DNA from: a bacterium
Lineage (GTDB): Bacteria; 4484-113; JAFGCY01
Length of the DNA stretch: 64,000 nt
Direction: 5' to 3'
Assembly (NCBI GenBank): GCA_041395205.1
Contig: JAWLAZ010000002.1
Span: 589,686 to 653,685, forward strand
A program made the position numbers and the translations under genes. The notes under the pieces were generated by a model. It was not told the DNA's origin. It saw only the letters and a list, made by a program, of their open reading frames with translations, and did no database searches. This document shows, in pieces, positions 1 through 64,000 of this stretch. How positions within the stretch are numbered: the stretch's first letter is position 1; every line of letters starts with the position of its first letter.

Positions 1-160
1 GCTGGATCTGGACCCCCTTGGAGTTGTAGACCTCAACCCAGGCATTCGCCGTCTGGTTGCCGGCCTTGGTCACGACGCTGATCTCCGCATTGCCCTCGTC
101 ATCGCAGGATACGAACAGGATGGCAAGCAGGAACAGGCCGATAAGAGCAATTTTCCTCAT
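1..160 (-). CDS. lipoprotein precursor, N-terminal fragment; the gene continues beyond the window start
   Basis: Reverse complement of 1-160 reads MRKIALIGLFLLAILFVSCDDEGNAEI..., giving a signal peptide plus lipobox (LFVSC). A GAGGTG RBS lies ~5 nt upstream of the ATG (cat at 158-160). Composition is GC-rich like the host genome. Confidence 0.4.
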   Translation of the reverse strand, partial: MRKIALIGLFLLAILFVSCDDEGNAEISVVTKAGNQTANAWVEVYNSKGVQIQ

Positions 161-576
161 TATTCACCTCTTGCGGTTGGAAAACTGAATTCTAGCTCAT
201 GCACTGGCGCAATGCAAAACACCGGACTCAGCAGGTTGCTGTGATCGCCCGGTTCCGGCTAGCACAGCGGCCTTTCAGAACTTGGGACAAGCGATTTCGA
301 GTATCTCCTCGTCCAGGTTCTCACACAAGCTATCAGTGATTTTGGGGTCTTCGAAAGTGGTTGCAACCAGCTTCACAAAGTCAACACTCACGAAGTAGAC
401 AATCCGATTTCAACAGGGAGCTTTACAAACAACTTAACGGAAGTAAACACAACTGGGAATTTCAGGGTAGAATATCGTAGCAGGCACACGCGGGTAGCTC
501 GCGGTTGCGGAACAGAAGCAATATGTTTCTGTGGCAGCGCCCAATAGGGTCAAGCGAGTCCGGGGCCTGCTTTTTG

Positions 577-1344
577 CTAAAAATACTCCGAAGCCCATCT
601 GTGAATCGGGAACTCGTCCAGGAACCTGGCCTCCGCAGGGGGTGGGATTATCTTTAGACCGTATCTATATGCCTTTCCTTCATATCTATAGATTCTTCTT
701 CTCATATGCCAAACATATCTAGGTTCTGTAAAACCATATCTATGCTCAATTGCATAATAGTAGCTGGATGCAACAACATCGGCAATTATCAATCCTTCCA
801 ACTTTGCATGCTGCTTGATATGGAAGTTCTCCGGCACGATGTAACTCCATTCAATTCCTGCATTACTACTTGTGGTTGCCTCTCGCATTTTGACAAAATT
901 TTCAGATAATTCATCATACGGCATGGTTCTCTGGGAAAACGTGATCCGAACGGGTTCTGAACATCTGGAATCTCTGGCATACCAGGAAACTCTCTCGAGT
1001 AAGTATCTGATCAGATAGTTGTATAATCTGTGATTTCCCCGGTAGCTGTCAGGATTGGTGAGACTTGGCTTGTGGCAGGCAATGGTGATTGTGATTAACG
1101 GGTGCTGGCCAACAGCAACTGACAATGGGAGTCGCTTTTCGTGTGACAGTTCCTGGAAGTGAATCGGCTTGAGGGATGTCCTCTTTATTCTCTCTTTGTA
1201 TGGTCCAATCACGGACAGAATATTGAAATCTTCATCCTCATGCACAAGCACTGCAGAAATTATCAACCAATCAGAACTGCCTTGTCCAAACCTGAACCCT
1301 GGACAACCTGCCTCATCAATGTAACAAGATAAACCCGGAGACAT
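577..1344 (-). CDS. DUF3800-family protein
   Basis: 255-aa ORF with the N-terminal YIDEAG motif typical of DUF3800. It sits inside a visibly AT-rich islet (~170-1525) that contrasts with the GC-rich flanks. Confidence 0.6.
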   Translation of the reverse strand: MSPGLSCYIDEAGCPGFRFGQGSSDWLIISAVLVHEDEDFNILSVIGPYKERIKRTSLKPIHFQELSHEKRLPLSVAVGQHPLITITIACHKPSLTNPDSYRGNHRLYNYLIRYLLERVSWYARDSRCSEPVRITFSQRTMPYDELSENFVKMREATTSSNAGIEWSYIVPENFHIKQHAKLEGLIIADVVASSYYYAIEHRYGFTEPRYVWHMRRRIYRYEGKAYRYGLKIIPPPAEARFLDEFPIHRWASEYF

Positions 1345-1532
1345 TGCGAATTGTCATTCTCCCGCCTATCAGCATAACACTACCTAGCTTCTTGCAGCAG
1401 CCCCCCAAGTAACAAAATTCTATCATATCATGACTTTATGTTACAGCAAATATCATAAATGAAACGAAATGTCTTGTGCAAATGAATAACTGAGACGGCG
1501 TCAATCGGGTTCGTACACTTGAAAAGATGGAC

Positions 1533-1919
1533 TCAGCCCTTGACCGGGGCGTTGTCCTCCAGCCGCGGGGCCTCTTCCTCCGTCAGTTCGACGCGCAGTG
1601 GCAGGACCTGACCGGAGCGTACATTCACCTCCCGCACGGCGGGCCAGGGCTTGTCCTTGCCATCCACGAAGCGCAGCTCATAGCTTCCCGGGAGGATGTG
1701 CCTGAACTCGCCGATACCACGGATGTTCGTGCTCGTGCGGCGGCTGATGCGCCCGTCCGTGCTTTCCAGCAGGATGTCACACTGGCGCTGCAGGCCCTGC
1801 AGCGTCACCGATACGGTGATCGTGGCCGGCTCGGGATCGAAGCAGGACTGCAGCGGCAGGAGCGCCGCCAGCAGCAGCACAAGCAGGATCCGCGGGTTGC
1901 AGGGTCGCAGCGGCATCAC
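1533..1919 (-). CDS. small lipoprotein with a carboxypeptidase-regulatory-like beta-sandwich
   Basis: Signal peptide plus lipobox (LPLQSC). The mature part is ~100 aa of beta-rich sequence (SGQVLPLRVEL) resembling CarboxypepD_reg-like domains. Its terminus abuts the aminotransferase gene. Confidence 0.5.
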   Translation of the reverse strand: MMPLRPCNPRILLVLLLAALLPLQSCFDPEPATITVSVTLQGLQRQCDILLESTDGRISRRTSTNIRGIGEFRHILPGSYELRFVDGKDKPWPAVREVNVRSGQVLPLRVELTEEEAPRLEDNAPVKG

Positions 1920-1922
1920 GGC

Positions 1923-3131
1923 TCAGGCCAGGCTGGCAAAGGCCTCACGCAGCAGGTCGATGGCCTTCTGGATGTTCTCACGGCTGTTGGCATAACTCAG
2001 GCGCAGGTAGCCCTCACCGTTCTTCCCGAAGGAAGTCCCGGCCAGCAGCGCCACGCCGTAGTTCTGCAGGATGTAGCGCTGCACGTCGAGGCTGGTGCGG
2101 CCGGCCTTCTCGGTGTATTCCTTGATGTTCGGGAAGACGTAGAACGCACCCTTGGGCATCGTGCAGCTCACGCCGGGAATGCTGTTGAGGCCATCCACGA
2201 TCAGGCTGCGGCGCGCCTTGAACTCGGCGATCATCGCCTGGCTGCCGCTCTGGTCACCGAGCAGGGCCTCAATCCCCGCCACCTGGGTGAAGGCCGCGGT
2301 GCAGCTGAAGCTGTTCGTTGCAAGCAGCGTCAGGCGCTTGGCCAGCGCCGGGCTCGTCACGCTGAAGCCCAGCCTCCAGCCGGTCATCGCGTAGGTCTTG
2401 GAATGCCCGTCCAGGAAGATCAGCTGGTCGCGGAACTCCGGCACCTTCAGCATGCTGGCGTGCTCGCCCTCGTAGACGAAGCGGTTGTAGATCTCATCGC
2501 TGAGCACATAGAAGCCGTACTCACGGGCCAGCTCGGCCACGAAGTCCAGGTCGCCCTGGGTCAGCACCCCGCCGGTCGGGTTCTGCGGGGTGTTCAGGTA
2601 GAACAGCTTGGTCCTGTTGCTGACCAGCTGCTTGAGCTGCTCATGGTCAAAGCGGAAGCCGGTGTCCTCGGTGAGCGGCAGGCGCTTGATCACGCCGCCC
2701 ATCAGCTGCACCGCCGCCTCGTAGCCCGGGTAGGTCGGATCGAAGATGATCACCTCATCGCCCGGATCCACGAGCGCCATCGCCGTCAGGAACACGATCG
2801 GCTTGGCACCGGGATAGATCACGATGTTCTCGCCGGTCACGCCCTCCACGCCGTAGCGCTGGCAGACGTACTCCGCATACTTCTCACGGTGCTCCATCGC
2901 TCCGGCGCTGCCGGTGTAATGCGTATAGCCGTGGTCCAGCGCCCAGTGCGCCTTGTCGATGATGTTGCGGGGCGTGTCGAAATCAGGCTCGCCGATCTGC
3001 AGGTGCACGATGTCGCGGCCCTGGGCCTCCAGTGCCTTGGCCTGGGCCAGCACGACGAATGCATCCTCGGTACCGCAGTCGTTCAGCCGGTTGGCGAAAC
3101 GATCGGTGAAGTGCGGCTTTGCAGAGCTCAT
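1923..3131 (-). CDS. class I/II (aspartate/aromatic-type) PLP-dependent aminotransferase
   Basis: 402-aa ORF with fold-type-I aminotransferase hallmarks: NTPQNPTG motif, a DEIY-like block, and the SKTYAMTGWRLG lysine region. Confidence 0.9.
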   Translation of the reverse strand: MSSAKPHFTDRFANRLNDCGTEDAFVVLAQAKALEAQGRDIVHLQIGEPDFDTPRNIIDKAHWALDHGYTHYTGSAGAMEHREKYAEYVCQRYGVEGVTGENIVIYPGAKPIVFLTAMALVDPGDEVIIFDPTYPGYEAAVQLMGGVIKRLPLTEDTGFRFDHEQLKQLVSNRTKLFYLNTPQNPTGGVLTQGDLDFVAELAREYGFYVLSDEIYNRFVYEGEHASMLKVPEFRDQLIFLDGHSKTYAMTGWRLGFSVTSPALAKRLTLLATNSFSCTAAFTQVAGIEALLGDQSGSQAMIAEFKARRSLIVDGLNSIPGVSCTMPKGAFYVFPNIKEYTEKAGRTSLDVQRYILQNYGVALLAGTSFGKNGEGYLRLSYANSRENIQKAIDLLREAFASLA

Positions 3132-3259
3132 GGGTCCTCCAGTTCAATGCAGGCGGGTCCCCGTGCGGGTCCGCTGCTGATACGCAGAAAGTATAGCGCC
3201 AAAAGCAGTGTTAAAATCTGCTCGCGATTAAACCCCGAAAAGCCCCGGAGATCCCACAC

Positions 3260-4303
3260 ATGTCGCAGAAACCACTCGACTATCAGGCCAGCGGTGTGAG
3301 CATCGCGGCCCAGGATGAGGCCATTGCCGCCTTCCGGCGCGACGTGGAATCCACGCATGGTCCGGAAGTCGTGGCCGGAGTCGGTGCCTTCGGCGCCGCC
3401 TTCCAGCCCAGCCTTTTTGGGATCAGCGCTCCGGTGCTCGTCAACAGCACCGACAGCCTCGGCACCAAGACCATCGTCCACAGCCGCTTCGGCACATGGG
3501 AGAACGCCGGCCGAGATGTGGTGGGCTGCGTGGTGAATGACATCATCTGCAGCGGGGCGCGGCCGCTCTACTTCCTCGACTATCTCGGCATCAACAAGGT
3601 CGTGCCGGAGCAGATCCACCAGATGGTCGGCAAGGGCATCGCCGCCGCCTGCCGTGAAATCGGCTGCGCGCTGATCGGCGGTGAGATCGCGGAGATGCGT
3701 GACGTCTACAAGCCGGGCGATTTCGACCTGGCGGGCTTCGCCGTGGGGATGGTCGACCGCAGCCGGATGCTGGACGGATCAGCCTGCCGCGAGGGCAGTG
3801 TACTGATCGGCCTGCGCTCCAACGGCGTGCACTGCAATGGCTTTTCGCTGGTCCGGGCTGCCTTCAGTGAGCTCAACCACGACCAGTGGACCTGCCACAA
3901 CGAGGCCCTCGGCTCCTCGCTGGCGCATGCCCTGCTGCAACCGACTGTCTGTTATGCAAATGCGGTCGGAGAGGCCTGCAACGCAGGCCTGCTGCAGGCT
4001 GCGGCCCACATCAGCGGCGGCGGGCTGCAGGACAATGTGCCACGGGTGGTCCCGGACGGCCTGGATGTAGAACTGGATCGGGCGGCGATTTCCGTTTTAC
4101 CCGTGTTTGATATAATTCAGAGCCACGGAAACATCTCACGGGATGAGATGTGGCACGTATTCAACATGGGGATCGGGTTTGTGGTCGTGGTATCCCCCGA
4201 GGCCGTGGATGACGTAATGCGCATCTGCGGGGAGCATTCCCCGCAGTTGATCGGCAGGCTCACCCGTGGCAGCGGAGCGGCGGAACTGCGATTCAGGGAC
4301 TGA
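3260..4303 (+). CDS. purM: phosphoribosylformylglycinamidine cyclo-ligase (AIR synthetase)
   Basis: 347-aa ORF with the PurM/AIRS family pattern: N-terminal YxxSGVxI, DSLGTKT, the GGEIAEM block, and a GFSLVR C-terminal domain. Confidence 0.9.
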   Translation: MSQKPLDYQASGVSIAAQDEAIAAFRRDVESTHGPEVVAGVGAFGAAFQPSLFGISAPVLVNSTDSLGTKTIVHSRFGTWENAGRDVVGCVVNDIICSGARPLYFLDYLGINKVVPEQIHQMVGKGIAAACREIGCALIGGEIAEMRDVYKPGDFDLAGFAVGMVDRSRMLDGSACREGSVLIGLRSNGVHCNGFSLVRAAFSELNHDQWTCHNEALGSSLAHALLQPTVCYANAVGEACNAGLLQAAAHISGGGLQDNVPRVVPDGLDVELDRAAISVLPVFDIIQSHGNISRDEMWHVFNMGIGFVVVVSPEAVDDVMRICGEHSPQLIGRLTRGSGAAELRFRD

Positions 4304-4317
4304 TCCGGAGGAACAGG

Positions 4318-4692
4318 ATGAAAATCACTCTTATCAAGCTGGCAGTGCTGCTGGCCGTCGCGTCGATCAGTGCCCAGCTTTACTCCTGCGACAAGCTGCA
4401 GAACATCAAGGGCTCAATCGCCGGCCAGGTGATTGATGAGAACGGCGTGCCGATGGGCTTCACCTCCGTGGCCGTACTTGACGAGAACGGCGCGGAGCTC
4501 ACCCGTCAGACCACCAACAACGAGGGCGGCTACTTCATCAGCGAACTGAGTGCCGGCACCTATTCGCTGGAGGTCTGGGTGATGGGTACGGAAAAGATGG
4601 AGATCATCTCCGGCAACGATACGAACGTCAAGCTCGGCATCGGCAAGACCGAAACCGTTGACCTGACGGTCAAGATGCCCGAGAAGAAGTAG
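4318..4692 (+). CDS. small secreted/lipoprotein with a carboxypeptidase-regulatory-like domain
   Basis: Signal peptide MKITLIKLAVLLAVASISAQLYSC followed by a GQVIDENGVPMGFTSVAVLDENG beta-sandwich motif typical of CarboxypepD_reg. Confidence 0.6.
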   Translation: MKITLIKLAVLLAVASISAQLYSCDKLQNIKGSIAGQVIDENGVPMGFTSVAVLDENGAELTRQTTNNEGGYFISELSAGTYSLEVWVMGTEKMEIISGNDTNVKLGIGKTETVDLTVKMPEKK

Positions 4693-4739
4693 CACCGGGC
4701 CGGGTAAAGCCCGGGCAATCACTGCCGATCTATAGCGCA

Positions 4740-5552
4740 GTGACAACGAATGACTTACAAGCGAGATCCCGCAGCAGCCGCAGAGCCGGCCTGCGGGATT
4801 TCCATTTCTCCCGCATCCCGCGCCGCGGTTTCACCCGTGTGAGCCTGGTGCTGGCGATTGCCATCTTCGCGCTGGTCTCGCTGCTGGCGGGCATCCAGGC
4901 CGGCGACATCGACCTCGCGGGCATGCTCCCCGCAGGCAAGTCCGCGAAGAAGGCCGCGAAACCGCAGAACCCCCTGCTGCTGGCCAGCCCTGCTCCCAGC
5001 GACGCAGCTGCGGAAGATCCCACAGCCGCAGCGGAGGCTGCCGTGCCAACTGAACCGCTGGTCGCAGCCGTGCCCGAGGGCGCGCTGCGCATCGACGGCC
5101 GCACGCGCCAGCTGATCTGCCGTGCCTTCGGCCGGATGGACCCCGTGTTCGCCGCCGAACGGCTGACTGCCCTCAATGACAACGATGCCACGCTCGTGCT
5201 GAGCTGCCAGAAGCGCCGCGACCTGGCCTTCATCCTGGAATCAAGCGAACCCGCGGTGGCTGCCAACTGGGTCAACATCCTGCTGCAGATGGATGATGCG
5301 CAGCAGCTGCTGCCCCCCGGTGAGAGCATCCTCGACCAGGTGAACGAATCGCTTGATGCCGCACCGCCGGCCGAGGCTGACAATCTCGTGCAGCCCACTG
5401 CCGGGCCCGCCGTCGCCATGCGGCCGGACTTCATGCTCAGCCCGGAGGAGCATGCGGCCTTCCTCGCTCAATTCCCGCAGTACCGTGCCGATACGGATAC
5501 GGCGAGAGGGAGCGTGATTCCCGTGATTTCCGATTTCGAACTGACTGACTAG
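4740..5552 (+). CDS. membrane protein of unknown function, first gene of the flagellar hook cluster (possibly YlxF/MotE-like)
   Basis: One N-terminal TM helix (VSLVLAIAIFALVSLLAGIQAG). The remainder is Ala/Pro-rich. Synteny immediately upstream of fliK resembles ylxF in Firmicute fla operons. The homology call is weak. Confidence 0.45.
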   Translation: MTTNDLQARSRSSRRAGLRDFHFSRIPRRGFTRVSLVLAIAIFALVSLLAGIQAGDIDLAGMLPAGKSAKKAAKPQNPLLLASPAPSDAAAEDPTAAAEAAVPTEPLVAAVPEGALRIDGRTRQLICRAFGRMDPVFAAERLTALNDNDATLVLSCQKRRDLAFILESSEPAVAANWVNILLQMDDAQQLLPPGESILDQVNESLDAAPPAEADNLVQPTAGPAVAMRPDFMLSPEEHAAFLAQFPQYRADTDTARGSVIPVISDFELTD

Positions 5553-5595
5553 CGCGAAGGAAAGCGCAATCCATGCACTGAAAGGAGGTGCGTAC

Positions 5596-7749
5596 ATGAA
5601 CCAGCTGGCAATGCTGCCCGTTGGCGAACAGGCCCTGGCCGGGCTGCCCGCAGCGGCAGGCATACCCGGCGAAGCGCGGGGAGCCCCGCCCGATGCGGCG
5701 GCCTTCTCCCTGATGCTCGGTGAACATCTCTGGACCTTGTCCCGCCCCGGCGGGACTGGAGGGGATGAAACAGCGGAAGGCGCACTGCCCGTGGCCGGCC
5801 AGGGAGAGGCGGATGCCAATCCCCTGAAGCTGCTGCGCGGCCTGCTGGCCGAGGCCGTGAATCTCGCCGTTGACAACGCCGGTGGCGCCGAACAGCTTGC
5901 CGGGCAGCTGCTCTCGCGGATCCGTGAGGCCCTGGCCGGTCTGGCGGAGATTCCCGGAGACGGTGCCGGGACGGGCGAGTCCACAGAGCAGGCAGGCAGT
6001 GCCAGCCTGGCTGTGAACGGTGAAGGCGCAAGCATTTCACTGCCGCCGGGTCTGAGCCGCCTGCTCAACCAGGCGCGTCCTGAGCCCAGTGGCAACCTTG
6101 AGTCCGTAGCGGCCGGGGAAGCTGTGGAGCATGCTGACAGGCCGGTTCCGCATGAATCGAAACAGCAGCCTGCCAACCCTGCCCTGCTCATGCCGCTGCT
6201 GCGCCAGGTGCTGCAGGAATTCTTCAGTGAACTGCGCGCGGCGGCTCCCGAGCTGGAACTGCAGCCTGTGAGCAGCGGTCCGGCGCTTCCGCCGCCGGTG
6301 CTCGCGGCCGGCTCCGCTCCGGACAAGGCCCAGCCCAGCCCGGAGATCCCGGATCCGATCCAGCTGTTCGCCGAATCTGACAGGCCGGTCGGCAGCCCGG
6401 GCGGCCTGGAGAACACGTCCGGGCAATCCATTGACAACACCGTCACTCTGCGCAGCGCCGCACAGCCCGGCCAGTCCGGGAGCAGCCCGCTGCTGGCAAC
6501 GGACAAGGCAGTGCTCAGTCCCTCCGCGCGCTGGTTCAACAGCCAGGCGGGGCCGCAGCTGCCGCAGCCGCAGGCCATTCCCGCGATGCTGCAGGGCCCT
6601 GCGCCGACTGCCCAGCCGGCTGTCCAGCCCGCACAGCCTGGTGCGGCAGCGGCCCGGCAGCCGGTAACCGTGACCAGCCAGACCCTGGAACTGCCGGACG
6701 GCCAGTCCCTGCAGCTGCGGCTCAGGGCTGAAACTGCCAACGCACTTGACCCGACCAGCCGCTTCACGCTCAGCCTCGCCGATCCTGACAACCCGGAGGG
6801 GGAGCTGGAGATCGGCATGGAACTGAGCAGCCGCGGCCCGGACAGACTGTTCACTGCCGCTGAAATGCAGCGTGTCAGTGCTGCCCTGCAGCAGGTGCTC
6901 AGCGGTGACGGCATTGCCCAGGCGGCAGCAGCGCCCGGCCGCAGCACCACACGGATGGAGGCCAGCCCGGCCCCCGCACGCTCCGTCGCCATCCCGGAAG
7001 CGGATCTGGCAACGGAGGGCGTGGATGCCCCGGACACGGTGCAGACTGCCGGTCCCACACGCAGTACGGCTCCGGCCCACAGCGGCCAGGAAGGCAACGA
7101 AGGTGACGACTCCCCGCGGGGAGCGGCGGTTCCCGAGACGGACAAGGCCGAGGTCCAGCCGGCTGCGGCTCCCGCTGCCAGTGAGCGGGCCTCGCTGCTG
7201 AGCTCCGTGCTCAGCCGCCGGGGCAGCCATGAGCGTGGCAATGCCGCTCCCGGGCAGGACCTGCCGGGCAGTGTCAGCCAGCCCCGCGAGCGCGTGCTGC
7301 ACCCCGTGGAGAACGGCAGCCTGAGCCTGCAGCCGCAGCTCAGCGCCCATCCGCAGGCCGCGGACAGCGTGCCCGGACGCCTGCTGCAGTTCAGTGCCCC
7401 GCAGGTCGGCACCGGGATCAGCGGCTATGCCCTCGATGAACTGCGCCAGCAGCTGCTGGACAAGGTCAGCGAGTTCCGCAATGCCGGGGACGGCCTCTAC
7501 AACATGAAGCTCGATCTCTACCCGAAGGAACTCGGGCGGATGGTCGTCAATCTCGCCGTGCGCGGTGACAACGTCGCCCTGCAGGTCGCGGTGCTGAGCC
7601 GCGGCCAGCGCAGCGAGCTGCAGCGCAGCCTGGACGCCCTGAAGGACAGCCTCGAGGAGGACGGCCTGAACGTGGTGGACCTGCGCGTGCTGGACATCGG
7701 GGAGCCTGCGGGTGGCAACCGCAATGCGAGCCAGGAGGGAAGGAGCTAG
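5596..7749 (+). CDS. fliK: flagellar hook-length control protein
   Basis: 717-aa Pro/Ala/Gln-rich protein. Its C-terminal domain (YNMKLDLYPKELGRMVVNLAVRGDNVALQVAVLSRGQRSELQRSLDALKDSLEEDGLNV) matches the FliK C-terminal fold. It sits directly upstream of flgD. Confidence 0.75.
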   Translation: MNQLAMLPVGEQALAGLPAAAGIPGEARGAPPDAAAFSLMLGEHLWTLSRPGGTGGDETAEGALPVAGQGEADANPLKLLRGLLAEAVNLAVDNAGGAEQLAGQLLSRIREALAGLAEIPGDGAGTGESTEQAGSASLAVNGEGASISLPPGLSRLLNQARPEPSGNLESVAAGEAVEHADRPVPHESKQQPANPALLMPLLRQVLQEFFSELRAAAPELELQPVSSGPALPPPVLAAGSAPDKAQPSPEIPDPIQLFAESDRPVGSPGGLENTSGQSIDNTVTLRSAAQPGQSGSSPLLATDKAVLSPSARWFNSQAGPQLPQPQAIPAMLQGPAPTAQPAVQPAQPGAAAARQPVTVTSQTLELPDGQSLQLRLRAETANALDPTSRFTLSLADPDNPEGELEIGMELSSRGPDRLFTAAEMQRVSAALQQVLSGDGIAQAAAAPGRSTTRMEASPAPARSVAIPEADLATEGVDAPDTVQTAGPTRSTAPAHSGQEGNEGDDSPRGAAVPETDKAEVQPAAAPAASERASLLSSVLSRRGSHERGNAAPGQDLPGSVSQPRERVLHPVENGSLSLQPQLSAHPQAADSVPGRLLQFSAPQVGTGISGYALDELRQQLLDKVSEFRNAGDGLYNMKLDLYPKELGRMVVNLAVRGDNVALQVAVLSRGQRSELQRSLDALKDSLEEDGLNVVDLRVLDIGEPAGGNRNASQEGRS

Positions 7750-8199
7750 ATGGAGATACTGAACACCCTGCCCGCGAATCTCGCCAACGGCGTGAACCAG
7801 CGGACCGTGCGCCTGCCTGATCCGGAGAACCCGGTGATCGCCGGTCCCGAGCAGACCGACAGCGGCCAGGACTTCATGCGCCTGATGATGGAACAGCTGC
7901 GCCACCAGGACCCGCTCAATCCGGCGGACGGTGCGCAGTTCACCCAGCAACTGGCGACGATGAACAGCCTGCAGGCCCTGCTCGACATCAAGGGCCTGCT
8001 GGAGAACCAGTCCACGGGCTCGGGCCTCGATGAGGCCACCGCCCTGCTGGGCTACACGGTTGAGGGCGTGGATGCCAACGGGACCCTCGTGGAGGGCCAT
8101 GCCGACAGCGTCGAGGTGCTGGAAGGCGTGCCGATGCTGCTTGTGGGAGACAAGCTGCTGCTGCCGGGACAGGTGGTCTCGGTGCGCGAGGCACAGTAG
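7750..8199 (+). CDS. flgD: flagellar hook assembly/capping protein
   Basis: FlgD signature DFMRLMMEQLRHQDPLNPADGAQFTQQLATMNSLQ plus a C-terminal FlgD Tudor-like region. The start codon abuts the fliK stop. Confidence 0.85.
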   Translation: MEILNTLPANLANGVNQRTVRLPDPENPVIAGPEQTDSGQDFMRLMMEQLRHQDPLNPADGAQFTQQLATMNSLQALLDIKGLLENQSTGSGLDEATALLGYTVEGVDANGTLVEGHADSVEVLEGVPMLLVGDKLLLPGQVVSVREAQ

Positions 8200-8229
8200 T
8201 GGATGGACGGGAGATAGCCAGGATGGCTG

Positions 8230-8643
8230 ATGGAGGAGAGCAGGATGGTTGAGGGACTCTTGCCGGGCCAGATCCGCCCGGTGGCAGCGGGACAGCAGGC
8301 GGGGCCTGCGGTCCGCCGCCAGGAAGTGCCGGATGTGCGGTTCAGGCAGTTCCTGGACGAATCGCTCAGGAGCGACGGCGGCGTGAAGTTCAGCGCACAT
8401 GCGCTGAAGCGGATCAGCAGCCGCGGGATCGAACTGGGCAACAGGGAGATGAGTGAGATCGAGGACGCCGTCAGGCGTGCCGCCTCCAAGGGCTCAAGGG
8501 ACAGCCTGCTGATGGCGGAGGACTTCGCACTGGTTGTCAACATACCGTCGCGCACGGTGATCACGGCCATGGACCGTGGCGCCATGCGCGAGGGGGTGAT
8601 CACGAACGTTGACAGCGCCGTGTTCCTGCAGGGAACGCGGTAG
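8230..8643 (+). CDS. flagellar operon protein (TIGR02530-like), between flgD and flgE
   Basis: 137-aa protein with the VKFSAHALKRISSRGIELG motif. Position between flgD and flgE matches the 'flagellar operon protein' of Firmicutes and spirochaetes. Confidence 0.55.
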   Translation: MEESRMVEGLLPGQIRPVAAGQQAGPAVRRQEVPDVRFRQFLDESLRSDGGVKFSAHALKRISSRGIELGNREMSEIEDAVRRAASKGSRDSLLMAEDFALVVNIPSRTVITAMDRGAMREGVITNVDSAVFLQGTR

Positions 8644-8774
8644 GACAGCCCCGGCAGGGGCCAGATCAGGAGCGGTGAGCCGGACCATCCCCACCGGATG
8701 GAAGCTCAGGGACCCGCCGCCGGCAGCGGCGGGCCGCTCCTCCATGCAGCTTTCAATCATGGAGGAACCAGAAC

Positions 8775-11120
8775 ATGGCAGGCAGTGCCTTCTTCACGGC
8801 CGCGAGCGGCCTTCGTAACCACCAGTTGCGCATCGACGCAATTGCCAACAACATCGCCAACGTCAACACGACGGGCTTCAAGGGCTCGAACGTGATCTTC
8901 TCGGACGTGCTGAGCCAGACCCTGCGCGGGGCCAGCGCGCCGACCTCCAACTTCGGCGGCATCAACCCGAAACAGGTCGGGCTCGGGATGCAGATCGCGG
9001 CGATCCACAACCTGATGCAGCAGAGCGCGCTCGAGAACACCTCGCGCCCCACGGACTTCGCGATCAACGGCAGCGGCTTCTTCACACTCTCCAACGGCAG
9101 CAGCAACATGTACACCCGCGCCGGCGACTTCAACGTCGACCGTGAGGGCCGGCTCGTTGCCAACAATGGCTGGCGCGTGCAGGGCTACACCCAGCTCACC
9201 GCCGACGGCCAGAAGGTCGACCCCGGTTCCAAGATCAGCGACGTCGTGATCAACTTCGGCCAGAAGATCGAGGCCCGCCAGACCACGATGCTCAACTACG
9301 CGAGCAACCTCGACAGCTCGAGCTTCCGCTACGGCAGCGCTGACAACGAGACCGCGAGCTTCGGCTCCACCGGGATCCTGACCGTGGCCGGCGCCGCCGA
9401 GCCCTGGGCGATCGCCGCCGGGGACTCGATCACCGCTCTCTCCGCCGGACCGGAGACCATCGCCGTCAACGGCAACACCGTCACCTATGACACCAGTGCC
9501 GCCGCCGACCTCGAGGAGGCCGCGAACATCGTGACCGAGGCCATCAACATCGACCCGGTCAGCAGCCTGCAGGTCCAGGCCACCGTGCGTGAGGTCAACG
9601 GCGAGTTCCAGGTCGTGCTGCAGAGCCGCAACGCCGGCACGAGCATCGACATCACCGCCGTCAGCGACCCGGCCTCCAGCGGCCTGCTCGTCGCGCTCTA
9701 CGAGGCCCCGAGCGAACCCGGCAGCTTCCTCGTCGGCCAGAACGCCGTGACTGTCACGGATGCCAAGGCCGCCACCGAGACCACCTCCGTGCCGATGGGC
9801 GTGGGCGTGAACCGCCCGGTGGCCGGTGACAGCTTCGTGATCAACGGCGTGACCGTCACGCTCGCGACCTCCGCCGGCCTGACCGACACCGCCGAGCAGA
9901 ACGCGATCCTCGTCGCCAACTCGATCAACAACACCCCGAACATCCAGGTCACGGCGATTGCCAACCCCAACGGCACGCTGAGCCTCGTGCAGAACTACGC
10001 CGGTAAGCAGCGCCAGCCCGCCGGTGCGCCGCTGGATGCGGCCGAGGCCGACATCTACATCGACGGCACAGCCACCGCCGGCCTCGCCGCGCGCTACGGC
10101 TTCAACACCTTCCAGGACTGGGGCATCGGCGCGCTTGGTGCTGATGCGGGCATCATTGACAACGGCGAGAACGCCCGCGCCGAGCTGGTCTTCACCCCGG
10201 AGAACGGCTCGCCCGAGCTCGTGCGCTTCTTCGAGGACTGGCCCTACGACCGCAGCACCGCCCCCGCCGCCTGGTCGCCGACCTTCTACATGGCGAGCAC
10301 GCTCGCCAACGTCCAGAACAGCATCGAGGGCAGCGGCCCGGACATGCCGCTCGTGCCCGGCGTGAACATCAGCATCGACGAGCTGATGCCCGGCGTTGCC
10401 AACTTCCGCACCGAGGACGCCTTCATGCACAGCACGAGCCGCATCGTCTACGACTCGCTGGGCAACCCGCACAACCTCGTGACGCAGTTCACGCACATCA
10501 ACGAGAACGAGTGGGAGTATGAACTGAGCCTGCCCGAGGAGCCGAACATCCAGCTCACCAGCACCACGGGCCGGATCACCTTCGGCGAGAGCGGCCTGAT
10601 CACCAGTGGCAACCCGCTCAACCCGGTGAGCTTCACCGCCCCCGGGGCCCAGCCGACCTCGATCGAGCTGACCTTCGACGGCAAGGGCAAGGGCATCAAC
10701 GGCATCACGCAGTTCGCCTCGACCAGCACCACCGCCGCCCGTGAGCAGGACGGCTACCCGATGGGCGTGCTGACTGACTTCGAGGCCGACCAGACCGGCA
10801 CGCTGATCGCCTTCTATGACAACGGCCAGCGCCGCCCGATCGCCCAGCTCAGCCTGGCGACCTTCAGCAACCCCGAGGGTCTGGAGCGCGCCGGCGACAC
10901 GGCCTTCATCCCCACGACCAACTCCGGCTCCCCGGTGCAGCTGCGCCCCGGCAGCGGCGGCAGCGGCGTGGTCTTCAACGGCTTCCTGGAGCAGTCCAAT
11001 GTGGACCTCGCCCAGGAATTCACGAACATGATCATCACCCAGCGCGGCCTGCAGGCCAACAGCCGGGTGTTCACCACCCAGGACGAGATCCTCAATGAGA
11101 TCGTGAACCTGAAGCGGTAA
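8775..11120 (+). CDS. flgE: flagellar hook protein with a large inserted domain
   Basis: N-terminus MAGSAFFTAASGLRNHQLRIDAIANNIANVNTTGFKGS and C-terminus FLEQSNVDLAQEFTNMIITQRGLQANSRVFTTQDEILNEIVNLKR are canonical FlgE D0/D1 segments. At 781 aa it implies a large central insertion. Confidence 0.9.
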   Translation: MAGSAFFTAASGLRNHQLRIDAIANNIANVNTTGFKGSNVIFSDVLSQTLRGASAPTSNFGGINPKQVGLGMQIAAIHNLMQQSALENTSRPTDFAINGSGFFTLSNGSSNMYTRAGDFNVDREGRLVANNGWRVQGYTQLTADGQKVDPGSKISDVVINFGQKIEARQTTMLNYASNLDSSSFRYGSADNETASFGSTGILTVAGAAEPWAIAAGDSITALSAGPETIAVNGNTVTYDTSAAADLEEAANIVTEAINIDPVSSLQVQATVREVNGEFQVVLQSRNAGTSIDITAVSDPASSGLLVALYEAPSEPGSFLVGQNAVTVTDAKAATETTSVPMGVGVNRPVAGDSFVINGVTVTLATSAGLTDTAEQNAILVANSINNTPNIQVTAIANPNGTLSLVQNYAGKQRQPAGAPLDAAEADIYIDGTATAGLAARYGFNTFQDWGIGALGADAGIIDNGENARAELVFTPENGSPELVRFFEDWPYDRSTAPAAWSPTFYMASTLANVQNSIEGSGPDMPLVPGVNISIDELMPGVANFRTEDAFMHSTSRIVYDSLGNPHNLVTQFTHINENEWEYELSLPEEPNIQLTSTTGRITFGESGLITSGNPLNPVSFTAPGAQPTSIELTFDGKGKGINGITQFASTSTTAAREQDGYPMGVLTDFEADQTGTLIAFYDNGQRRPIAQLSLATFSNPEGLERAGDTAFIPTTNSGSPVQLRPGSGGSGVVFNGFLEQSNVDLAQEFTNMIITQRGLQANSRVFTTQDEILNEIVNLKR

Positions 11121-11144
11121 TCGCTGAGCACTGAACCTGCCTGA

Positions 11145-11177
11145 GGGCGGCCCTGCGGGGCCGCCTTCGCGCTTTTC
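11145..11177 (+). terminator. rho-independent terminator after flgE
   Basis: GGGCGGCCC-tgcg-GGGGCCGCC stem-loop followed by a TTCGCGCTTTTC U-tract. Confidence 0.7.
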
Positions 11178-11481
11178 AGGTAATGTTCAGTCCATCTCCG
11201 GAACTGAGATTGAATATCTGTATTCTTATAAGGTAATATATAGGCACCTTAAATCAAGATTTGGGTGAATCCCGGAATCCGGTCGGAACTGCAACATTTG
11301 CAGGATCTGGAAAGTCCAGATTCCGGGGGATAAATCCAAGTCAAATGACGGCTTCCGTCGGGAGGGTTGGGGTTAAGATTAGTATTAAGTGGGATTTAAG
11401 TAAGCAGGCGGGTTTCGGGATTACATTATTGGCGGGTATTCCTGATTTCCAGTACCAAACCTAGGGGTAAGTTGTCTGAAC

Positions 11482-12198
11482 ATGTACGGAGCAAGGCTTA
11501 GCGAACTGTGGGGTGTGCCCGAGGGCATCCAGCAATTCTTTCTACTGGAGCAGAAGCTGGCACTGGCGCTCAGCACTGAGCCGGTGTTCCTGGCCCGCGA
11601 GCAGTCGTCGGGCATGCGCATGTGGGTCAAGTTCTCCGACGGTTCGGATGTCTCACTGAAGCGCCTCGCGGTGGAGGCGGACGCCCTGCGTTCCATCAGC
11701 CACCCGCACATCATCGCCCTGAAGATCGACAAGCGGGACTTCGAGGTACCCTTCATCGGCTTTCCCTGGATGGCCGAGCAGCCCCTGGCCGACATGGACG
11801 TGGATGCGATGTCCACGCCGGACAGGATCCGCATGGCGCTCAGCATCCTGGAGATCATTGACCACCTGCAGGGCATGGATCATCCCGTGGCCCACAACCG
11901 GATTAACACCGAGAACCTGTGGATCTCGCCCAGCACCGGCTGGGTCAGGCTCGCCAGCTTCGGGCACGCCCTGCGTTCCCCGCTGGAGGCCGACCTGCTG
12001 GCGGACCGTGAGCAGACGCTCAACCTGCTCAGTGAACTGCTGGGGCGCGGAGCCTCCGGGGAGGAACTCAAGGACCAGATCGTTGAAACCGGACTTGCCT
12101 GGGCTGAAAGCAGGCAAAACGGAATGGATGAGCTGCATGGCCTGCTGCGCCGGCAGTTCCTGAACTCCGTCACTGCGGATCTCCAGGCAATTACCTGA
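11482..12198 (+). CDS. Ser/Thr protein kinase-like pseudokinase (catalytic residues substituted)
   Basis: Kinase-fold landmarks are present but degenerate: the VAIK-like K (MWVKF), an alpha-C glutamate (LAVEAD), HPHIIAL, VAHNRINTENLWI in place of HRDLKPEN, and SFG in place of DFG. There is no Gly-rich loop. Confidence 0.55.
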   Translation: MYGARLSELWGVPEGIQQFFLLEQKLALALSTEPVFLAREQSSGMRMWVKFSDGSDVSLKRLAVEADALRSISHPHIIALKIDKRDFEVPFIGFPWMAEQPLADMDVDAMSTPDRIRMALSILEIIDHLQGMDHPVAHNRINTENLWISPSTGWVRLASFGHALRSPLEADLLADREQTLNLLSELLGRGASGEELKDQIVETGLAWAESRQNGMDELHGLLRRQFLNSVTADLQAIT

Positions 12199-12219
12199 GC
12201 TGGGTTAGGATAGGCTTCA

Positions 12220-15200
12220 ATGTTAAAAAGGTTTGATTTCGGCAAATCTCTCAACCGGCAGGTGGAAGCGTACAAGCGGCTGAACCCCCAGCAGCAGCAG
12301 AAGCGCCGCCCCGCCCTGCTCAAGAGTCTTGAGGAATATGCCCGCCGCTATCTCGAGGAAGTGATCAACCCCAACTCCGCCAATCCCGGCCAGCTCAAGA
12401 GCGGTGCCGAGAACCTGGTGGAGGCGGCTGCGGTGCTTGACGAGACCCGCGTGGCCTTTGAGACCTTCAGTGACATGGTGGCGCGCAGCCGCAAGGTGCC
12501 CGTGGTTCCCGGCCTCGCCGGCCTGGTGGACCGCATGCTCGAGCTGGAGAGTGATTCCCGCGAGCACCGCCTGTCCCTGCTCAACTGGCGCATCACGACG
12601 GGCAACATGCGCCCCGAGCGCCATCTTTCGTACCTGAGTGAACGGGCCAGCCTCACGAATGAGGTCAGCCACTGGAAGGACTTCGCCTGGGGACTGTCCC
12701 AGATGATCAACAAGGGCACCGTCAAGCAGGGAGATGACCTCGCGGTGCGTTCCCTTGAAACCCTGATTGAGAATCGCCAGAGCCTCGGCGACAAGGCCGT
12801 GGAAGTCACGCTGATGATGGCCGAGGCCCAGATCCTGCGCAAGAACGACCGCCAGGCCGAGGACCTGCTCGTTGAGATCATCTCCGAGGGCCGCAGCGTC
12901 GGCGAGGACTTCTACCAGCTCGCCAATTCCCTGCTGGACCACCGCCCCCAGTGCTGCTGGGAGCTGCACCAGATCGTGATGGAGCATTCCATCAAGGACT
13001 ACCGCAGCGGGCGCATCGGCTGGAACGTGCTCAGTGAGCGCCTCGAGCGCACGCACCAGCACCCGCTGGAGATTGCCAACTACCTGACGGTCCACAAGGA
13101 GATGGTGCGCGACGAGAAGCTCGCCGTGTACTGCCTGAAGCGCATCGTCAAGCTCGACAGCGAGCTGATCAAGGACAAGATCGGCAACTGGTTCCGCGCG
13201 TTCCAGCATGCCAAGCAGCAGCCGCCCAGCGCCGCCAATGAGTACCTGCAGATCGCGGCGGGCAAGGTTGCCAACATTGACTTCCCCGAGCTGCCGGAGT
13301 ACGTGATCCCGGACAGCCGCCCGACCCCGGATGCCAGCGTCAACGGCGCGGGCCCGGCCCCGGGTGCCGATGCCAGCCTCGAGCTCGACCAGGAGGGCAT
13401 CATCGACATCCAGGTGGAGGAGCCCGCCCCCGTCTATGACGACGAGGAGCCGGACTTCGCCACGGAGGATGTGAAGTACGACGACGAAGAGGATGAACCG
13501 GCCTGGGAGACCGCTGCGGAGGACGATGCCGCGGTGGAAGCCGAGGACGACTTCTCGCTCGACGACCTGCCGGATGACGAGGATGAGCTGGACGAGCCCG
13601 CGGCAGCGGTGCAGCCTCCCGCGCAGGAGCCGCAGCATGTCACGGCCGTGGTCTCAGCGGACTTCGACCTGGAGCGCCTGATCGAGAGCCTCGCGGACTG
13701 CGAGCGCCCCAACCAGGTCGGCGCCGTGCTGGAAAAGCACATAAATGCTGACAAACAGAGCGTCAATGAGCTGCACGCCATCAGCCACAACATCAATTCC
13801 TCCGGGCTGGCCCCCTGGCTCGTGGAGGAATCGCACCTGTGGTTCGCCGAGCAGCTGTTCCTGCAGGATGACAGCTCCGCCGCGGCCATGGAACTGCGCA
13901 GCATCCGCGTCCCCGACGAGGAGCATGCCAGCCGCCTGCGCCAGCGCGTGGAGCGCATGTTCGGCAGCCTGGACGGGGCTCCGGCCATCGCCGCGCACGT
14001 GGCGCGCCTGGCCCTGCGCACCGGTGACTACGAATCCGCCCTGGCCCGGGCCACGATGCTGCCCGAGGGTGAGGAGGACCGCCAGAACCTGCTGAAGTCC
14101 ATCGAGCAGTGGATCAACGCCCAGGCGGACATCCCGCCGGACATGCTGTTCGCGCTGGCCAATGCGCAGCGCATGCAGTCCGAGGATCCGCTGGCCGGCT
14201 TCGAGGCCGCCACCGCGGCGAGCCTGCTGGATCTCAACAACGGCAACATCCAGCAGGGCTACAGCATCTGGGTGGAGTCCATCAACCCGCGCGACGTGCA
14301 CATGCAGCGCGCCCGCCAGGCCAGCTACCTGACAACGGAGAAGGGCCACAGCGAGCTGCTGCCGATCGCGCTCGATGAAATCGACGCACTTGACAACTAC
14401 CTCGATGAGGAGATTAGCCGCGAGCCGATCCAGTGGCTGGACAACCTGCGCCCGCTGCTGGATGACCTCGACGAGAACGACCCGGCGCGCAACCGCATGC
14501 GCTGGACGCGGATCTACCTGAACCTCACGCAGCGCATCGGCAACATCGAGCAGTTCGAGCAGGTGCTGCAGCATGCGGCATCGCTGATCGCGCCTGAAGC
14601 CACGATGGACCTCATCAATGAGTACGGCGAGAAGCTGCCCGCCGGGGTGCGCTTCACCGTGCGCTACCGCTCGCTGGTGCATGCCGGCAAGTGGCAGGAG
14701 GCCATCAGCCTGTTCGACTCCCCCGAGGAGTTCATCATCAACGACTCGATGACCATCGAGCAGATCTGCAGTGAACTGCCGGACGAGGCCCTGCTGCCCG
14801 CCACGGAGAAGCTGCTCGGGGCCTTCCGCAGCCGCAATGACAGCGGTGCCCGCCTAGGCCTGATCAAGTCCATGAGCGACCGCTACGAGTCCGGCGGGCT
14901 CGGGCTGGATTCCAACCCGCCGCTCAAGGGCCTGCTGGATGAGACCCTGATGGATCTCTGCCGCGAGGAATTCGAGCCGGCCCTGCGCTACCGCCTGCAG
15001 ACCAACCGCGACATGGGCGACCTCGAGAACGTGGCCCGCGACCTGCTGGCCCTGGCCCGCGGCCATGACGAGAAGGCACTCGCCGAGCTGGAGGAGACCT
15101 TCTACCTGATGGTCAAGGCCCCGGAGCAGTCCACCACGGTGATCGAGATCGCCGAGGTGCTGGCCACGGCCTACAGCAAGCAGAGCCCGGATGCGGCGAT

Positions 15201-18012
15201 CGCGATCCTCACCGCGGCCGGCAACAAGAATGAGAACCCCGAATGGGCCCTGCGCAAGATCTCGGAGCTGAACCTCGTGCCCCGGGACGTGGCGGGGCTG
15301 GTGCGCCTCGGCGACCTGGCCGTGGAGAATGGCAACCTCGAGGAGGGCATCACCATCGCCGGGCACCTGCTGGATGGCAACGCCCCGCTGGAGGCCCGTG
15401 AACTGGCCACGAAGCTCGTGGACAGCAATGCCAGCTCACCAGAGGCGATGATCGCGCTCGTGCGCTCGCTGCTGGTGCCGCCGGTGCGCGACCTCAAGCA
15501 GGCCACGAGCCGCCTGATGAAGCTGCGCCAGCTCTTCCAGCAGAAGGAGATCCACGCCAACGAGGCCCTGCGCCCGCTGCGCCAGTACGCCCAGGAACAG
15601 CTCGCCGACTGCAGCGACCAGGCGGACTGCATGCGCTTCAACCTGGCCCTGGCCGCGATCAGCGGCGACCAGGAGCGCGCCACCTCGCTCGTGCGCGAGA
15701 TCAATTCCAACGGTGACGAGAACAGTCCCGAGCTGCTGGAGCTGTTTGACCAGCTGGCGCTCGTGGACACCGACCTCCCCAGCGCGATCGAGGTCAGCTG
15801 GGGCCGCGCCCTGTTCAATGCAGGACGCATCGACGAATCGCTGGACCGCCTCGCCGGTCTGCGTGATGCCGTCGGCGAATATCCCGAATACATCCAGCTG
15901 CTGGAGGAGATCAAGGAGAAGGCCGCCGGGCCGGGCGCCAGCATGCAGCTGGGCGAGGCCTACCTGCGCGTGCACCTCTGGCAGCGCAGCGCTGAGGAGT
16001 ACGCGGCGGCCCTCGACAAGGACCCGAGCCTCGCCGAGCCTATCCTCACGCAGCTCAGACACCACCATGCGCTGGTGCCCAACCCGATGAAGTATCCCCT
16101 GCACCTGCTCGCGCTGAAGGCCGTGGCCCACAGCGAGCGGGTCAGCGACTGGGGCTGGGCCGTGAGCGCCCTGAACTGGCTCGTGCCGCGCTGGAGCGCC
16201 GAGGAACTCTACGAGCTGGCCAAGGACCTCTACCGCAACTACCCGAACGTGGAGATCGAGGAGGATGACCTCCCGCAGCTGCTGCTGCATCTCTACCGCC
16301 TGGCCAACAAGGTCGGAAGCCGCGCGGATGCGATCAACTACTTCAATGAGGCCCGCAAGCTGGCGGGCGGCATGAATGAGGAGCTGATCGGTGCGCTGCG
16401 CGAGCTGGACCTGAACGACCTGCCCGAGGATGAGGACCTGCTCTTCAAGATCCGCATGTTCCAGCTGGAAAGCGCGATGGTCGAGAAGGATGAGGACCGC
16501 GTCGTGGAATGCGCGGGCCTGCTGGCCCAGACCGGGGCCGAGGGCCGCGAACAGGCGGTCAGCATCCTCGGTGAATACCAGCAGCAGGCCGGTGACAGCC
16601 TGCCCGTGATCGTGGCCCGCCTGAAGCTGATCGACCTCAGCCATGCCGAGGGCCGCAACCTGTTCGTCAATGAACTGCTCAGTGCCCTGCAGGGCAACCT
16701 GCCCAAGCAGCAGGTGCGCTCGCTGATCAGCATCGTGCTCGATCTCGTGCAGGCCACCCCGGACAGCCCCGAGCTGATCGAGCTGCTGCTGCAGCTCTTC
16801 GGCAAGCTGGGCGACCAGTCCCGCGCCTGGCAGCTTTCGCTGCTCTACGTGGAGGGTGAGGAAGCCCCGGCTCCAACTGCGCTGAGCGTGATCTCCGACC
16901 TCGCTGCCGACCGCTACGCCATCGGCCAGCAGCTGGCCCGCGTGGAGATCCTGATGCTGCGCGGCGACCATGAGGCGGCAGTCGAGGCCCTGGAGGCCGT
17001 GGACGGCAGCGCACTCGGCGATCGCAGCCCCCTGGCCGTGAACCTCGCGGAGGCCCTGCTCAGCAGTCCCTCCCAGGCCCGCGCCCGCGCCTGGCTGATC
17101 GGCTGGTACCGCGCCAACGGGCGGATGGACCTCGCCGGCGACCACCTCGTGTGGGCCTATGCCACCGCTGATCCGCAGCCGCATGACTGGCTCGTGGCCG
17201 AGAAGAGCGGCGACCTCAAGTACCGCTATGCCATGCTGCTGGAGCGCATGGGCCGCCGGGATGAAGCCTTCGGGGTCTTCCAGGAAGCGCTCAGTGCCGG
17301 GCCGCAGGACAAGCTGGTGCTGGCTGCGCTCAACATCCGGCTCGCCGGGATCTATGAGGAGCAGAACCAGCTGGACCAGGCGCTGGAATTCGCCACGGCA
17401 TCCGCCGAGCTGCAGCCCGAACGGGCCAGCCTGCAGGCGCATGTCGAGAAGCTGGTGCGCGACATCAACCGCCAGCGCATCGAGGAAACCCGCAACGAAC
17501 CCGACAGCGTGCAGCGTACGCTGCGCATCGCTGAACTGGCACTCAACAACAATGAGGTCGAGGAAGCGATCAACGAGCTGCAGGCCGGCATCGGCCGCGG
17601 CCAGGTCGCGCCCGAGGTCTACCTGGTGCTGGCGGAGTGCTTCAACCTCTCCGGCGACTACAACATCGCGCGCCGGGCCTTCGCGGAACTGCTGCGCAAT
17701 GACAAGCTGGACGATGCCGACCCCGAGCTGCGCCTGCGTACGCTCTACGGACTGGCCCAGGTCGAGGAAAGCCTCAGCAACCGCGAGGAAGCGATCCGCA
17801 ACCTGGAGCAGATCCTCGTGCTGCGCCAGAACTTCCGGGACAGCCGCCAGCGTCTGGATGCCCTGTACAACCAGACCGGCGCCGCCCCGCGCGAGAGCCA
17901 GCCAGCTCCCGCGGCAACTCCGGCTCCGGCCGCCTCCTCGGACAAGTCGAGCATGATCAACGAGCTGGATGAAATCCTCTCGATGCTCGGTGACGACGAC
18001 GAGGACTCATGA
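12220..18012 (+). CDS. giant (1930-aa) all-helical acidic protein with C-terminal TPR-like repeats; unknown function
   Basis: Single uninterrupted ORF. It has a poly-acidic block (DDEEPDFATEDVKYDDEEDEPAWETAAEDDAAVEAEDDFSLDDLPDDEDELDE), helical-repeat content throughout, TPR-like repeats near the C-terminus, and an acidic DDDEDS tail. The start lies 21 nt after the pseudokinase stop. Confidence 0.7.
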   Translation: MLKRFDFGKSLNRQVEAYKRLNPQQQQKRRPALLKSLEEYARRYLEEVINPNSANPGQLKSGAENLVEAAAVLDETRVAFETFSDMVARSRKVPVVPGLAGLVDRMLELESDSREHRLSLLNWRITTGNMRPERHLSYLSERASLTNEVSHWKDFAWGLSQMINKGTVKQGDDLAVRSLETLIENRQSLGDKAVEVTLMMAEAQILRKNDRQAEDLLVEIISEGRSVGEDFYQLANSLLDHRPQCCWELHQIVMEHSIKDYRSGRIGWNVLSERLERTHQHPLEIANYLTVHKEMVRDEKLAVYCLKRIVKLDSELIKDKIGNWFRAFQHAKQQPPSAANEYLQIAAGKVANIDFPELPEYVIPDSRPTPDASVNGAGPAPGADASLELDQEGIIDIQVEEPAPVYDDEEPDFATEDVKYDDEEDEPAWETAAEDDAAVEAEDDFSLDDLPDDEDELDEPAAAVQPPAQEPQHVTAVVSADFDLERLIESLADCERPNQVGAVLEKHINADKQSVNELHAISHNINSSGLAPWLVEESHLWFAEQLFLQDDSSAAAMELRSIRVPDEEHASRLRQRVERMFGSLDGAPAIAAHVARLALRTGDYESALARATMLPEGEEDRQNLLKSIEQWINAQADIPPDMLFALANAQRMQSEDPLAGFEAATAASLLDLNNGNIQQGYSIWVESINPRDVHMQRARQASYLTTEKGHSELLPIALDEIDALDNYLDEEISREPIQWLDNLRPLLDDLDENDPARNRMRWTRIYLNLTQRIGNIEQFEQVLQHAASLIAPEATMDLINEYGEKLPAGVRFTVRYRSLVHAGKWQEAISLFDSPEEFIINDSMTIEQICSELPDEALLPATEKLLGAFRSRNDSGARLGLIKSMSDRYESGGLGLDSNPPLKGLLDETLMDLCREEFEPALRYRLQTNRDMGDLENVARDLLALARGHDEKALAELEETFYLMVKAPEQSTTVIEIAEVLATAYSKQSPDAAIAILTAAGNKNENPEWALRKISELNLVPRDVAGLVRLGDLAVENGNLEEGITIAGHLLDGNAPLEARELATKLVDSNASSPEAMIALVRSLLVPPVRDLKQATSRLMKLRQLFQQKEIHANEALRPLRQYAQEQLADCSDQADCMRFNLALAAISGDQERATSLVREINSNGDENSPELLELFDQLALVDTDLPSAIEVSWGRALFNAGRIDESLDRLAGLRDAVGEYPEYIQLLEEIKEKAAGPGASMQLGEAYLRVHLWQRSAEEYAAALDKDPSLAEPILTQLRHHHALVPNPMKYPLHLLALKAVAHSERVSDWGWAVSALNWLVPRWSAEELYELAKDLYRNYPNVEIEEDDLPQLLLHLYRLANKVGSRADAINYFNEARKLAGGMNEELIGALRELDLNDLPEDEDLLFKIRMFQLESAMVEKDEDRVVECAGLLAQTGAEGREQAVSILGEYQQQAGDSLPVIVARLKLIDLSHAEGRNLFVNELLSALQGNLPKQQVRSLISIVLDLVQATPDSPELIELLLQLFGKLGDQSRAWQLSLLYVEGEEAPAPTALSVISDLAADRYAIGQQLARVEILMLRGDHEAAVEALEAVDGSALGDRSPLAVNLAEALLSSPSQARARAWLIGWYRANGRMDLAGDHLVWAYATADPQPHDWLVAEKSGDLKYRYAMLLERMGRRDEAFGVFQEALSAGPQDKLVLAALNIRLAGIYEEQNQLDQALEFATASAELQPERASLQAHVEKLVRDINRQRIEETRNEPDSVQRTLRIAELALNNNEVEEAINELQAGIGRGQVAPEVYLVLAECFNLSGDYNIARRAFAELLRNDKLDDADPELRLRTLYGLAQVEESLSNREEAIRNLEQILVLRQNFRDSRQRLDALYNQTGAAPRESQPAPAATPAPAASSDKSSMINELDEILSMLGDDDEDS

Positions 18013-18047
18013 TGGACGTATTGAATTAGAGAAGGACTGATCGGTTA

Positions 18048-18578
18048 GTGGACAATTCATCCTCTGAGAGGGAAATGGCTGAGGAGCTCAAGGCTACACG
18101 CGTGCGCGTGCAGGATCTGGAGCTGCAGGTCGAGGACCTCTCCGAAAGAATCAGCAACATCGCATCCCAGCTCGGAAAGCTGACCAAGGTCGTGCGCCAG
18201 CTGATGTCGGGCGACGGCGCAGTGCAGAACGGCAGCGGCCCGGCGGTGGCTGAACCCGCGGCTGCAGTACCCGTCCAGCAGAGTGCATCCGAGAGCCCCG
18301 CCCCGCGCGAGAACGACATCCCGCGCGAGATGCTGCAGGCGATCCGCATGATCACCGAGAACCGCAGCGAGGATGCCCAGAAGATCGTCACCTCGCAGCC
18401 GCGTGAAATGCTGGCGGACCATCCCGGAATCGTGGCCCTCGTCGCAGCTTCCCTGCGCATCCACAAGGGCGAATTCGGCGTGGCCCGCGCGGCGCTGGAC
18501 AAGGCCCGCAAGCTGATCACGGACCAGCGCCTGATCAAGGTCGTGCGCTTCCTCGAGAAGCAGATCCCCGTCGACTAG
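18048..18578 (+). CDS. coiled-coil protein, likely co-transcribed with the giant protein
   Basis: 176-aa ORF starting 36 nt after the giant ORF stop. The N-terminal heptad-rich helix (ELKATRVRVQDLELQVEDLSERISNIASQLGKLTKVV) suggests a coiled coil. Confidence 0.5.
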   Translation: MDNSSSEREMAEELKATRVRVQDLELQVEDLSERISNIASQLGKLTKVVRQLMSGDGAVQNGSGPAVAEPAAAVPVQQSASESPAPRENDIPREMLQAIRMITENRSEDAQKIVTSQPREMLADHPGIVALVAASLRIHKGEFGVARAALDKARKLITDQRLIKVVRFLEKQIPVD

Positions 18579-18590
18579 CTCCCGGCCGGT

Positions 18591-19382
18591 TCAGGGCTCG
18601 CGCGTAGCCCCGCCCAGTTTCCACTGCCCGGCCATGAAGTCCGCGCTGCGCAGGCTGCTGCCCGCCAGGCTGGCCACATGCCGGCGTGTGAACTCCAGCA
18701 GCAGGCGTACATCCTCCGGGCCGCAGGGCTCTTCAGGATAGTCCAGCAGCGGGCGCGACTGCAGCCGCCGCCAGCTGCGCAGGCGTTCCCGGCTGATGCG
18801 GATCAGCCCGTACTCCGGCATCCCGCGCTGCAGCACCCCGGCATCCAGCAGGCCCTCGAAGGATGGCCGGCAGAATACGTCGCCCTCCAGCGGCTCGCCG
18901 CTCTCCTCATCATGGAACAGGTCCGGCAGCATGCCGTGCAGGCCGAGGAAGCGGATGCAGAATACGCAGGCCAGCGCGCAGCGCGCCTCCGCTGCGGGCT
19001 CGGAGCGCAGCAGGTTGACAACCAGCCTGTAGCCGTCGGCATTGCTGCCCTCATCGGCACTGGCGAGCCAGGAGCATTCCAGCATGAACCAGTAGAGCGA
19101 AAGCAGCTGCAGGTCCTGCTGCCAGTTGCGATGCTCGCGCCGGCTGCTGGCCCCGGTGAGGATCAGCATCCCACCTCCGCGTCCGGCGGCGGCGCTGATC
19201 TGCAGTTCGTCGGCGGGCTTGAGCTGGCCGGCGAGCTTGCTGCCGGGACGGCGCAGGCCGCGGGCCAGCAGGTTCAGTGCGCCATGCCCCGGGGTGAAGA
19301 GCCGCACGAGGCTGTCCGCCTCACCGCGCGGCAGGCTGCCCACGAGCAGGGCCGCTTCACTGCTGATCCCGCCTGGGGACAC
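18591..19382 (-). CDS. recO: DNA repair protein RecO
   Basis: RecO N-terminal OB-fold pattern (LPRGEADSLVRLFTPGHG...ARGLRR) and a Cys-containing C-terminal domain (CALACVFC). Confidence 0.7.
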   Translation of the reverse strand: MSPGGISSEAALLVGSLPRGEADSLVRLFTPGHGALNLLARGLRRPGSKLAGQLKPADELQISAAAGRGGGMLILTGASSRREHRNWQQDLQLLSLYWFMLECSWLASADEGSNADGYRLVVNLLRSEPAAEARCALACVFCIRFLGLHGMLPDLFHDEESGEPLEGDVFCRPSFEGLLDAGVLQRGMPEYGLIRISRERLRSWRRLQSRPLLDYPEEPCGPEDVRLLLEFTRRHVASLAGSSLRSADFMAGQWKLGGATREP

Positions 19383-19467
19383 GCCTGAATCATATCAGGC
19401 TGCGCAACCCCCTCGTTTCGGCTGCCAATCCTGCCTGGGGGTGTTTCACTGCGGGGCCGGTTCACTG

Positions 19468-19473
19468 TATAAT
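19468..19473 (+). promoter_or_regulatory. candidate -10 box (TATAAT) for the dockerin/cohesin gene
   Basis: TATAAT lies 18 nt after a TTTCAC -35-like hexamer and ~60 nt upstream of the GTG start at 19535. Confidence 0.3.
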
Positions 19474-19534
19474 CGGTGTGGGCTGGCTGTATTCGTTCCC
19501 ACGACTGCGGCTACTACTGGAAGGAGAAATCCCC

Positions 19535-21169
19535 GTGCGCATTTCATCTGTGAACATCGCCACGCTGCTGCTCGCCGCAATCCTGCTGGGCGCCTGCGCT
19601 GGCAATCCGGGCCTGCAGTCCGCAGCGCAGGACGGCAATGCTGAACTCGGCTATGCCAACTGGCAGCCGCAGCAGTCGATGGACCCCGTGCAGTCGCTGG
19701 ACGGCGCACTGCGCAGCAGTGCCGGCCTGCAGGCCGGTGGCTTCAGGCTCACGGCACTCGACAGCGGCAACTATCCGGACAGCCAGGTGCAGTCCGCCCT
19801 GCGCATGCAGCGCAGCGGAGACACCCTGCAGATCAGCAGCAATGTGCCGCTGGCGAGCGCCATGCTCTATCTGCAGAGCAGCACGGGCAGCGAGCACGTG
19901 CAGCAGGTCAGCTTCGGCGATCCCGCCGGCGTTGCCATCAGTGCTGAGCTGGACAACGGTGTGCAGGCCATCGGCCTGACCGGCCGCAACGGGGCCCTGC
20001 TCCCGGCCGGCAGCGTGCTTGCGAGCGTGGAGCTGGCTCCCGGAGCCGCTGCAGCCAGCCGCAGCGTGAAGGCCATTGACGCCGTCAACAACCGCGTGGG
20101 CCTGGTGGATCAGCAGAAGCTGATCGCCCAGGACAACGGCGAGGCGCTGGCCACCCTCACCTGGCGTGAGCGCTGCACCGGTGACTACGACATCAACGGT
20201 GTCGTGACCATCGCCGACATCACGCCGCTGGGCATCAACCTCAACAAGAGCTATGACAAGGAAGACCCTGACGCCTCCCCCAAGGTCGAGGTGGCGGACG
20301 GCGACTGGAACGGCCTGATCACGCTTGCGGACATCACGCCGATCGGCCAGAACATCGGCACGCAGATCGTCGGCTACGACGTCTACCGCACGACCCTCAG
20401 CGATGTCTCGGAGGATCCGACCCCGGATGTCAAGGACGCGCGCTGGTCGAAGATCGAGAATGCCAGCGATCCCGGCCTGCCGAGCGCCCCGCGCTCCGGT
20501 GCCCCGGTTACGGGTTCGCGCCTGACCTACACCTTCCTTGACAACACGATTCCCGACAGCGGCGGCAGCTATGCCTGGGCCGTGCTGCCGATCGCCGCGC
20601 AGGACCAGACACCGCGCGAGGGCCCGGTCAGCAACATCGCCAAGAGCGGCGTGAGCGCCAAGGGTGCGCCGGTGGACATCGTGATCCAGGATCCGGCCGG
20701 CAGCAGCCTGACGCTTGGCGACGAATTCTGGGTGGCGGTGCGCATCAGCGACGTGATCGGCCTGTTCAGCGCCAACATGCGCCTTGAGTACGACTCCAGC
20801 CTGCTGGAGGTCGTGGAGGTGGACACGGCGGACCAGATCCTGCCGGACTACGTGGACGGCGCCTTCAGCGGTGTGAACCTGCTGGTCGACCCGCTGTTCA
20901 TCGGGATTGACAACGTCGCTCCGGCTGACAGCCCCTACGTGCTGCTGGGCTTCAATGACACCCAGAAGCAGGGCACGCCGGTCGTGGACGGCAGTGGCAA
21001 CGTGGGCTACATCAAGTTCCGCGCCATCGCCGAGGGCAGCAATGCCGAGGCGGTGCGCTGGCCGCAGAGCTCGACCTTCATCCTGATGTGGGGTGAGGAA
21101 TTCGGCGTGCCGGCGGTGAACCCGATCCTCGGCCCGCCGCTGGATATCACGGTCGGCCCGGCGAGCTAG
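19535..21169 (+). CDS. secreted lipoprotein with two dockerin-like Ca-binding repeats and a C-terminal cohesin-like domain
   Basis: Probable GTG start at 19535 with a GGAAGGAG RBS; the upstream ATG at 19478 adds an implausible leader. Signal and lipobox LLGACAG. Dockerin-like loops are DYDINGVVTIADITPLG and DGDWNGLITLADITPIG. The C-terminus GAPVDIVIQDPAGSSLTLGDEFWVAVRISDV...LEYDSSLLEVVEV resembles cohesin modules. Confidence 0.65.
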   Translation: MRISSVNIATLLLAAILLGACAGNPGLQSAAQDGNAELGYANWQPQQSMDPVQSLDGALRSSAGLQAGGFRLTALDSGNYPDSQVQSALRMQRSGDTLQISSNVPLASAMLYLQSSTGSEHVQQVSFGDPAGVAISAELDNGVQAIGLTGRNGALLPAGSVLASVELAPGAAAASRSVKAIDAVNNRVGLVDQQKLIAQDNGEALATLTWRERCTGDYDINGVVTIADITPLGINLNKSYDKEDPDASPKVEVADGDWNGLITLADITPIGQNIGTQIVGYDVYRTTLSDVSEDPTPDVKDARWSKIENASDPGLPSAPRSGAPVTGSRLTYTFLDNTIPDSGGSYAWAVLPIAAQDQTPREGPVSNIAKSGVSAKGAPVDIVIQDPAGSSLTLGDEFWVAVRISDVIGLFSANMRLEYDSSLLEVVEVDTADQILPDYVDGAFSGVNLLVDPLFIGIDNVAPADSPYVLLGFNDTQKQGTPVVDGSGNVGYIKFRAIAEGSNAEAVRWPQSSTFILMWGEEFGVPAVNPILGPPLDITVGPAS

Positions 21170-22320
21170 GGCGGGAGGCCCGATGTAAGTCGAGGCGAGA
21201 GAGCTCCGGCTTCAGCCGGAGTGGAGGCCCGATGTAAGTCGGGCGACACGATTGCACGGAGGAGGCTACGGCCCTCCTCTTTTTGATGGCTGCGCTGAGC
21301 GCGCTGCGCGCGAGCAGCGTAGTGTGCATGAGCGGTTTTCTCGCAGAGGCGCAGGCAGAGTTCGGTCCAGCCTATGGAATGCAAGTATTCTTTCTCGCCG
21401 GCAGCGCCGGTATGCTGGTTGCTGCAATGATTTCGAGTCCCTGCGTACTGGTCTCTGAACAATCCCGCTGCATCCCTATGCCCACTGCCAATTTGACAAT
21501 GTACCGGCGCGGCCGCGGTGGGAAAAGCGCCCCGGTTTGCGTTAGCGGAACATGGAACCAGATTTTTCGGAGCCTGCCTCGTGTTTGATTGCACGGAGGA
21601 GGGCTACGGCCCTCCTCTATTTTGGGATGGCTGGCGCTGAGCCGCGCTGCGCGCGAGCAGCGTAGTGCTCGCATGAGCGGTTTTCCTGGCGCAGAGGCGC
21701 AGAGGCGCAGAGTTTTCTGGTCCAGCCTATTTGGAATGGCAGATCGATTCGCAGCATTCCCTTTCAAGCGCTGCGGGGCAGCGCCGGTACTGCTGGTTGC
21801 TGCAATGATTTCTGACTATAGTCCTCTGCGTACTCTGCGGCTCTCTGCGTTGAACAATCCCGCTGCATCCCTATGCTCCAGCATTGCCAATTTGGATAAT
21901 GTACCGGCGCGGCCCCGCCGCGATTGGGAGAAAGCGCCCCGAAGTTTGCGTTGCCAGCGGAACATGGAACCAAATTGATTTTCTCTGTGAGCTCTGTGCC
22001 TCTGTGTTTGATCAGCACATCTGCATCCCTGCCTTGTTGCCGTTCGAGCTTAGCGAGCCGCGCTGCGCGCGAGAAGGGCATTGCTCGCATGGAAAGCAAA
22101 TCAAACACAGAGTCTCAGAGGGCACAGAGTTTTCTGGTCCAGCCAAATTGGAATTGCAGATCGCTTCGCAGCATTCCCTTTCAAGCGCTGCGGGGCAGCG
22201 CCGGTACAGCTGCCTGTTGTCCATGGTTTCTGACTATAGTCCTCTGCGTACTCTGCGCCTCTGCGTTGAACAATCCCGCTGCATCCCTGCCTGGCAGCCG
22301 CCTGTTCCCTTCCCTATAAT
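21170..22320. repeat. REPIN-like composite repeat region (divergent copies of the CACAGAG / GGCAATGCGCACTTCGCGGC / CGCCGGTAC family)
   Basis: Internal ~330-bp direct duplications (21252-21580 vs 21589-21960, and 21700-21900 vs 22120-22320). Contains CTCTGCG heptad runs, the TTGAACAATCCCGCTGCATCCCT motif, and the ACCGGCGCGGCCCCGCCGCGATTGGGAG REP core. Confidence 0.7.
21258..21285 (+). terminator. rho-independent terminator (hairpin plus T5) embedded in a repeated module
   Basis: GGAGGAGG-ctacggc-CCTCCTC followed by TTTTT. The same module recurs at ~21589-21620. Confidence 0.55.
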
Positions 22321-22326
22321 CTCAGT

Positions 22327-22587
22327 ATGGCGAAAGTATCCGTATTCCAGGCCGTTTCCGAATTCCAGGCGCTGACCATCCGCGACATGCTGGATGAAAA
22401 CGGCCTGCCCTGCATGATCCGCTCGGACCAGACCGCCGGCTACAACTTCACGCCGCGCGCCTTCTACGGTGAGATCCTCGTCTTCGAGGAGGATGAGGAC
22501 CGCGCCCGCGAACTGATCGGAGGCTTCATGGGCACGCTCGGACAGCTCGCGGAATATCAGACCACTGACGAGGATGTGGATCAGTGA
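22327..22587 (+). CDS. DUF2007-family small protein (putative signal-transducing domain)
   Basis: MAKVSVFQAVSEFQALTIRDMLDENGLPCMIRSD...ILVFEEDEDRARELI fits the DUF2007 pattern. A TATAAT sits at 22308-22313. Confidence 0.55.
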   Translation: MAKVSVFQAVSEFQALTIRDMLDENGLPCMIRSDQTAGYNFTPRAFYGEILVFEEDEDRARELIGGFMGTLGQLAEYQTTDEDVDQ

Positions 22588-23405
22588 GAGGCATTCCGGC
22601 AATCAGCATCCTGGCCTGCCTGCTGGGTCTCACTGCCTGCCCGCAGGGCGGAGGCGGTGCTACCCGCACTGAATCAGCAGTGGGATCCACGCCTGACAGT
22701 TCTCACTCCCCTGCTGAGACACATGCCCCTGCTCCGGATGCCGTGCCGGATCCCGCACATGACGAACCCGTTGCCAATCCCTGTGAGACTGCGAGCGCGG
22801 ACACAGCCCCGGCGGATGGCCTGGGCCTGCCGATGCGCGGCGTGGCCCGCCGCCAGGATGGCGGCCTGCGCTTCCTGCCCTGTCACAGCCCGCTGCTTTT
22901 GGACCTCGTGGACGGCAGCGGAGAGCTGGCGGGCCTGCTCGATGAATTCGGCACGGACCTCTACGTGCAGTTCAGCGGGCTGGCGAATGGCAACGTGGTG
23001 GAACTCAGGCGACTGTGGCGCGCGGCCAGCGTCAATGAGACGATCGGCTGCCGCGAGGACCAGAGCGGCCTGCTCTACCTGATGCGCGGCAATGAACCCT
23101 TCTGGGGGGCGGAGGTCCGCGAGAGCCGGGTGATCGCCCTGCTGAGGCCCGCTGACGACGGCAGCGGCATCAGCGAGCGCCTGTTCGACATCGTGGAGGA
23201 TGAAGCCCTCGACAGCGGCCGGCTGTTCATTGCCAGCGCGCAGGAGGATGGCACGACCCTTGAACTGCGCCTGACGGAAAGCCCCTGCCGCGACAGCATG
23301 GCCGGGGACTGGTTCGGGATGCAGGCGCGGCTCAGCGTCGGCGGCAGCGAGTTCAGCGGCTGCGCCTGGCCCGGCGAGGCCCGGGTCTTCGGAGCGGAAC
23401 AGTGA
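22584..23405 (+). CDS. lipoprotein of unknown function
   Basis: Signal plus lipobox LLGLTAC. The start overlaps the upstream stop by 4 nt. No recognisable catalytic motifs. Confidence 0.5.
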   Translation: MRGIPAISILACLLGLTACPQGGGGATRTESAVGSTPDSSHSPAETHAPAPDAVPDPAHDEPVANPCETASADTAPADGLGLPMRGVARRQDGGLRFLPCHSPLLLDLVDGSGELAGLLDEFGTDLYVQFSGLANGNVVELRRLWRAASVNETIGCREDQSGLLYLMRGNEPFWGAEVRESRVIALLRPADDGSGISERLFDIVEDEALDSGRLFIASAQEDGTTLELRLTESPCRDSMAGDWFGMQARLSVGGSEFSGCAWPGEARVFGAEQ

Positions 23406-24043
23406 AGGAGCTGCTTGGCAATCTGTTCATCGTGGAACCCAGCAAGGCGACTGCGCTGAAGTATATCTCATTCCTCGTCAAACGCAGGGGTGGCAACCTG
23501 CTCTTCCCCTGCTTCTCCAACCAGTCCACGATCACGGAGCGCTTCGCCGAGCTGGATGCAATGGGCGGCGTCAGCATGCAGCTGCTGGGCGATAGCCATT
23601 TCCGCACCGCGCACTGCGATGAGGTCAGCGCGCATTTCGGCTGCAGCCTGCACTGCAGTGAGGCCGAGCGCGAGGCGGTGGAGCAGAAGTGCGTAAACGT
23701 CACAGCCTTTCCCTTTGAGCGGCACAGGCTGGCAGCGGACATCGAGGCCATCCCGACTCCCGGCCACCGGCCCGGCGGGGTCTGCTACCTCGTGAAGCTG
23801 GCGGCGGGCCGCGTGCTGTTCGCCGGGGATGCACTCTGGCACGACGGCACGGGATGGCGCAGCTACCCCTCCAGCAAGGGGCGCAGGCAGCTGATTGCCA
23901 GCTTCACTGCGCTGCAGGATATCCCGTTTGACTACCTCACCTGCAATACGAAGGTGCAGGACCAGGCAGCCTGCCTGCTGGAGCTGAAGGATGATTGGCA
24001 GCGCCGGGCCTTCCTGGATGAGCAGATCGCACTGATCAGCTGA
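23402..24043 (+). CDS. metallo-beta-lactamase-fold-like protein, apparently degenerate
   Basis: Has the TPGHRPGG and GDALWHDG motifs of the MBL fold, but no canonical HxHxDH (SHFRTAHCDE instead). Translationally coupled to the upstream lipoprotein gene. Confidence 0.4.
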   Translation: MKELLGNLFIVEPSKATALKYISFLVKRRGGNLLFPCFSNQSTITERFAELDAMGGVSMQLLGDSHFRTAHCDEVSAHFGCSLHCSEAEREAVEQKCVNVTAFPFERHRLAADIEAIPTPGHRPGGVCYLVKLAAGRVLFAGDALWHDGTGWRSYPSSKGRRQLIASFTALQDIPFDYLTCNTKVQDQAACLLELKDDWQRRAFLDEQIALIS

Positions 24044-24054
24044 GTGCTGCCGGC

Positions 24055-24627
24055 CTAGTTGTGGCCGGACTTGATGCGCATGTAGACCGCCTGCAGGATC
24101 GCGAATTCCTCCTCGGTGATCACGCTGCTTTCGTCGGCGATCAGGCGCAGCACGCTGCCGGCCTTGTCCTGCACCACTCCGGCGCGCTGGCAGTCCCGCC
24201 CGCTGAATTCGCCGCTGAAGCTGTAGCGCAGGCCTTCGGCATCACTGTAGGTGTAGTCAATTTCGTCCCAGGACCAGTTGCGGCCCTCGACGCTGCCCTG
24301 CCCCTCGCTGATCTCCGCGCCCGTGAAGCTGAAGGCCTGGCCATCCAGCTCATAGCTGTATTCCCATTCGCGCAGGCTCGACACATCCTCGCCGACCCAG
24401 CTCATGTAGTGCTCCACGAAGCGCTGCTCCGCGGGGTAGCAGGTGCGCTGGCAGATGTACTGGCGCTCCTCCAGCAGCTTGCCGGTGGGCGACATGCTGC
24501 GGATCTTGCCGGAGATGTGCACTCCGAAGATGCGCGTGGCGGCGGACTGGCCCGGGCCGTTCTGGGCCAGGGCGAGGCTGCAGGCCGTCAGCAGCCAGAG
24601 CCCGATGCAGATCAAAAATCCCCTCAT
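24055..24627 (-). CDS. secreted protein, tandem paralog A
   Basis: Start trimmed to MRGFLICIGLWLLTACSLALA (ATG at 24627) from the longer ORF 24055-24786. Shares length and C-terminal motifs with the adjacent 24668-25249 gene. Confidence 0.5.
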   Translation of the reverse strand: MRGFLICIGLWLLTACSLALAQNGPGQSAATRIFGVHISGKIRSMSPTGKLLEERQYICQRTCYPAEQRFVEHYMSWVGEDVSSLREWEYSYELDGQAFSFTGAEISEGQGSVEGRNWSWDEIDYTYSDAEGLRYSFSGEFSGRDCQRAGVVQDKAGSVLRLIADESSVITEEEFAILQAVYMRIKSGHN

Positions 24628-24667
24628 ATGCAAGTGATAGCAGAAATAGCCCGGCCCCGCAATCCCC

Positions 24668-25249
24668 TCAGCTGCGCGAAATGTTGCCACTGAGCGCGGC
24701 CCAGCGTGTGAGCATCGCAGCGTACTGCTCCTCATCCAGGCGGCTGCCGTCCTCGATGATGTAGACGAGGATCCGCCCGCTGGCATCCTCGATGCGGGTT
24801 TCGCGGTGCAGCCCGGTTCCCTCCAGGCGCAGCGTGCCCTCCACGCTCAGCCCGTCCGCCGCGGCAGGACTGACATAACGCTCATAATCCCAGGCCCAGT
24901 CCGCGCCGCCGAGCACGCCGCTGCGCTCCGCTTCACCCTCCGGGCCGGGCATACTGAATTCGCTGCCGCTGACCATGAGTTCAGTTTCGAAGCTGCGGCA
25001 GATCCCACCCGGTTCCAGCAGGCTGAGCTGTTCACGGATCAGACCCGCTGCGGGGTCCAGCGTGCGTGTCAGCAGGAATTCGGATTCGAGGAAGAGGTGG
25101 CTTGCGGGAATGTTCGTGCGCAGCCGTCCGCTGTAGTAATCAGTGCGGGGCTGCAGCGGCTCAGTGGCGGCGCTGCCGCCCAGTGCCAGCACGCAGAGCG
25201 CCAGCAGGGCGCAGCATAGATGTACCTTCCATGGCAGTAAGCGTTCCAT
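24668..25249 (-). CDS. secreted protein, tandem paralog B
   Basis: Signal peptide MERLLPWKVHLCCALLALCVLALGGSAA. Similar architecture to paralog A (C-terminal EEQYAAML vs EEEFAILQ blocks). Confidence 0.5.
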   Translation of the reverse strand: MERLLPWKVHLCCALLALCVLALGGSAATEPLQPRTDYYSGRLRTNIPASHLFLESEFLLTRTLDPAAGLIREQLSLLEPGGICRSFETELMVSGSEFSMPGPEGEAERSGVLGGADWAWDYERYVSPAAADGLSVEGTLRLEGTGLHRETRIEDASGRILVYIIEDGSRLDEEQYAAMLTRWAALSGNISRS

Positions 25250-25329
25250 GCAACCTCTGCAGAAAGGCTAACCGCCGGGAACTGACACTCAGTACTGAAG
25301 CAGGGCAAGCTATGGTGAAACCGGGCGGC

Positions 25330-26244
25330 CTAGCCCATCCGCTCGCGCAGCCAGGAGCTGCCCCAGTCGAGGATCGTGACCGCCACGAGGATGATCAGGA
25401 AGCAGGTGCTGGCCTTCTGGTACTGGAACAGGCGGATGTACTGATCCAAGAGGAAGCCGATCCCGCCCGCGCCGACGATGCCGAGGATGATCGACATGCG
25501 GATGTTGATGTCCCAGCGGTAGAGCGAGAAGGCCACGAACTGCGGCAGCACCTGCGGCAGGATGCCGAACCAGACGATCAGGTTGTTGCTGGCACCGGTG
25601 GCGCGCACGGCCTCCACGGGGGCGAGGTCCACGCTTTCGATGGCCTCGCTGAACAGCTTGCCGAGCATCCCGATGCTGTGCAGGGCGAGGGCCAGCACGC
25701 CGGGGAAGGGCCCGGGACCGACCATGAACACGAAGATGATCGCGAGGATGATCGGCGGGAAGGCGCGCAGCACATTGAAGATGAAGCGCACGGAGTTGTA
25801 GGCGATCTGCCCGGACACGCTGCCCTTCGTCAGGTTGCGCGCGGCGAGGAATGACAGGGGGAAACTCAGCAGCACCGAGAGCAGGGTGCCGACAAGGCTC
25901 ATCATCACGGTCTCATTCATTTCGTCGAGCAGCACGGGCACGGTGCCGGGCTTGGGCTGGCCGGTCTTGCGGCTGAGCACGACCTCGCCCCCGGCATCGC
26001 GCTCCACCCAGGAGAAGTCCGGATGCGCGAGATCGTACATTACGCGCTTGATGTCCTTGCCGCCGCTGATCAGCGTATAGAGGTTGAACTCGGTGCGCTG
26101 GAAACTGGCAATCAGGTAGACGAGGAAGAGCGCGGTCAAGGTCCACTTCAGCCCGGTCCAGAGCGAGTCACGCAGCGTGCGCGGCTTCTGCGGCGGGATG
26201 ATGCGCGCGGCCGGCTGGGGAGGCAGCTGCTCAGAAGTCGGCAT
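25330..26244 (-). CDS. phnE: phosphonate ABC transporter permease
   Basis: EAIESVDLAPVEAVRATGASNNLIVWFGILPQVLPQFVAFSLYRWDINIRMSIILGIVGAGGIG is the PhnE-type permease signature. Confidence 0.8.
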   Translation of the reverse strand: MPTSEQLPPQPAARIIPPQKPRTLRDSLWTGLKWTLTALFLVYLIASFQRTEFNLYTLISGGKDIKRVMYDLAHPDFSWVERDAGGEVVLSRKTGQPKPGTVPVLLDEMNETVMMSLVGTLLSVLLSFPLSFLAARNLTKGSVSGQIAYNSVRFIFNVLRAFPPIILAIIFVFMVGPGPFPGVLALALHSIGMLGKLFSEAIESVDLAPVEAVRATGASNNLIVWFGILPQVLPQFVAFSLYRWDINIRMSIILGIVGAGGIGFLLDQYIRLFQYQKASTCFLIILVAVTILDWGSSWLRERMG

Positions 26245-26989
26245 AGTGCTCCCCGTAGATCTCGCGCAGGACCTCGTCAGTCAGCTCGGCAGGCCGGCCC
26301 TCGAAGAACACGCGGCCCTGGCGGAAAGCGACGATGCGGTCGCCGTACTCCTTCGCCAGTGACACACTGTGCAGGTTGGCAATCATCGCGATCCCGTCCT
26401 CGCGACAGATGCGCACGGCGTGGTCCAGCACCACACGCGCCGTGGCCGGGTCCAGCGCGCTGACCGGTTCATCGGCGAGCAGCACGGCGGGCTGCTGGCA
26501 GAGTGCGCGGGCGATGGCCACCCGCTGCTGCTGGCCGCCGGAGAGTTCGCGCGGGCGCTTGTGCCACTGCTCGAGGATCTCCACGCGCGAGAGACAGCGC
26601 AGGGCCAGCTGCTTCTCCTCGTCGGTCCAGTGGTAGAACAGCCCGCGCCAGAGCCCGACCTGGCCGGCGCGGCCGATCAGCACATTGTTGAGCACGCTGA
26701 CGCGCGGCACCAGCCCGAAGCTCTGGAAGATCATCCCGACGCTGCGGCGCACGCGGCGGGCGTGCTCCGGCGAACTGTGAACTTCCTTCCCGCGGAACTG
26801 CACCGAGCCGTCGGTGGGCACGAGCAGGCCGTTTAAGCAACGCAAAAGCGTGGACTTGCCGGCACCCGAGCGGCCGATCACGCTCACGACCTCGCCGGGG
26901 CGGATGTGGAAGTCCACCGAGTCGAGCGCGCGCGTGCCGTCGGGGTAGGTCAGGCCAAGGCCCGTGGTCTGGAAGACTGCATCACTCAA
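26231..26989 (-). CDS. phnC: phosphonate ABC transporter ATP-binding protein
   Basis: Walker A GRSGAGKST, ABC signature LSGGQQQRVAIARAL, and a PhnC-like N-terminus. Its end overlaps the phnE start by 14 nt. Confidence 0.85.
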   Translation of the reverse strand: MSDAVFQTTGLGLTYPDGTRALDSVDFHIRPGEVVSVIGRSGAGKSTLLRCLNGLLVPTDGSVQFRGKEVHSSPEHARRVRRSVGMIFQSFGLVPRVSVLNNVLIGRAGQVGLWRGLFYHWTDEEKQLALRCLSRVEILEQWHKRPRELSGGQQQRVAIARALCQQPAVLLADEPVSALDPATARVVLDHAVRICREDGIAMIANLHSVSLAKEYGDRIVAFRQGRVFFEGRPAELTDEVLREIYGEHYADF

Positions 26990-27895
26990 GGCAATGATTC
27001 TAGCGGGAGGAAGGAGGTCTGGCGCAAGCCAGGCGCGGAGCTGCGACGCCAGTCGCGGAATCTGGAGCAGGGAGTTGAAAACAGAAAGCAGGCTCGCCTG
27101 CGCTCGGGTGGCAACGAGACATGAATGAAGCGGTTCTGAAGATTAACCACAGAGATACAGAGATCACAGAGGAAATCCGGGGGATTCGATTACCCGTTGG
27201 CAATGCGCACTTCGCTGCATTCTTTCCCAGGCGTCGCGGGGCGCTGCCGGTACATGATCCGAATTGGCAATGAACGAAAATACATGAATACAGGAATTCT
27301 TTAACGCTATGGCGCGAAGCCGCGAAGGAAGATATGAGATGAGTTTCCCCATTTGAAGTCTGTACCGGCGTCGCCCTGCGACGCTAGAGAGGGATTGTCA
27401 CGAAGCAATCTGCAATTCCAGTTTTGCGGATTCAGAAACCTCTGTGCGCTCTGTGGCTCTGTGTTTGACATTTCTTCCATACTCGCTGCGCTCGGCTGGC
27501 AACGTGGCGGGGATGCAGCGGGTTTATTCAAACACAGAGGCGCAGAGATCACAGAGAAATTCAATTGGGGTCGGTGTTCCGTTGGCAATGCTTACTTCGC
27601 GGCGTGCTCTCCCAGGTGTCGCGGGGCGCGGCCGGTACACTTCTTCACGGTTCACGGTTCACGGTTCACTCTTCACGGTTCACGCTTCACGGTTCACGCT
27701 TCACCCCTGACACCCATTGCCGAGCTGGCGCTCGACCTCCAGATTGTGCGACATCAAGTGTCGCACCTCCCCGCTCGACCTCCAGATTGTGCGACAGCAA
27801 GTGTCGCACCTCCCCGCCAGACCTCCGACACACCGCTCAACAAAAAAGGGAGCGCCGCGGCGCTCCCTCAAGGTGGTTCGATGATCTGAACGGGC
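26990..27895. repeat. REPIN-like composite element (type-1 units in both orientations, then a (TTCACGG)n microsatellite and type-2 REP hairpins)
   Basis: AACCACAGAGATACAGAGATCACAGAG...GTTGGCAATGCGCACTTCGC...GCGTCGCGGGGCGCTGCCGGTAC at 27131-27253. An inverted copy starts TGTACCGGCGTCGCCCTGCGACGC at 27361. Tandem ttcacgg at 27641-27700. A 47-bp unit duplicated at 27721-27830 contains CCGAGCTGGCGCTCGACCTCC. Confidence 0.75.
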
Positions 27896-27898
27896 TGT

Positions 27899-28102
27899 CT
27901 AGCCGTCCACCTCGAAGGTGATCTTGCAGGTCACGCGGTACTTGGCGACCACGCCCTCCTTGACGGTGACGCTCTGGTCCTGGATCCAGGCACTCTTGAT
28001 GTTGCGGACGGTCTTGCTGGCGTGGTTCACGGCATTGCAGGCCGCGTCCTCCCAGCTCGTCTCGGAATCCGCCATGATCTCGACGACTTTCAGTATCTTC
28101 AT
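27899..28102 (-). CDS. dodecin-family (flavin-binding-like) small protein
   Basis: MKILKVVEIMADSETSWEDAACNAVNHASKTVRNIKSAWIQDQSVTVKEGVVAKYRVTCKITFEV matches the dodecin/DUF1458 pattern (about 68 aa). The longer ORF to 28171 is probably a leader artefact. Confidence 0.55.
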   Translation of the reverse strand: MKILKVVEIMADSETSWEDAACNAVNHASKTVRNIKSAWIQDQSVTVKEGVVAKYRVTCKITFEVDG

Positions 28103-28190
28103 CTGATCGCTCCTCGATTCGGGGACCTCGCAGCGGCCCCGTGTGATGACACAAATATAGCGTACCGCCATTTAACCAACGTTCAGTCGG

Positions 28191-29969
28191 TTATTCATCC
28201 TTCTGCTGTTTCTCCTGCTTCCGCTGCTCATCCTGCTTCTGTTCCTGCCGCTCAGCAGGCTTCGGCTCAGGCGCGGAAGGAGCCGGCGCTCCGGCCACGG
28301 CCACTTCATTCGTGCCGCCGAGGATGATCAGCGACTGGTCGCTGTCGAGGCCTTCAGCCACGAGCAGCAGCAGTTCATCATCGAGGGGCTGGGCCAGGCT
28401 GACATTCAGCGAGATGCGGCGGCCGTTCTTCTCATACCATTCATCGAGCCGCTGCTGGATCTCCGCCGCCTGGGCGCCGGGCGGGAAGCTGAAGACGCGC
28501 AGGCCCTGCTGGCTGCCGAAGATCGTGAAGCCCGGCAGCAGTTCATTGTTGCCCTGGCTGCTTTCCAGCACCTGGTAGCTGTAGCCGCTGCCGCCCTCGG
28601 GCTGCGGGGCCCAGACGCGGAAGCCGGAGGGGAAGTCCGCCGCGCCGGGGAAGGCCGCGGGCGCGCTCGCGGCATCGTCCATCACGATGAAGCGCGAAGG
28701 CTCCGGGGCCGTGCTGAAGAAGCTCTGCAGATATTCGCCATGCTCGGTGGCCGGCGTCCAGCTCAGCCGGCCCTCGCCGGGTTCGGCCAGCCAGGCATGG
28801 GTGCTGGCCCCGCCATCACCGACCCAGGCCACGGCACAGTCCGGAGCGGCGTTGCCGATGGACTGCGCCATGCCGAAGCTGCCATTGGTACCTAGAGGCC
28901 AGGCATCATCGGTCTGCCAGAATCCGTTGGCAAGCGCATTGCCGCTGGCATCAGCCGTGGACTGGACATTATGGGCCGGATCATTCATGTTGACATCGAA
29001 GTGGAACGAGAAGCTGCCCGGCTGCGGATCAGCACTCGGCCGTGCGGATTCACCGAACAGGGCCAGGCTGCCGTAGGCGCGGCATTCACCCTGGGCCACG
29101 GAGAGGATCTGCTGCGGCGGCAGCATGCCCTGCAGGCCGTGGTCGAGCTGGGTCTCCGGGCTGTAGCGCCCGAGGTAGATCCGTCCGCCGCCGCCGTGCA
29201 CGAGCGCACTGATCGGGCTGTTGGCGGACTCACCGGCGAACAGATCGGCGATCCGCCCGAGTGCCGGATCCGTCGCCGGGAAGGGATCGCGCTGGCCCTG
29301 GACCACAATCTGCGCCGGACCGGGACCGGCCGGCTCGAAGAGCGTGGTGCCAGTCACCTGTGGATCACGCATCCCGGTGCGCTCCTCGATCAGGCTCACG
29401 AGGCGCTGCAGTTCATGCTCATTCACCCGGCGCGCGGAGAGGGCCACGCGGGTCTCGTCACCGGCGGAGCGCACGCGCAGTGCCAGCTGCCCGGCGCTCT
29501 GGCCGAATTCGCTGCGCCAGTCATCGAGCGCGTGGTTCAGCCCGCTTTCACTGCTGCTGAAGGCCGGCTGGCCGGCCAGTTCATAGACGATGGTGTAGCC
29601 GTCGCTGGAGGCCCAGGCCGGCTCAGGGCCGAGCGGTGCCTGACGCAGAGGCAGCAGGCTGGCCAGCCCAGTCACGGCCAGCAGCAGGGCGCAGGCCAGT
29701 ATGGCCCGCAGCCTGCCACCGGGGCCGCCCAGTAATCCCATCAGTCCCGTATTGTCTTGCTCAGGCAGCTCCGCCAGGCAGGCGACCTCGTTCAGGAGTG
29801 CCGTACGCCTGGGTTCGACCGCATGCACAGCAGCCGCGTCCTCCAGCAGGGCGTTGTCGGCGATCAGCTGCTGCAGGTATTCATCGGCCTGCACCAGGCG
29901 CTGCTCCGCCTCGCTGAGCTGTGCGACGGAAGTGATCCGTTCCAGGAGAATCCGTTCTTCAACATTCAT
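28191..29969 (-). CDS. putative membrane-spanning anti-sigma factor with a large periplasmic domain
   Basis: Overlaps the ECF sigma gene stop by 11 nt. Has an N-terminal cytoplasmic helical segment, one TM helix (ILACALLLAVTGLASLL), and a ~480-aa extracytoplasmic domain with a charged KQ/E-rich tail. Confidence 0.5.
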   Translation of the reverse strand: MNVEERILLERITSVAQLSEAEQRLVQADEYLQQLIADNALLEDAAAVHAVEPRRTALLNEVACLAELPEQDNTGLMGLLGGPGGRLRAILACALLLAVTGLASLLPLRQAPLGPEPAWASSDGYTIVYELAGQPAFSSSESGLNHALDDWRSEFGQSAGQLALRVRSAGDETRVALSARRVNEHELQRLVSLIEERTGMRDPQVTGTTLFEPAGPGPAQIVVQGQRDPFPATDPALGRIADLFAGESANSPISALVHGGGGRIYLGRYSPETQLDHGLQGMLPPQQILSVAQGECRAYGSLALFGESARPSADPQPGSFSFHFDVNMNDPAHNVQSTADASGNALANGFWQTDDAWPLGTNGSFGMAQSIGNAAPDCAVAWVGDGGASTHAWLAEPGEGRLSWTPATEHGEYLQSFFSTAPEPSRFIVMDDAASAPAAFPGAADFPSGFRVWAPQPEGGSGYSYQVLESSQGNNELLPGFTIFGSQQGLRVFSFPPGAQAAEIQQRLDEWYEKNGRRISLNVSLAQPLDDELLLLVAEGLDSDQSLIILGGTNEVAVAGAPAPSAPEPKPAERQEQKQDEQRKQEKQQKDE

Positions 29970-30513
29970 GTGAATTGCCTCCGGCCGCCTCCACGGGCCG
30001 TCCCTTCATAGCAAAATGACTGAACCCCTCCGCCTGCAGGCGCTCCCGCAGGCTGCGGCGGCCGCGCATCAGGCGCAGGCGCACCGCACTGCCGCTCAGC
30101 CCGGTGATCACCGCGATCTCCTCCGTGCTGAGCCCTTCCATGTAGAACAGGCAGATCACCTCGCGATTCTGCTCCGGCAGGCTGTTGAGCACCGCCCAGA
30201 GATGGTTCTGCGCCGTGCTCTGGCTGTCGATGTGCCAGACCTGGCGCACGCCCTCCAGGGTGCGCTCGCGCGTGTCGCGCCGCCGGCAGCGGTCGATGAA
30301 GCGCCGGTGCACGATGCTCAGCAGCCAGGAACGGAAACTCTCATCCTCGCGCAGGCTGTCCAGCCGCCGCAGTGCCTGCAGCAGCGAGTCCTGCAGCAGG
30401 TCCTCAGCGTCCTCGCGCGTGCTGCAGAGGCGCGCGCAGAAGCGCCAGGCCAGGCTGTAGATCCCGTCCGTAAGCAGCAGGTCGAAGCGCCTGCGGATAT
30501 CCGCATCCAGCAT
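29959..30513 (-). CDS. ECF-family RNA polymerase sigma-70 factor
   Basis: Region 2 (DAEDLLQDSLLQALRRL...FRSWLLSIVHRRFIDRCRRR) and region 4 (LPEQNREVICLFYMEGLSTEEIAVITGLSGSAVRLRLMRGRRSLRE). Confidence 0.85.
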   Translation of the reverse strand: MLDADIRRRFDLLLTDGIYSLAWRFCARLCSTREDAEDLLQDSLLQALRRLDSLREDESFRSWLLSIVHRRFIDRCRRRDTRERTLEGVRQVWHIDSQSTAQNHLWAVLNSLPEQNREVICLFYMEGLSTEEIAVITGLSGSAVRLRLMRGRRSLRERLQAEGFSHFAMKGRPVEAAGGNSHEC

Positions 30514-30576
30514 GCTGATTCCTCAGACGCGGGAGCGGCGGCGGATTGTTGCGCGGGAGCGGGAAATTCCCGCGGG

Positions 30577-30978
30577 TTATGCGCGCTGCGGGAGGCTGGC
30601 GACCAGCAGGTCGAGGCTGTTGCCGCCGTTGTGCTCCAGCTGGGCTCGCTCCCATTCAGGGAAGAGCCAGAGCGGGAGTCCCTTCAGGCTGCGCAGCAGG
30701 GTGGCCAGTTCGCTGGCCTGTTTCGCGGCCTCGATATGCTCGCTGAGGCGGTTGCGCAGCAGGCTCGCGAGCTCCGCCACACCCAGGCGCTGGCTCAGGG
30801 CATGGCGGCGCTTCATGCGGCGCAGCAGGCCCGACTCATCCTTGAGGATGGCGTGGGCTTCGCTGTCAGTGAAGCCGCTGCTCCTGAGCGCGTCCTTGTG
30901 CAGCTCACCCGAGCTGAGCAGGCACCAGAGCAGGGCGCGCACGGTGGGGTCGTCATGCAGTTTTTCACAAGGAGACAT
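30577..30978 (-). CDS. hypothetical protein upstream of the ECF sigma gene
   Basis: ATG at 30978 preceded by a GGGAGAGGA RBS; the ORF track's longer start at 31017 lacks an RBS. 133 aa, helical composition. Confidence 0.4.
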   Translation of the reverse strand: MSPCEKLHDDPTVRALLWCLLSSGELHKDALRSSGFTDSEAHAILKDESGLLRRMKRRHALSQRLGVAELASLLRNRLSEHIEAAKQASELATLLRSLKGLPLWLFPEWERAQLEHNGGNSLDLLVASLPQRA

Positions 30979-31029
30979 ATGTCCTCTCCCCGGCGGGGCG
31001 GTGGAATGCTGAAGCAACCCCGCGGCATA

Positions 31030-32160
31030 CTACACAAAAATTACCATAATGCGAATATTTGTCAAGGAATAGCAATGTTAATGCAGATTGAAGGCAGGAG
31101 GCAAAAGGCAGAAGGCAGTGGTCAGGAGCGCCGGAGGATGCCGGGGGAAACGAGGCAGGGAAGATGCGGTTTTGAAGATAAACCACAGAGATACAGAGAG
31201 CGCAGAGGAATCCTGAAAGAAACTATTGCCAATACCAGCAGGACCGGCGTCGCCCTGCGACGCTTGAAAGTAAATGCTGCGAAGTAATCTGCAATTCGAA
31301 TTTCCAGATTCAGAAAACTCTGTGGGCTCTGAGTCTCTATGTTTGACACTTCTTCCTGGCTCGCTGCGCCCGGGTGGCAACGAGGCGGGGATGCAGCGGT
31401 TATGAAGACTAACCACAGAGATACAGAGAGCGCAGAGGAATCCAATTGCGATCGGTGATCCGTTGGCAATGCGTACTTCGCGGCAGCTTCTCCCAATCGC
31501 GGCCGGGCCGCGCCGGTACATTTTCTGTTTGGCAATGCAAGGTCATCATGTAAACGATGTCCTGGCACTAAATCATGTAAACGATGTCCTGGCACTCATC
31601 ACTAAGGCGCTAAGCCGCTAAGGAAGAGAAGTGAAGTTCATCCCCACATGCAGCTGTACCGGCGCGGCCCCGCCGCGCTTGAAAGTGAATGCTGCGAAGT
31701 ATTCTGCAATTCGAGTATTGCAGATTCAGAAGACTCTGTGGGCTCTGTGGCTCTGTGTTTGACAATTCTTCCAGGCTCGCATGCGCTCGATTGGCAACGA
31801 GGCAGGGATGCAGCGGTTCTGAAGATAAACCACAGAGATGCAGAGAGCGCAGAGAAATTCAGTTGGGATCGATTACCCGTTGGCAATGCGCACTTCGCGG
31901 CATGCTCTCCCAGGCGTAGTGACGGAGTGTAGCTCTTAGAGCCACAGGGCCTTGTTGGTCTCAGACCAACACTCCGCCGAGCTGGCGCTCGACCTCCAAT
32001 GGCACAGCTGCGCGGCATGCCCTCCCAGGCGTAGTGACGGAGTGTAGCTCTTAGAGCTACATGGCCTTGTTGGTCTCAGACCAACACTCCGCCGAGCTCG
32101 CGCTCGACCTCCAATGGCACAGCTTCGCGTCGCAGCACATCCACGGTATACTCAATGACG
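31030..32160. repeat. REPIN-like composite repeat region (type-1 units in alternating orientation plus type-2 REP hairpins)
   Basis: Type-1 units in both orientations across 31100-31930, with a 26-bp direct repeat at 31545-31596. Two ~120-bp units at 31920-32150 each end in CCGAGCTGGCGCTCGACCTCC. Region 31393-31918 is duplicated at 35599-36118. Confidence 0.8.
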
Positions 32161-32188
32161 TAGGGTATGCATCACACAGGGGTGGTAA

Positions 32189-33214
32189 ATGTATAGATGG
32201 ATCATTGCATTGCTGAGCGCAGTTTTCATGCTCGCTGCCATTGCTCATGCGCAGGAATCCGGCGACATTGCAGCAAGCGAGGAATATGAGCCACCGCCGA
32301 TTGAGATCGTTGCGACAAATGCCGCCGGGTACGAAATGGTGTACTTCGGCATGCCCTATTTCAGCGTCGATTATTCGATACTTGACGATGCCACGGAAGC
32401 CCGCGTAGGCTGGAGCTGGATCAGTTCAGGCGAACCGCTGCTGTTCGAGTTCGACGGTCCATTGTCAGATCCCCGCGTGGACCCGCTCAACCCCGGCAGC
32501 TGCCCGGACGGCGTGGATCCGGCGGCGATGGCGGCTGTCGTTTCAGCCGAATGCATCATCCGCATGCCGGGGGTGGAGTATGCCTCGCGCTGGCCGCTGT
32601 ACCCGATCGGCCGCGTCTACCAGGCACAACTGCCGGAGGGCGGGATGGCCTGGGTGCGCACCGCCGCGAATGCCCCGCCGCTGGAGAATCTCGTTGCCAA
32701 TCTGGAGGGAGCCAGCTATCCCTTCGAGGAAGTGGAGCCACTGAGTGCGATTCTGGCAATGCAGCAGGGCGGACCCGCCCATGACCGCAGTGCAGACTGG
32801 AGATTGGAGGAGCAGCTGGCCGATGCTGACATGCACAGCTTCCTGGCCTACCACGGCAGGGAGGAGCGCGCTGCCGCACTGCTGGGGGCGCATGCCTGCC
32901 TGGAGCGGATGCTTGAGCTGTACCGCGAGCGGCACGGGGAGTACCCGCAGCGGATCGCGGAGCTGGCCCATGTCCCGGGGGCGGTCTGTGCTGCCCTGCC
33001 CCACAGCCCCTGGGACTTCGATCTGGAACTCGGGCATGCCGATCCCTTCACGGTTGGCAACGGTGACGTGCTCTACCTGCCCGTACTGAACGGGCAGCAG
33101 GCGGTGACGGAGTATCAGCTGCTGCTGATCTGCGATGAGCTGTTGCCGGACTGCATCGAGCACGAACTGGAAGCACTGCCGCGTGGACTGCATGCACTGG
33201 AGCCAAGGAAGTGA
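32189..33214 (+). CDS. secreted hypothetical protein
   Basis: Signal peptide MYRWIIALLSAVFMLAAIAHA. 341-aa uninterrupted ORF in the native GC-rich codon style. Confidence 0.55.
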   Translation: MYRWIIALLSAVFMLAAIAHAQESGDIAASEEYEPPPIEIVATNAAGYEMVYFGMPYFSVDYSILDDATEARVGWSWISSGEPLLFEFDGPLSDPRVDPLNPGSCPDGVDPAAMAAVVSAECIIRMPGVEYASRWPLYPIGRVYQAQLPEGGMAWVRTAANAPPLENLVANLEGASYPFEEVEPLSAILAMQQGGPAHDRSADWRLEEQLADADMHSFLAYHGREERAAALLGAHACLERMLELYRERHGEYPQRIAELAHVPGAVCAALPHSPWDFDLELGHADPFTVGNGDVLYLPVLNGQQAVTEYQLLLICDELLPDCIEHELEALPRGLHALEPRK

Positions 33215-33242
33215 TGGCAATTGCACATATTAGAATGAACCG

Positions 33243-34679
33243 GTGATGACAAGGGGACGGGAGACAGAATCTGTGATGGAGCTGCGGCAGCCCGACAACC
33301 CCGTTGAGCTGCTGCTCGAGCGCCTGCACAGGCAGTCACGCGAGTACCGGCGGGGCTGGTTCAGCCGGCCGATGTTCGTCACCATCGCGGCAGTGCTGTT
33401 CCTGATCACCGTGATCCTGATCAGCCGCCAGCACTGGGCGCTGTCCCTGCATGACCCGCTGGCCACCAATCCGCTGTATGTGCAGTCCAGCCGGATCGTG
33501 GCCGTGATGGCCTGCCTGTGGTTCTACTTCAACCTCTCAATGCTGATGGCCTTCTCGCGGACGCTCAGCGCCGCCAGCCAGGGGCTGCAGCTCCTGTCAA
33601 CGGGACGTACGCGCAGCAATGCGCTCAGGATTGACGACCTGCTGCAGGGCAACCCGCTGGACAGCGCGACGATCCTCGACGGCCTGACGGCCTTTCACCG
33701 CCGGCGCTTCGCACCGCTGCTGTGGTTCCCGTGTTTCTATGTGCTGCTGGGTGCGGTGCTTAAGTTCCCATTACCATTGTTTGAAAACGGGAAAGTGCAA
33801 TGGCACTGGCAGTTCCTGCTGTTTCCGCTGGTTGCGCCGCTTTTCTACTTCATCTGCATGGCGGTGTTCTGCCTGCTGCTGCATGTGGGCATCCTGGTCG
33901 GCCGGCGGATCGCGCATCCCGTAGGCCAGCAACTGATGCTGTGGCTGCTGATCGGCGCGCCGCTGCTTGTGATGTTGCTTGTACAGCTGGTGATTCGCGG
34001 CCAGGGCATACCGCAGGACAGCGCGAAACTGCTCAGCCTGGCAGCGATCGGCCTGATGCTGCTGGTCCCGCTGCTGCTGTCCAGACTACTACGTGGACGT
34101 GCGCTTGCTGCGATCGAGGCCATTGCCAGTGGACAGTATGACAGGCAGGCGCTGGAAGCACGCAGCTCGGCTGGCAGTGAGCGGGACAGCGCTCCCTCAA
34201 GCCTGCTGAAGCCCGTGTACGCAATAGTGCTCGGCCTGCCGCTGTTGCTCGCCATGAGTGTGTTCATACACACTTTGAAGATGCAACCGCTGCAAGTGGA
34301 CACTGGCGACCCCTTCTTTGACTGGTACTTCGGCTATGCCCAGCAAACGGTCGAACGGTTGTGGATGAAGGGGCTGGATACGACTCCGGCTGATTCCGAG
34401 GATCCGGGTACGGATCTTGGTGGCGGGCATTACTACATCCATGAGCTGATGCAGCAGGCGGAACCGCAGTTCGGCGATGACCCGCGCTGGCAGCGGCTGC
34501 GCTATGAACTGCTGCGCAATGCAGCGGAAGAACCGCTGGCATTCGAGTTTGAAGGTGCAGCGGACAATGAGGAGCTTGCGAGCAAACTCATGGCGGACGC
34601 AATTGCCAGTGGCGTTGAAAATCCACCGGGGGGAGCTGTGGCTGTTCCAGGAGCGCTGGACGGAGTTTCGGGAGGCTGA
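33243..34679 (+). CDS. polytopic membrane protein; likely the N-terminal part of a longer gene interrupted by a G6-tract frameshift
   Basis: Multiple TM helices. The last ~15 codons after the GGGGGG run (34628-34633) look non-protein-like, while the +1 frame continues a plausible protein into the 34477-35553 ORF. Confidence 0.5.
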   Translation: MMTRGRETESVMELRQPDNPVELLLERLHRQSREYRRGWFSRPMFVTIAAVLFLITVILISRQHWALSLHDPLATNPLYVQSSRIVAVMACLWFYFNLSMLMAFSRTLSAASQGLQLLSTGRTRSNALRIDDLLQGNPLDSATILDGLTAFHRRRFAPLLWFPCFYVLLGAVLKFPLPLFENGKVQWHWQFLLFPLVAPLFYFICMAVFCLLLHVGILVGRRIAHPVGQQLMLWLLIGAPLLVMLLVQLVIRGQGIPQDSAKLLSLAAIGLMLLVPLLLSRLLRGRALAAIEAIASGQYDRQALEARSSAGSERDSAPSSLLKPVYAIVLGLPLLLAMSVFIHTLKMQPLQVDTGDPFFDWYFGYAQQTVERLWMKGLDTTPADSEDPGTDLGGGHYYIHELMQQAEPQFGDDPRWQRLRYELLRNAAEEPLAFEFEGAADNEELASKLMADAIASGVENPPGGAVAVPGALDGVSGG

Positions 34680-35553
34680 GATCAGCCAGCCGCCGGGACT
34701 GACTACGGAGCAGGCGGATATGCGGCATGCTGAACTGCTGGAGGAAATCAGGCAGCTGGCAGCGCACCTCAATGAAGCGACCCCGCTGTACTGGATCGCA
34801 GTATCGGACATGAGACTGGACGATGATGAGCGCATCTCCCTGATCCGCGATGGCAACGCGATGCAGTGCAGCTTCCATACCGGGCACTTCCGCATGGAGC
34901 TGGCGCGATCCATCCCGGCTGAAATGCAGATCCAGCGCGACCAGATCCTCTGCGCCATGCAGCCCTATGAATACATAATGAGCGAGCCGTACACGGTTGT
35001 CAATGGCATCGAGCTGAAGAAGCTGATTGAGCGCCTGGCAGCACAGCAGGACCTGGCGGCCCTGGATGAGATCAACCGGATGCTGTGCCGGCTGATGGCA
35101 ACGGAGGACATCAGTGACATCAATCCGCTGATGCTGCTTTCCTGCATGGGCAAGTTCGGCTCGGAGGTGCAGGCCAACTGCAAGCTGACAGCGGAGCAGG
35201 CGCAGGCGCTGAGGGAGTACGACCAGCTCAGGCGTAGCTTGCAGGATGACAACAAGAACATGCGGCGCAACTGGCCCTGGGACTTCACGGTGCAGCTGGA
35301 CCGGACGAGCGCGGAGTACCTGCCGGATGCGCTGCCTGATGCGCTGTTCGCGCCGCTTGCTGCGCTGGAATACAGGCTCAGCCTCGGACGCCTGTTCGCA
35401 TCCAGCTTCCACTATGAAATAAACACGATGACGCAGCAGCTGATCGATGAACTGGACTGGAGCCGGCGGCACATGGATGAGATCGAGCGGCTGTCACAGT
35501 TCGACTTCGAGACGCTCAGCTGGCGGAATGAGCATGCAGGGGATGATGAGTAG
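34633..35553 (+). CDS. cytoplasmic C-terminal portion of the same putative membrane protein (+1 frame after the G6 tract)
   Basis: From ELWLFQERWTEFREAEISQPP onward the translation is protein-like. The upstream part of ORF 34477-35553 (MTRAGSGCAMNCCAM...) is not. With G5 instead of G6 the two ORFs fuse in frame. Confidence 0.45.
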   Translation, partial: ELWLFQERWTEFREAEISQPPGLTTEQADMRHAELLEEIRQLAAHLNEATPLYWIAVSDMRLDDDERISLIRDGNAMQCSFHTGHFRMELARSIPAEMQIQRDQILCAMQPYEYIMSEPYTVVNGIELKKLIERLAAQQDLAALDEINRMLCRLMATEDISDINPLMLLSCMGKFGSEVQANCKLTAEQAQALREYDQLRRSLQDDNKNMRRNWPWDFTVQLDRTSAEYLPDALPDALFAPLAALEYRLSLGRLFASSFHYEINTMTQQLIDELDWSRRHMDEIERLSQFDFETLSWRNEHAGDDE

Positions 35554-35554
35554 G

Positions 35555-36620
35555 GATGTGGCTCGCCTTTTGCTCTGATGGCAACGAGGAAGGATGAGGC
35601 GGTTATGAAGACTAACCACAGAGATACAGAGAGCGCAGAGGAATCCAATTGCGATCGGTGATCCGTTGGCAATGCGTACTTCGCGGCAGCTTCTCCCAAT
35701 CGCGGCCGGGCCGCGCCGGTACATTTTCTGTTTGGCAATGCAAGGTCATCATGTAAACGATGTCCTGGCACTAAATCATGTAAACGATGTCCTGGCACTC
35801 ATCACTAAGGCGCTAAGCCGCTAAGGAAGAGAAGTGAAGTTCATCCCCACATGCAGCTGTACCGGCGTCGCCCTGCGACGCTTGAAAGTGAATGCTGCGA
35901 AGTTGCTAGATTCCCACCTTGGCCAGGCCCAGAAAACTCTGTGGGCTCTGTGGCTCTGTGTTTGACAATTCTTCCAGGCTCGCATGCGCTCGATTGGCAA
36001 CGAGGCAGGGATGCAGCGGTTCTGAAGATAAACCACAGAGATGCAGAGAGCGCAGAGAAATTCAGTTGGGATCGATTACCCGTTGGCAATGCGTACTTCG
36101 CGGCATGCTCTCCCAGGCGTCGCGGGGCGCCGCCGGTACTCACTTCCGATGGGATATTTCTTCCTGCATTCCTTCGCGACTTCGCGCCTTGGCGTTGAAG
36201 AAATCCATACCGCATTGCCTCGTTGTCATTCGAGTCAGGCTGTGGCGTGACGAGGCGCGCAACCGCGCGAGCAGTAACATGCTCGCCTGCAGGGTTTTAT
36301 TGGCGCAGAGGCGCAGAGAATGAAGATGCGCAGAGAAATGCGATGTCACTGGGCTCATTGCTCAATCGTCATTGCTCATTGCTTCGCGGCATGCTCTCTC
36401 AGGCGTCGCGGGGCGCCGACGCTACACGTCTTCACGGTTCACGCTTCACTCTTCACGGTTCACCCTTCACTTCCGGTCCGGCTTGCGCTGGTCAACCACG
36501 CCGAGCTCGCGCTAGACAGGCATGTTGTGCGACCTGCGCCGCACCTCCCCGCCTGATCTCCGGCAGCAATGAACTAATCCATCTCCCCACGGGTACTAAT
36601 CCGCATTGAATTGACTTGCC
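35555..36620. repeat. REPIN-like composite repeat region, near-identical duplicate of 31393-31918 plus a (TTCACGG)-like microsatellite
   Basis: 35599-35872 matches 31393-31665 almost base for base, and 35925-36118 matches 31700-31918. A 26-bp direct repeat lies at 35748-35799. A ttcacgg-type tandem lies at 36421-36475. Confidence 0.8.
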
Positions 36621-36960
36621 GCCTCAGCCGAGGCTTCGGCGGTCTGAATCCTCTTGCCATCTCACCCGAGGGCTCGATGGTCTGCAGGATTTCGCGAAAC
36701 CGGTTCCGCTCAACCTGCGTGGGTCATCCATAGCAAACGGGTCACGCTGAAGTTGCAGGTGGTTGGAAGATGCATCGCGCAGGCAGCGAGAAGCTTTGCT
36801 TGGAGCTGTACTGCAGACCGACGAACGCTTGCGTGAGTCGGCAGAAGAATTCAGACCACTGAGCGCTTGCATCGCGCAAGAGGAGCGGAACTCGTTTCGC
36901 TCCGGTTTGCAGACCATCGAGTCTTTGGACGAGATGGCAAAGCAATTGACGCCGGGCTGC
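36600..36960. repeat. type-3 repeat copy (GGTCTGCA[A/G]TACAGCTC[A/C]AAGCAAAGCTTCTCGCTG family, inverted orientation)
   Basis: CAGCGAGAAGCTTTGCTTGGAGCTGTACTGCAGACCG at 36779-36820 is the reverse complement of the units at 43525 and 43690. A related GCGCTTGCATCGCGCAAGAGGAGCGG segment follows. Confidence 0.55.
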
Positions 36961-37021
36961 CCGCTCGCTATAATGCGCAGCTTCACTCGCAGCAGGCGTA
37001 TTTCGAGGAGACGAGGCAGCC

Positions 37022-38188
37022 ATGGAATTCATGCTTTCCAAGAACCGCAAGATCAAGCTGGCCCTGGGGTTCAGCGACATCTCCCTGATCCCCGGCGAGA
37101 GCACGGTCGACCCGAATGATGTCGACGTCTCCTGGCAGCTGGGCGAGCAGAGGTTCGAGCTGCCGATCCTCGCCGCCGCCATGGACGGCGTGGTCGATGT
37201 GAATATTGCGCGCATGTTCGGCGAATGGGGCGGGCTCGGAGTGCTGAACCTCGAAGGCATCTACACCCGCTACGACGACTACCAGGCGATCCTCGACCGG
37301 ATCGTGGCCGCTGACAACGAGGAGGCCACGAAGATCTTCCAGGAGATCTACCGCGAGCCGGTCAAGCCTGAGCTGATCGCCAAGCGCATCAGGGAGATCC
37401 AGGCCGGCGGCGTGAAGGCTGCGGGCTCGCTGACGCCGGCCGGGATGATCAAATTCGGCCAGGTGGCCGAGGACAGCGGGATCGACATCCTCGTGCTGCA
37501 GAGCACCGTGACCAGCATGCGCCACCGTTCGAAGAGCGGCAACGTGCTGGACATCGCCGAACTGATCAACCGCGTCAAGGTGCCGCTGATGGTTGGCAAC
37601 GTGAGCGGCTATGAGATCACCTACTCGCTGATGGAGGCCGGTGCGGATGCGATCTTCGTCGGCGTCGGGCCGGGCCAGGCCTGCACCACCCGCGGCGTGA
37701 CCGGCGTGGGCGTGCCGCAGATCACCGCCACCGCGGACTGCGCGGCGGCCCGTGACGACTTCTACGTGCAGACCGGCAAGTACGTCGCGATCATCACCGA
37801 CGGCGGGATGCGCAAGGGCGGCGAGATCTGCAAGGCGCTGGCCACGGGTGCCGACGCGATCATGACCGGCAGCATCTTCGCCGGCTGCCCGGAGAGCCCA
37901 GCCACCCCCTACCACTGGGGCATGGCGACACCGGACCCGAACCTGCCGCGTGGCACGCGGGTCAAGAGCGACGTGCATGTGCCGCTCAAGCAGGTGCTGT
38001 TCGGGCCCAGCCAGGTGACCGATGGCACGCAGAACCTCGTGGGTGCGATCAAGAGCTCGATGGGCCTGTGCGGCGCGCAGACGATCCGTGAATTCCACAA
38101 TACGGACATCGCCTTCAGCTTCAGCTTCATGACGGAAGGCAAGGCGCTGCAGATCGGCCAGCAGGTCGGGATGGGCTCGAAGAAGTAG
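37022..38188 (+). CDS. IMP dehydrogenase/GMP reductase-family protein lacking CBS domains (GuaB3-like)
   Basis: 388-aa TIM-barrel pattern with the catalytic Cys loop [11 protein letters not shown] and the phosphate-binding [18 protein letters not shown] motifs. There is no CBS pair. TATAAT at 36963-36968. Confidence 0.75.
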
Positions 38189-38456
38189 GCAGGAACACAA
38201 AGCTCATGCGCCAGGATGGAAAAAGGCCCCGGGGCCTGAGCACGGCTCTGTGAGGAGCCGGGGAAGAATCCCGGGGACAACCGGTTCATTATACCGGGAG
38301 CAACCTTCCCTGGCTGCTGAGCACGACGTCCATTGAATACTCAGGCCGCCGGTTTTGCACGGAATTCGCCAATAATCGAAATCAGCTCGCCTTAGTACTT
38401 CCGGCTCTTGTCAGACACGACTATAATCAGGTATGGTAATATCTGCTACCGCGTAA

Positions 38457-39290
38457 GTGCGCGGTCCCATCAGTCTTTATCAAGCTGATTATTCGGAAGA
38501 GGTTTTACTAGTGCTAGAGCATATCGACCGTCGGCTCGCGCAATTCTGCGATCCTGTCCGGGAAAACATCTACACCCGCGACCGGACTGCGTGCGACCAG
38601 ATTCTCACTGAGGCCTGGCGCTGGCTGTCGCAGCAGAAGATTTCCTCTGACGAACTGCAGGCCATGAAGATGGTGCTGCACTTCCTGGAGTTCCAGGTCA
38701 GCGATGCCTTCACCGAGGACAAGGACCAGCAGCGCCAGCAGATCCTCTATGTGCTGCGCAGCATGAGTGAGCCGATCATCGACCCGCTCTCCTCCGTGAT
38801 GCAGGCCCGGATCCTCCTGACCCTGCGCTGCTGGGCACACCGCTCCTACGACGTGCGGCTCTCGCTCAAGCAGTTCCAGCAGTGGTTCAACATGATTCCC
38901 GAGATCGACATCGATTCCAAGTGCTGGAACTACATCTCGTTCTGGGCCTTTGATACGCGCGCCGATGACTACCTGAAGGCCGCCTACCGCTACTTCCTCA
39001 CCAGTCCGCTGGACTTCATGGTGGACTTCAGCCGCCAGCGCCTGAAGGTGATGGTCGGGCTGATCGAGGGTACCTGCAAGGTGCGCGACGTGGAGCGCCT
39101 GATCGAGCTGATGCCGCACTACTACCACATCCGCTGGTTCATGAAGAACATCATCCCGTTCTGCAAGCGCCTGCAGCTCTGGACCCCCGCGCTCGAGGGG
39201 GCCTTCAGCGTCAAGAGCCGCGAGCTGATGGAATCGCCGCAGGTCCCGCCGCGCACCGTGCCGCAGGGCCGCAAGATCCTCAACTTCTGA
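38457..39290 (+). CDS. hypothetical protein, tandem paralog 1
   Basis: 277-aa ORF; the true start may be the GTG at ~38511 (VLEHIDRRLAQFCD). Shares conserved blocks with the next gene: CWAH, NYISFWAF, YRYFL, FMVDFSRQR.KVM, LIELM, and a terminal K-I-x-L-N-F. Confidence 0.55.
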   Translation: MRGPISLYQADYSEEVLLVLEHIDRRLAQFCDPVRENIYTRDRTACDQILTEAWRWLSQQKISSDELQAMKMVLHFLEFQVSDAFTEDKDQQRQQILYVLRSMSEPIIDPLSSVMQARILLTLRCWAHRSYDVRLSLKQFQQWFNMIPEIDIDSKCWNYISFWAFDTRADDYLKAAYRYFLTSPLDFMVDFSRQRLKVMVGLIEGTCKVRDVERLIELMPHYYHIRWFMKNIIPFCKRLQLWTPALEGAFSVKSRELMESPQVPPRTVPQGRKILNF

Positions 39291-39347
39291 AGCCGGGCGC
39301 AGGCGTCCTCGGCTAGAATCTTTGCACCCCGTTCCCGGCTGGCAGGC

Positions 39348-40149
39348 ATGATCCAACACCTCGACAACTGGCTGGCGCAGTACCGCACCCCCTTCTGGGA
39401 GGCGATCTATCTTGACAACAACGCGGCCTGCCAGGCCAGCCTGCAGCAGGCGCGCGATGCGCTGGCGAATGCGCCCTTCAGCGAGGATGAGCGCCAGGCG
39501 CTGGGGGTCTACGTCGACTTCATGCAGTACCAGCTCAAGCACTACTTCGCTGCCAACGCCATGCAGCGCGCCGAGCTGGCCCGCGGGCAGATCGTCAGCA
39601 TCAGCATGGCCAGCCGCGGCCCGCTGGCAACGGTGATGGAGGCCCGCTGCAGCCTGACCCAGCGCTGCTGGGCACACGCGATGCACGGGATCGGGATCCC
39701 GCGCGGGCATGTTGACAGGTTCTTCGGGCAGGTCCCCGAGGAGGACCGCGACCACCAGTTGATGAACTACCTCTCCTTCTGGGCCTTCGCGATGCGGGAC
39801 CTGGACTACATGGAGCAGAGCTACCGCTACTTCCTGCTGGTGCCGGTGGAGTTCATGGTGGACTTCAGCCGCCAGCGCGTGAAGGTGATGCAGGCCGCGC
39901 TGCGCCTGGAGCTGGAACGCCACGACCTGCTGCGCCTGATCGAACTGATGCATCCGCCGCCAACTGATGCCGCACCGTATGCATGCCGCCTGGTTCGAGA
40001 AGCTGCTGCTGCCGGTGCTGGAGGAAAAGAAGCTGATCAGCGAATCAACGATCGCGGCCTTCGAGCAGAAGCGCAGCGAACTGCTGGCCCGCCCGCCGGC
40101 GGTGCCGCCGCGCAGCCAGAGCCCGGGGAAGATCTCGCTGAACTTCTAG
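39348..40149 (+). pseudogene. tandem paralog 2, disrupted by a 19-nt insertion/duplication (frameshift)
   Basis: Frame 1 is paralog-like up to LIELM (39949). The conserved C-terminus MPHRMHAAWFEKLL...PGKISLNF continues in another frame (39967-40149). Between them lies a duplicated AACTGATGC (39943-39951 and 39962-39970) with a 10-nt spacer, a 19-nt period. Confidence 0.5.
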
Positions 40150-40380
<231 letters not shown>

Positions 40381-40383
40381 TCT

Positions 40384-41241
40384 TCAGCTCAGTCCGACGA
40401 GGCCGGCGACGTAGCTCTGGCGGCTGCTGTGCTTGAGCGCCACCGCGATCAGCGCGGCCTTCAGCACCTCCGTCCAGTGCGAGCCGAGCACGCTCATGTG
40501 CTCAGCGCGGCCGCCCGGCAGGGGCTCGCCGAAGCGCTCGAAGAACACCGCCATGTGCATCACGATCTGCGGATTGACGATGTGCGAGGAGGTCAGCACG
40601 CGGTCCAGCCTTGTGTAGGGGATCTCGAGCACGCTGTTCTCGCCCCAGATGCTGCTGGCTTCACGGTCCCGGCGCACGAGGATCAGGCGGCGGTCGGTGA
40701 TGCAGAGAGCGCGGCCGTTCTTGCCGCTCAGTTCATGGCGGATCTGCTCGTCATCCTCGAGCATGAAGTTCACCTTGCGGCCGAGCTCCTCGGGCAGCTC
40801 ACTGCGGGTGCGCGCCGCCGGGAGGTCGATCAGCAGGCGGTCCTCCTGCAGCTGGATCTGGTACTGCAGCTCGAGGATCAGCTGGAAGGCGGTGTCGATG
40901 GCGTCGTTCTCACCGAACCACTCGGCGAAGACCTGGCCCTGGGCATTCGTCAGCTTGAGCTTGAAGCCGCTGGGACGCGTACCGTTGATGTAGTGGGGGC
41001 AGAGGTCGTCAATCTCGAGACCGCAGATTTCCCTGAGGCTGATCTCACGCACGCGGATGGAGCGCTTGAGAAAGTTCGAGCGCATACTGAGGTCTAGTAA
41101 CCTCTGGTCCGTCAGAGCGAGAGCCTGGCTCTGCGTCACCAGCACATCATGCAGGAGGAGTTCTCCTTCCTGCAGCTGGTCCTTGATCGCCTTCCCAAAT
41201 ACTCCCGATGACTGACTAGTCCTGTTATTCCAGGGAGCCAT
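40384..41241 (-). CDS. hypothetical cytoplasmic protein
   Basis: 285-aa ORF with no signal peptide. An AT-rich promoter-like region lies upstream at 41242-41360. Confidence 0.5.
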   Translation of the reverse strand: MAPWNNRTSQSSGVFGKAIKDQLQEGELLLHDVLVTQSQALALTDQRLLDLSMRSNFLKRSIRVREISLREICGLEIDDLCPHYINGTRPSGFKLKLTNAQGQVFAEWFGENDAIDTAFQLILELQYQIQLQEDRLLIDLPAARTRSELPEELGRKVNFMLEDDEQIRHELSGKNGRALCITDRRLILVRRDREASSIWGENSVLEIPYTRLDRVLTSSHIVNPQIVMHMAVFFERFGEPLPGGRAEHMSVLGSHWTEVLKAALIAVALKHSSRQSYVAGLVGLS

Positions 41242-41363
41242 CCACTAACAGTTTACACAATTAACCTTTCCTTTACAAATAATAAAAAATAAATCCAGCT
41301 AAAATAGGCAAATCTACACTGACTGTCGGTTAAATTCCCATCAAATTGCTACATTTCGCACAT

Positions 41364-41951
41364 TCAGAGCAGGGATATTCCGGCTTTTTCCAGCATCTGC
41401 GCCGTTCTGACCAACGGCAAACCGACGATATTCGGGTAATCGCCACTGATCCGCTCGACGAGCAGGCTGCCCAGATCCTGGATGGCGTAGGCACCGGCCT
41501 TGTCCCAGGGCCGGGCCCGATCAAGGTAGCGCTGCAGAGCTTCCTGCGGCAGCTCACGGAAGCGGACCTCCGTCCGCTCCAGCTCCTGCAGGCAGAGCCC
41601 ATCTGCGCTGCGCTGCAGCACGACGGCGGTGGCAACGTGGTGCACGCGGCCGCTGAGCAGGCTCAGCATGCGCAGGGCATCCGTCGGATCGGCGGGCTTG
41701 CCGAGGCGGTGCTCGTCGAGCAGCACCATGGTGTCGGCACTGAGCACGAGGCTCTCCGGGTTGGCGAGGCTGACCGGCCGGCCCTTGCGCCGCGCCAGCT
41801 CCAGCATGCGTGCCGGGAAGTCGCCGATGGAGGCTTCCGCGAGCACGGCGTCCTCATCGAGCTCCGGGCCGGTTTCCACTGAGTAAGTGACGCCGATGCT
41901 GTCCAGCAGGGCACGACGGCGCGGGGACTGTGAGGCGAGGATCAGCTGCAT
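41364..41951 (-). CDS. maf: Maf-like nucleoside-triphosphate pyrophosphatase (septum formation protein Maf)
   Basis: From MQLILASQSPRRRALLDSIGV, the canonical Maf N-terminus. The longer ORF to 42209 would overlap the nucleotidyltransferase gene and is rejected. Confidence 0.8.
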   Translation of the reverse strand: MQLILASQSPRRRALLDSIGVTYSVETGPELDEDAVLAEASIGDFPARMLELARRKGRPVSLANPESLVLSADTMVLLDEHRLGKPADPTDALRMLSLLSGRVHHVATAVVLQRSADGLCLQELERTEVRFRELPQEALQRYLDRARPWDKAGAYAIQDLGSLLVERISGDYPNIVGLPLVRTAQMLEKAGISLL

Positions 41952-41991
41952 CCGGGGGATTCTAGCGGCTGCTGCAATGTAAGATTGAGCA

Positions 41992-42714
41992 ATGGCGCAT
42001 ACAGTCAAGGGCATCATCCTCGCCGGCGGCACGGGCAGCCGGCTCTTCCCGCTCACACGCGTGACCAACAAGCACCTGCTGCCGGTCGGGCGCAAGCCGA
42101 TGATCTTCCACCCGATCGAGAAGCTGATCGAGGCCGGCGTGCAGGACATCCTGATAGTGACCGGCACCGAGCACATGGGGGCGGTGGTCGGCCTCCTGGG
42201 CAGCGGCAAGGACTACGGCTGCCGCTTCACCTACAAGGTGCAGGATGAAGCGGGCGGGATCGCCCAGGCGCTCGGGCTGGCGCGCAACTTCGTCGGCAGC
42301 GACCGGATGTGCGTGATCCTCGGTGACAACATCTTCGAGGACCCGATCACGGATGCCGTGCGCGAGTTCAGCGAGGCAGCGGCAGGCAGTGCGCGGCTGA
42401 TGCTGAAGCCCGTGGATGACCCGCAGCGCTTCGGCGTTGCCACCGTCGAGGGTGACAGGATCACGAAGATCGTGGAGAAGCCGGCGGAACCGGAGAGCAA
42501 CCTGGCGGTGATCGGCGTGTACATGTATGACAACGGCGTGTTCGACGTGATCTCGACGCTGAAGCCCTCGGGGCGTGGCGAGCTGGAGATCAGCGATGTC
42601 AACCAGCACTACGTCGAACAGGGCATGGTGAGTTACAGCGTGCTCAGTGGCTGGTGGACGGACGCCGGCACCTTTGAAAGCCTCGCCCAGGCTAACCGGC
42701 TCGTGGGGGAATAG
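41992..42714 (+). CDS. sugar-phosphate nucleotidyltransferase (RmlA-like, short form)
   Basis: GIILAGGTGSRLFPLT...NKHLLPV...KPMIFHP N-terminal signature of glucose-1-phosphate thymidylyl/uridylyltransferases. 240 aa. Confidence 0.75.
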   Translation: MAHTVKGIILAGGTGSRLFPLTRVTNKHLLPVGRKPMIFHPIEKLIEAGVQDILIVTGTEHMGAVVGLLGSGKDYGCRFTYKVQDEAGGIAQALGLARNFVGSDRMCVILGDNIFEDPITDAVREFSEAAAGSARLMLKPVDDPQRFGVATVEGDRITKIVEKPAEPESNLAVIGVYMYDNGVFDVISTLKPSGRGELEISDVNQHYVEQGMVSYSVLSGWWTDAGTFESLAQANRLVGE

Positions 42715-43200
42715 GAGCTACCCGCTTAAGCGGGGAGGCAACGGGGGTCGGGTTTCGGGTTTCGGTGATCGGCAGATAGGCTCGCATGCGCTCGGGTTGG
42801 CAACGGGGACGACTCGGGCGGAGCGGAAGATTATCCATCAGAGCGATTCCTGGGCTGGCTGAGCACGCAATGGAATATGGCGGGCGTGAACGCCCTTCCA
42901 CCGCTAGCAGGGCGTTTACGCCCCGGAAATGAGAGTGGCATCTGCATTTCCAACACGACCCCCGGAATCAGCAGAAGGACCGGCGCCGCCCCGCGGCGAT
43001 TGGGAGATGGCGCAGCAAGCTGCTAGTGTCCATCCAATACGAGGAAGCACCGGCGCTGGGACAGTCTATTCCTGCGAACTGACCGTTCGCAGTCCGGCGG
43101 GCTGAATGCCCGCGCTCCGCGCCGAGCTGGCGCTCGACCTCCCCGCCTGGCTTGCGCCAGACCTCCGTGGGCGGGAAATAATCCGCTGCTGTTTTCCGAA
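42715..43200. repeat. REP hairpin cluster (type-1 and type-2 units)
   Basis: GACCGGCGCCGCCCCGCGGCGATTGGGAG at 42981, and CCGAGCTGGCGCTCGACCTCCCCGCCTGGCTTGCGCCAGACCTCC at 43120-43170. Confidence 0.6.
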
Positions 43201-43277
43201 CAACGGGGGCAGTGCAGCGTCTGGATTATTACCAGTTCGACGATACAGGTTTTCACGACACAGCAACTCCTGACCTG

Positions 43278-43313
43278 GTGAACCCCGCGACGCATCGGGG
43301 TTCACTTTTTTTC
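43278..43313 (+). terminator. strong orphan rho-independent terminator (10-bp stem, T7)
   Basis: GTGAACCCCG-cgacgcat-CGGGGTTCAC followed by TTTTTTT. No protein-coding gene lies upstream on this strand for >500 nt. Confidence 0.6.
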
Positions 43314-43464
43314 TTAGCCCGGAAAGTGTTCCCCCCAAAAAGACCAGAAACAGTTCCCCTATTTCTTAGAACAAATCCGCAGCGGGGGTGGTCTCTCTAA
43401 TTACCAGTTCACATTGGCAGTCTTCAGAAACCGCAAGGGAGTTCTGATTTGACAGCGATGTAAG

Positions 43465-43498
43465 AGGCGCCGATTCAGCCCGGCGCCTTTTCCTTTTC
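43465..43498 (+). terminator. second orphan rho-independent terminator
   Basis: AGGCGCCG-attcagc-CCGGCGCC followed by TTTTCCTTTT. Confidence 0.5.
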
Positions 43499-43499
43499 T

Positions 43500-43900
43500 A
43501 GTTGCCCGCTCATGCAAGCATTCGCGGGTCTGCAATGCAGCTCAAAGCAAAGCTTCTCGCTGATTGCCCCTGCAGGAGATGTTTCGTTTGGGAGATGTAA
43601 CTTCAGCGCGACCCGGACGGCTTTGCCGGCCGCAGCGCCAGACCAGATTCTGTTTCCATCTCGTGCAATCCCGCCTTTGGCGGGACTCGATGGTCTGCAA
43701 TACAGCTCAAAGCAAAGCTTCTCGCTGATTGCGCGATGCGTCTTCAGGTGCTCAATTGCCAGACTGACATCTGGCCTCCTGTAACTTCAGCGCGACCCGG
43801 ACGGCTTTGCCGGCCGCAGCGCCAGACCAGTGAACCTTCAGGTGAACTGGAAACAAAATGCGATGGACCGCGGCAGGCAGCCCATCGCAACACACACACA
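43500..43900. repeat. type-3 repeat pair (two ~165-bp direct units)
   Basis: GGTCTGCAATGCAGCTCAAAGCAAAGCTTCTCGCTGATTGC at 43525 and again at 43690. GTAACTTCAGCGCGACCCGGACGGCTTTGCCGGCCGCAGCGCCAGACCAG at 43600 and again at 43780. TTGCCCGCTCATGCAAGCATTCGCGGGTCTG at 43503 recurs inverted at 60140. Confidence 0.7.
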
Positions 43901-43934
43901 CTGCGCCGGAGGATCTACCTCCGGCTGTTGTCAT

Positions 43935-44960
43935 CTAGATGTCGTCGTCAGCGAGGATCTCATCCTCGTCCTCGAAGTCCTCATCATCCACGTCCGGCAC
44001 CGGCACGCCGAGATCCGCTTCCGCCTCTGAGCGCTGGCCATTGGCCCTGAGGTCGATCCCGTCACGGCGCTTCCACTCGATCAGGAAGGCCGCCACGTTC
44101 TGGCTCAGATGGATGCTCACCCCGCGCGGGTTGTCATCCCAGTCGCTGCTCTCCGCCACACCGTCGCGCAGCTCCATCCCGTACTTCTCCAGGTTGAGCT
44201 TGGAGAGGCTGCCCGTGGCCTCGAGCCGCAGGGCGTAGTCCTCGGGGATGTGCAGCGTGATGCTGCCGGCGTTGTTGCGCACGTCCATCTCCACGCGGTC
44301 CTCGCGCCTGCCGAGCAGCAGCACCATGTTGCCGGCCTGGTTGTCAATCTCCAGGTCCTTCACATCGAGTTCGCTCAGATCGAAGTGCGCATCCGCCGCC
44401 GCATTGTGCAGGCTGGCGACGTAGGCCACGTCCGGATTGAGCTTCAGGCCGCTGCGCCCGATGCTGTGCTTGAGCGTGACATCGGCCTTGCCGCCCTTCA
44501 CGTCGCTGAGGATCACCGGCTCCGTGGGGGTGTTCTTGACCTTGCCCTGGATCAGCGGGCTGCCGCTTTCACCGCCCTTGACCTTGACGCGCCCGGCGCG
44601 GATGTCGAGCGTGAGGTTGCAGCGCTTGATGCCATCCGGGATCTCGACCTTGACGGGGAAGTCCCTGAGCTCCGTGTAGCGTGCGGCCTTGCTGCGCTTG
44701 TACTGGCGCTGGGTGCGGCGGAAGGTGTCAACGAGCGAGTTCTGGAACTCCACCGCGACCTCGCCGAGATTCTCCAGGTTGATCTTCGGCAGCTTGATGT
44801 TCGGCACATCGAAGCGCGTGCCGGCACTGCCGGCGGCTCCGCTGCGGCTGCTTTCGCGGCTTTCCGAATCCTGCAGGGCGTTGATCAGCTTCAGCCCCTC
44901 CTCGGGGGTCAGCCGGCCTTCCTGCACCATTTCCAGGATCTTGATCTTCTCTCTGCTCAT
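43935..44960 (-). CDS. DUF4097-like (putative adhesin / LiaG-like beta-helix) protein with an N-terminal SHOCT-like helix
   Basis: Start at MSREKIKILEMVQEGRLTPEEGLKLINAL (the internal M of ORF 43935-45014). Repetitive beta-strand segments are typical of DUF4097. Acidic C-terminal tail. Confidence 0.5.
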   Translation of the reverse strand: MSREKIKILEMVQEGRLTPEEGLKLINALQDSESRESSRSGAAGSAGTRFDVPNIKLPKINLENLGEVAVEFQNSLVDTFRRTQRQYKRSKAARYTELRDFPVKVEIPDGIKRCNLTLDIRAGRVKVKGGESGSPLIQGKVKNTPTEPVILSDVKGGKADVTLKHSIGRSGLKLNPDVAYVASLHNAAADAHFDLSELDVKDLEIDNQAGNMVLLLGRREDRVEMDVRNNAGSITLHIPEDYALRLEATGSLSKLNLEKYGMELRDGVAESSDWDDNPRGVSIHLSQNVAAFLIEWKRRDGIDLRANGQRSEAEADLGVPVPDVDDEDFEDEDEILADDDI

Positions 44961-44979
44961 GTTGTCCTCTCCAATTGAT

Positions 44980-45213
44980 CTATGCCGCGGCAGCCAGCCT
45001 GTCGACCGGAACACTGCGCTTCATCCACAGCAGGCAGGAGCCCCGCTGGGTGTCACCCAGCATCCGTGAGACGCTCTGCAGTTCCGCTGCCTCCAGCGGC
45101 TGCCAGCCCTGCCTGCGCAGGGTACTGATCAATTCACCCAGTTGTCCCAGCTCCACGTCCGAGACATCACGAAACATGTATTCCACACTGAACCGCATCG
45201 TTTCCCTTCCCAC
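44980..45213 (-). CDS. small hypothetical protein between the DUF2089 and DUF4097 genes
   Basis: 77-aa ORF located between the two genes; no motif recognised. Confidence 0.3.
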   Translation of the reverse strand: MGRETMRFSVEYMFRDVSDVELGQLGELISTLRRQGWQPLEAAELQSVSRMLGDTQRGSCLLWMKRSVPVDRLAAAA

Positions 45214-45225
45214 TGACGCCCGGCG

Positions 45226-45645
45226 TCAGTCCCTGAGGCGGCTCTCGGCCTCCTCGACCGTAAGCTCACCCCGCTCCAGGGCCGCGAGGATCTCCTCACG
45301 GCTTTCATGATCATCTTCATCTGCAGCGGCGGCCGCCGCCTCACCGGCGTAGGCCCCGCCATCCATCCCGAGGCTGGCCAGAAGCTGGTCAAGCCGGCCG
45401 CGGACCGTCGGATAGCTGATGTTCAGCACCGACTCAACCTCCTTCAGGTTGCCGCGGCAGGACAGGAAGGTCCGCAGGAACTCCAGCTTGTCCTGGGGCA
45501 GGCGGGCGAACTCATTGGCCATGAATACGCCGTTGAGCTCGGTGTCGCACTCATTGCAACGCAGGTGCGTGACGCTGAGCTGCCCGCTGCACACGGGACA
45601 TTCGGAAATCAGCCTGTTGGCCTTCTTGTTGTTTCTGAACATCAC
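45226..45645 (-). CDS. DUF2089-family protein (zinc ribbon plus HTH, SHOCT-like C-terminus)
   Basis: CPVCSGQL...CNECDTEL zinc ribbon, an HTH-like LKEVESVLNISYPTVRGRLDQL segment, and a C-terminal ILAALERGELTVEEAESRL. Confidence 0.55.
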   Translation of the reverse strand: MMFRNNKKANRLISECPVCSGQLSVTHLRCNECDTELNGVFMANEFARLPQDKLEFLRTFLSCRGNLKEVESVLNISYPTVRGRLDQLLASLGMDGGAYAGEAAAAAADEDDHESREEILAALERGELTVEEAESRLRD

Positions 45646-46110
45646 ATCAGCATAGTAACAAGCATTTTCAACTATGTCAAGATCATTTTTGAAAATATTG
45701 AGGTTGATCTTTCGAATTAGCTTCAGGTAAGTAAGAAATGCGCAGTTTTTCTGAGATTGGACTTCAGATGTGGAAAGGAGGAAGAGGAAGATATGGGAGG
45801 GAGAGGAGAGAGAAGATCAACCACAGGGAGCACGGAGAACACGGAATCAGAAGCAGAATGAGAATCAGCAGAGGGGACGGCGGCAATTGGGAGGGGCTCT
45901 TGCGGAGTGCCACTTTCATTTCCCGGGCGTAAACGCCCTGCTACTGGTGGAAGGGTGTGGCAGTTGCATATTCCTTCAGGAGGTAACTTAATGGAGAAGG
46001 ACCGGCGCCGCCCTGCGGCGATTGGGAGGGGCTCTTGCAACCCCTTTGGAACCATCAAAACAAAGAAGGACCGGCGCCGCCTGGCGGCGATTGGTAGATG
46101 GCGTTACGAT

Positions 46111-46599
46111 TCAAGCTCCACCAGTCCGCCGAAGTTCATCCAGATGCGGATTGTAGAGAATGTACTGGCGAATGCGGTTCAGGGATACTTCGCTGTTCAC
46201 GATCTTCTCGTGGAATCCGTTCTGCCAGATTGCCAGTCCAGGATTTCCCGTTGTCAGGCGCGCTTCCTTCGTCACGGCCCCCTTGAATGAATTGATCACG
46301 GTTCCCAGCTTGGGTGGCCGTTCAGCATCAGCACCGTGGTGCTCTAGAAGCAGCAGGGCATGCAAGTGATTCGGCATGATTCTGTAAAGGTCATTGCTGA
46401 CATTGCTGTAAACCTGATTGTTGCGTTGCCAGATTTCATCGGCAATCCTGCCAAGCATGCTCAGTTCCACGGTGTTCTGCTGTCCGATCCTGCCGAAGAG
46501 ATTCCTGTTGCCAGCAGTGCAGATGGTGACGAAGTAGTAGCCGGGGGTGGAGTAATCATATCCGGCAAGACGATTGGAGTTTCTTTTGGGAACCAACAT
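46111..46599 (-). CDS. REP-associated tyrosine transposase (RAYT, IS200/IS605-like Y1 HUH), copy 1
   Basis: From MLVPKRNSNR. HUH motif IMPNHLHALL, catalytic-Tyr motif IRQYILYNP, and YYFVTICTAG near the N-terminus. The longer ORF to 46806 reads through the adjacent REP array and is rejected. Confidence 0.7.
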   Translation of the reverse strand: MLVPKRNSNRLAGYDYSTPGYYFVTICTAGNRNLFGRIGQQNTVELSMLGRIADEIWQRNNQVYSNVSNDLYRIMPNHLHALLLLEHHGADAERPPKLGTVINSFKGAVTKEARLTTGNPGLAIWQNGFHEKIVNSEVSLNRIRQYILYNPHLDELRRTGGA

Positions 46600-47010
46600 A
46601 TGGCAATAATAGGGCAATTTGTGGCACTCCGCAACTATGCCTCCCAATCGCCGCGGGGCGGCGCCGGTCCTTTGCTCGTCTCGATGGATCCTGCATCTCT
46701 TTGCTGCGCCATCTCCCAGTCGCCGCGGGGCGGCGCCGGTCCTGCCTCGTGTTGGATGGACTCTAACCGGTGGCTGCATTACCTCCCAATTGCCGCGGGG
46801 CGGCACCGGTCCTGCCTCGTGTTGGATGGACTCTAGCCGGTTGCTGCATTACCTCCCAATCGCCGCGGGGCGGCGCCGGTCCTGCCTCGTGTTGGATGGA
46901 CTCTAGCCGGTTGCTGCATTGCCTACCAATCGCCGCGGGGCGGCGCCGGTCCTTCCTCGTGTTGGATGGACTCTAACCGGTGGCTGCATTACCTCCCAAT
47001 TGCCGCGGGG
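46600..47010. repeat. tandem array of five ~76-bp REP units adjacent to RAYT copy 1
   Basis: Unit CCTCCCAATCGCCGCGGGGCGGCGCCGGTCCTGCCTCGTGTTGGATGGACTCTAGCCGGTTGCTGCATTA repeated 5 times with few substitutions. The core CGCCGC-GGG-GCGGCG is a hairpin. Inverted copies occur at 42981, 45995 and 46065. Confidence 0.8.
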
Positions 47011-47027
47011 CGGCACCGCTACCCTCC

Positions 47028-47110
47028 CTGACCACTGACTTCTGACCATTGACCACTGACTTCTGACCACGGACCACTGACCACTGACCACTGACCACTG
47101 ACCACTGATT
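47028..47110. repeat. (CTGACCA)n heptamer tandem array
   Basis: About 11 tandem heptamers of the CTGACCA/CTGACTT type, between the REP array and the divergently transcribed 47176 gene. Confidence 0.7.
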
Positions 47111-47175
47111 ACCCTCCACTGTTTTGCGGCAATTGCTGCTATCTACATTAATTCATTCTGAATAATGGCCTATTA

Positions 47176-48318
47176 TTAGGTGTCATGACTCCACTTTTTG
47201 CGCTTTTTCGTCCGTTTTTGCCCGTCTGCGCCGCCCTGATATTGCTGCTGGCCAGTGTAGATGCGGCCTCCGCCCAGTATTACGAGCCCTTTGAGCAGGG
47301 CTATGAACTGCAGGCCGTCACCGATCAGAACAGCCTGCTGCAGTGCAGCCCGGCCCCCGATGTGATCGCCGCCCAGCAGGCTTCGCGACCCGGCACGAGT
47401 CTCAGTTGCCTGCTGAAACTGCAATCCGGGATGATGCGCGTGCTGGAGCAGGAATATGTGGAGGACCTCGACCCCTTCTTCGCCGAGCAGCGCATGCTGC
47501 CGGCCAGGGACTGGGCCGGTTTCCACCGCAAGCAGTGGCAGGCCAACTACTCCACTGAGGCCGGGCAGGTCTACATCGGCGTCGGAATACACTATGAGGA
47601 CAACGAATACTGGGGCCTCGGGACGATCTGCAGCTACCTGCGCAGTGCCGACGGCAGCTTCCGGATGATCGCGCACCATGACCTGGGGCATGAATACATC
47701 GGCCGGGTCTTCGTACTGGATGCCAACCACGACGGCAGGCTGGACGTGATCGCCTCCTGGATGACGGGGGCCGGCAGCGGCGGCGGCGTGGACCTGCTGA
47801 CGGTCAATGAGGATGGCGGGATCAGCTACTTCGGTGACAGCGCAGAGCCCTCGGACTTCGCCAGCTCGCTGTGGAGCGCGCATGGCTCCGTGGAACTGAC
47901 GGACTATGACAACGACGGCGACTGGGAGCTGCAGCTCAGCTTCCCACTGTTCTTCAGCGCAGCCGGCTACTACTACCGCGACATCGTCAGTTTCGACAGC
48001 GCGGAGAACGCCTGGAGCTGGGACCCCGGCTTCGCGCCCGATTACTACGTCTCGCAGGACCGCTTCTATGAAAGGCTGTACGGCCAGGTGCAGCGGCTGG
48101 TGCATGACCCGGAGCAGTTCCACCGCGATACCGATGATTACTTCATGCAGTATTCCTGCTTCATTGACGGCGAGGAGTACAGCCTCGCACCCTTCATCAG
48201 CGATGACGGCATAATCAATGATGAACTGGTGGAGGAACTGCGTCTGATCGTGGAAGGCGGCGAGGAAGCAGTGCAACCCGTCGGCCGGATCCTGAATCTG
48301 AACATGCATGAGGCCTGA
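47176..48318 (+). CDS. secreted protein with FG-GAP/VCBS-like Asp-rich loops, tandem paralog 1
   Basis: Signal peptide. DANHDGRLDV and DYDNDGDWE calcium-binding-like loops. Similar in length and motif order to the next gene. Confidence 0.5.
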   Translation, partial: LGVMTPLFALFRPFLPVCAALILLLASVDAASAQYYEPFEQGYELQAVTDQNSLLQCSPAPDVIAAQQASRPGTSLSCLLKLQSGMMRVLEQEYVEDLDPFFAEQRMLPARDWAGFHRKQWQANYSTEAGQVYIGVGIHYEDNEYWGLGTICSYLRSADGSFRMIAHHDLGHEYIGRVFVLDANHDGRLDVIASWMTGAGSGGGVDLLTVNEDGGISYFGDSAEPSDFASSLWSAHGSVELTDYDNDGDWELQLSFPLFFSAAGYYYRDIVSFDSAENAWSWDPGFAPDYYVSQDRFYERLYGQVQRLVHDPEQFHRDTDDYFMQYSCFIDGEEYSLAPFISDDGIINDELVEELRLIVEGGEEAVQPVGRILNLNMHEA

Positions 48319-49354
48319 CATGAAACTGGCAATCACCGCCGGCCTGCTACTGGCAACGCTGCTCATCTCCCCTGCCCTGGCGCAGTTTGAGCTCAACCCC
48401 GCGGATGAGCCTGCCACGCTGCCGATCCCGGTCGGGATGGGCCTGCTGGCCAGCGAGGAATACTTCCACCAGCGCTTCCCGGATGAGGATGCCGCGCCGG
48501 ACTTCCTGCTGCGCTACCATCCGGCGGCGCATGCGCTCCTGGGCTGGGACGGGATGGACGGCCTGGGGGGCTACCGCGCGGAGGAGCATCTGCTGGACTC
48601 CGCCGAGGGCCAGCCCCTGCTCGGTGAGGCGGATGAGCGCTTCGACTCGCTGGAGATCGCGGTGTTTGGAATCGCCGAGGGCCGGCTGGAGCTTTACGAC
48701 CATGCCTCGGGCCAGCCCGTGCTCAGGCAGACGGTGGAGTTTCCGCCGGTTTCCGCGGAGTATGTCTGGCTGGTGGATCTGACCGGCGATGGCCGCAGCG
48801 AGGTGGTGGTTTCCGGGATGACCGGGATCAGCAACGGCGGCGGGGCCTATGTGTTCCGGATGCTGGACGACGGACGGCTCGAGGCCATCAGTGAAGGTGA
48901 GGAAGGCGAGTTCTGGCCGCAGATGCTGTGGAGCTTCTATGGCTCGCTGGAGCTTCTGCGCACGGCGGACGGGCACTGGGTCTACCGCAGCATTTCCCCC
49001 GTCGGCCGCAATCTCAGCGACTACTTCTGGAGCTGGTTCTACGAATGGGATGCGGCTTCCGGGCGTTTCGTGATGGACGGTCCGTCGTATCATGCCGAGA
49101 AGCGGCAGCAGTATCAGTTCTTCCAGCGCTTCCAGCAGGTGCTGAAGGATTTCCTGGCGGACCCGGCGGCGTTCAGCATCGACGACCCGGCACTCGGCTA
49201 CAGCTATGGCTTCTCCGATGATGACGGTGACTACAGCCTGGACTGCTTCACGGATGAGGATGGCAGCATCCTCGACTGGCTGCTCGAGGAGACGATCACG
49301 GAGCTGGATTACATGCTCGCGGATCCCGTGGATGGATCGGACCGGATGCAGTAA
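48308..49354 (+). CDS. secreted protein, tandem paralog 2
   Basis: Signal peptide MKLAITAGLLLATLLISPALA. DLTGDGRSEV loop. Collinear with paralog 1 (MTGxxxGGG block, C-terminal D/E-rich segment). Confidence 0.5.
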   Translation: MRPDMKLAITAGLLLATLLISPALAQFELNPADEPATLPIPVGMGLLASEEYFHQRFPDEDAAPDFLLRYHPAAHALLGWDGMDGLGGYRAEEHLLDSAEGQPLLGEADERFDSLEIAVFGIAEGRLELYDHASGQPVLRQTVEFPPVSAEYVWLVDLTGDGRSEVVVSGMTGISNGGGAYVFRMLDDGRLEAISEGEEGEFWPQMLWSFYGSLELLRTADGHWVYRSISPVGRNLSDYFWSWFYEWDAASGRFVMDGPSYHAEKRQQYQFFQRFQQVLKDFLADPAAFSIDDPALGYSYGFSDDDGDYSLDCFTDEDGSILDWLLEETITELDYMLADPVDGSDRMQ

Positions 49355-49415
49355 CCATTGACTCCCGCCTGCGTCATGTTATTTAGTTAGATGTACGTAC
49401 GGTGAAGGAGCGGAC

Positions 49416-50756
49416 ATGAAGCGTGGACTGGCTGGGATCGGACTGAGCGTGCTGGCGCTGTTGCTGACTGCGCTGCATGCCGCATCCTGTGGCGGAGCAT
49501 CCGCCGCCGGTTCAGTGGATTCCGCTCCCGTTATCCAGGCCGCAGCGGCTCCGGCCTTCCCGCTGGATGACCCGCATTTCTCGCGCCAGGTGAAGGCGCT
49601 GGAAACCCTGGACGGCACGCAGACCTACTCCGACTGCGGAGCTCCGGGCTTCGCCGTGCATGACACGATCGCCACGGTGGGCGTGCTCGCCAGCAGCGAG
49701 GCCCAGCCCAGCGCCTGGGCGGTCTACCGCTTCCCGCTGAACAACCCCACCGACCTTGAATCGATCAAGGTCACCCTCCACCAGGGCAAGCTGGACGATT
49801 ACTACTACGTGATGCTGGCTGACTACACCAGCAAGCGCTGGCAGCTCGTCGGGCAGAAGCTGTCCACCTCCCAGGTGCTGCCGGCGGACTGGCAGGGCCT
49901 CGACATCACCAGCCCGGCCAAGTTCGTCTATATCGCTGTGATCGTGGTGGACGGGCGCGACATCAACATCGCCGGGCTGGAGTCCAGCATCACGCAGGGA
50001 AATGGAGGGGACTACCCGATCTACGACGACTTCGAGGACAACGACACGCTTGACACCTGCTATCCGATCGGCGTGGGCAGCTATGTTGCCAGCACGCATG
50101 ACGACTTCGTGCCCGAGATGCTGGAGATTGACGAGGCCCAGGACCACTGGGACTTCTACTGCATCGACCTGAATGCCGGTGAGCACTTCACCGCCACGCT
50201 GGAGTATGAGTACGTCAACCACTTCGACCAGCCCAACGGCACCTTCAACGATCTCGACATGCTGATGTACGCGCCGGGTGTGATGGACCTGCCATTGGAC
50301 AACTTCAATGAGCAGTGGAGCAGCATCCGCATCTACTTCACGAACATGGAGCTCGTGAGCTTCGTGGCCCCCGGCACTGGCACCTACCGCATCGGGATCC
50401 GAGGCGACCTGGGCGACCAGTTCTCGGCGGACAGCAATGCGGAGTACGTGCTGAAGACCTTCGTGAGTGCGGATACGCACAAGGTCAGCGGCTTCATCAC
50501 GCAGAATGAGCAGGAACCGGACAAGAAGTTCCTCGTGGTGCTGACGCCGGGCAACTTCAGCGGCGTGACCTCACTGGAGGCCGCACCCCACGGCGGCTAT
50601 GAAATCAACGGCGTGCCGGATGGGACCTACACCATGGAAGTGCGCGGCAGCGCGGCCTGGAACCAGCATGACTACACCTATCCGAATACCAAGCAGGTGG
50701 TGGTCAGCGGCGGCGACGTGAACATCAGCATGAGCATCGACCCCTTCCCGGGCTAG
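49416..50756 (+). CDS. lipoprotein with a PPC-like domain and C-terminal carboxypeptidase-regulatory-like domain
   Basis: Lipobox LHAASCGG. GTGTYRIGIRGDLGDQFSADSNAEYVLKTF resembles pre-peptidase C-terminal domains. The C-terminal KVSGFI...GVPDGTYTMEV resembles CarboxypepD_reg. Confidence 0.5.
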   Translation: MKRGLAGIGLSVLALLLTALHAASCGGASAAGSVDSAPVIQAAAAPAFPLDDPHFSRQVKALETLDGTQTYSDCGAPGFAVHDTIATVGVLASSEAQPSAWAVYRFPLNNPTDLESIKVTLHQGKLDDYYYVMLADYTSKRWQLVGQKLSTSQVLPADWQGLDITSPAKFVYIAVIVVDGRDINIAGLESSITQGNGGDYPIYDDFEDNDTLDTCYPIGVGSYVASTHDDFVPEMLEIDEAQDHWDFYCIDLNAGEHFTATLEYEYVNHFDQPNGTFNDLDMLMYAPGVMDLPLDNFNEQWSSIRIYFTNMELVSFVAPGTGTYRIGIRGDLGDQFSADSNAEYVLKTFVSADTHKVSGFITQNEQEPDKKFLVVLTPGNFSGVTSLEAAPHGGYEINGVPDGTYTMEVRGSAAWNQHDYTYPNTKQVVVSGGDVNISMSIDPFPG

Positions 50757-50850
50757 GAGGTCTGGCGCGAGCCAGGCGCGGAGGTCGAGCGCCAGCTCGG
50801 CGCGGAGGTCTGGCGCAAGCCAGGCGCGGGAGGTCCGGCGCAAGCCGGAA
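50757..50850. repeat. type-2 REP hairpins (inverted orientation) flanking RAYT copy 2
   Basis: GGAGGTCGAGCGCCAGCTCGG and GGAGGTCTGGCGCAAGCCAGGCG units, which are reverse complements of the units at 51601-51700. Confidence 0.7.
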
Positions 50851-50853
50851 TCC

Positions 50854-51474
50854 TCACTCCTTTCGCAATACGCGTCGGGGATCCACTGTATCCATCAGCG
50901 ATTCCAGACTGAAGCCATGCACACTGCTGTGTTGCCAGTCCGTCTGGCAAGCTGCCAGACCTGCCTTGACCGGATTGTCATGAATGTAGTCAAGCGTATG
51001 CTTCAGATGGTCAAGGCTGCGCATCGCCCGGTCAAAGTAACTGCCCTGCCAGAGTTTCCCCGATCTGCCGAGCAGGCGATTGATGCGCAGGGAGGAACGT
51101 GACTTGAGCAGTCGGACCGTATCACCCAGCCGGGCATGCTCCAGCTGCCTGATCAGCAGATGGACATGGTTTGGCATCACCACCCAGGCCAGTAGTGAGT
51201 AATGATCCTCCGCTGTCTCCATAAGGACATCCCTGAATGCAATGGCAGCACCTGCCGATGCCAGCAGACAGGTTCCCAGACAGCGATCCAGCTGATCATC
51301 CATAGTCTGGAACACACGCTCGCCGTCCAGCCTGCCCTGGAAGCTGTTGTGTGAGCGGCGCTCCCGAGGTGCGGCATCAGCCAGCACGAACGTCAGGAAC
51401 TGCAGGCAACCCTTATCGTCAAAATGCGGCAGATTGTCGTGCTTGTAGAATCCGCGATGAGTATCAGGCTTCAT
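50854..51474 (-). CDS. REP-associated tyrosine transposase (RAYT, IS200-like), copy 2
   Basis: HUH motif VVMPNHVHLLI, catalytic-Tyr motif LDYIHDNPVKAGL, and an N-terminal FLTFV strand motif. It is a distinct sequence from copy 1. Confidence 0.7.
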   Translation of the reverse strand: MKPDTHRGFYKHDNLPHFDDKGCLQFLTFVLADAAPRERRSHNSFQGRLDGERVFQTMDDQLDRCLGTCLLASAGAAIAFRDVLMETAEDHYSLLAWVVMPNHVHLLIRQLEHARLGDTVRLLKSRSSLRINRLLGRSGKLWQGSYFDRAMRSLDHLKHTLDYIHDNPVKAGLAACQTDWQHSSVHGFSLESLMDTVDPRRVLRKE

Positions 51475-51589
51475 GCCATGATTATATTTCTTATTTACTT
51501 TATGTCAAGGGATAGATGTTGAGGTTGTACATGAGTTCATCCGGAGCGGGTTCCGGATGGTGAGGGTGCAGGATGGACCGGCTTGCGCC

Positions 51590-51720
51590 GGGATACCATT
51601 GCCGAGCTGGCGCTCGACCTCCGACGCCTGGCTTGCGCCAGACCTCCGTTGTCCGGCTTGCGCCGGGATACCGCGCCGAGCTGGCGCTCGACCTCCATCG
51701 CCGAGCTGCCCCTCCCCCTC
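51590..51720. repeat. type-2 REP hairpins (forward orientation) on the other flank of RAYT copy 2
   Basis: CCGAGCTGGCGCTCGACCTCC occurs 3 times and CGCCTGGCTTGCGCCAGACCTCC once. Together with 50757-50850 these form inverted REP doublets around the RAYT gene. Confidence 0.7.
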
Positions 51721-51921
51721 CAATGATGTAACCCGTATCGCGCACGGGCGTCCCTAGATATGTGTTGGACGGGTGCATTGATGGGACCGCTCCAGAACTT
51801 CCGGTACATTAACGGAGCTGGCCCCGGCAAGCAGGCACCGCGGGCTGAAAGTTGTTATCATTAACAGTTGTTAAGAACCGGTAATACCCGAGATTCCCAC
51901 AGACCAGAACTGCGAGGACCG

Positions 51922-54900
51922 ATGGTTATGACAGGAAAGATTCTAGGCAGACTGACGACCCTGCTGGCGGGCGCGGCGCTTTTCGTGCTGGCCTCCTGCG
52001 GTGGCAGCGGCGGCGGGCTGGACAGCCTGGACACGTCCGCCAGCGAAAGCTGGCCCGTGCACGGCTACCAGGACGCGGCGCGCAGCGGCAGCTTCATGGT
52101 GGTGGCGGTGGATGACACCGAGCGCAGCATCGTGGAGCCGACCAGCCGCCTGAGCCTCGAGGTCGAGGCCGGGGATGGCGGGCAGTACGTGCGCGTGTTC
52201 GGCAGCGGGCTTGAGCCCAGCAACCACGCCTACCTGCACCTGGCCTATGATCCCGCCAGCGTGCGTCCCGTGACCGCCGGGGCCGGGCGTGAGATCGCCG
52301 GCGACAGCATGTTCGTGAGCGTGACGAGCGAACCCGGGCTGGTGGCGATGGGCATCGGCACGATCGGCGGCCGCGAGGTGATCGCGGGCGAGGTTGAGCT
52401 GGCCGAGGTCTTCTTCGCCGACGGTCCGGCCCTGATGCTCGGGCGCGGGACTTCCGCCGTGGCCCAGAGCCCGGTCAACACCCTGCGCTGGGACGGCACA
52501 GATCCGACCAAGCTGCTCTGGAACTACCGCAACACCGGCGACTACGACCAGAACCGCCAGGTCGGCATTTCCGACATCACCCCGATCGGCATCTACCTCG
52601 GCAAGAGCAACACCGAGAGCGACTGGTTCAAGGCAGAGCCGAGCGACGGTGACAACAACGGCGTGATCAACATCTCCGACATCACCCCGATCGGTGTCAA
52701 CTACAACAACCAGGTCTCCCAGTACCGGATTGACAGCGCGGCTTCCGAGAGCGGCAGCTTCAGCGGCACCGGCAGCAGCGTTGACTACGAACAGCACATC
52801 AAGCCCGCCGGCGGCGGCTTCTACAGCTTCGAATTCAGCCTCAGCCCGCTCCCCGCGGACGGGATGTGGTTCGCGGTCACCGCACTTGACAACGGCAACC
52901 CGGCCTCCGCCCATTCCAACGCCGTGCAGTACGGCGGCAGCGGCGGCGGCGGCTCCGCCCCGCAGAACCTCAGCGGCATCGTGAACGGTGCCAACTTCGA
53001 GCTCAGCTGGCAGGCCCCCGCCACGGGCACGCCTGACGGCTACAACGCCTATGTGAGCAGCACCGCCGGAATGAGCGGCGCGCTCAAGCTCAACAGCGCG
53101 CTGGTCAGCGGCACGAACTACATCGTGCCGAGCACGATCTCCACCGGCGGCACCTGGTACTTCGCCGTGACCGCGATGAGCGGCACGGACGAGAGCAGCT
53201 ACAGCAACATCTGGACCAACGCCGTGGGCGGTGACACCGACCCGCCGGCCTGGAGCGGCACCGACATCGGCATCAAGGCCGCGACCCCCGGTGACGCCAG
53301 CGTCAACGTGGAGTGGTACACCGCGACGGACACCAGCGTGCCCGTGACCTACAACGTCTACTACGCCGAGACCGGCACGGGCATCAACTGGAACACCCCG
53401 CAGCTGACCGGCCAGAGCGGCACGAGCGCGATGGTCAACGGCCTGACGAACGGCACGAGCTACGACTTCGGCGTGCGCGCCGTGGACAGCGCCAGCAACG
53501 TGACGACGAACGAGAACTTCCTGAGCGCCACACCGACGGCCGGCGTTGACAACACTCCTCCGGCCTGGTTCCAGGGCGAGGGCATCAAGACGGCCGAACC
53601 TGACAACCAGACCGTGGCCGTGACCTGGTACAGCGCGGTGGATGCCACCAATCCGCCGGTGAGCTACCTGCTGTATTACGTCGAGGACACCGAGGCCTTC
53701 GACTGGGACAACCCGCAGGAGGTCTTTGACAGCAGCATCACCAGCCATACGGTGATCGGCCTGACCAATGACCAGCGCTACAAGTTCGCGGTCAAGGCCC
53801 AGGACAGCGCCGTCCCGCCGAACCGCACGGCGAACGAGAACTTCCTCTACGCCACCCCGCAGATCTTCCCCGGCTCCGGCCAGATCGGTGCAGTGACCGC
53901 CAGCGACACAGCCAGCGTGCGGATGCCCGGCGAGGAGGTGCCGCGCATCTTCAGCGTGGACCGCGGCACGGCCCTGAACTACACGACCTGGACCGGCAGT
54001 GCCTGGGTCACGCAAGACCTGAACACGATCCTCTCCAACCCGGACCGCAAGTACCACCCGCAGGCCGTGGCCCGTGGCAATGACATCCATGTGGTGTTCG
54101 GCACGCCCAATGCGATCTATGAGCTGCATGGCGACAAGGACAGTGACCCCAGCACCTGGACACTGACGACGATTGCCAGCAGCGGAATCAACTCGATCTT
54201 CGGGATCGGCCTGGATTACAGTGCCACGGACGACTACTTCGCGGTGAACTACGCCACTGACAACGGCGGCGAGAAGCTCTACTACAGTGAGCGTGATGCC
54301 GGTGCCAGCTGGACCCTGCCCACGAAGATCGCGGATGGCACGCCGCAGATCTGGCAGTGCGACATCACGATCAACGAGAATGACGGTTCACAGTGGGCCG
54401 TGGGAGCCTTCGGCGAGGCCGACTCCAACTCGGATGACCTTAAGTTCTACTACTTCACCCGGCCGAACCGCGTCGACGGCTGGACGGGCGGCCCCTCCGG
54501 CGAGGGTGGCGACGTGATGGTGGTCGACATCGATCCCAACAGCAACGTGCCGATCGTCGTCAATGCAGAGGTGCGCGTGGTTGACACCGGCTTCGGCAAT
54601 GCCCCGATCAGCGATGCGGTGGTCTACCTCTGGAGCGGCTCGAGCTGGATCAAGAACGTGCTGGAGCAGGGCGACTTCATCGTGGACCTCGGCAACTTCA
54701 CGCAGGAGACGATCCTCACCGGGCAGGACCCGCAGGTCGTGTTCTCCCCGACCGGCAAGGCCGTCGCGCTCTGGAGCAACCTGGACATGGAGGTGGACCT
54801 GATTGAGCAGTCCGCCCAGCTCACCGGCTCCTGGCGCTTCAGCCAGCGTCCGGACACCAGCTGGTCAAACCCCTCGACGATGATTCCCAACATCTCGTCG

Positions 54901-55062
54901 TCAAACTCCGTGACGGCCGGTGAGAGCTACCAGCACTGCGTGACCTGCGACCTCGGCTTCATTGACCAGGATGACAACTACATCAACCTGTTCAACAAGT
55001 ACAGCCAACGCAACAACTACGTGGAGGGTACCCTCTACTACCGCCGCCAGAGCTGGAACTGA
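51922..55062 (+). CDS. large surface lipoprotein with dockerin-like repeats, FN3 repeats and a C-terminal beta-propeller-like region
   Basis: Start trimmed to MVMTGKIL with a GAGGAC RBS; lipobox LASCGGS. Dockerin-like loops are DYDQNRQVGISDITPIG and DGDNNGVINISDITPIG. There are several FN3-like segments (PQNLSGIV...FELSWQAP, DTDPPAWSG...VNVEWY, DNTPPAWFQ...VAVTWY). Confidence 0.65.
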   Translation: MVMTGKILGRLTTLLAGAALFVLASCGGSGGGLDSLDTSASESWPVHGYQDAARSGSFMVVAVDDTERSIVEPTSRLSLEVEAGDGGQYVRVFGSGLEPSNHAYLHLAYDPASVRPVTAGAGREIAGDSMFVSVTSEPGLVAMGIGTIGGREVIAGEVELAEVFFADGPALMLGRGTSAVAQSPVNTLRWDGTDPTKLLWNYRNTGDYDQNRQVGISDITPIGIYLGKSNTESDWFKAEPSDGDNNGVINISDITPIGVNYNNQVSQYRIDSAASESGSFSGTGSSVDYEQHIKPAGGGFYSFEFSLSPLPADGMWFAVTALDNGNPASAHSNAVQYGGSGGGGSAPQNLSGIVNGANFELSWQAPATGTPDGYNAYVSSTAGMSGALKLNSALVSGTNYIVPSTISTGGTWYFAVTAMSGTDESSYSNIWTNAVGGDTDPPAWSGTDIGIKAATPGDASVNVEWYTATDTSVPVTYNVYYAETGTGINWNTPQLTGQSGTSAMVNGLTNGTSYDFGVRAVDSASNVTTNENFLSATPTAGVDNTPPAWFQGEGIKTAEPDNQTVAVTWYSAVDATNPPVSYLLYYVEDTEAFDWDNPQEVFDSSITSHTVIGLTNDQRYKFAVKAQDSAVPPNRTANENFLYATPQIFPGSGQIGAVTASDTASVRMPGEEVPRIFSVDRGTALNYTTWTGSAWVTQDLNTILSNPDRKYHPQAVARGNDIHVVFGTPNAIYELHGDKDSDPSTWTLTTIASSGINSIFGIGLDYSATDDYFAVNYATDNGGEKLYYSERDAGASWTLPTKIADGTPQIWQCDITINENDGSQWAVGAFGEADSNSDDLKFYYFTRPNRVDGWTGGPSGEGGDVMVVDIDPNSNVPIVVNAEVRVVDTGFGNAPISDAVVYLWSGSSWIKNVLEQGDFIVDLGNFTQETILTGQDPQVVFSPTGKAVALWSNLDMEVDLIEQSAQLTGSWRFSQRPDTSWSNPSTMIPNISSSNSVTAGESYQHCVTCDLGFIDQDDNYINLFNKYSQRNNYVEGTLYYRRQSWN

Positions 55063-55127
55063 ACACGGGCAGCCTGGCTGCACTGACAACGGAATCAACA
55101 AAGGCCCCGGGCAACCGGGGCCTTTTC

Positions 55128-55230
55128 AGTAGTGAGTGGTCTGTGGTCAGTGGTCAGTACCCATATTGTCCGACCAGTGATTTCTGACTACTGACTACTG
55201 ACTACTGACTACTGATTACTGACCACTGAC
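55128..55230. repeat. inverted heptamer tandem arrays (GTGGTCA)n ... (CTGACTA/CTGACCA)n at a convergent gene junction
   Basis: AGTGGTCTGTGGTCAGTGGTCAG at 55128-55160 and (CTGACTA)n(CTGACCA)n at 55175-55230 are mutually complementary, separated by ~15 nt. Confidence 0.7.
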
Positions 55231-55232
55231 CA

Positions 55233-55916
55233 CTATTCCCACAGGTCAGCCTGGTATTCGCCCTCGGGGCTTCTGTAGCCGAAGACCTCACGGAATTCGC
55301 GCTCCAGCGCATCGCCGACCTCATCGAGGGTGGGCGTGCGGCCGCTGATGCTCTCGATGCTGCCGACCTGCTTGCCGGTGATCCCGCAGGGAATGATCAG
55401 GTCGTAGAAGCTCAGGTCCGTTGTCACGTTCAGAGCCAGACCGTGGTAGCTCACCCCGCCGCGCACCGCCACGCCGAGTGCGGCGAGCTTGACCTCGCCG
55501 ACCCAGACGCCGGTCAGGCCGGGGCTGCGCCCGCTCTCGATCCCCCATTCATGCAGGGTGCGGATCAGCGTCTCCTCCAGGCCGTGCATCAGCTCGCGCA
55601 CGCCCATCCCCCGCGCGCGCAGGTTGACAACGGGATAGCCCACGAGCTGGCCGGGGCCGTGGAAGGTGATGTCCCCGCCGCGCTCGATCTCGCGCCAGTC
55701 CACGCCCAGTTCGCTCAGGCCCTCCCTGTCAACGATCAGGTTGGCACTGTCGCCGCTGCGCCCAAGCGTGATCACGGGATCGTGCTCGACGAGGATCAGG
55801 GTGTCGGGGATTTCATCCATGCGCCGGGCGGTGTGCAGTTCGAGCTGGCGCTCATAGCAGCGCGGCCAGTCCAGGCGCCCGAGGCGCAGCACATCCAGGG
55901 GCGGATGGACAGCCAT
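55233..55916 (-). CDS. lipB: lipoyl(octanoyl) transferase
   Basis: LILVEHDPVITLGRSGD, RGGDITFHGPGQLVGYP and KLAALGVAVR motifs of LipB. Confidence 0.85.
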   Translation of the reverse strand: MAVHPPLDVLRLGRLDWPRCYERQLELHTARRMDEIPDTLILVEHDPVITLGRSGDSANLIVDREGLSELGVDWREIERGGDITFHGPGQLVGYPVVNLRARGMGVRELMHGLEETLIRTLHEWGIESGRSPGLTGVWVGEVKLAALGVAVRGGVSYHGLALNVTTDLSFYDLIIPCGITGKQVGSIESISGRTPTLDEVGDALEREFREVFGYRSPEGEYQADLWE

Positions 55917-56226
55917 ATGGATATTCTATTGCAGTATGCCCGAGATGATATGGGCATTCACCACGAAGGACTCAAAGTCCGCAATGGGATACATGATCAC
56001 AAAGTGCTAGCTTTCAGATTGTGGCAGCCGGATGAGACCAGGGCGAATCAGCAGCGCATCCCTTGGTGCAGTTTCACAGCACCTCCGACAGGAGGCCAGG
56101 CAGTTTGCCTGGCAATCGCCAAGCTTACAGCTTGGCCTCCAATAGCGCAGCTACGCAGCGCAACCCATGGTGCAACTTCACAGCACCTTCGGTTTGATAG
56201 GCCCGACCGGGCCATGCGGTGGCCTA

Positions 56227-57102
56227 TCAACCACCGCTCATGCAGCGCCGCTCCGGAACATAGGCCCTCTCCCAGTTGATGCGCTTCACGCCGCCCGTGC
56301 CCTCGGCCCCGGGCTTCTCGAGCGCGAGCTTCTCACCGAGGCCCTTGAAGCTGTAGTTGGCCATCCACTCCCGCGGGCAGGCCACGAGCTCGAAGCGCGG
56401 GAAATGCCAGTGGCCATTTTCATTGACCTTGCAGACCGGCATGTCCTGGTAGCCCTCACCGACATAGGCCAGCCCGAATTCTGAATTGCGGCTGAACTGA
56501 TGCTGGTCTCCCGGCTTGACCTCCTGCAGGTAGACCCGGCGGTCCAGATCGGCGAACACGGTCTTCGTATGGTGGCCGTACTGTGCGGCCCTGGTCAGAC
56601 TTGAAAGGTCATTGGTATCCCGGGCGTCAAAGGCTGCGATCACCTTGCCGCTCTCAGCCTCCTCCACCTGGAAGAGGTAGCTGCCGCGCTGGCGCTCATT
56701 CCACTGCGGGCTGATCGTGAGGAACTGCCCGTCGCCGATGTCAAGGCGGATCTGATCAGTCTCACCTTCATGCACGGTCAGCTCGCGGGTCTCCTCGAAG
56801 AGCTTCATGCCCCAGCGGGCCTGCACCGTGAAGATGTGCTCACGCTGGCTGTGCTCGGCGGCGTCGCTGTCCACGGCCCAGCCGTGGTAATCCACGGCGA
56901 TGCTGACTTCGGTATCCGCGGGGATCACGATGTCATCGCGGCTCAGGCCGACATCACCCACGGCCGTGACTTCCTGCGCGGCATCCGCTGCCGTGCTGCC
57001 ATCAGCAGTGTCATTGCGGTCGCAACTGCCCGTCACACACAGCAGGCAGAGCAGGATCAGGCTCGCCAGAGCCTTCAGTTCGTGTCCCAGCAGTCTGTCC
57101 AT
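56227..57102 (-). CDS. lipoprotein of unknown function
   Basis: Signal plus lipobox LLCVTGSC. 291 aa. Divergent from the mocR-like regulator gene. Confidence 0.5.
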   Translation of the reverse strand: MDRLLGHELKALASLILLCLLCVTGSCDRNDTADGSTAADAAQEVTAVGDVGLSRDDIVIPADTEVSIAVDYHGWAVDSDAAEHSQREHIFTVQARWGMKLFEETRELTVHEGETDQIRLDIGDGQFLTISPQWNERQRGSYLFQVEEAESGKVIAAFDARDTNDLSSLTRAAQYGHHTKTVFADLDRRVYLQEVKPGDQHQFSRNSEFGLAYVGEGYQDMPVCKVNENGHWHFPRFELVACPREWMANYSFKGLGEKLALEKPGAEGTGGVKRINWERAYVPERRCMSGG

Positions 57103-57213
57103 GAGAATCCCCGAAACATGATTATCAGAAACTGGTTTAATTGTGCCCTATCAGCCGGGTAAAGTCAATTTGCGGGATGTTACTCTGCAGGCTCCGGCAT
57201 TTAGTGAATGAAG

Positions 57214-57309
57214 GGTACCAGTTTCAACGTCAGGATACCGGATGCAAATCAGTCTCAGTACGCCAGCCCTTTATCAGTCAGGCTGCGTGAATCAGCGGAA
57301 ACTGGTACC
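57214..57309. promoter_or_regulatory. candidate MocR/GntR operator: inverted repeat GGTACCAGTTTC ... GAAACTGGTACC
   Basis: Perfect 12-bp inverted half-sites at 57214-57225 and 57298-57309, 72 bp apart. Related GAAACTGGTTTA at 57128-57139 and GAGGTACCGGTA at 57321-57332. TATAAT at 57355-57360. Confidence 0.4.
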
Positions 57310-57372
57310 CTCTATTTTGAGAGGTACCGGTATATCGTGCACACCGGTTGCTGGATATAATCAGGATGAGGG

Positions 57373-58938
57373 ATGTTTCTATCCATAGACAAGGAGCTTA
57401 GCCAGCCCGTCTACATGCAGATCCGCGACAAGATCGTGGAGATGATCAGAGGTGGGCTGCTTTCGGCCGGCGACAAGCTGCCCGGTACGCGCGAACTCGC
57501 CACGCAGCTGGGCGTCTCGCGCAAGACCGTGCTGCAGGCCTATCTGGAACTGGCCGCCGACTCCTGGGTGGAGAGCAAGCCCGGCAGCTGCACCTACGTG
57601 CTGGACCGCGATGCCTTCACCGGGCAGAGCAATGTCGGGCGGCGCGACTACGTCTCCGAGGGGCGGCGCAGTGAGCTGGAGATCCTCCCGGGCCAGCCGG
57701 ACCATGAGGTCGCGCAGATGGACTGGAGTGACTACTCCATTCCCGCAGCCTGGTTCCGGATGCCGGCGCATTACCAGAAGTGGAAGGGCGAGGAGGAATG
57801 GATCAGCTTCAGCCGGGCCATCCCGGATGCCAAGCTCTTCCCCTTCGAGCGCATCAAGAAGGTCTCCGGCCAGATGCTGTGGGACCCGCAGGCCTACTTC
57901 TTTGACTACGGCAACCCGCAGGGCTACCTGCCGCTCTGCGAGTACATCGAGATGCAGCAGGCCCGCGACGGGCTGAATGTCGCCGACGGCCGCAATGACT
58001 TCGTGGTCTGCAGCGGTTTCCAGTCGGCGCTGAACCTGCTGCTGACGATCCTGCTGAAACCCGGCGACATGGTCGCCGTGGAGAACCCGACCTTCAACGC
58101 CATCATCAACCTGCTCGAGGCGCGCGGCATCCCGCACCGCGGGATCCCGATGGAGCATGACGGGATGGACATTGACTACCTCGAGCGCCTCGTGGAGAAG
58201 GAGAAGCCGCGCCTGCTGATCACGATCCCCACGATGCACAACCCGACCGGCGTGACCATGAGCCGGGAGAAGCGCCAGCGCCTGATCCGCATCGCGCAGC
58301 AGCACAAGCTGCCGGTGATCGAGGACAACTGGGCGATGCTGCTCGGGCACGAGGGTGAGCACCAGCCCTCGCTGAAGACGCTCGACAGCGCCGGCAACGT
58401 GATCCAGATCGGCAGCTTCTCCAAGGCCTTCCTGCCCGGCAGCCGCGTGGCCTGGGTGGTGATCCCCAGCGACCTGGCGATGACCTTCATCATTGCCAAG
58501 CGCTCGATGGACAGAAGTGACAGCTACTTCCTGCAGACGCTCGTACATGAGTTCATCAGGAAGGGCTACATGGACCTGCACTGCCGCAAGGTGGACCGCA
58601 TCTACCGCGGCAGGCGTGAACTGATGGACGAAGTGATGCGTCAGCACTTCCCGGCGGAGGTCAGCTGGAAACGCCCGCGCGGCGGCTTCAGCTACTGGGT
58701 CTCCCTGCCCGCCGGGTTCAGCAGCAAGGACCTCCTCCGGGAGGCGGTGCAGGCCGGGATGGACTTCGCACCGGGCAACTATTTCCATGTCGGCCGCGAG
58801 GACAACGGATACTTCCGCCTGTCCTTCAGCACGCTCAACCAGTCGCAGATCCGCCAGGGTGTGCGGCGGCTGGGGGCGGTGATCCGCCGGGTGCTGGCCG
58901 ACAGGGGCAGAGAGAAATCGAACAGGAGTGCATCATGA
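57373..58938 (+). CDS. MocR-type transcriptional regulator (GntR HTH plus aminotransferase-like domain)
   Basis: N-terminal GntR wHTH (PVYMQIRDKIVEMIRGGLLSAGDKLPGTRELATQLGVSRKTVLQAYLEL) followed by a ~400-aa fold-type-I aminotransferase-like domain. Confidence 0.8.
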   Translation: MFLSIDKELSQPVYMQIRDKIVEMIRGGLLSAGDKLPGTRELATQLGVSRKTVLQAYLELAADSWVESKPGSCTYVLDRDAFTGQSNVGRRDYVSEGRRSELEILPGQPDHEVAQMDWSDYSIPAAWFRMPAHYQKWKGEEEWISFSRAIPDAKLFPFERIKKVSGQMLWDPQAYFFDYGNPQGYLPLCEYIEMQQARDGLNVADGRNDFVVCSGFQSALNLLLTILLKPGDMVAVENPTFNAIINLLEARGIPHRGIPMEHDGMDIDYLERLVEKEKPRLLITIPTMHNPTGVTMSREKRQRLIRIAQQHKLPVIEDNWAMLLGHEGEHQPSLKTLDSAGNVIQIGSFSKAFLPGSRVAWVVIPSDLAMTFIIAKRSMDRSDSYFLQTLVHEFIRKGYMDLHCRKVDRIYRGRRELMDEVMRQHFPAEVSWKRPRGGFSYWVSLPAGFSSKDLLREAVQAGMDFAPGNYFHVGREDNGYFRLSFSTLNQSQIRQGVRRLGAVIRRVLADRGREKSNRSAS

Positions 58939-59942
58939 ACTGGGTGAGATTGATGGGAGTGCTGGCCGTGAGCGCCGGCATCTGGGGGAGCACGGGCTGC
59001 GGCAGCAGCAAATCCGACAACGGCGGGCCACAGCCGCAGGTGCTGGCTCCGCAGGAGCTGAGCGCGGCCGGGCTGGCGCGCCTGCTCGTAAACGCCGACG
59101 GATCACAGACCAGCGTGAAGGGCACGGTCTCCGTGCGCGACTTCACGGTGCTGGACAACCTCGCGAATGAACCTTCCGAAACCGAGAACAAACCGGGGAT
59201 CCTCGTGCGCGTGATCGACCCCGGTGACGACATCCTCGTGGCCGGCAACCCCGATGGCAACGGTAACTTCGAACTGCTGCTGAACGGCGCTGTGCAGCTC
59301 GGGCGGCTCGAGGTGGAATTCCGCGTCAGTGAGGACGTGGATGGCGACGGCAGCGGCGGGGACACGATCCGCCAGACCGTGCCGCTCTACCTGCAGCAGG
59401 GCCGCGTGCACAATGTGGATGTGGAGATCAGCCGCGCCACGGCGCTCAGCATCGACCCGGTGCTGATTCCCGAGAAGGGTGAGGCCGTACTCGCGAGCAT
59501 TGACAAGCTGGATGCCGGCGGGCACGTCGCCACGGAGCTGGCCCAGCTGCAGGCCTCGGAGAGCCTGATCTCCGACTTCGACCGCGACGGCTTCATCGAA
59601 CCCGGCGACGACATCAGCTTCGAGGATGTCAACTTCGACGGCACCGGCGACCCGCTGGAGGTTCCGGCCAGCGCCGGCCAGGGCGCGGCGGAGATCCGCA
59701 CGCTGCTCGGCACGGTGGTCTCCGTCAGTGAGGAGCGCGGACTGATCAGCATCCGTGACAACGACGGCCGGATCGTGGATGTCAACGTGAGTTACTTCAC
59801 CCCCGTGGAACGCTTCGTGGTAAGCAGCCAGGGCGGGGCCTTCTTCAGCCTGTCAATCACCGAGCTCTCGCAGCTCGACGTGCAGGTGACGGGCTTCCAG
59901 TCCGGCGGCGTGTTCACCGCGCTGTCGGTGACGACCTTCTAA
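58935..59942 (+). CDS. lipoprotein of unknown function, translationally coupled to the mocR-like gene
   Basis: Start overlaps the regulator stop by 4 nt. Signal plus lipobox STGCGSS. Confidence 0.5.
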   Translation: MNWVRLMGVLAVSAGIWGSTGCGSSKSDNGGPQPQVLAPQELSAAGLARLLVNADGSQTSVKGTVSVRDFTVLDNLANEPSETENKPGILVRVIDPGDDILVAGNPDGNGNFELLLNGAVQLGRLEVEFRVSEDVDGDGSGGDTIRQTVPLYLQQGRVHNVDVEISRATALSIDPVLIPEKGEAVLASIDKLDAGGHVATELAQLQASESLISDFDRDGFIEPGDDISFEDVNFDGTGDPLEVPASAGQGAAEIRTLLGTVVSVSEERGLISIRDNDGRIVDVNVSYFTPVERFVVSSQGGAFFSLSITELSQLDVQVTGFQSGGVFTALSVTTF

Positions 59943-60039
59943 CTTCGCTGTTCCTGTCGCAAAAGAGGGGCATCGGTGAGCAATCACGGGTGCCCCTTTT
60001 GAGTTTCTGCCTCGCGCAAGCGCTCGGCAGTCTGACCCT

Positions 60040-60200
60040 GCGGCCACGCATTCGCGTGTCCGGGTCGGGTTGAAGTTAAGCTGTTGCCAAGGAAGATGCA
60101 TCGAGCCGAAAGCACGGGGCTTAGCTCCGGGCTTATCGGCAGACCCGCGAATGCTTGCATGAGCGGGCAAGGCAAGCCGACGCTTCGCTTCGGGGCTCCC
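60040..60200. repeat. type-3 repeat copy (inverted)
   Basis: CAGACCCGCGAATGCTTGCATGAGCGGGCAA at 60140-60170 is the reverse complement of 43503-43533. Confidence 0.55.
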
Positions 60201-60244
60201 CTGACAAATATACTTCCTAGATATCCCTGCGTTAGAATCTCAAT

Positions 60245-60409
60245 ATGAAATTCACGGTTGAGGTTGAACCCGGTGAGGACGGCTGGATCATCGCTTCCTG
60301 CCCATCGCTCCCCGGTTGCCACAGCCAGGGCATGAGCCGCGATGTAGCGCTTGCCAACATCCGTGAGGCGATTCTTGCCTGGCTGGAAGCTAGCAGCAGG
60401 GATATCTGA
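60245..60409 (+). CDS. HicB-like (UPF0150) small protein, stand-alone
   Basis: 54-aa ORF MKFTVEVEPGEDGWIIASCPSLPGCHSQGMSRDVALANIREAILAWLE. Not in the ORF track because it is under 60 aa. Resembles the N-terminal domain of the nearby hicB. Confidence 0.45.
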   Translation: MKFTVEVEPGEDGWIIASCPSLPGCHSQGMSRDVALANIREAILAWLEASSRDI

Positions 60410-60443
60410 AGTCTCTTTCCAGAGATGTCACGTTGGGTTCGGG

Positions 60444-60653
60444 TTACTTCCTCAGTGCTTTCAGAAATTCATCGTCTCCCACCCCGGACATATTGATTAT
60501 CCGTTTGAGCAGTCCTTTCTTGACTTCCCGGTGACGTGGAACGCTGATGGTGAATTCCTGGCCAGGCTTGTCCATGACCATGTGGCTGCCAGTCTGGTGC
60601 CTGAATTGCCAACCCAGTCGTTCAAGAGCCTTGCGAATCCGGTCTCCTGACAC
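60444..60653 (-). CDS. hicA: HicA-family mRNA interferase toxin
   Basis: From a GTG start: MSGDRIRKALERLGWQFRHQTGSHMVMDKPGQEFTISVPRHREVKKGLLKRIINMSGV, the HicA/YcfA pattern. It lies 22 nt downstream of the hicB stop. The ORF-track start at 60731 overlaps hicB and is rejected. Confidence 0.6.
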   Translation of the reverse strand: MSGDRIRKALERLGWQFRHQTGSHMVMDKPGQEFTISVPRHREVKKGLLKRIINMSGVGDDEFLKALRK

Positions 60654-60675
60654 GATTGGCAACTGAACCAAACTG

Positions 60676-60903
60676 CTAAACCTCCACTTCTTCCGTATCC
60701 GAAAACGCAAACTCAGGAGGTAAGGTTGCACTGGAGAATTCCTTACGCATCAACCTGACCTTTATCCATCCCTGAATTGCATCCTTGATGTTTTTTAGTG
60801 CTTCATCCCGGCTGTCGCCCTGGGACAGACAGCCCGGCAGTTCAGGCACTTCTGCAATGAACCCGCCGTCTTCATCCGGAGTGATGATTACCTTGAACTT
60901 CAC
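60676..60903 (-). CDS. hicB: HicB-family antitoxin
   Basis: MKFKVIITPDEDGGFIAEVPELPGCLSQGDSRDEALKNIKDAIQGWI is the UPF0150/HicB N-terminal domain. Confidence 0.6.
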   Translation of the reverse strand: MKFKVIITPDEDGGFIAEVPELPGCLSQGDSRDEALKNIKDAIQGWIKVRLMRKEFSSATLPPEFAFSDTEEVEV

Positions 60904-61222
60904 ATGCAGATTGTACCCGAGTTACCAATAATGCAATGAGCAGGCATGAATGTCGAAGATCAGGCGGCAGCATGCCGCCGCTGAGTTCGATGGGAGCGGA
61001 GCGCGAGCATTCAGCTCGCAGGACCGGCGGCAGTCAGCCGCCGTGTCGCAAGGCAGTCTATAGATTGGCAATCAAGGATTATCCATGCGGCACGTGGTGG
61101 CATTGAGGATAGTCATGGATGATGTCTCAGGTCAGAATCACGGGCTGAATGCTCGCGCTCCCCTCCCCCGTTGCCAGGCTTACACCTGGCCTCCTCGTTG
61201 CCCGGATTGCTCCGGGCCTCCG

Positions 61223-61804
61223 TCAGTCCTCGCAGTCGATCTCCAGCAGGCGGGCGATCCAGTGCTCCGGCAGGTCGCGCTCACGCGCCGTCTCCACGAG
61301 GAAGTCGCGGTAGGCGCTGCTCGGTGGGCGGTGCTCATCATCCGTGATCGTCAGCACGTAGGTGCTGGCCACCATGCGGTTGCCACCGCGGTCGTGGATG
61401 CGCACGCTGCGGCGGTGGTAGCGGTTGGGCACGCGCAGGTGCCGCTCCAGCGGCTTCAGGTCCTTGCCCCGCAGGTTGTAGAGCACGCCCCAGACCTCAT
61501 CGTTGTCATTGTTCGTGCGGATCAGGCTGGGCAGCGAGGTCTCGCGCGGCGGGTAGAAGTACGGGAACACCAGGCGGTGGCGCGGCACGCAGACCACCTT
61601 CTCCACGCGCATGCCCTTCACGTAGCGGGCGATCGTGGACTGGTCCAGCAGCTCGTCGAAGGCGAACAGGTAGTGCACCTGGCTCGTGGCCGGCAGCAGC
61701 GCCGCGTCGTCGATCTGGCTGCCCAGCGATTCCAGCAGGGCCGCCGGCTGCACGCTGGCGGTGTCCTGGTCCTCGGATTCCTCGACATCCTCGGGACGGA
61801 TCAT
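61223..61804 (-). CDS. gamma-glutamylcyclotransferase-like (AIG2/GGCT-fold) protein
   Basis: Start at MIRPEDVEE (ATG at 61804, with an AGGGAAGA RBS). YLFAFDELL and VLYNL blocks resemble the AIG2-like fold. Identification is weak. Confidence 0.4.
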   Translation of the reverse strand: MIRPEDVEESEDQDTASVQPAALLESLGSQIDDAALLPATSQVHYLFAFDELLDQSTIARYVKGMRVEKVVCVPRHRLVFPYFYPPRETSLPSLIRTNNDNDEVWGVLYNLRGKDLKPLERHLRVPNRYHRRSVRIHDRGGNRMVASTYVLTITDDEHRPPSSAYRDFLVETARERDLPEHWIARLLEIDCED

Positions 61805-61821
61805 CTCTTCCCTGTCGTCAG

Positions 61822-62532
61822 TCAATCTGTTACCTCGTTCTCCAACCACTCGACCGTGAAATGGTGACTTGCCCAGTCCAATGATACCGCTGAGATCGAA
61901 TCCCTGCCGGGGGCCGGGGCCGAGTAGAGCTGCTTGAAGACCAGGTTGTGCCCGCTGAGCAGGTAATCCGGGGAGCTGAAGGAATCCGCCTGGCGCCTGA
62001 GGTGCTCCCAAAGCGGATGCGCGCTGTCCAGCAGTTCAGCACTGCGCCGGCTGCCGTCCAGCAGCTGCAGTTCCAGCAGGCCGCGCTCGTCGGTTGTGAT
62101 GTCCGATTCGTCCAGGCTTTCCAGGGTACACAGCAGGATCAGCTGCCCGGCGAAGGCCGGATTCTGCAGCTCCAGCGGCTCAATGCGCAGCAGCAGGCGG
62201 CGGTCCGTGCTGTAGCCGATGTGCAGGTCCGGGCAGTCCGGCTCGCGCAGCAGCTCAGCCAGGCGTTCCCCGGCCCAGTCGATGCCAAGCAGCTGCTGCA
62301 GGCTCACGAGGCTCTGGATCGCCAGGTCGTACTGGATGCGCCGGGCCAGCTCATTGCCCGCCTCAGCCTCCCGCTCGATCCCGTCCAGCGCACTGCTCAG
62401 CTGGCCGAGCAGCAGGGTTGCCAGGGCATTGCCCTCGGCGAGCGAGGGCTCTGCGCTGTCCTGCGCGATGGCATGGCCGGCCAGGGCCAGCAGGCTCAGC
62501 AGCAGGATTGCCAGGCGCGCAAAGCTTCTCAC
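61822..62532 (-). CDS. secreted hypothetical protein, translationally coupled to purA
   Basis: Signal peptide MRSFARLAILLLSLLALAGHAIA. Its start overlaps the purA stop by 4 nt. Confidence 0.5.
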   Translation of the reverse strand: MRSFARLAILLLSLLALAGHAIAQDSAEPSLAEGNALATLLLGQLSSALDGIEREAEAGNELARRIQYDLAIQSLVSLQQLLGIDWAGERLAELLREPDCPDLHIGYSTDRRLLLRIEPLELQNPAFAGQLILLCTLESLDESDITTDERGLLELQLLDGSRRSAELLDSAHPLWEHLRRQADSFSSPDYLLSGHNLVFKQLYSAPAPGRDSISAVSLDWASHHFTVEWLENEVTD

Positions 62533-63806
62533 AGCATGATCGTGGCGTTGCGGTCCGCGCCCACGGAGACGATCTTCACCGGTGCACCGGCCTCGCGCGC
62601 GATCAGCTCCAGGTAACTGTTCAGCTCCGCGGGCAGATCAGCCGCGCTGCGCAGGCTGCTGGTGCTGCACTTCCAGCCGGGCAGGGTCTCATAGACCGGC
62701 TGGCAGCGCTCCAGCACCTCGGGGGCCATGTCCGGCCAGTCCAGGCGCTGCCCGTCCAGCTCATAGGCCACGCAGACCTTGATTTCCTCAAATTCATCAA
62801 GCACGTCAGTCTTCATGATGGCGAGCTCGGTGAATCCGTTCAGCTGTGTGGCATAACGCAGCAGCGGCAGGTCCAGCCAGCCGCAGCGGCGCGGGCGGCC
62901 GCTGACCGTGCCGAACTCGGCACCGGTGCGGGCCATGGTCTGGCCGGCGGGGCCCTCGTCCTCCGTGGGGAAGGGCCCGGCACCGACACGGGTGTTGTAG
63001 GCCTTGGCAACGCCGACCACGCGGTCGAGGTCGCGCCAGCTCAGGCCGGTGCCCAGCAGGGCGCCGCCGCTGATCGGGTGGCTGGAGGTCACGAAGGGGT
63101 ACGTGCCGTAGTCAATGTCGAGCAGCGTGCCCTGCGCACCCTCCAGCAGCAGGCGGGCATCCTCGGCCACCGCGCGGCGCACCATGCCGATGGTGTCCTG
63201 CACCAGCGGGGCGAGGATCTCCACGGTCGGGGCGACCTCAGCCCAGACGGCATCGGGGTCCATCAGCTCACGTTCGTAGTATCCGGTGAACAGCACGTTC
63301 TTGCGGCTGGCCAGGGCCTTGACGCGCTCCTCGAAGTCCGGCAGCAGCATGTCTCCGGCGCGCAGGCCGACGCGGAAGTACTTGTCGGCGTAGGCCGGTC
63401 CGATACCCTGCTTCGTGGTGCCGAGCGCGGCCTTGCCCTTGGCCTCCTCGAAGTAGAGATCCTGGGTCTTGTGGAAGGGCAGCACCAGGTGCGCATGCCT
63501 GCTGATGAACAGCTCGCCGCGGTAATGCCCGAGGCGGCGCAGGTTCTCGATCTCCCAGCAGAGCGTGACCGGGTTGGCAACCACGCCGTCGCAGAGGATG
63601 CAGCGGATGCCGTCAATCAGCATGCCGCTCGGCATCAGGTTGAACTTGTAGGTCTGGCCGTCGGAGATGACGGTGTGTCCGGCGTTGCTGCCACCCTGGT
63701 AGCGCAGTACGAAATCCTGGCCGCTGGACAGCAGATGTGCCAGCTTGCCCTTGCCTTCGTCGCCCCACTGGGCGCCGATGATCGTCGTGACGGGCATGTG
63801 CCTCAC
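62529..63806 (-). CDS. purA: adenylosuccinate synthetase
   Basis: GAQWGDEGKGK P-loop, GGSNAGHTV, and a full-length (425 aa) PurA pattern. Confidence 0.95.
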   Translation of the reverse strand: MRHMPVTTIIGAQWGDEGKGKLAHLLSSGQDFVLRYQGGSNAGHTVISDGQTYKFNLMPSGMLIDGIRCILCDGVVANPVTLCWEIENLRRLGHYRGELFISRHAHLVLPFHKTQDLYFEEAKGKAALGTTKQGIGPAYADKYFRVGLRAGDMLLPDFEERVKALASRKNVLFTGYYERELMDPDAVWAEVAPTVEILAPLVQDTIGMVRRAVAEDARLLLEGAQGTLLDIDYGTYPFVTSSHPISGGALLGTGLSWRDLDRVVGVAKAYNTRVGAGPFPTEDEGPAGQTMARTGAEFGTVSGRPRRCGWLDLPLLRYATQLNGFTELAIMKTDVLDEFEEIKVCVAYELDGQRLDWPDMAPEVLERCQPVYETLPGWKCSTSSLRSAADLPAELNSYLELIAREAGAPVKIVSVGADRNATIML

Positions 63807-63937
63807 TCCTGAAAAAGAAGAATTGCCTTGTTTAAAAACACATTCTAGGCCCGGTGCATTCCGTGGTCAAATCGACCATGCACTGCTAAAATGCTAAGTT
63901 CGCGGCATCCAGATGCCGCAGACCGGATACTCATCGG

Positions 63938-64000
63938 CATGAACCTGTTGCGCTCCAGCCTGCCCTGCCTGCTCCTGCTGCTGCTCGGAGCCTGCAGCGG
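63938..64000 (+). CDS. lipoprotein precursor, N-terminal fragment; continues beyond the window end
   Basis: MNLLRSSLPCLLLLLLGACS signal plus lipobox. Truncated by the window. Confidence 0.35.

Follow-up and report, generated by a model that had tools for sequence, protein, structure and literature searches.

A probable REPtron with head-to-tail arrays of GGAG-footed hairpins in a bacterium of the UBP7/4484-113 lineage

In the window, i.e., the whole 64-kb stretch of DNA that was analysed, an intact gene encoding a REP-associated tyrosine transposase (RAYT2) is located between two arrays of short hairpin units. A further RAYT gene (copy 1) is situated upstream in window coordinates, and additional copies of the hairpin unit found next to RAYT2, the type-2 unit, are dispersed over the window. 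The following features were observed:

27013-27032, plus strand: type-2 unit (CTGGC), followed by a GGAGC-TGCGAC unit
27721-27740, minus strand: type-2 unit (CGAGC)
31978-31997, minus strand: type-2 unit in copy 1 of a 115-nt tandem composite repeat
32093-32112, minus strand: type-2 unit in copy 2 of the 115-nt tandem composite repeat
43123-43166, minus strand: head-to-tail pair of type-2 units (CGAGC and CTGGC, starting at 43123 and 43147)
46111-46602, minus strand: copy 1 RAYT
50756-50852, plus strand: left (3'-side) REP array of four head-to-tail units at 50756-50779, 50780-50803, 50804-50828, and 50829-50852, all on the plus strand (tandem-repeat period 24, 3.8 copies)
50854-51474, minus strand: RAYT2, intact 206-aa REP-associated tyrosine transposase with H103/H105 of the HUH motif, catalytic Y163, and a putative foot-reading region WQxxYFDRxxR
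51481-51508, minus strand: sigma-70 promoter, TTGACA-16-TATAAT (12/12 consensus positions), in the AT-rich stretch between the right array and the ATG
51578-51721, minus strand: right (5'-side) REP array of six head-to-tail units at 51578-51597, 51601-51622, 51626-51647, 51652-51672, 51675-51696, and 51700-51721, all on the minus strand

Type-2 units are 24-25 nt in length and consist of a GGAG foot, a short stem with a CTGGC, CGAGC, or CCGGC core, and a GCAA, GCGA, or GCCA loop. In case of the left array, each unit is built of GGAGGT, a 5-bp stem (CTGGC, CGAGC, CTGGC, and CCGGC in this order), and a GCNA loop of the GNNA type. This array opens with the final G of the TAG codon that terminates the upstream gene (49416-50756), and its last base lies one position before the RAYT2 stop codon. 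In the right array, a 74-nt module of three units (CCGGC with a GGTATC foot, CGAGC, and CTGGC) occurs twice; GGTATC replaces GGAGGT in two of the six units, and the outermost unit is degenerate. As recognised in the initial annotation, the left flank is the reverse complement of the right one: inverted pairs between the flanks (I1-I8) extend over 23-67 nt at 74-100% complementarity, with the longest arm of 67 nt being complementary at 84% and a 23-nt arm at 100%. The proposed bounds of the flanks require correction, as the right array starts at 51578 and not at 51590 (minus strand) and the left array at 50756, on the stop codon.

The same annotation interpreted the flanks as inverted doublets in a textbook REPIN-around-RAYT arrangement. 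This does not hold, since the four units of the left and the six units of the right flank run head-to-tail within their flank, and a REPIN, i.e., two inverted REPs with a short spacer that form one long hairpin, is thus not present. Over the window and 36 related loci, neighbouring units occur on the same strand in 84 cases and on opposite strands in 27. BIMEs, in which regular REPs alternate in orientation, do not describe the arrays either, due to the direct orientation inside them. Furthermore, CRISPR arrays were ruled out by the lack of spacers and the period of 24-25 nt, and coding sequence by the position of the arrays between two stop codons; an Rfam search of 50000-52500 gave no known RNA family. 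For annotators this means that dense hairpin arrays at gene ends should not be mistaken for CRISPR arrays, terminators, or coding sequence.

The 206-aa gene and both of its proposed motifs are present as initially described: the translated ORF contains HVHLLI (H103-V-H105) as HUH motif and YIHDNP (Y163) as tyrosine motif. Its assignment as a RAYT is likewise borne out, with 94.8 bits for the NCBIfam model REP_Tyr_transpos (NF047646), above the curated cut-off of 80, and a Pfam match to Y1_Tnp (3.6e-10), while the score for transpos_IS200 (NF033573) is 27.6 bits and thus under the cut-off of 55. Six relatives of RAYT2 also exceed the REP_Tyr_transpos cut-off and stay below the IS200 cut-off. 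The closest PDB structure by sequence is 4ER8, the E. coli TnpAREP bound to its REP hairpin (E 2.3e-8), and 4ER8 is also the top Foldseek match of the AlphaFold model (pLDDT 91.5; E 3e-10, TM(target) 0.68), ahead of all IS200/IS605 transposases. In the predicted fold, a beta-hairpin at the N-terminus and about 45 aa forming two helices between beta1 and alphaA are additional to the E. coli structure. RAYT2 bears the class-2 signature of Y---NP (YIHDNP) together with WQ (LWQ); according to the motif table of Quentin 2018 (PMC6006769), Y---NP is the tyrosine motif of class-2 TnpAREP proteins, as opposed to Y---Q. Across 71 RAYT2 relatives, little or no variation is seen at the HUH, Y, WQ, and D/R residues. 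By its motifs (NHVH, WQ, YIHxNP, SS tail), RAYT2 is nearer to the TnpAY1 subclasses 2.1/2.6 than to 2.2/2.5, an assignment made from motifs alone and without phylogeny.

An identical protein is deposited as MEZ5338664.1, and the 90% protein cluster of RAYT2 contains one member on one contig. A second copy of RAYT2 was not found within the 64-kb window. RAYT2 is thus a low-copy gene without near-identical duplicates, its paralogues being about 47% identical to it. Two of these 47%-identity paralogues, MEZ5337300.1 and MEZ5339013.1, have accession numbers close to that of RAYT2, which suggests that they probably originate from the same assembly, and the genome probably contains at least three paralogues of the RAYT2 clade.

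With only 6 nt between the end of the -10 hexamer and the ATG, the RAYT2 mRNA is predicted to be leaderless. A distance of 6-7 nt between -10 hexamer and ATG was found for 7/7 clade genes by a scan, complemented by reading L001 10001 and L195 (with corrected start) by eye. The GC content at third codon positions (GC3) of RAYT2 is 0.65 compared to 0.81-0.91 in the neighbouring genes. This deficit is common to all clade genes examined and might reflect horizontal movement or a weak selection on codons.

Apart from the arrays next to RAYT2, six type-2 copies occur in the window, all of them in long, repeat-filled intergenic regions. The scattered units previously reported at 27721, 31978, 32093, 43123, and 43147 were recovered, and the copy at 27013 on the plus strand is additional. 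Near the copy at 27721, half-units are located at approximately 27772-27783 and 27815-27826, interleaved with TGCGACA hairpin units. The reported mixing with type-1 units was also observed, as the two types share repeat-filled intergenic regions. The window harbours five or more hairpin families with a GGAG foot, and hairpin types that belong to other members of the clade occur without the corresponding gene at 27747-27814, 42714-42738, and 31896-32129.

A search with the pattern GGAGGTCNRGCGCNAGCYNG, which tolerated up to two mismatches, yielded 15 matches in the window, 13 of them exact, compared to 0.18 expected from shuffles. Seven of the 13 exact units adjoin RAYT2 and, together with two GGTATC variants and one degenerate unit, add up to the ten units of the two arrays. 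For an assessment of base pairing, 98 units from the window and the 36 related loci were gathered by foot and loop only, pairing not being required; a perfect 5-bp stem is present in 83 of them. Among the 29 distinct unit sequences, 82% of the cells are paired, compared to 25-38% if the partner is slid, and 33 cells with double changes were counted against 11.7 in shuffles, with none of 500 shuffles reaching as high a number. The stem thus has compensatory changes and the type-2 hairpin is under structural constraint: a short extragenic palindrome is kept as a hairpin in 24-nt units with a stem of 5-7 bp. The folding energy of single units is modestly more favourable than that of shuffles (z -1.2 to -3.5), which in such GC-rich DNA is weak evidence.

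The distinctness of RAYT2 from copy 1, already assumed in the initial annotation, is supported by BLASTP with 26% identity over 78 residues (E 0.024), so the two are not close paralogs. Profile comparison links them with an E-value of 2.5e-9 over the core from HUH to Tyr only, and an HMM of the RAYT2 clade matches copy 1 and RAYT2 alone in the window. Copy 1 is flanked by another repeat, CCGGCGCCGCCCCGCGGCGATTGGGAGG. As judged from their sequences, both RAYTs are only remote homologues, and their systems are therefore regarded as separate. The coexistence of two RAYT/REP systems had been considered unusual. However, it is established that one genome may encode several tnpAREP genes with a separate REP family for each of them (Quentin 2018, PMC6006769; Di Nocera 2013, PMC3733652). 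The number of two is moreover too low in view of the five or more GGAG-footed families and the two further RAYT2 paralogues of probably the same assembly.

The conserved genes of the window share about 80% DNA identity with CP060262.1, the complete 4.1-Mb genome of Planctomycetales bacterium HK-STAS-UBP7_A-1, and with the UBP7 MAGs HKST-UBA01 and HKST-UBA03. Besides RAYT2, six clade members with 40-52% identity to it were read together with their flanks:

P0002 and P0009: locus L001, at a distance of 1.2 kb on the same contig of a 4484-113 MAG
P0010: locus L110, CP060262.1
clade gene without name: locus L097, UBA01
P0011: locus L193
P0007: locus L195

All seven genes show the same layout on the coding strand, i.e., (GGAG-hairpin)n, AT-rich promoter, RAYT, and (hairpin-CTCC)n. 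Each relative is accompanied by matching units on both sides in one fixed polarity and by a hairpin of its own, namely TCAGTCC/CCAGACC-CATG, TGCGACA-CTTG, CTACCCGC-TTTA, TGTAGCTC-TNAG, and GCCGATTG. The canonical GT[AG]G foot of REPs was not found; in its place, a GGAG foot is present in 7/7 clade loci as well as in metagenome relatives. The latter, derived from soil and sediment with 31-41% identity to RAYT2, contain units of GGAG(C) plus palindrome in their flanks in both orientations, as scored by counts anchored on the foot, since a perfect palindrome by itself matches in either sense. The scan of metagenomes gave nothing above 41% identity and no orthologue with type-2 flanks, and no orthologue with more than 52% identity was found in the protein collection. 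A literature search for GGAG-footed REPs gave nothing specific.

Intact type-2 units occur in CP060262.1, UBA01, and UBA03. Among the matches listed for the whole collection, the type-2 pattern is multi-copy in these three UBP7 genomes only and a singleton elsewhere; at least 8, at least 9, and at least 19 blocks of 8 kb carry type-2 units in the three genomes, at least 36 altogether. Among the best 120 matches, CP060262.1 is represented by a single clade gene, whose flanking repeat is not type 2. Given type-2 units in genomes in which no RAYT2 orthologue was found, either RAYTs and REPs do not correspond one-to-one between species or these units depend on another paralogue. The sister loci contain mixed head-to-tail arrays of many hairpin types with CTGGC > CGAGC > CCGGC as a recurrent order, and the three-unit module of the RAYT2 right flank recurs in the sister genomes at 93-94% identity. 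Synteny around RAYT2 was not observed among the sister-genome loci compared, the match being limited to the repeat arrays.

RAYTs flanked by their REPs (REPtrons) and several such pairs per genome are known (Nunvar 2010, PMC2817692; Quentin 2018, PMC6006769; Di Nocera 2013, PMC3733652; Bertels 2017, PMC5581495). The E. coli TnpAREP (YafM, 4ER8) resembles RAYT2 in its HUH and Y---NP motifs, in a WQ...R patch for a 5' tetranucleotide foot, and in REPs of its own that flank the gene and are dispersed in extragenic DNA; for the type-2 units, such dispersal is seen in the 64-kb window and in the three sister genomes. The E. coli enzyme differs by a sequence identity of only about 20%, by lacking the N-terminal beta-hairpin and the two-helix insertion, by a GTAG instead of a GGAG foot, with E100/H101 in place of D148/R149 of RAYT2, and by flanks of inverted REP pairs (BIME/REPIN), whereas those of RAYT2 are arrays of 24-nt units in direct orientation. 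Similarly, divergent RAYTs, each with a presumed REP family of its own, occur in one genome in the REPIN-RAYT system of Pseudomonas fluorescens SBW25 and the REP classes of Stenotrophomonas maltophilia (Bertels & Rainey 2011; Nunvar 2010, 2013). Their REPs possess a GT[AG]G foot and form mostly inverted doublets, and their RAYTs belong to Proteobacterial groups 2 and 3; in contrast, the arrays considered here come from a UBP7 host, run in direct orientation with different hairpin types intermingled, and consist of GGAG-footed units. A further comparison concerns TIRYT/TIRtrons (Di Nocera 2013) and the TnpAY1 subclasses 2.1/2.6 (Quentin 2018; Bertels groups 1/5), the signatures tabulated for 2.1/2.6 fitting the RAYT2 motifs better than those of 2.2 or 2.5. 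Members of these groups are known from Acidobacteria, Planctomycetes, and Bacteroidetes and have non-GTAG flanking repeats or atypical hairpins. However, subclass 2.1 is characterised by an HTH domain at the C-terminus and reportedly has no REPs, while RAYT2 lacks the HTH and is accompanied by REPs, and the TIR consensus GGGGWSAS does not correspond to the GGAG foot.

Considering these observations, we favour, with a probability of roughly 0.8, the reading that RAYT2 and the type-2 units constitute a REPtron, i.e., a single-copy HUH/Y1 ssDNA endonuclease-ligase of the TnpAREP type together with its cognate short palindromes. The system would then be of the ordinary REPtron kind, from a clade that has been studied little; it differs from the described cases by the GGAG foot, the direct mosaic arrays, the N-terminal insertion, and the host phylum. 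By analogy to E. coli TnpAREP (Ton-Hoang 2012 and Messing 2012, as cited in PMC6006769; 4ER8), RAYT2 would bind the folded hairpin on single-stranded DNA, probably on the lagging-strand template, and the 5' GGAG foot would be read by a patch of W142/Q143/D148/R149/R152. These residues align with W94/Q95/E100/H101/R104, which read the foot in the E. coli enzyme (PMC6006769), and are invariant or nearly so in the clade; given this invariance, we infer that the patch would fit a constant foot combined with a variable hairpin. Y163 and the HUH-bound metal may then cut beside the unit and re-ligate the DNA, and such cleavage and re-ligation would copy or move units, resulting in head-to-tail arrays. 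Arrays that follow directly on stop codons probably double as 3'-end RNA hairpins.

A bystander role of RAYT2 is an unlikely alternative. If the arrays are generic gene-end elements, either RNA 3'-end hairpins or insertion hot-spots, RAYT2 would be a mere neighbour and not their cognate enzyme. Arrays in inverted orientation also bracket many RAYT-free intergenic regions in the related loci, and a long ORF ends no more than 30 nt away from 37 of 125 array-first units; 13 units overlap a TAG stop. Thus the left array, which opens on the TAG of the gene at 49416-50756, could belong to the 3' end of that neighbour, and the type-2 units in sister genomes in which no RAYT2 orthologue was found agree with this. 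The right array, however, speaks against the explanation, as it faces the 5' end of the next gene and no 3' end. Moreover, of the more than 10 hairpin subtypes of these genomes, the two RAYT2 flanks contain an identical set of three, and the matched, member-specific units with fixed polarity on both sides of 7/7 clade genes render an independence of gene and arrays improbable. An autonomous insertion sequence of the IS200/IS605 type with the hairpin arrays as its ends is less probable still. The HUH/Y1 fold, the hairpins at both ends, and the presumed combined use of hairpin and guide tetranucleotide on ssDNA are common to RAYT2 and the TnpA proteins of IS608 and ISDra2, but RAYT2 remains below the cut-off of the IS200 family model and has the motif Y---NP, not Y---Q (PMC6006769). 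Neither a neighbouring ORF of tnpB size nor a second copy was found in the window, the 90% cluster has its sole member on a single contig, and the flanking units greatly outnumber the gene.

Somewhat closer to the favoured reading, and still unlikely, is the view that RAYT2 is part of a REPtron, while the dispersed type-2 units are kept by another paralogue or by host selection, and RAYT2 itself is recent, horizontally acquired, or dispensable. Its low GC3, shared with the clade genes examined, and the sister species, in which no orthologue was found and which nevertheless possess identical units and the three-unit module, are in agreement with this view, and foot-reading residues that are invariant among the paralogues would permit cross-recognition. 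On the other hand, the flanking hairpin type differs between the paralogues examined, and this speaks for specificity; moreover, RAYT2 is intact and preceded by a perfect promoter.

With RAYT2 and the type-2 units regarded as a REPtron, the pairing of RAYT and REP, known almost only from Proteobacteria, is extended to an uncultured candidate phylum, represented here by a wastewater bacterium, and the label "transposase" is misleading for RAYT2. The at least seven related enzymes with a common GGAG foot and differing hairpins represent a natural panel for studying how such an enzyme discriminates its own repeat. It is tempting to speculate, though we regard it as doubtful, that UBP7/4484-113 bacteria carry a modular RAYT/REP code, in which the paralogues share the foot-reading patch and the GGAG foot and each reads a hairpin "barcode" of its own, with mosaic head-to-tail arrays in a favoured slot starting on the stop codon (TA|GGAGG, perfectly Shine-Dalgarno-like) and with type 2 remaining intact in sister species that lack its RAYT. 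If this were true, the persistence of type 2 without its RAYT would mean either cross-mobilisation among paralogues or a function for the host, e.g., in translation termination or 3'-end RNA protection. Downstream of a gene with orthologues in two sister genomes, a type-2 unit is located between stop codon and intrinsic terminator in these genomes, and CCCGA-TGTAAG units occupy this slot in the window; an orthologous slot therefore holds different REP types depending on the species, which indicates REP turnover.

An orthologous gene is followed, between stop codon and intrinsic terminator, by a slot which is occupied by a type-2 unit, i.e., a member of the GGAG-footed hairpin family flanking the RAYT2 gene, in two sister genomes and by another REP type in the window. 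In the sister genome UBA01, a composite-repeat block of ~650 bp is inserted 3' of the terminator of this slot. In sister genomes which lack a RAYT2 orthologue, the three-unit module of the RAYT2 right flank occurs as a dispersed repeat in its own right.

Compared slot and three-unit module (L, related loci)
Window 21167-21290; L066 ~900-1000; L041 5815-5900: compared slot
L082 7858-7925; L052 5369-5436; L004 1914-1988: three-unit module in sister genomes (CCGGC with GGTATC foot, CGAGC, CTGGC)

REP arrays frequently start within the stop codon of the preceding gene (TA|GGAGG), e.g., at 50754-50756 of the window and, among others, at L069 686, L015 1560, L013 747, and L008 1311. For ORFs of ≥120 codons, the terminating TAG is overlapped by 13 out of 125 array-first units, and 37 out of 125 are located at most 30 nt from the end of such an ORF. 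Target-site choice or selection could account for array starts on the stop codon. The TA|GGAGG junction also constitutes a perfect Shine-Dalgarno-like AGGAGG.

GGAGG followed by a hairpin was observed 25 times in the window, compared to 2.3 expected occurrences. Five or more additional families of GGAG-footed hairpins occur there without a RAYT gene, namely TGCGACA-CTTG, CTACCCGC-TTAA, TGTAGCTC-TTAG, CCCGA-TGTAAG, and CCAGGCA/CCAAGCT (27747-27814, 42714-42738, 31896-32129, 21174-21245, 56091-56140, and 61174-61221). Three of these families correspond to the hairpins flanking RAYT paralogues of related genomes (L001, L110, and L097). Copy-1 RAYT, the other RAYT gene of the window, has a separate repeat, CCGGCGCCGCCCCGCGGCGATTGGGAGG, on both sides. 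Upstream of the gene, this repeat is arranged as a tandem array (70 nt, 5.4 copies). With 52 bits, this gene scores below the cut-off of 80 of the NCBIfam model REP_Tyr_transpos.

RAYT genes and associated elements
46111-46602, minus strand: copy-1 RAYT, motifs HLHALL and YILYNP
45995-46103 and 46638-47024: CCGGCGCCGCCCCGCGGCGATTGGGAGG flanks of copy-1 RAYT
51481-51508, minus strand: RAYT2 promoter, 12/12 consensus match

GC3 of the RAYT genes (50854-51474 and 46111-46602 of the window; L001, L110, and L097) ranges from 0.47 to 0.70, compared to 0.68 to 0.91 for their neighbours. In all seven clade genes, i.e., RAYT2 and its six relatives in L001 (two), L110, L097, L193, and L195, the promoter geometry is conserved: a -10-like hexamer ends 6-7 nt 5' of the ATG, and thus leaderless mRNAs are predicted.

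Intergenic tandem heptamers (TTCACGG, AGTGGGC, CTGACCA, and CTGACTA) adjoin REP clusters. Composite repeats of families D2-D13 are spaced by ~417 bp, share 66-99% mutual identity and contain a core of inverted type-1 hairpins (the REP type of the copy-1 RAYT system) and short CACAGAG/CTCTGTG runs. Two large secreted proteins, encoded at 51868-55062 and 19478-21169, both contain dockerin-like repeats GDYDxNxxVxISDITPIG (family D17).

Other repeats in the window
27643-27704; 36419-36470; 40156-40241; 40328-40378; 47028-47108; 55184-55234: tandem heptamers
21.7-22.3 kb; 27.0-27.7 kb; 31.1-32.1 kb; 35.5-36.5 kb: composite repeats
52538-52701; 20181-20353: dockerin-like repeats
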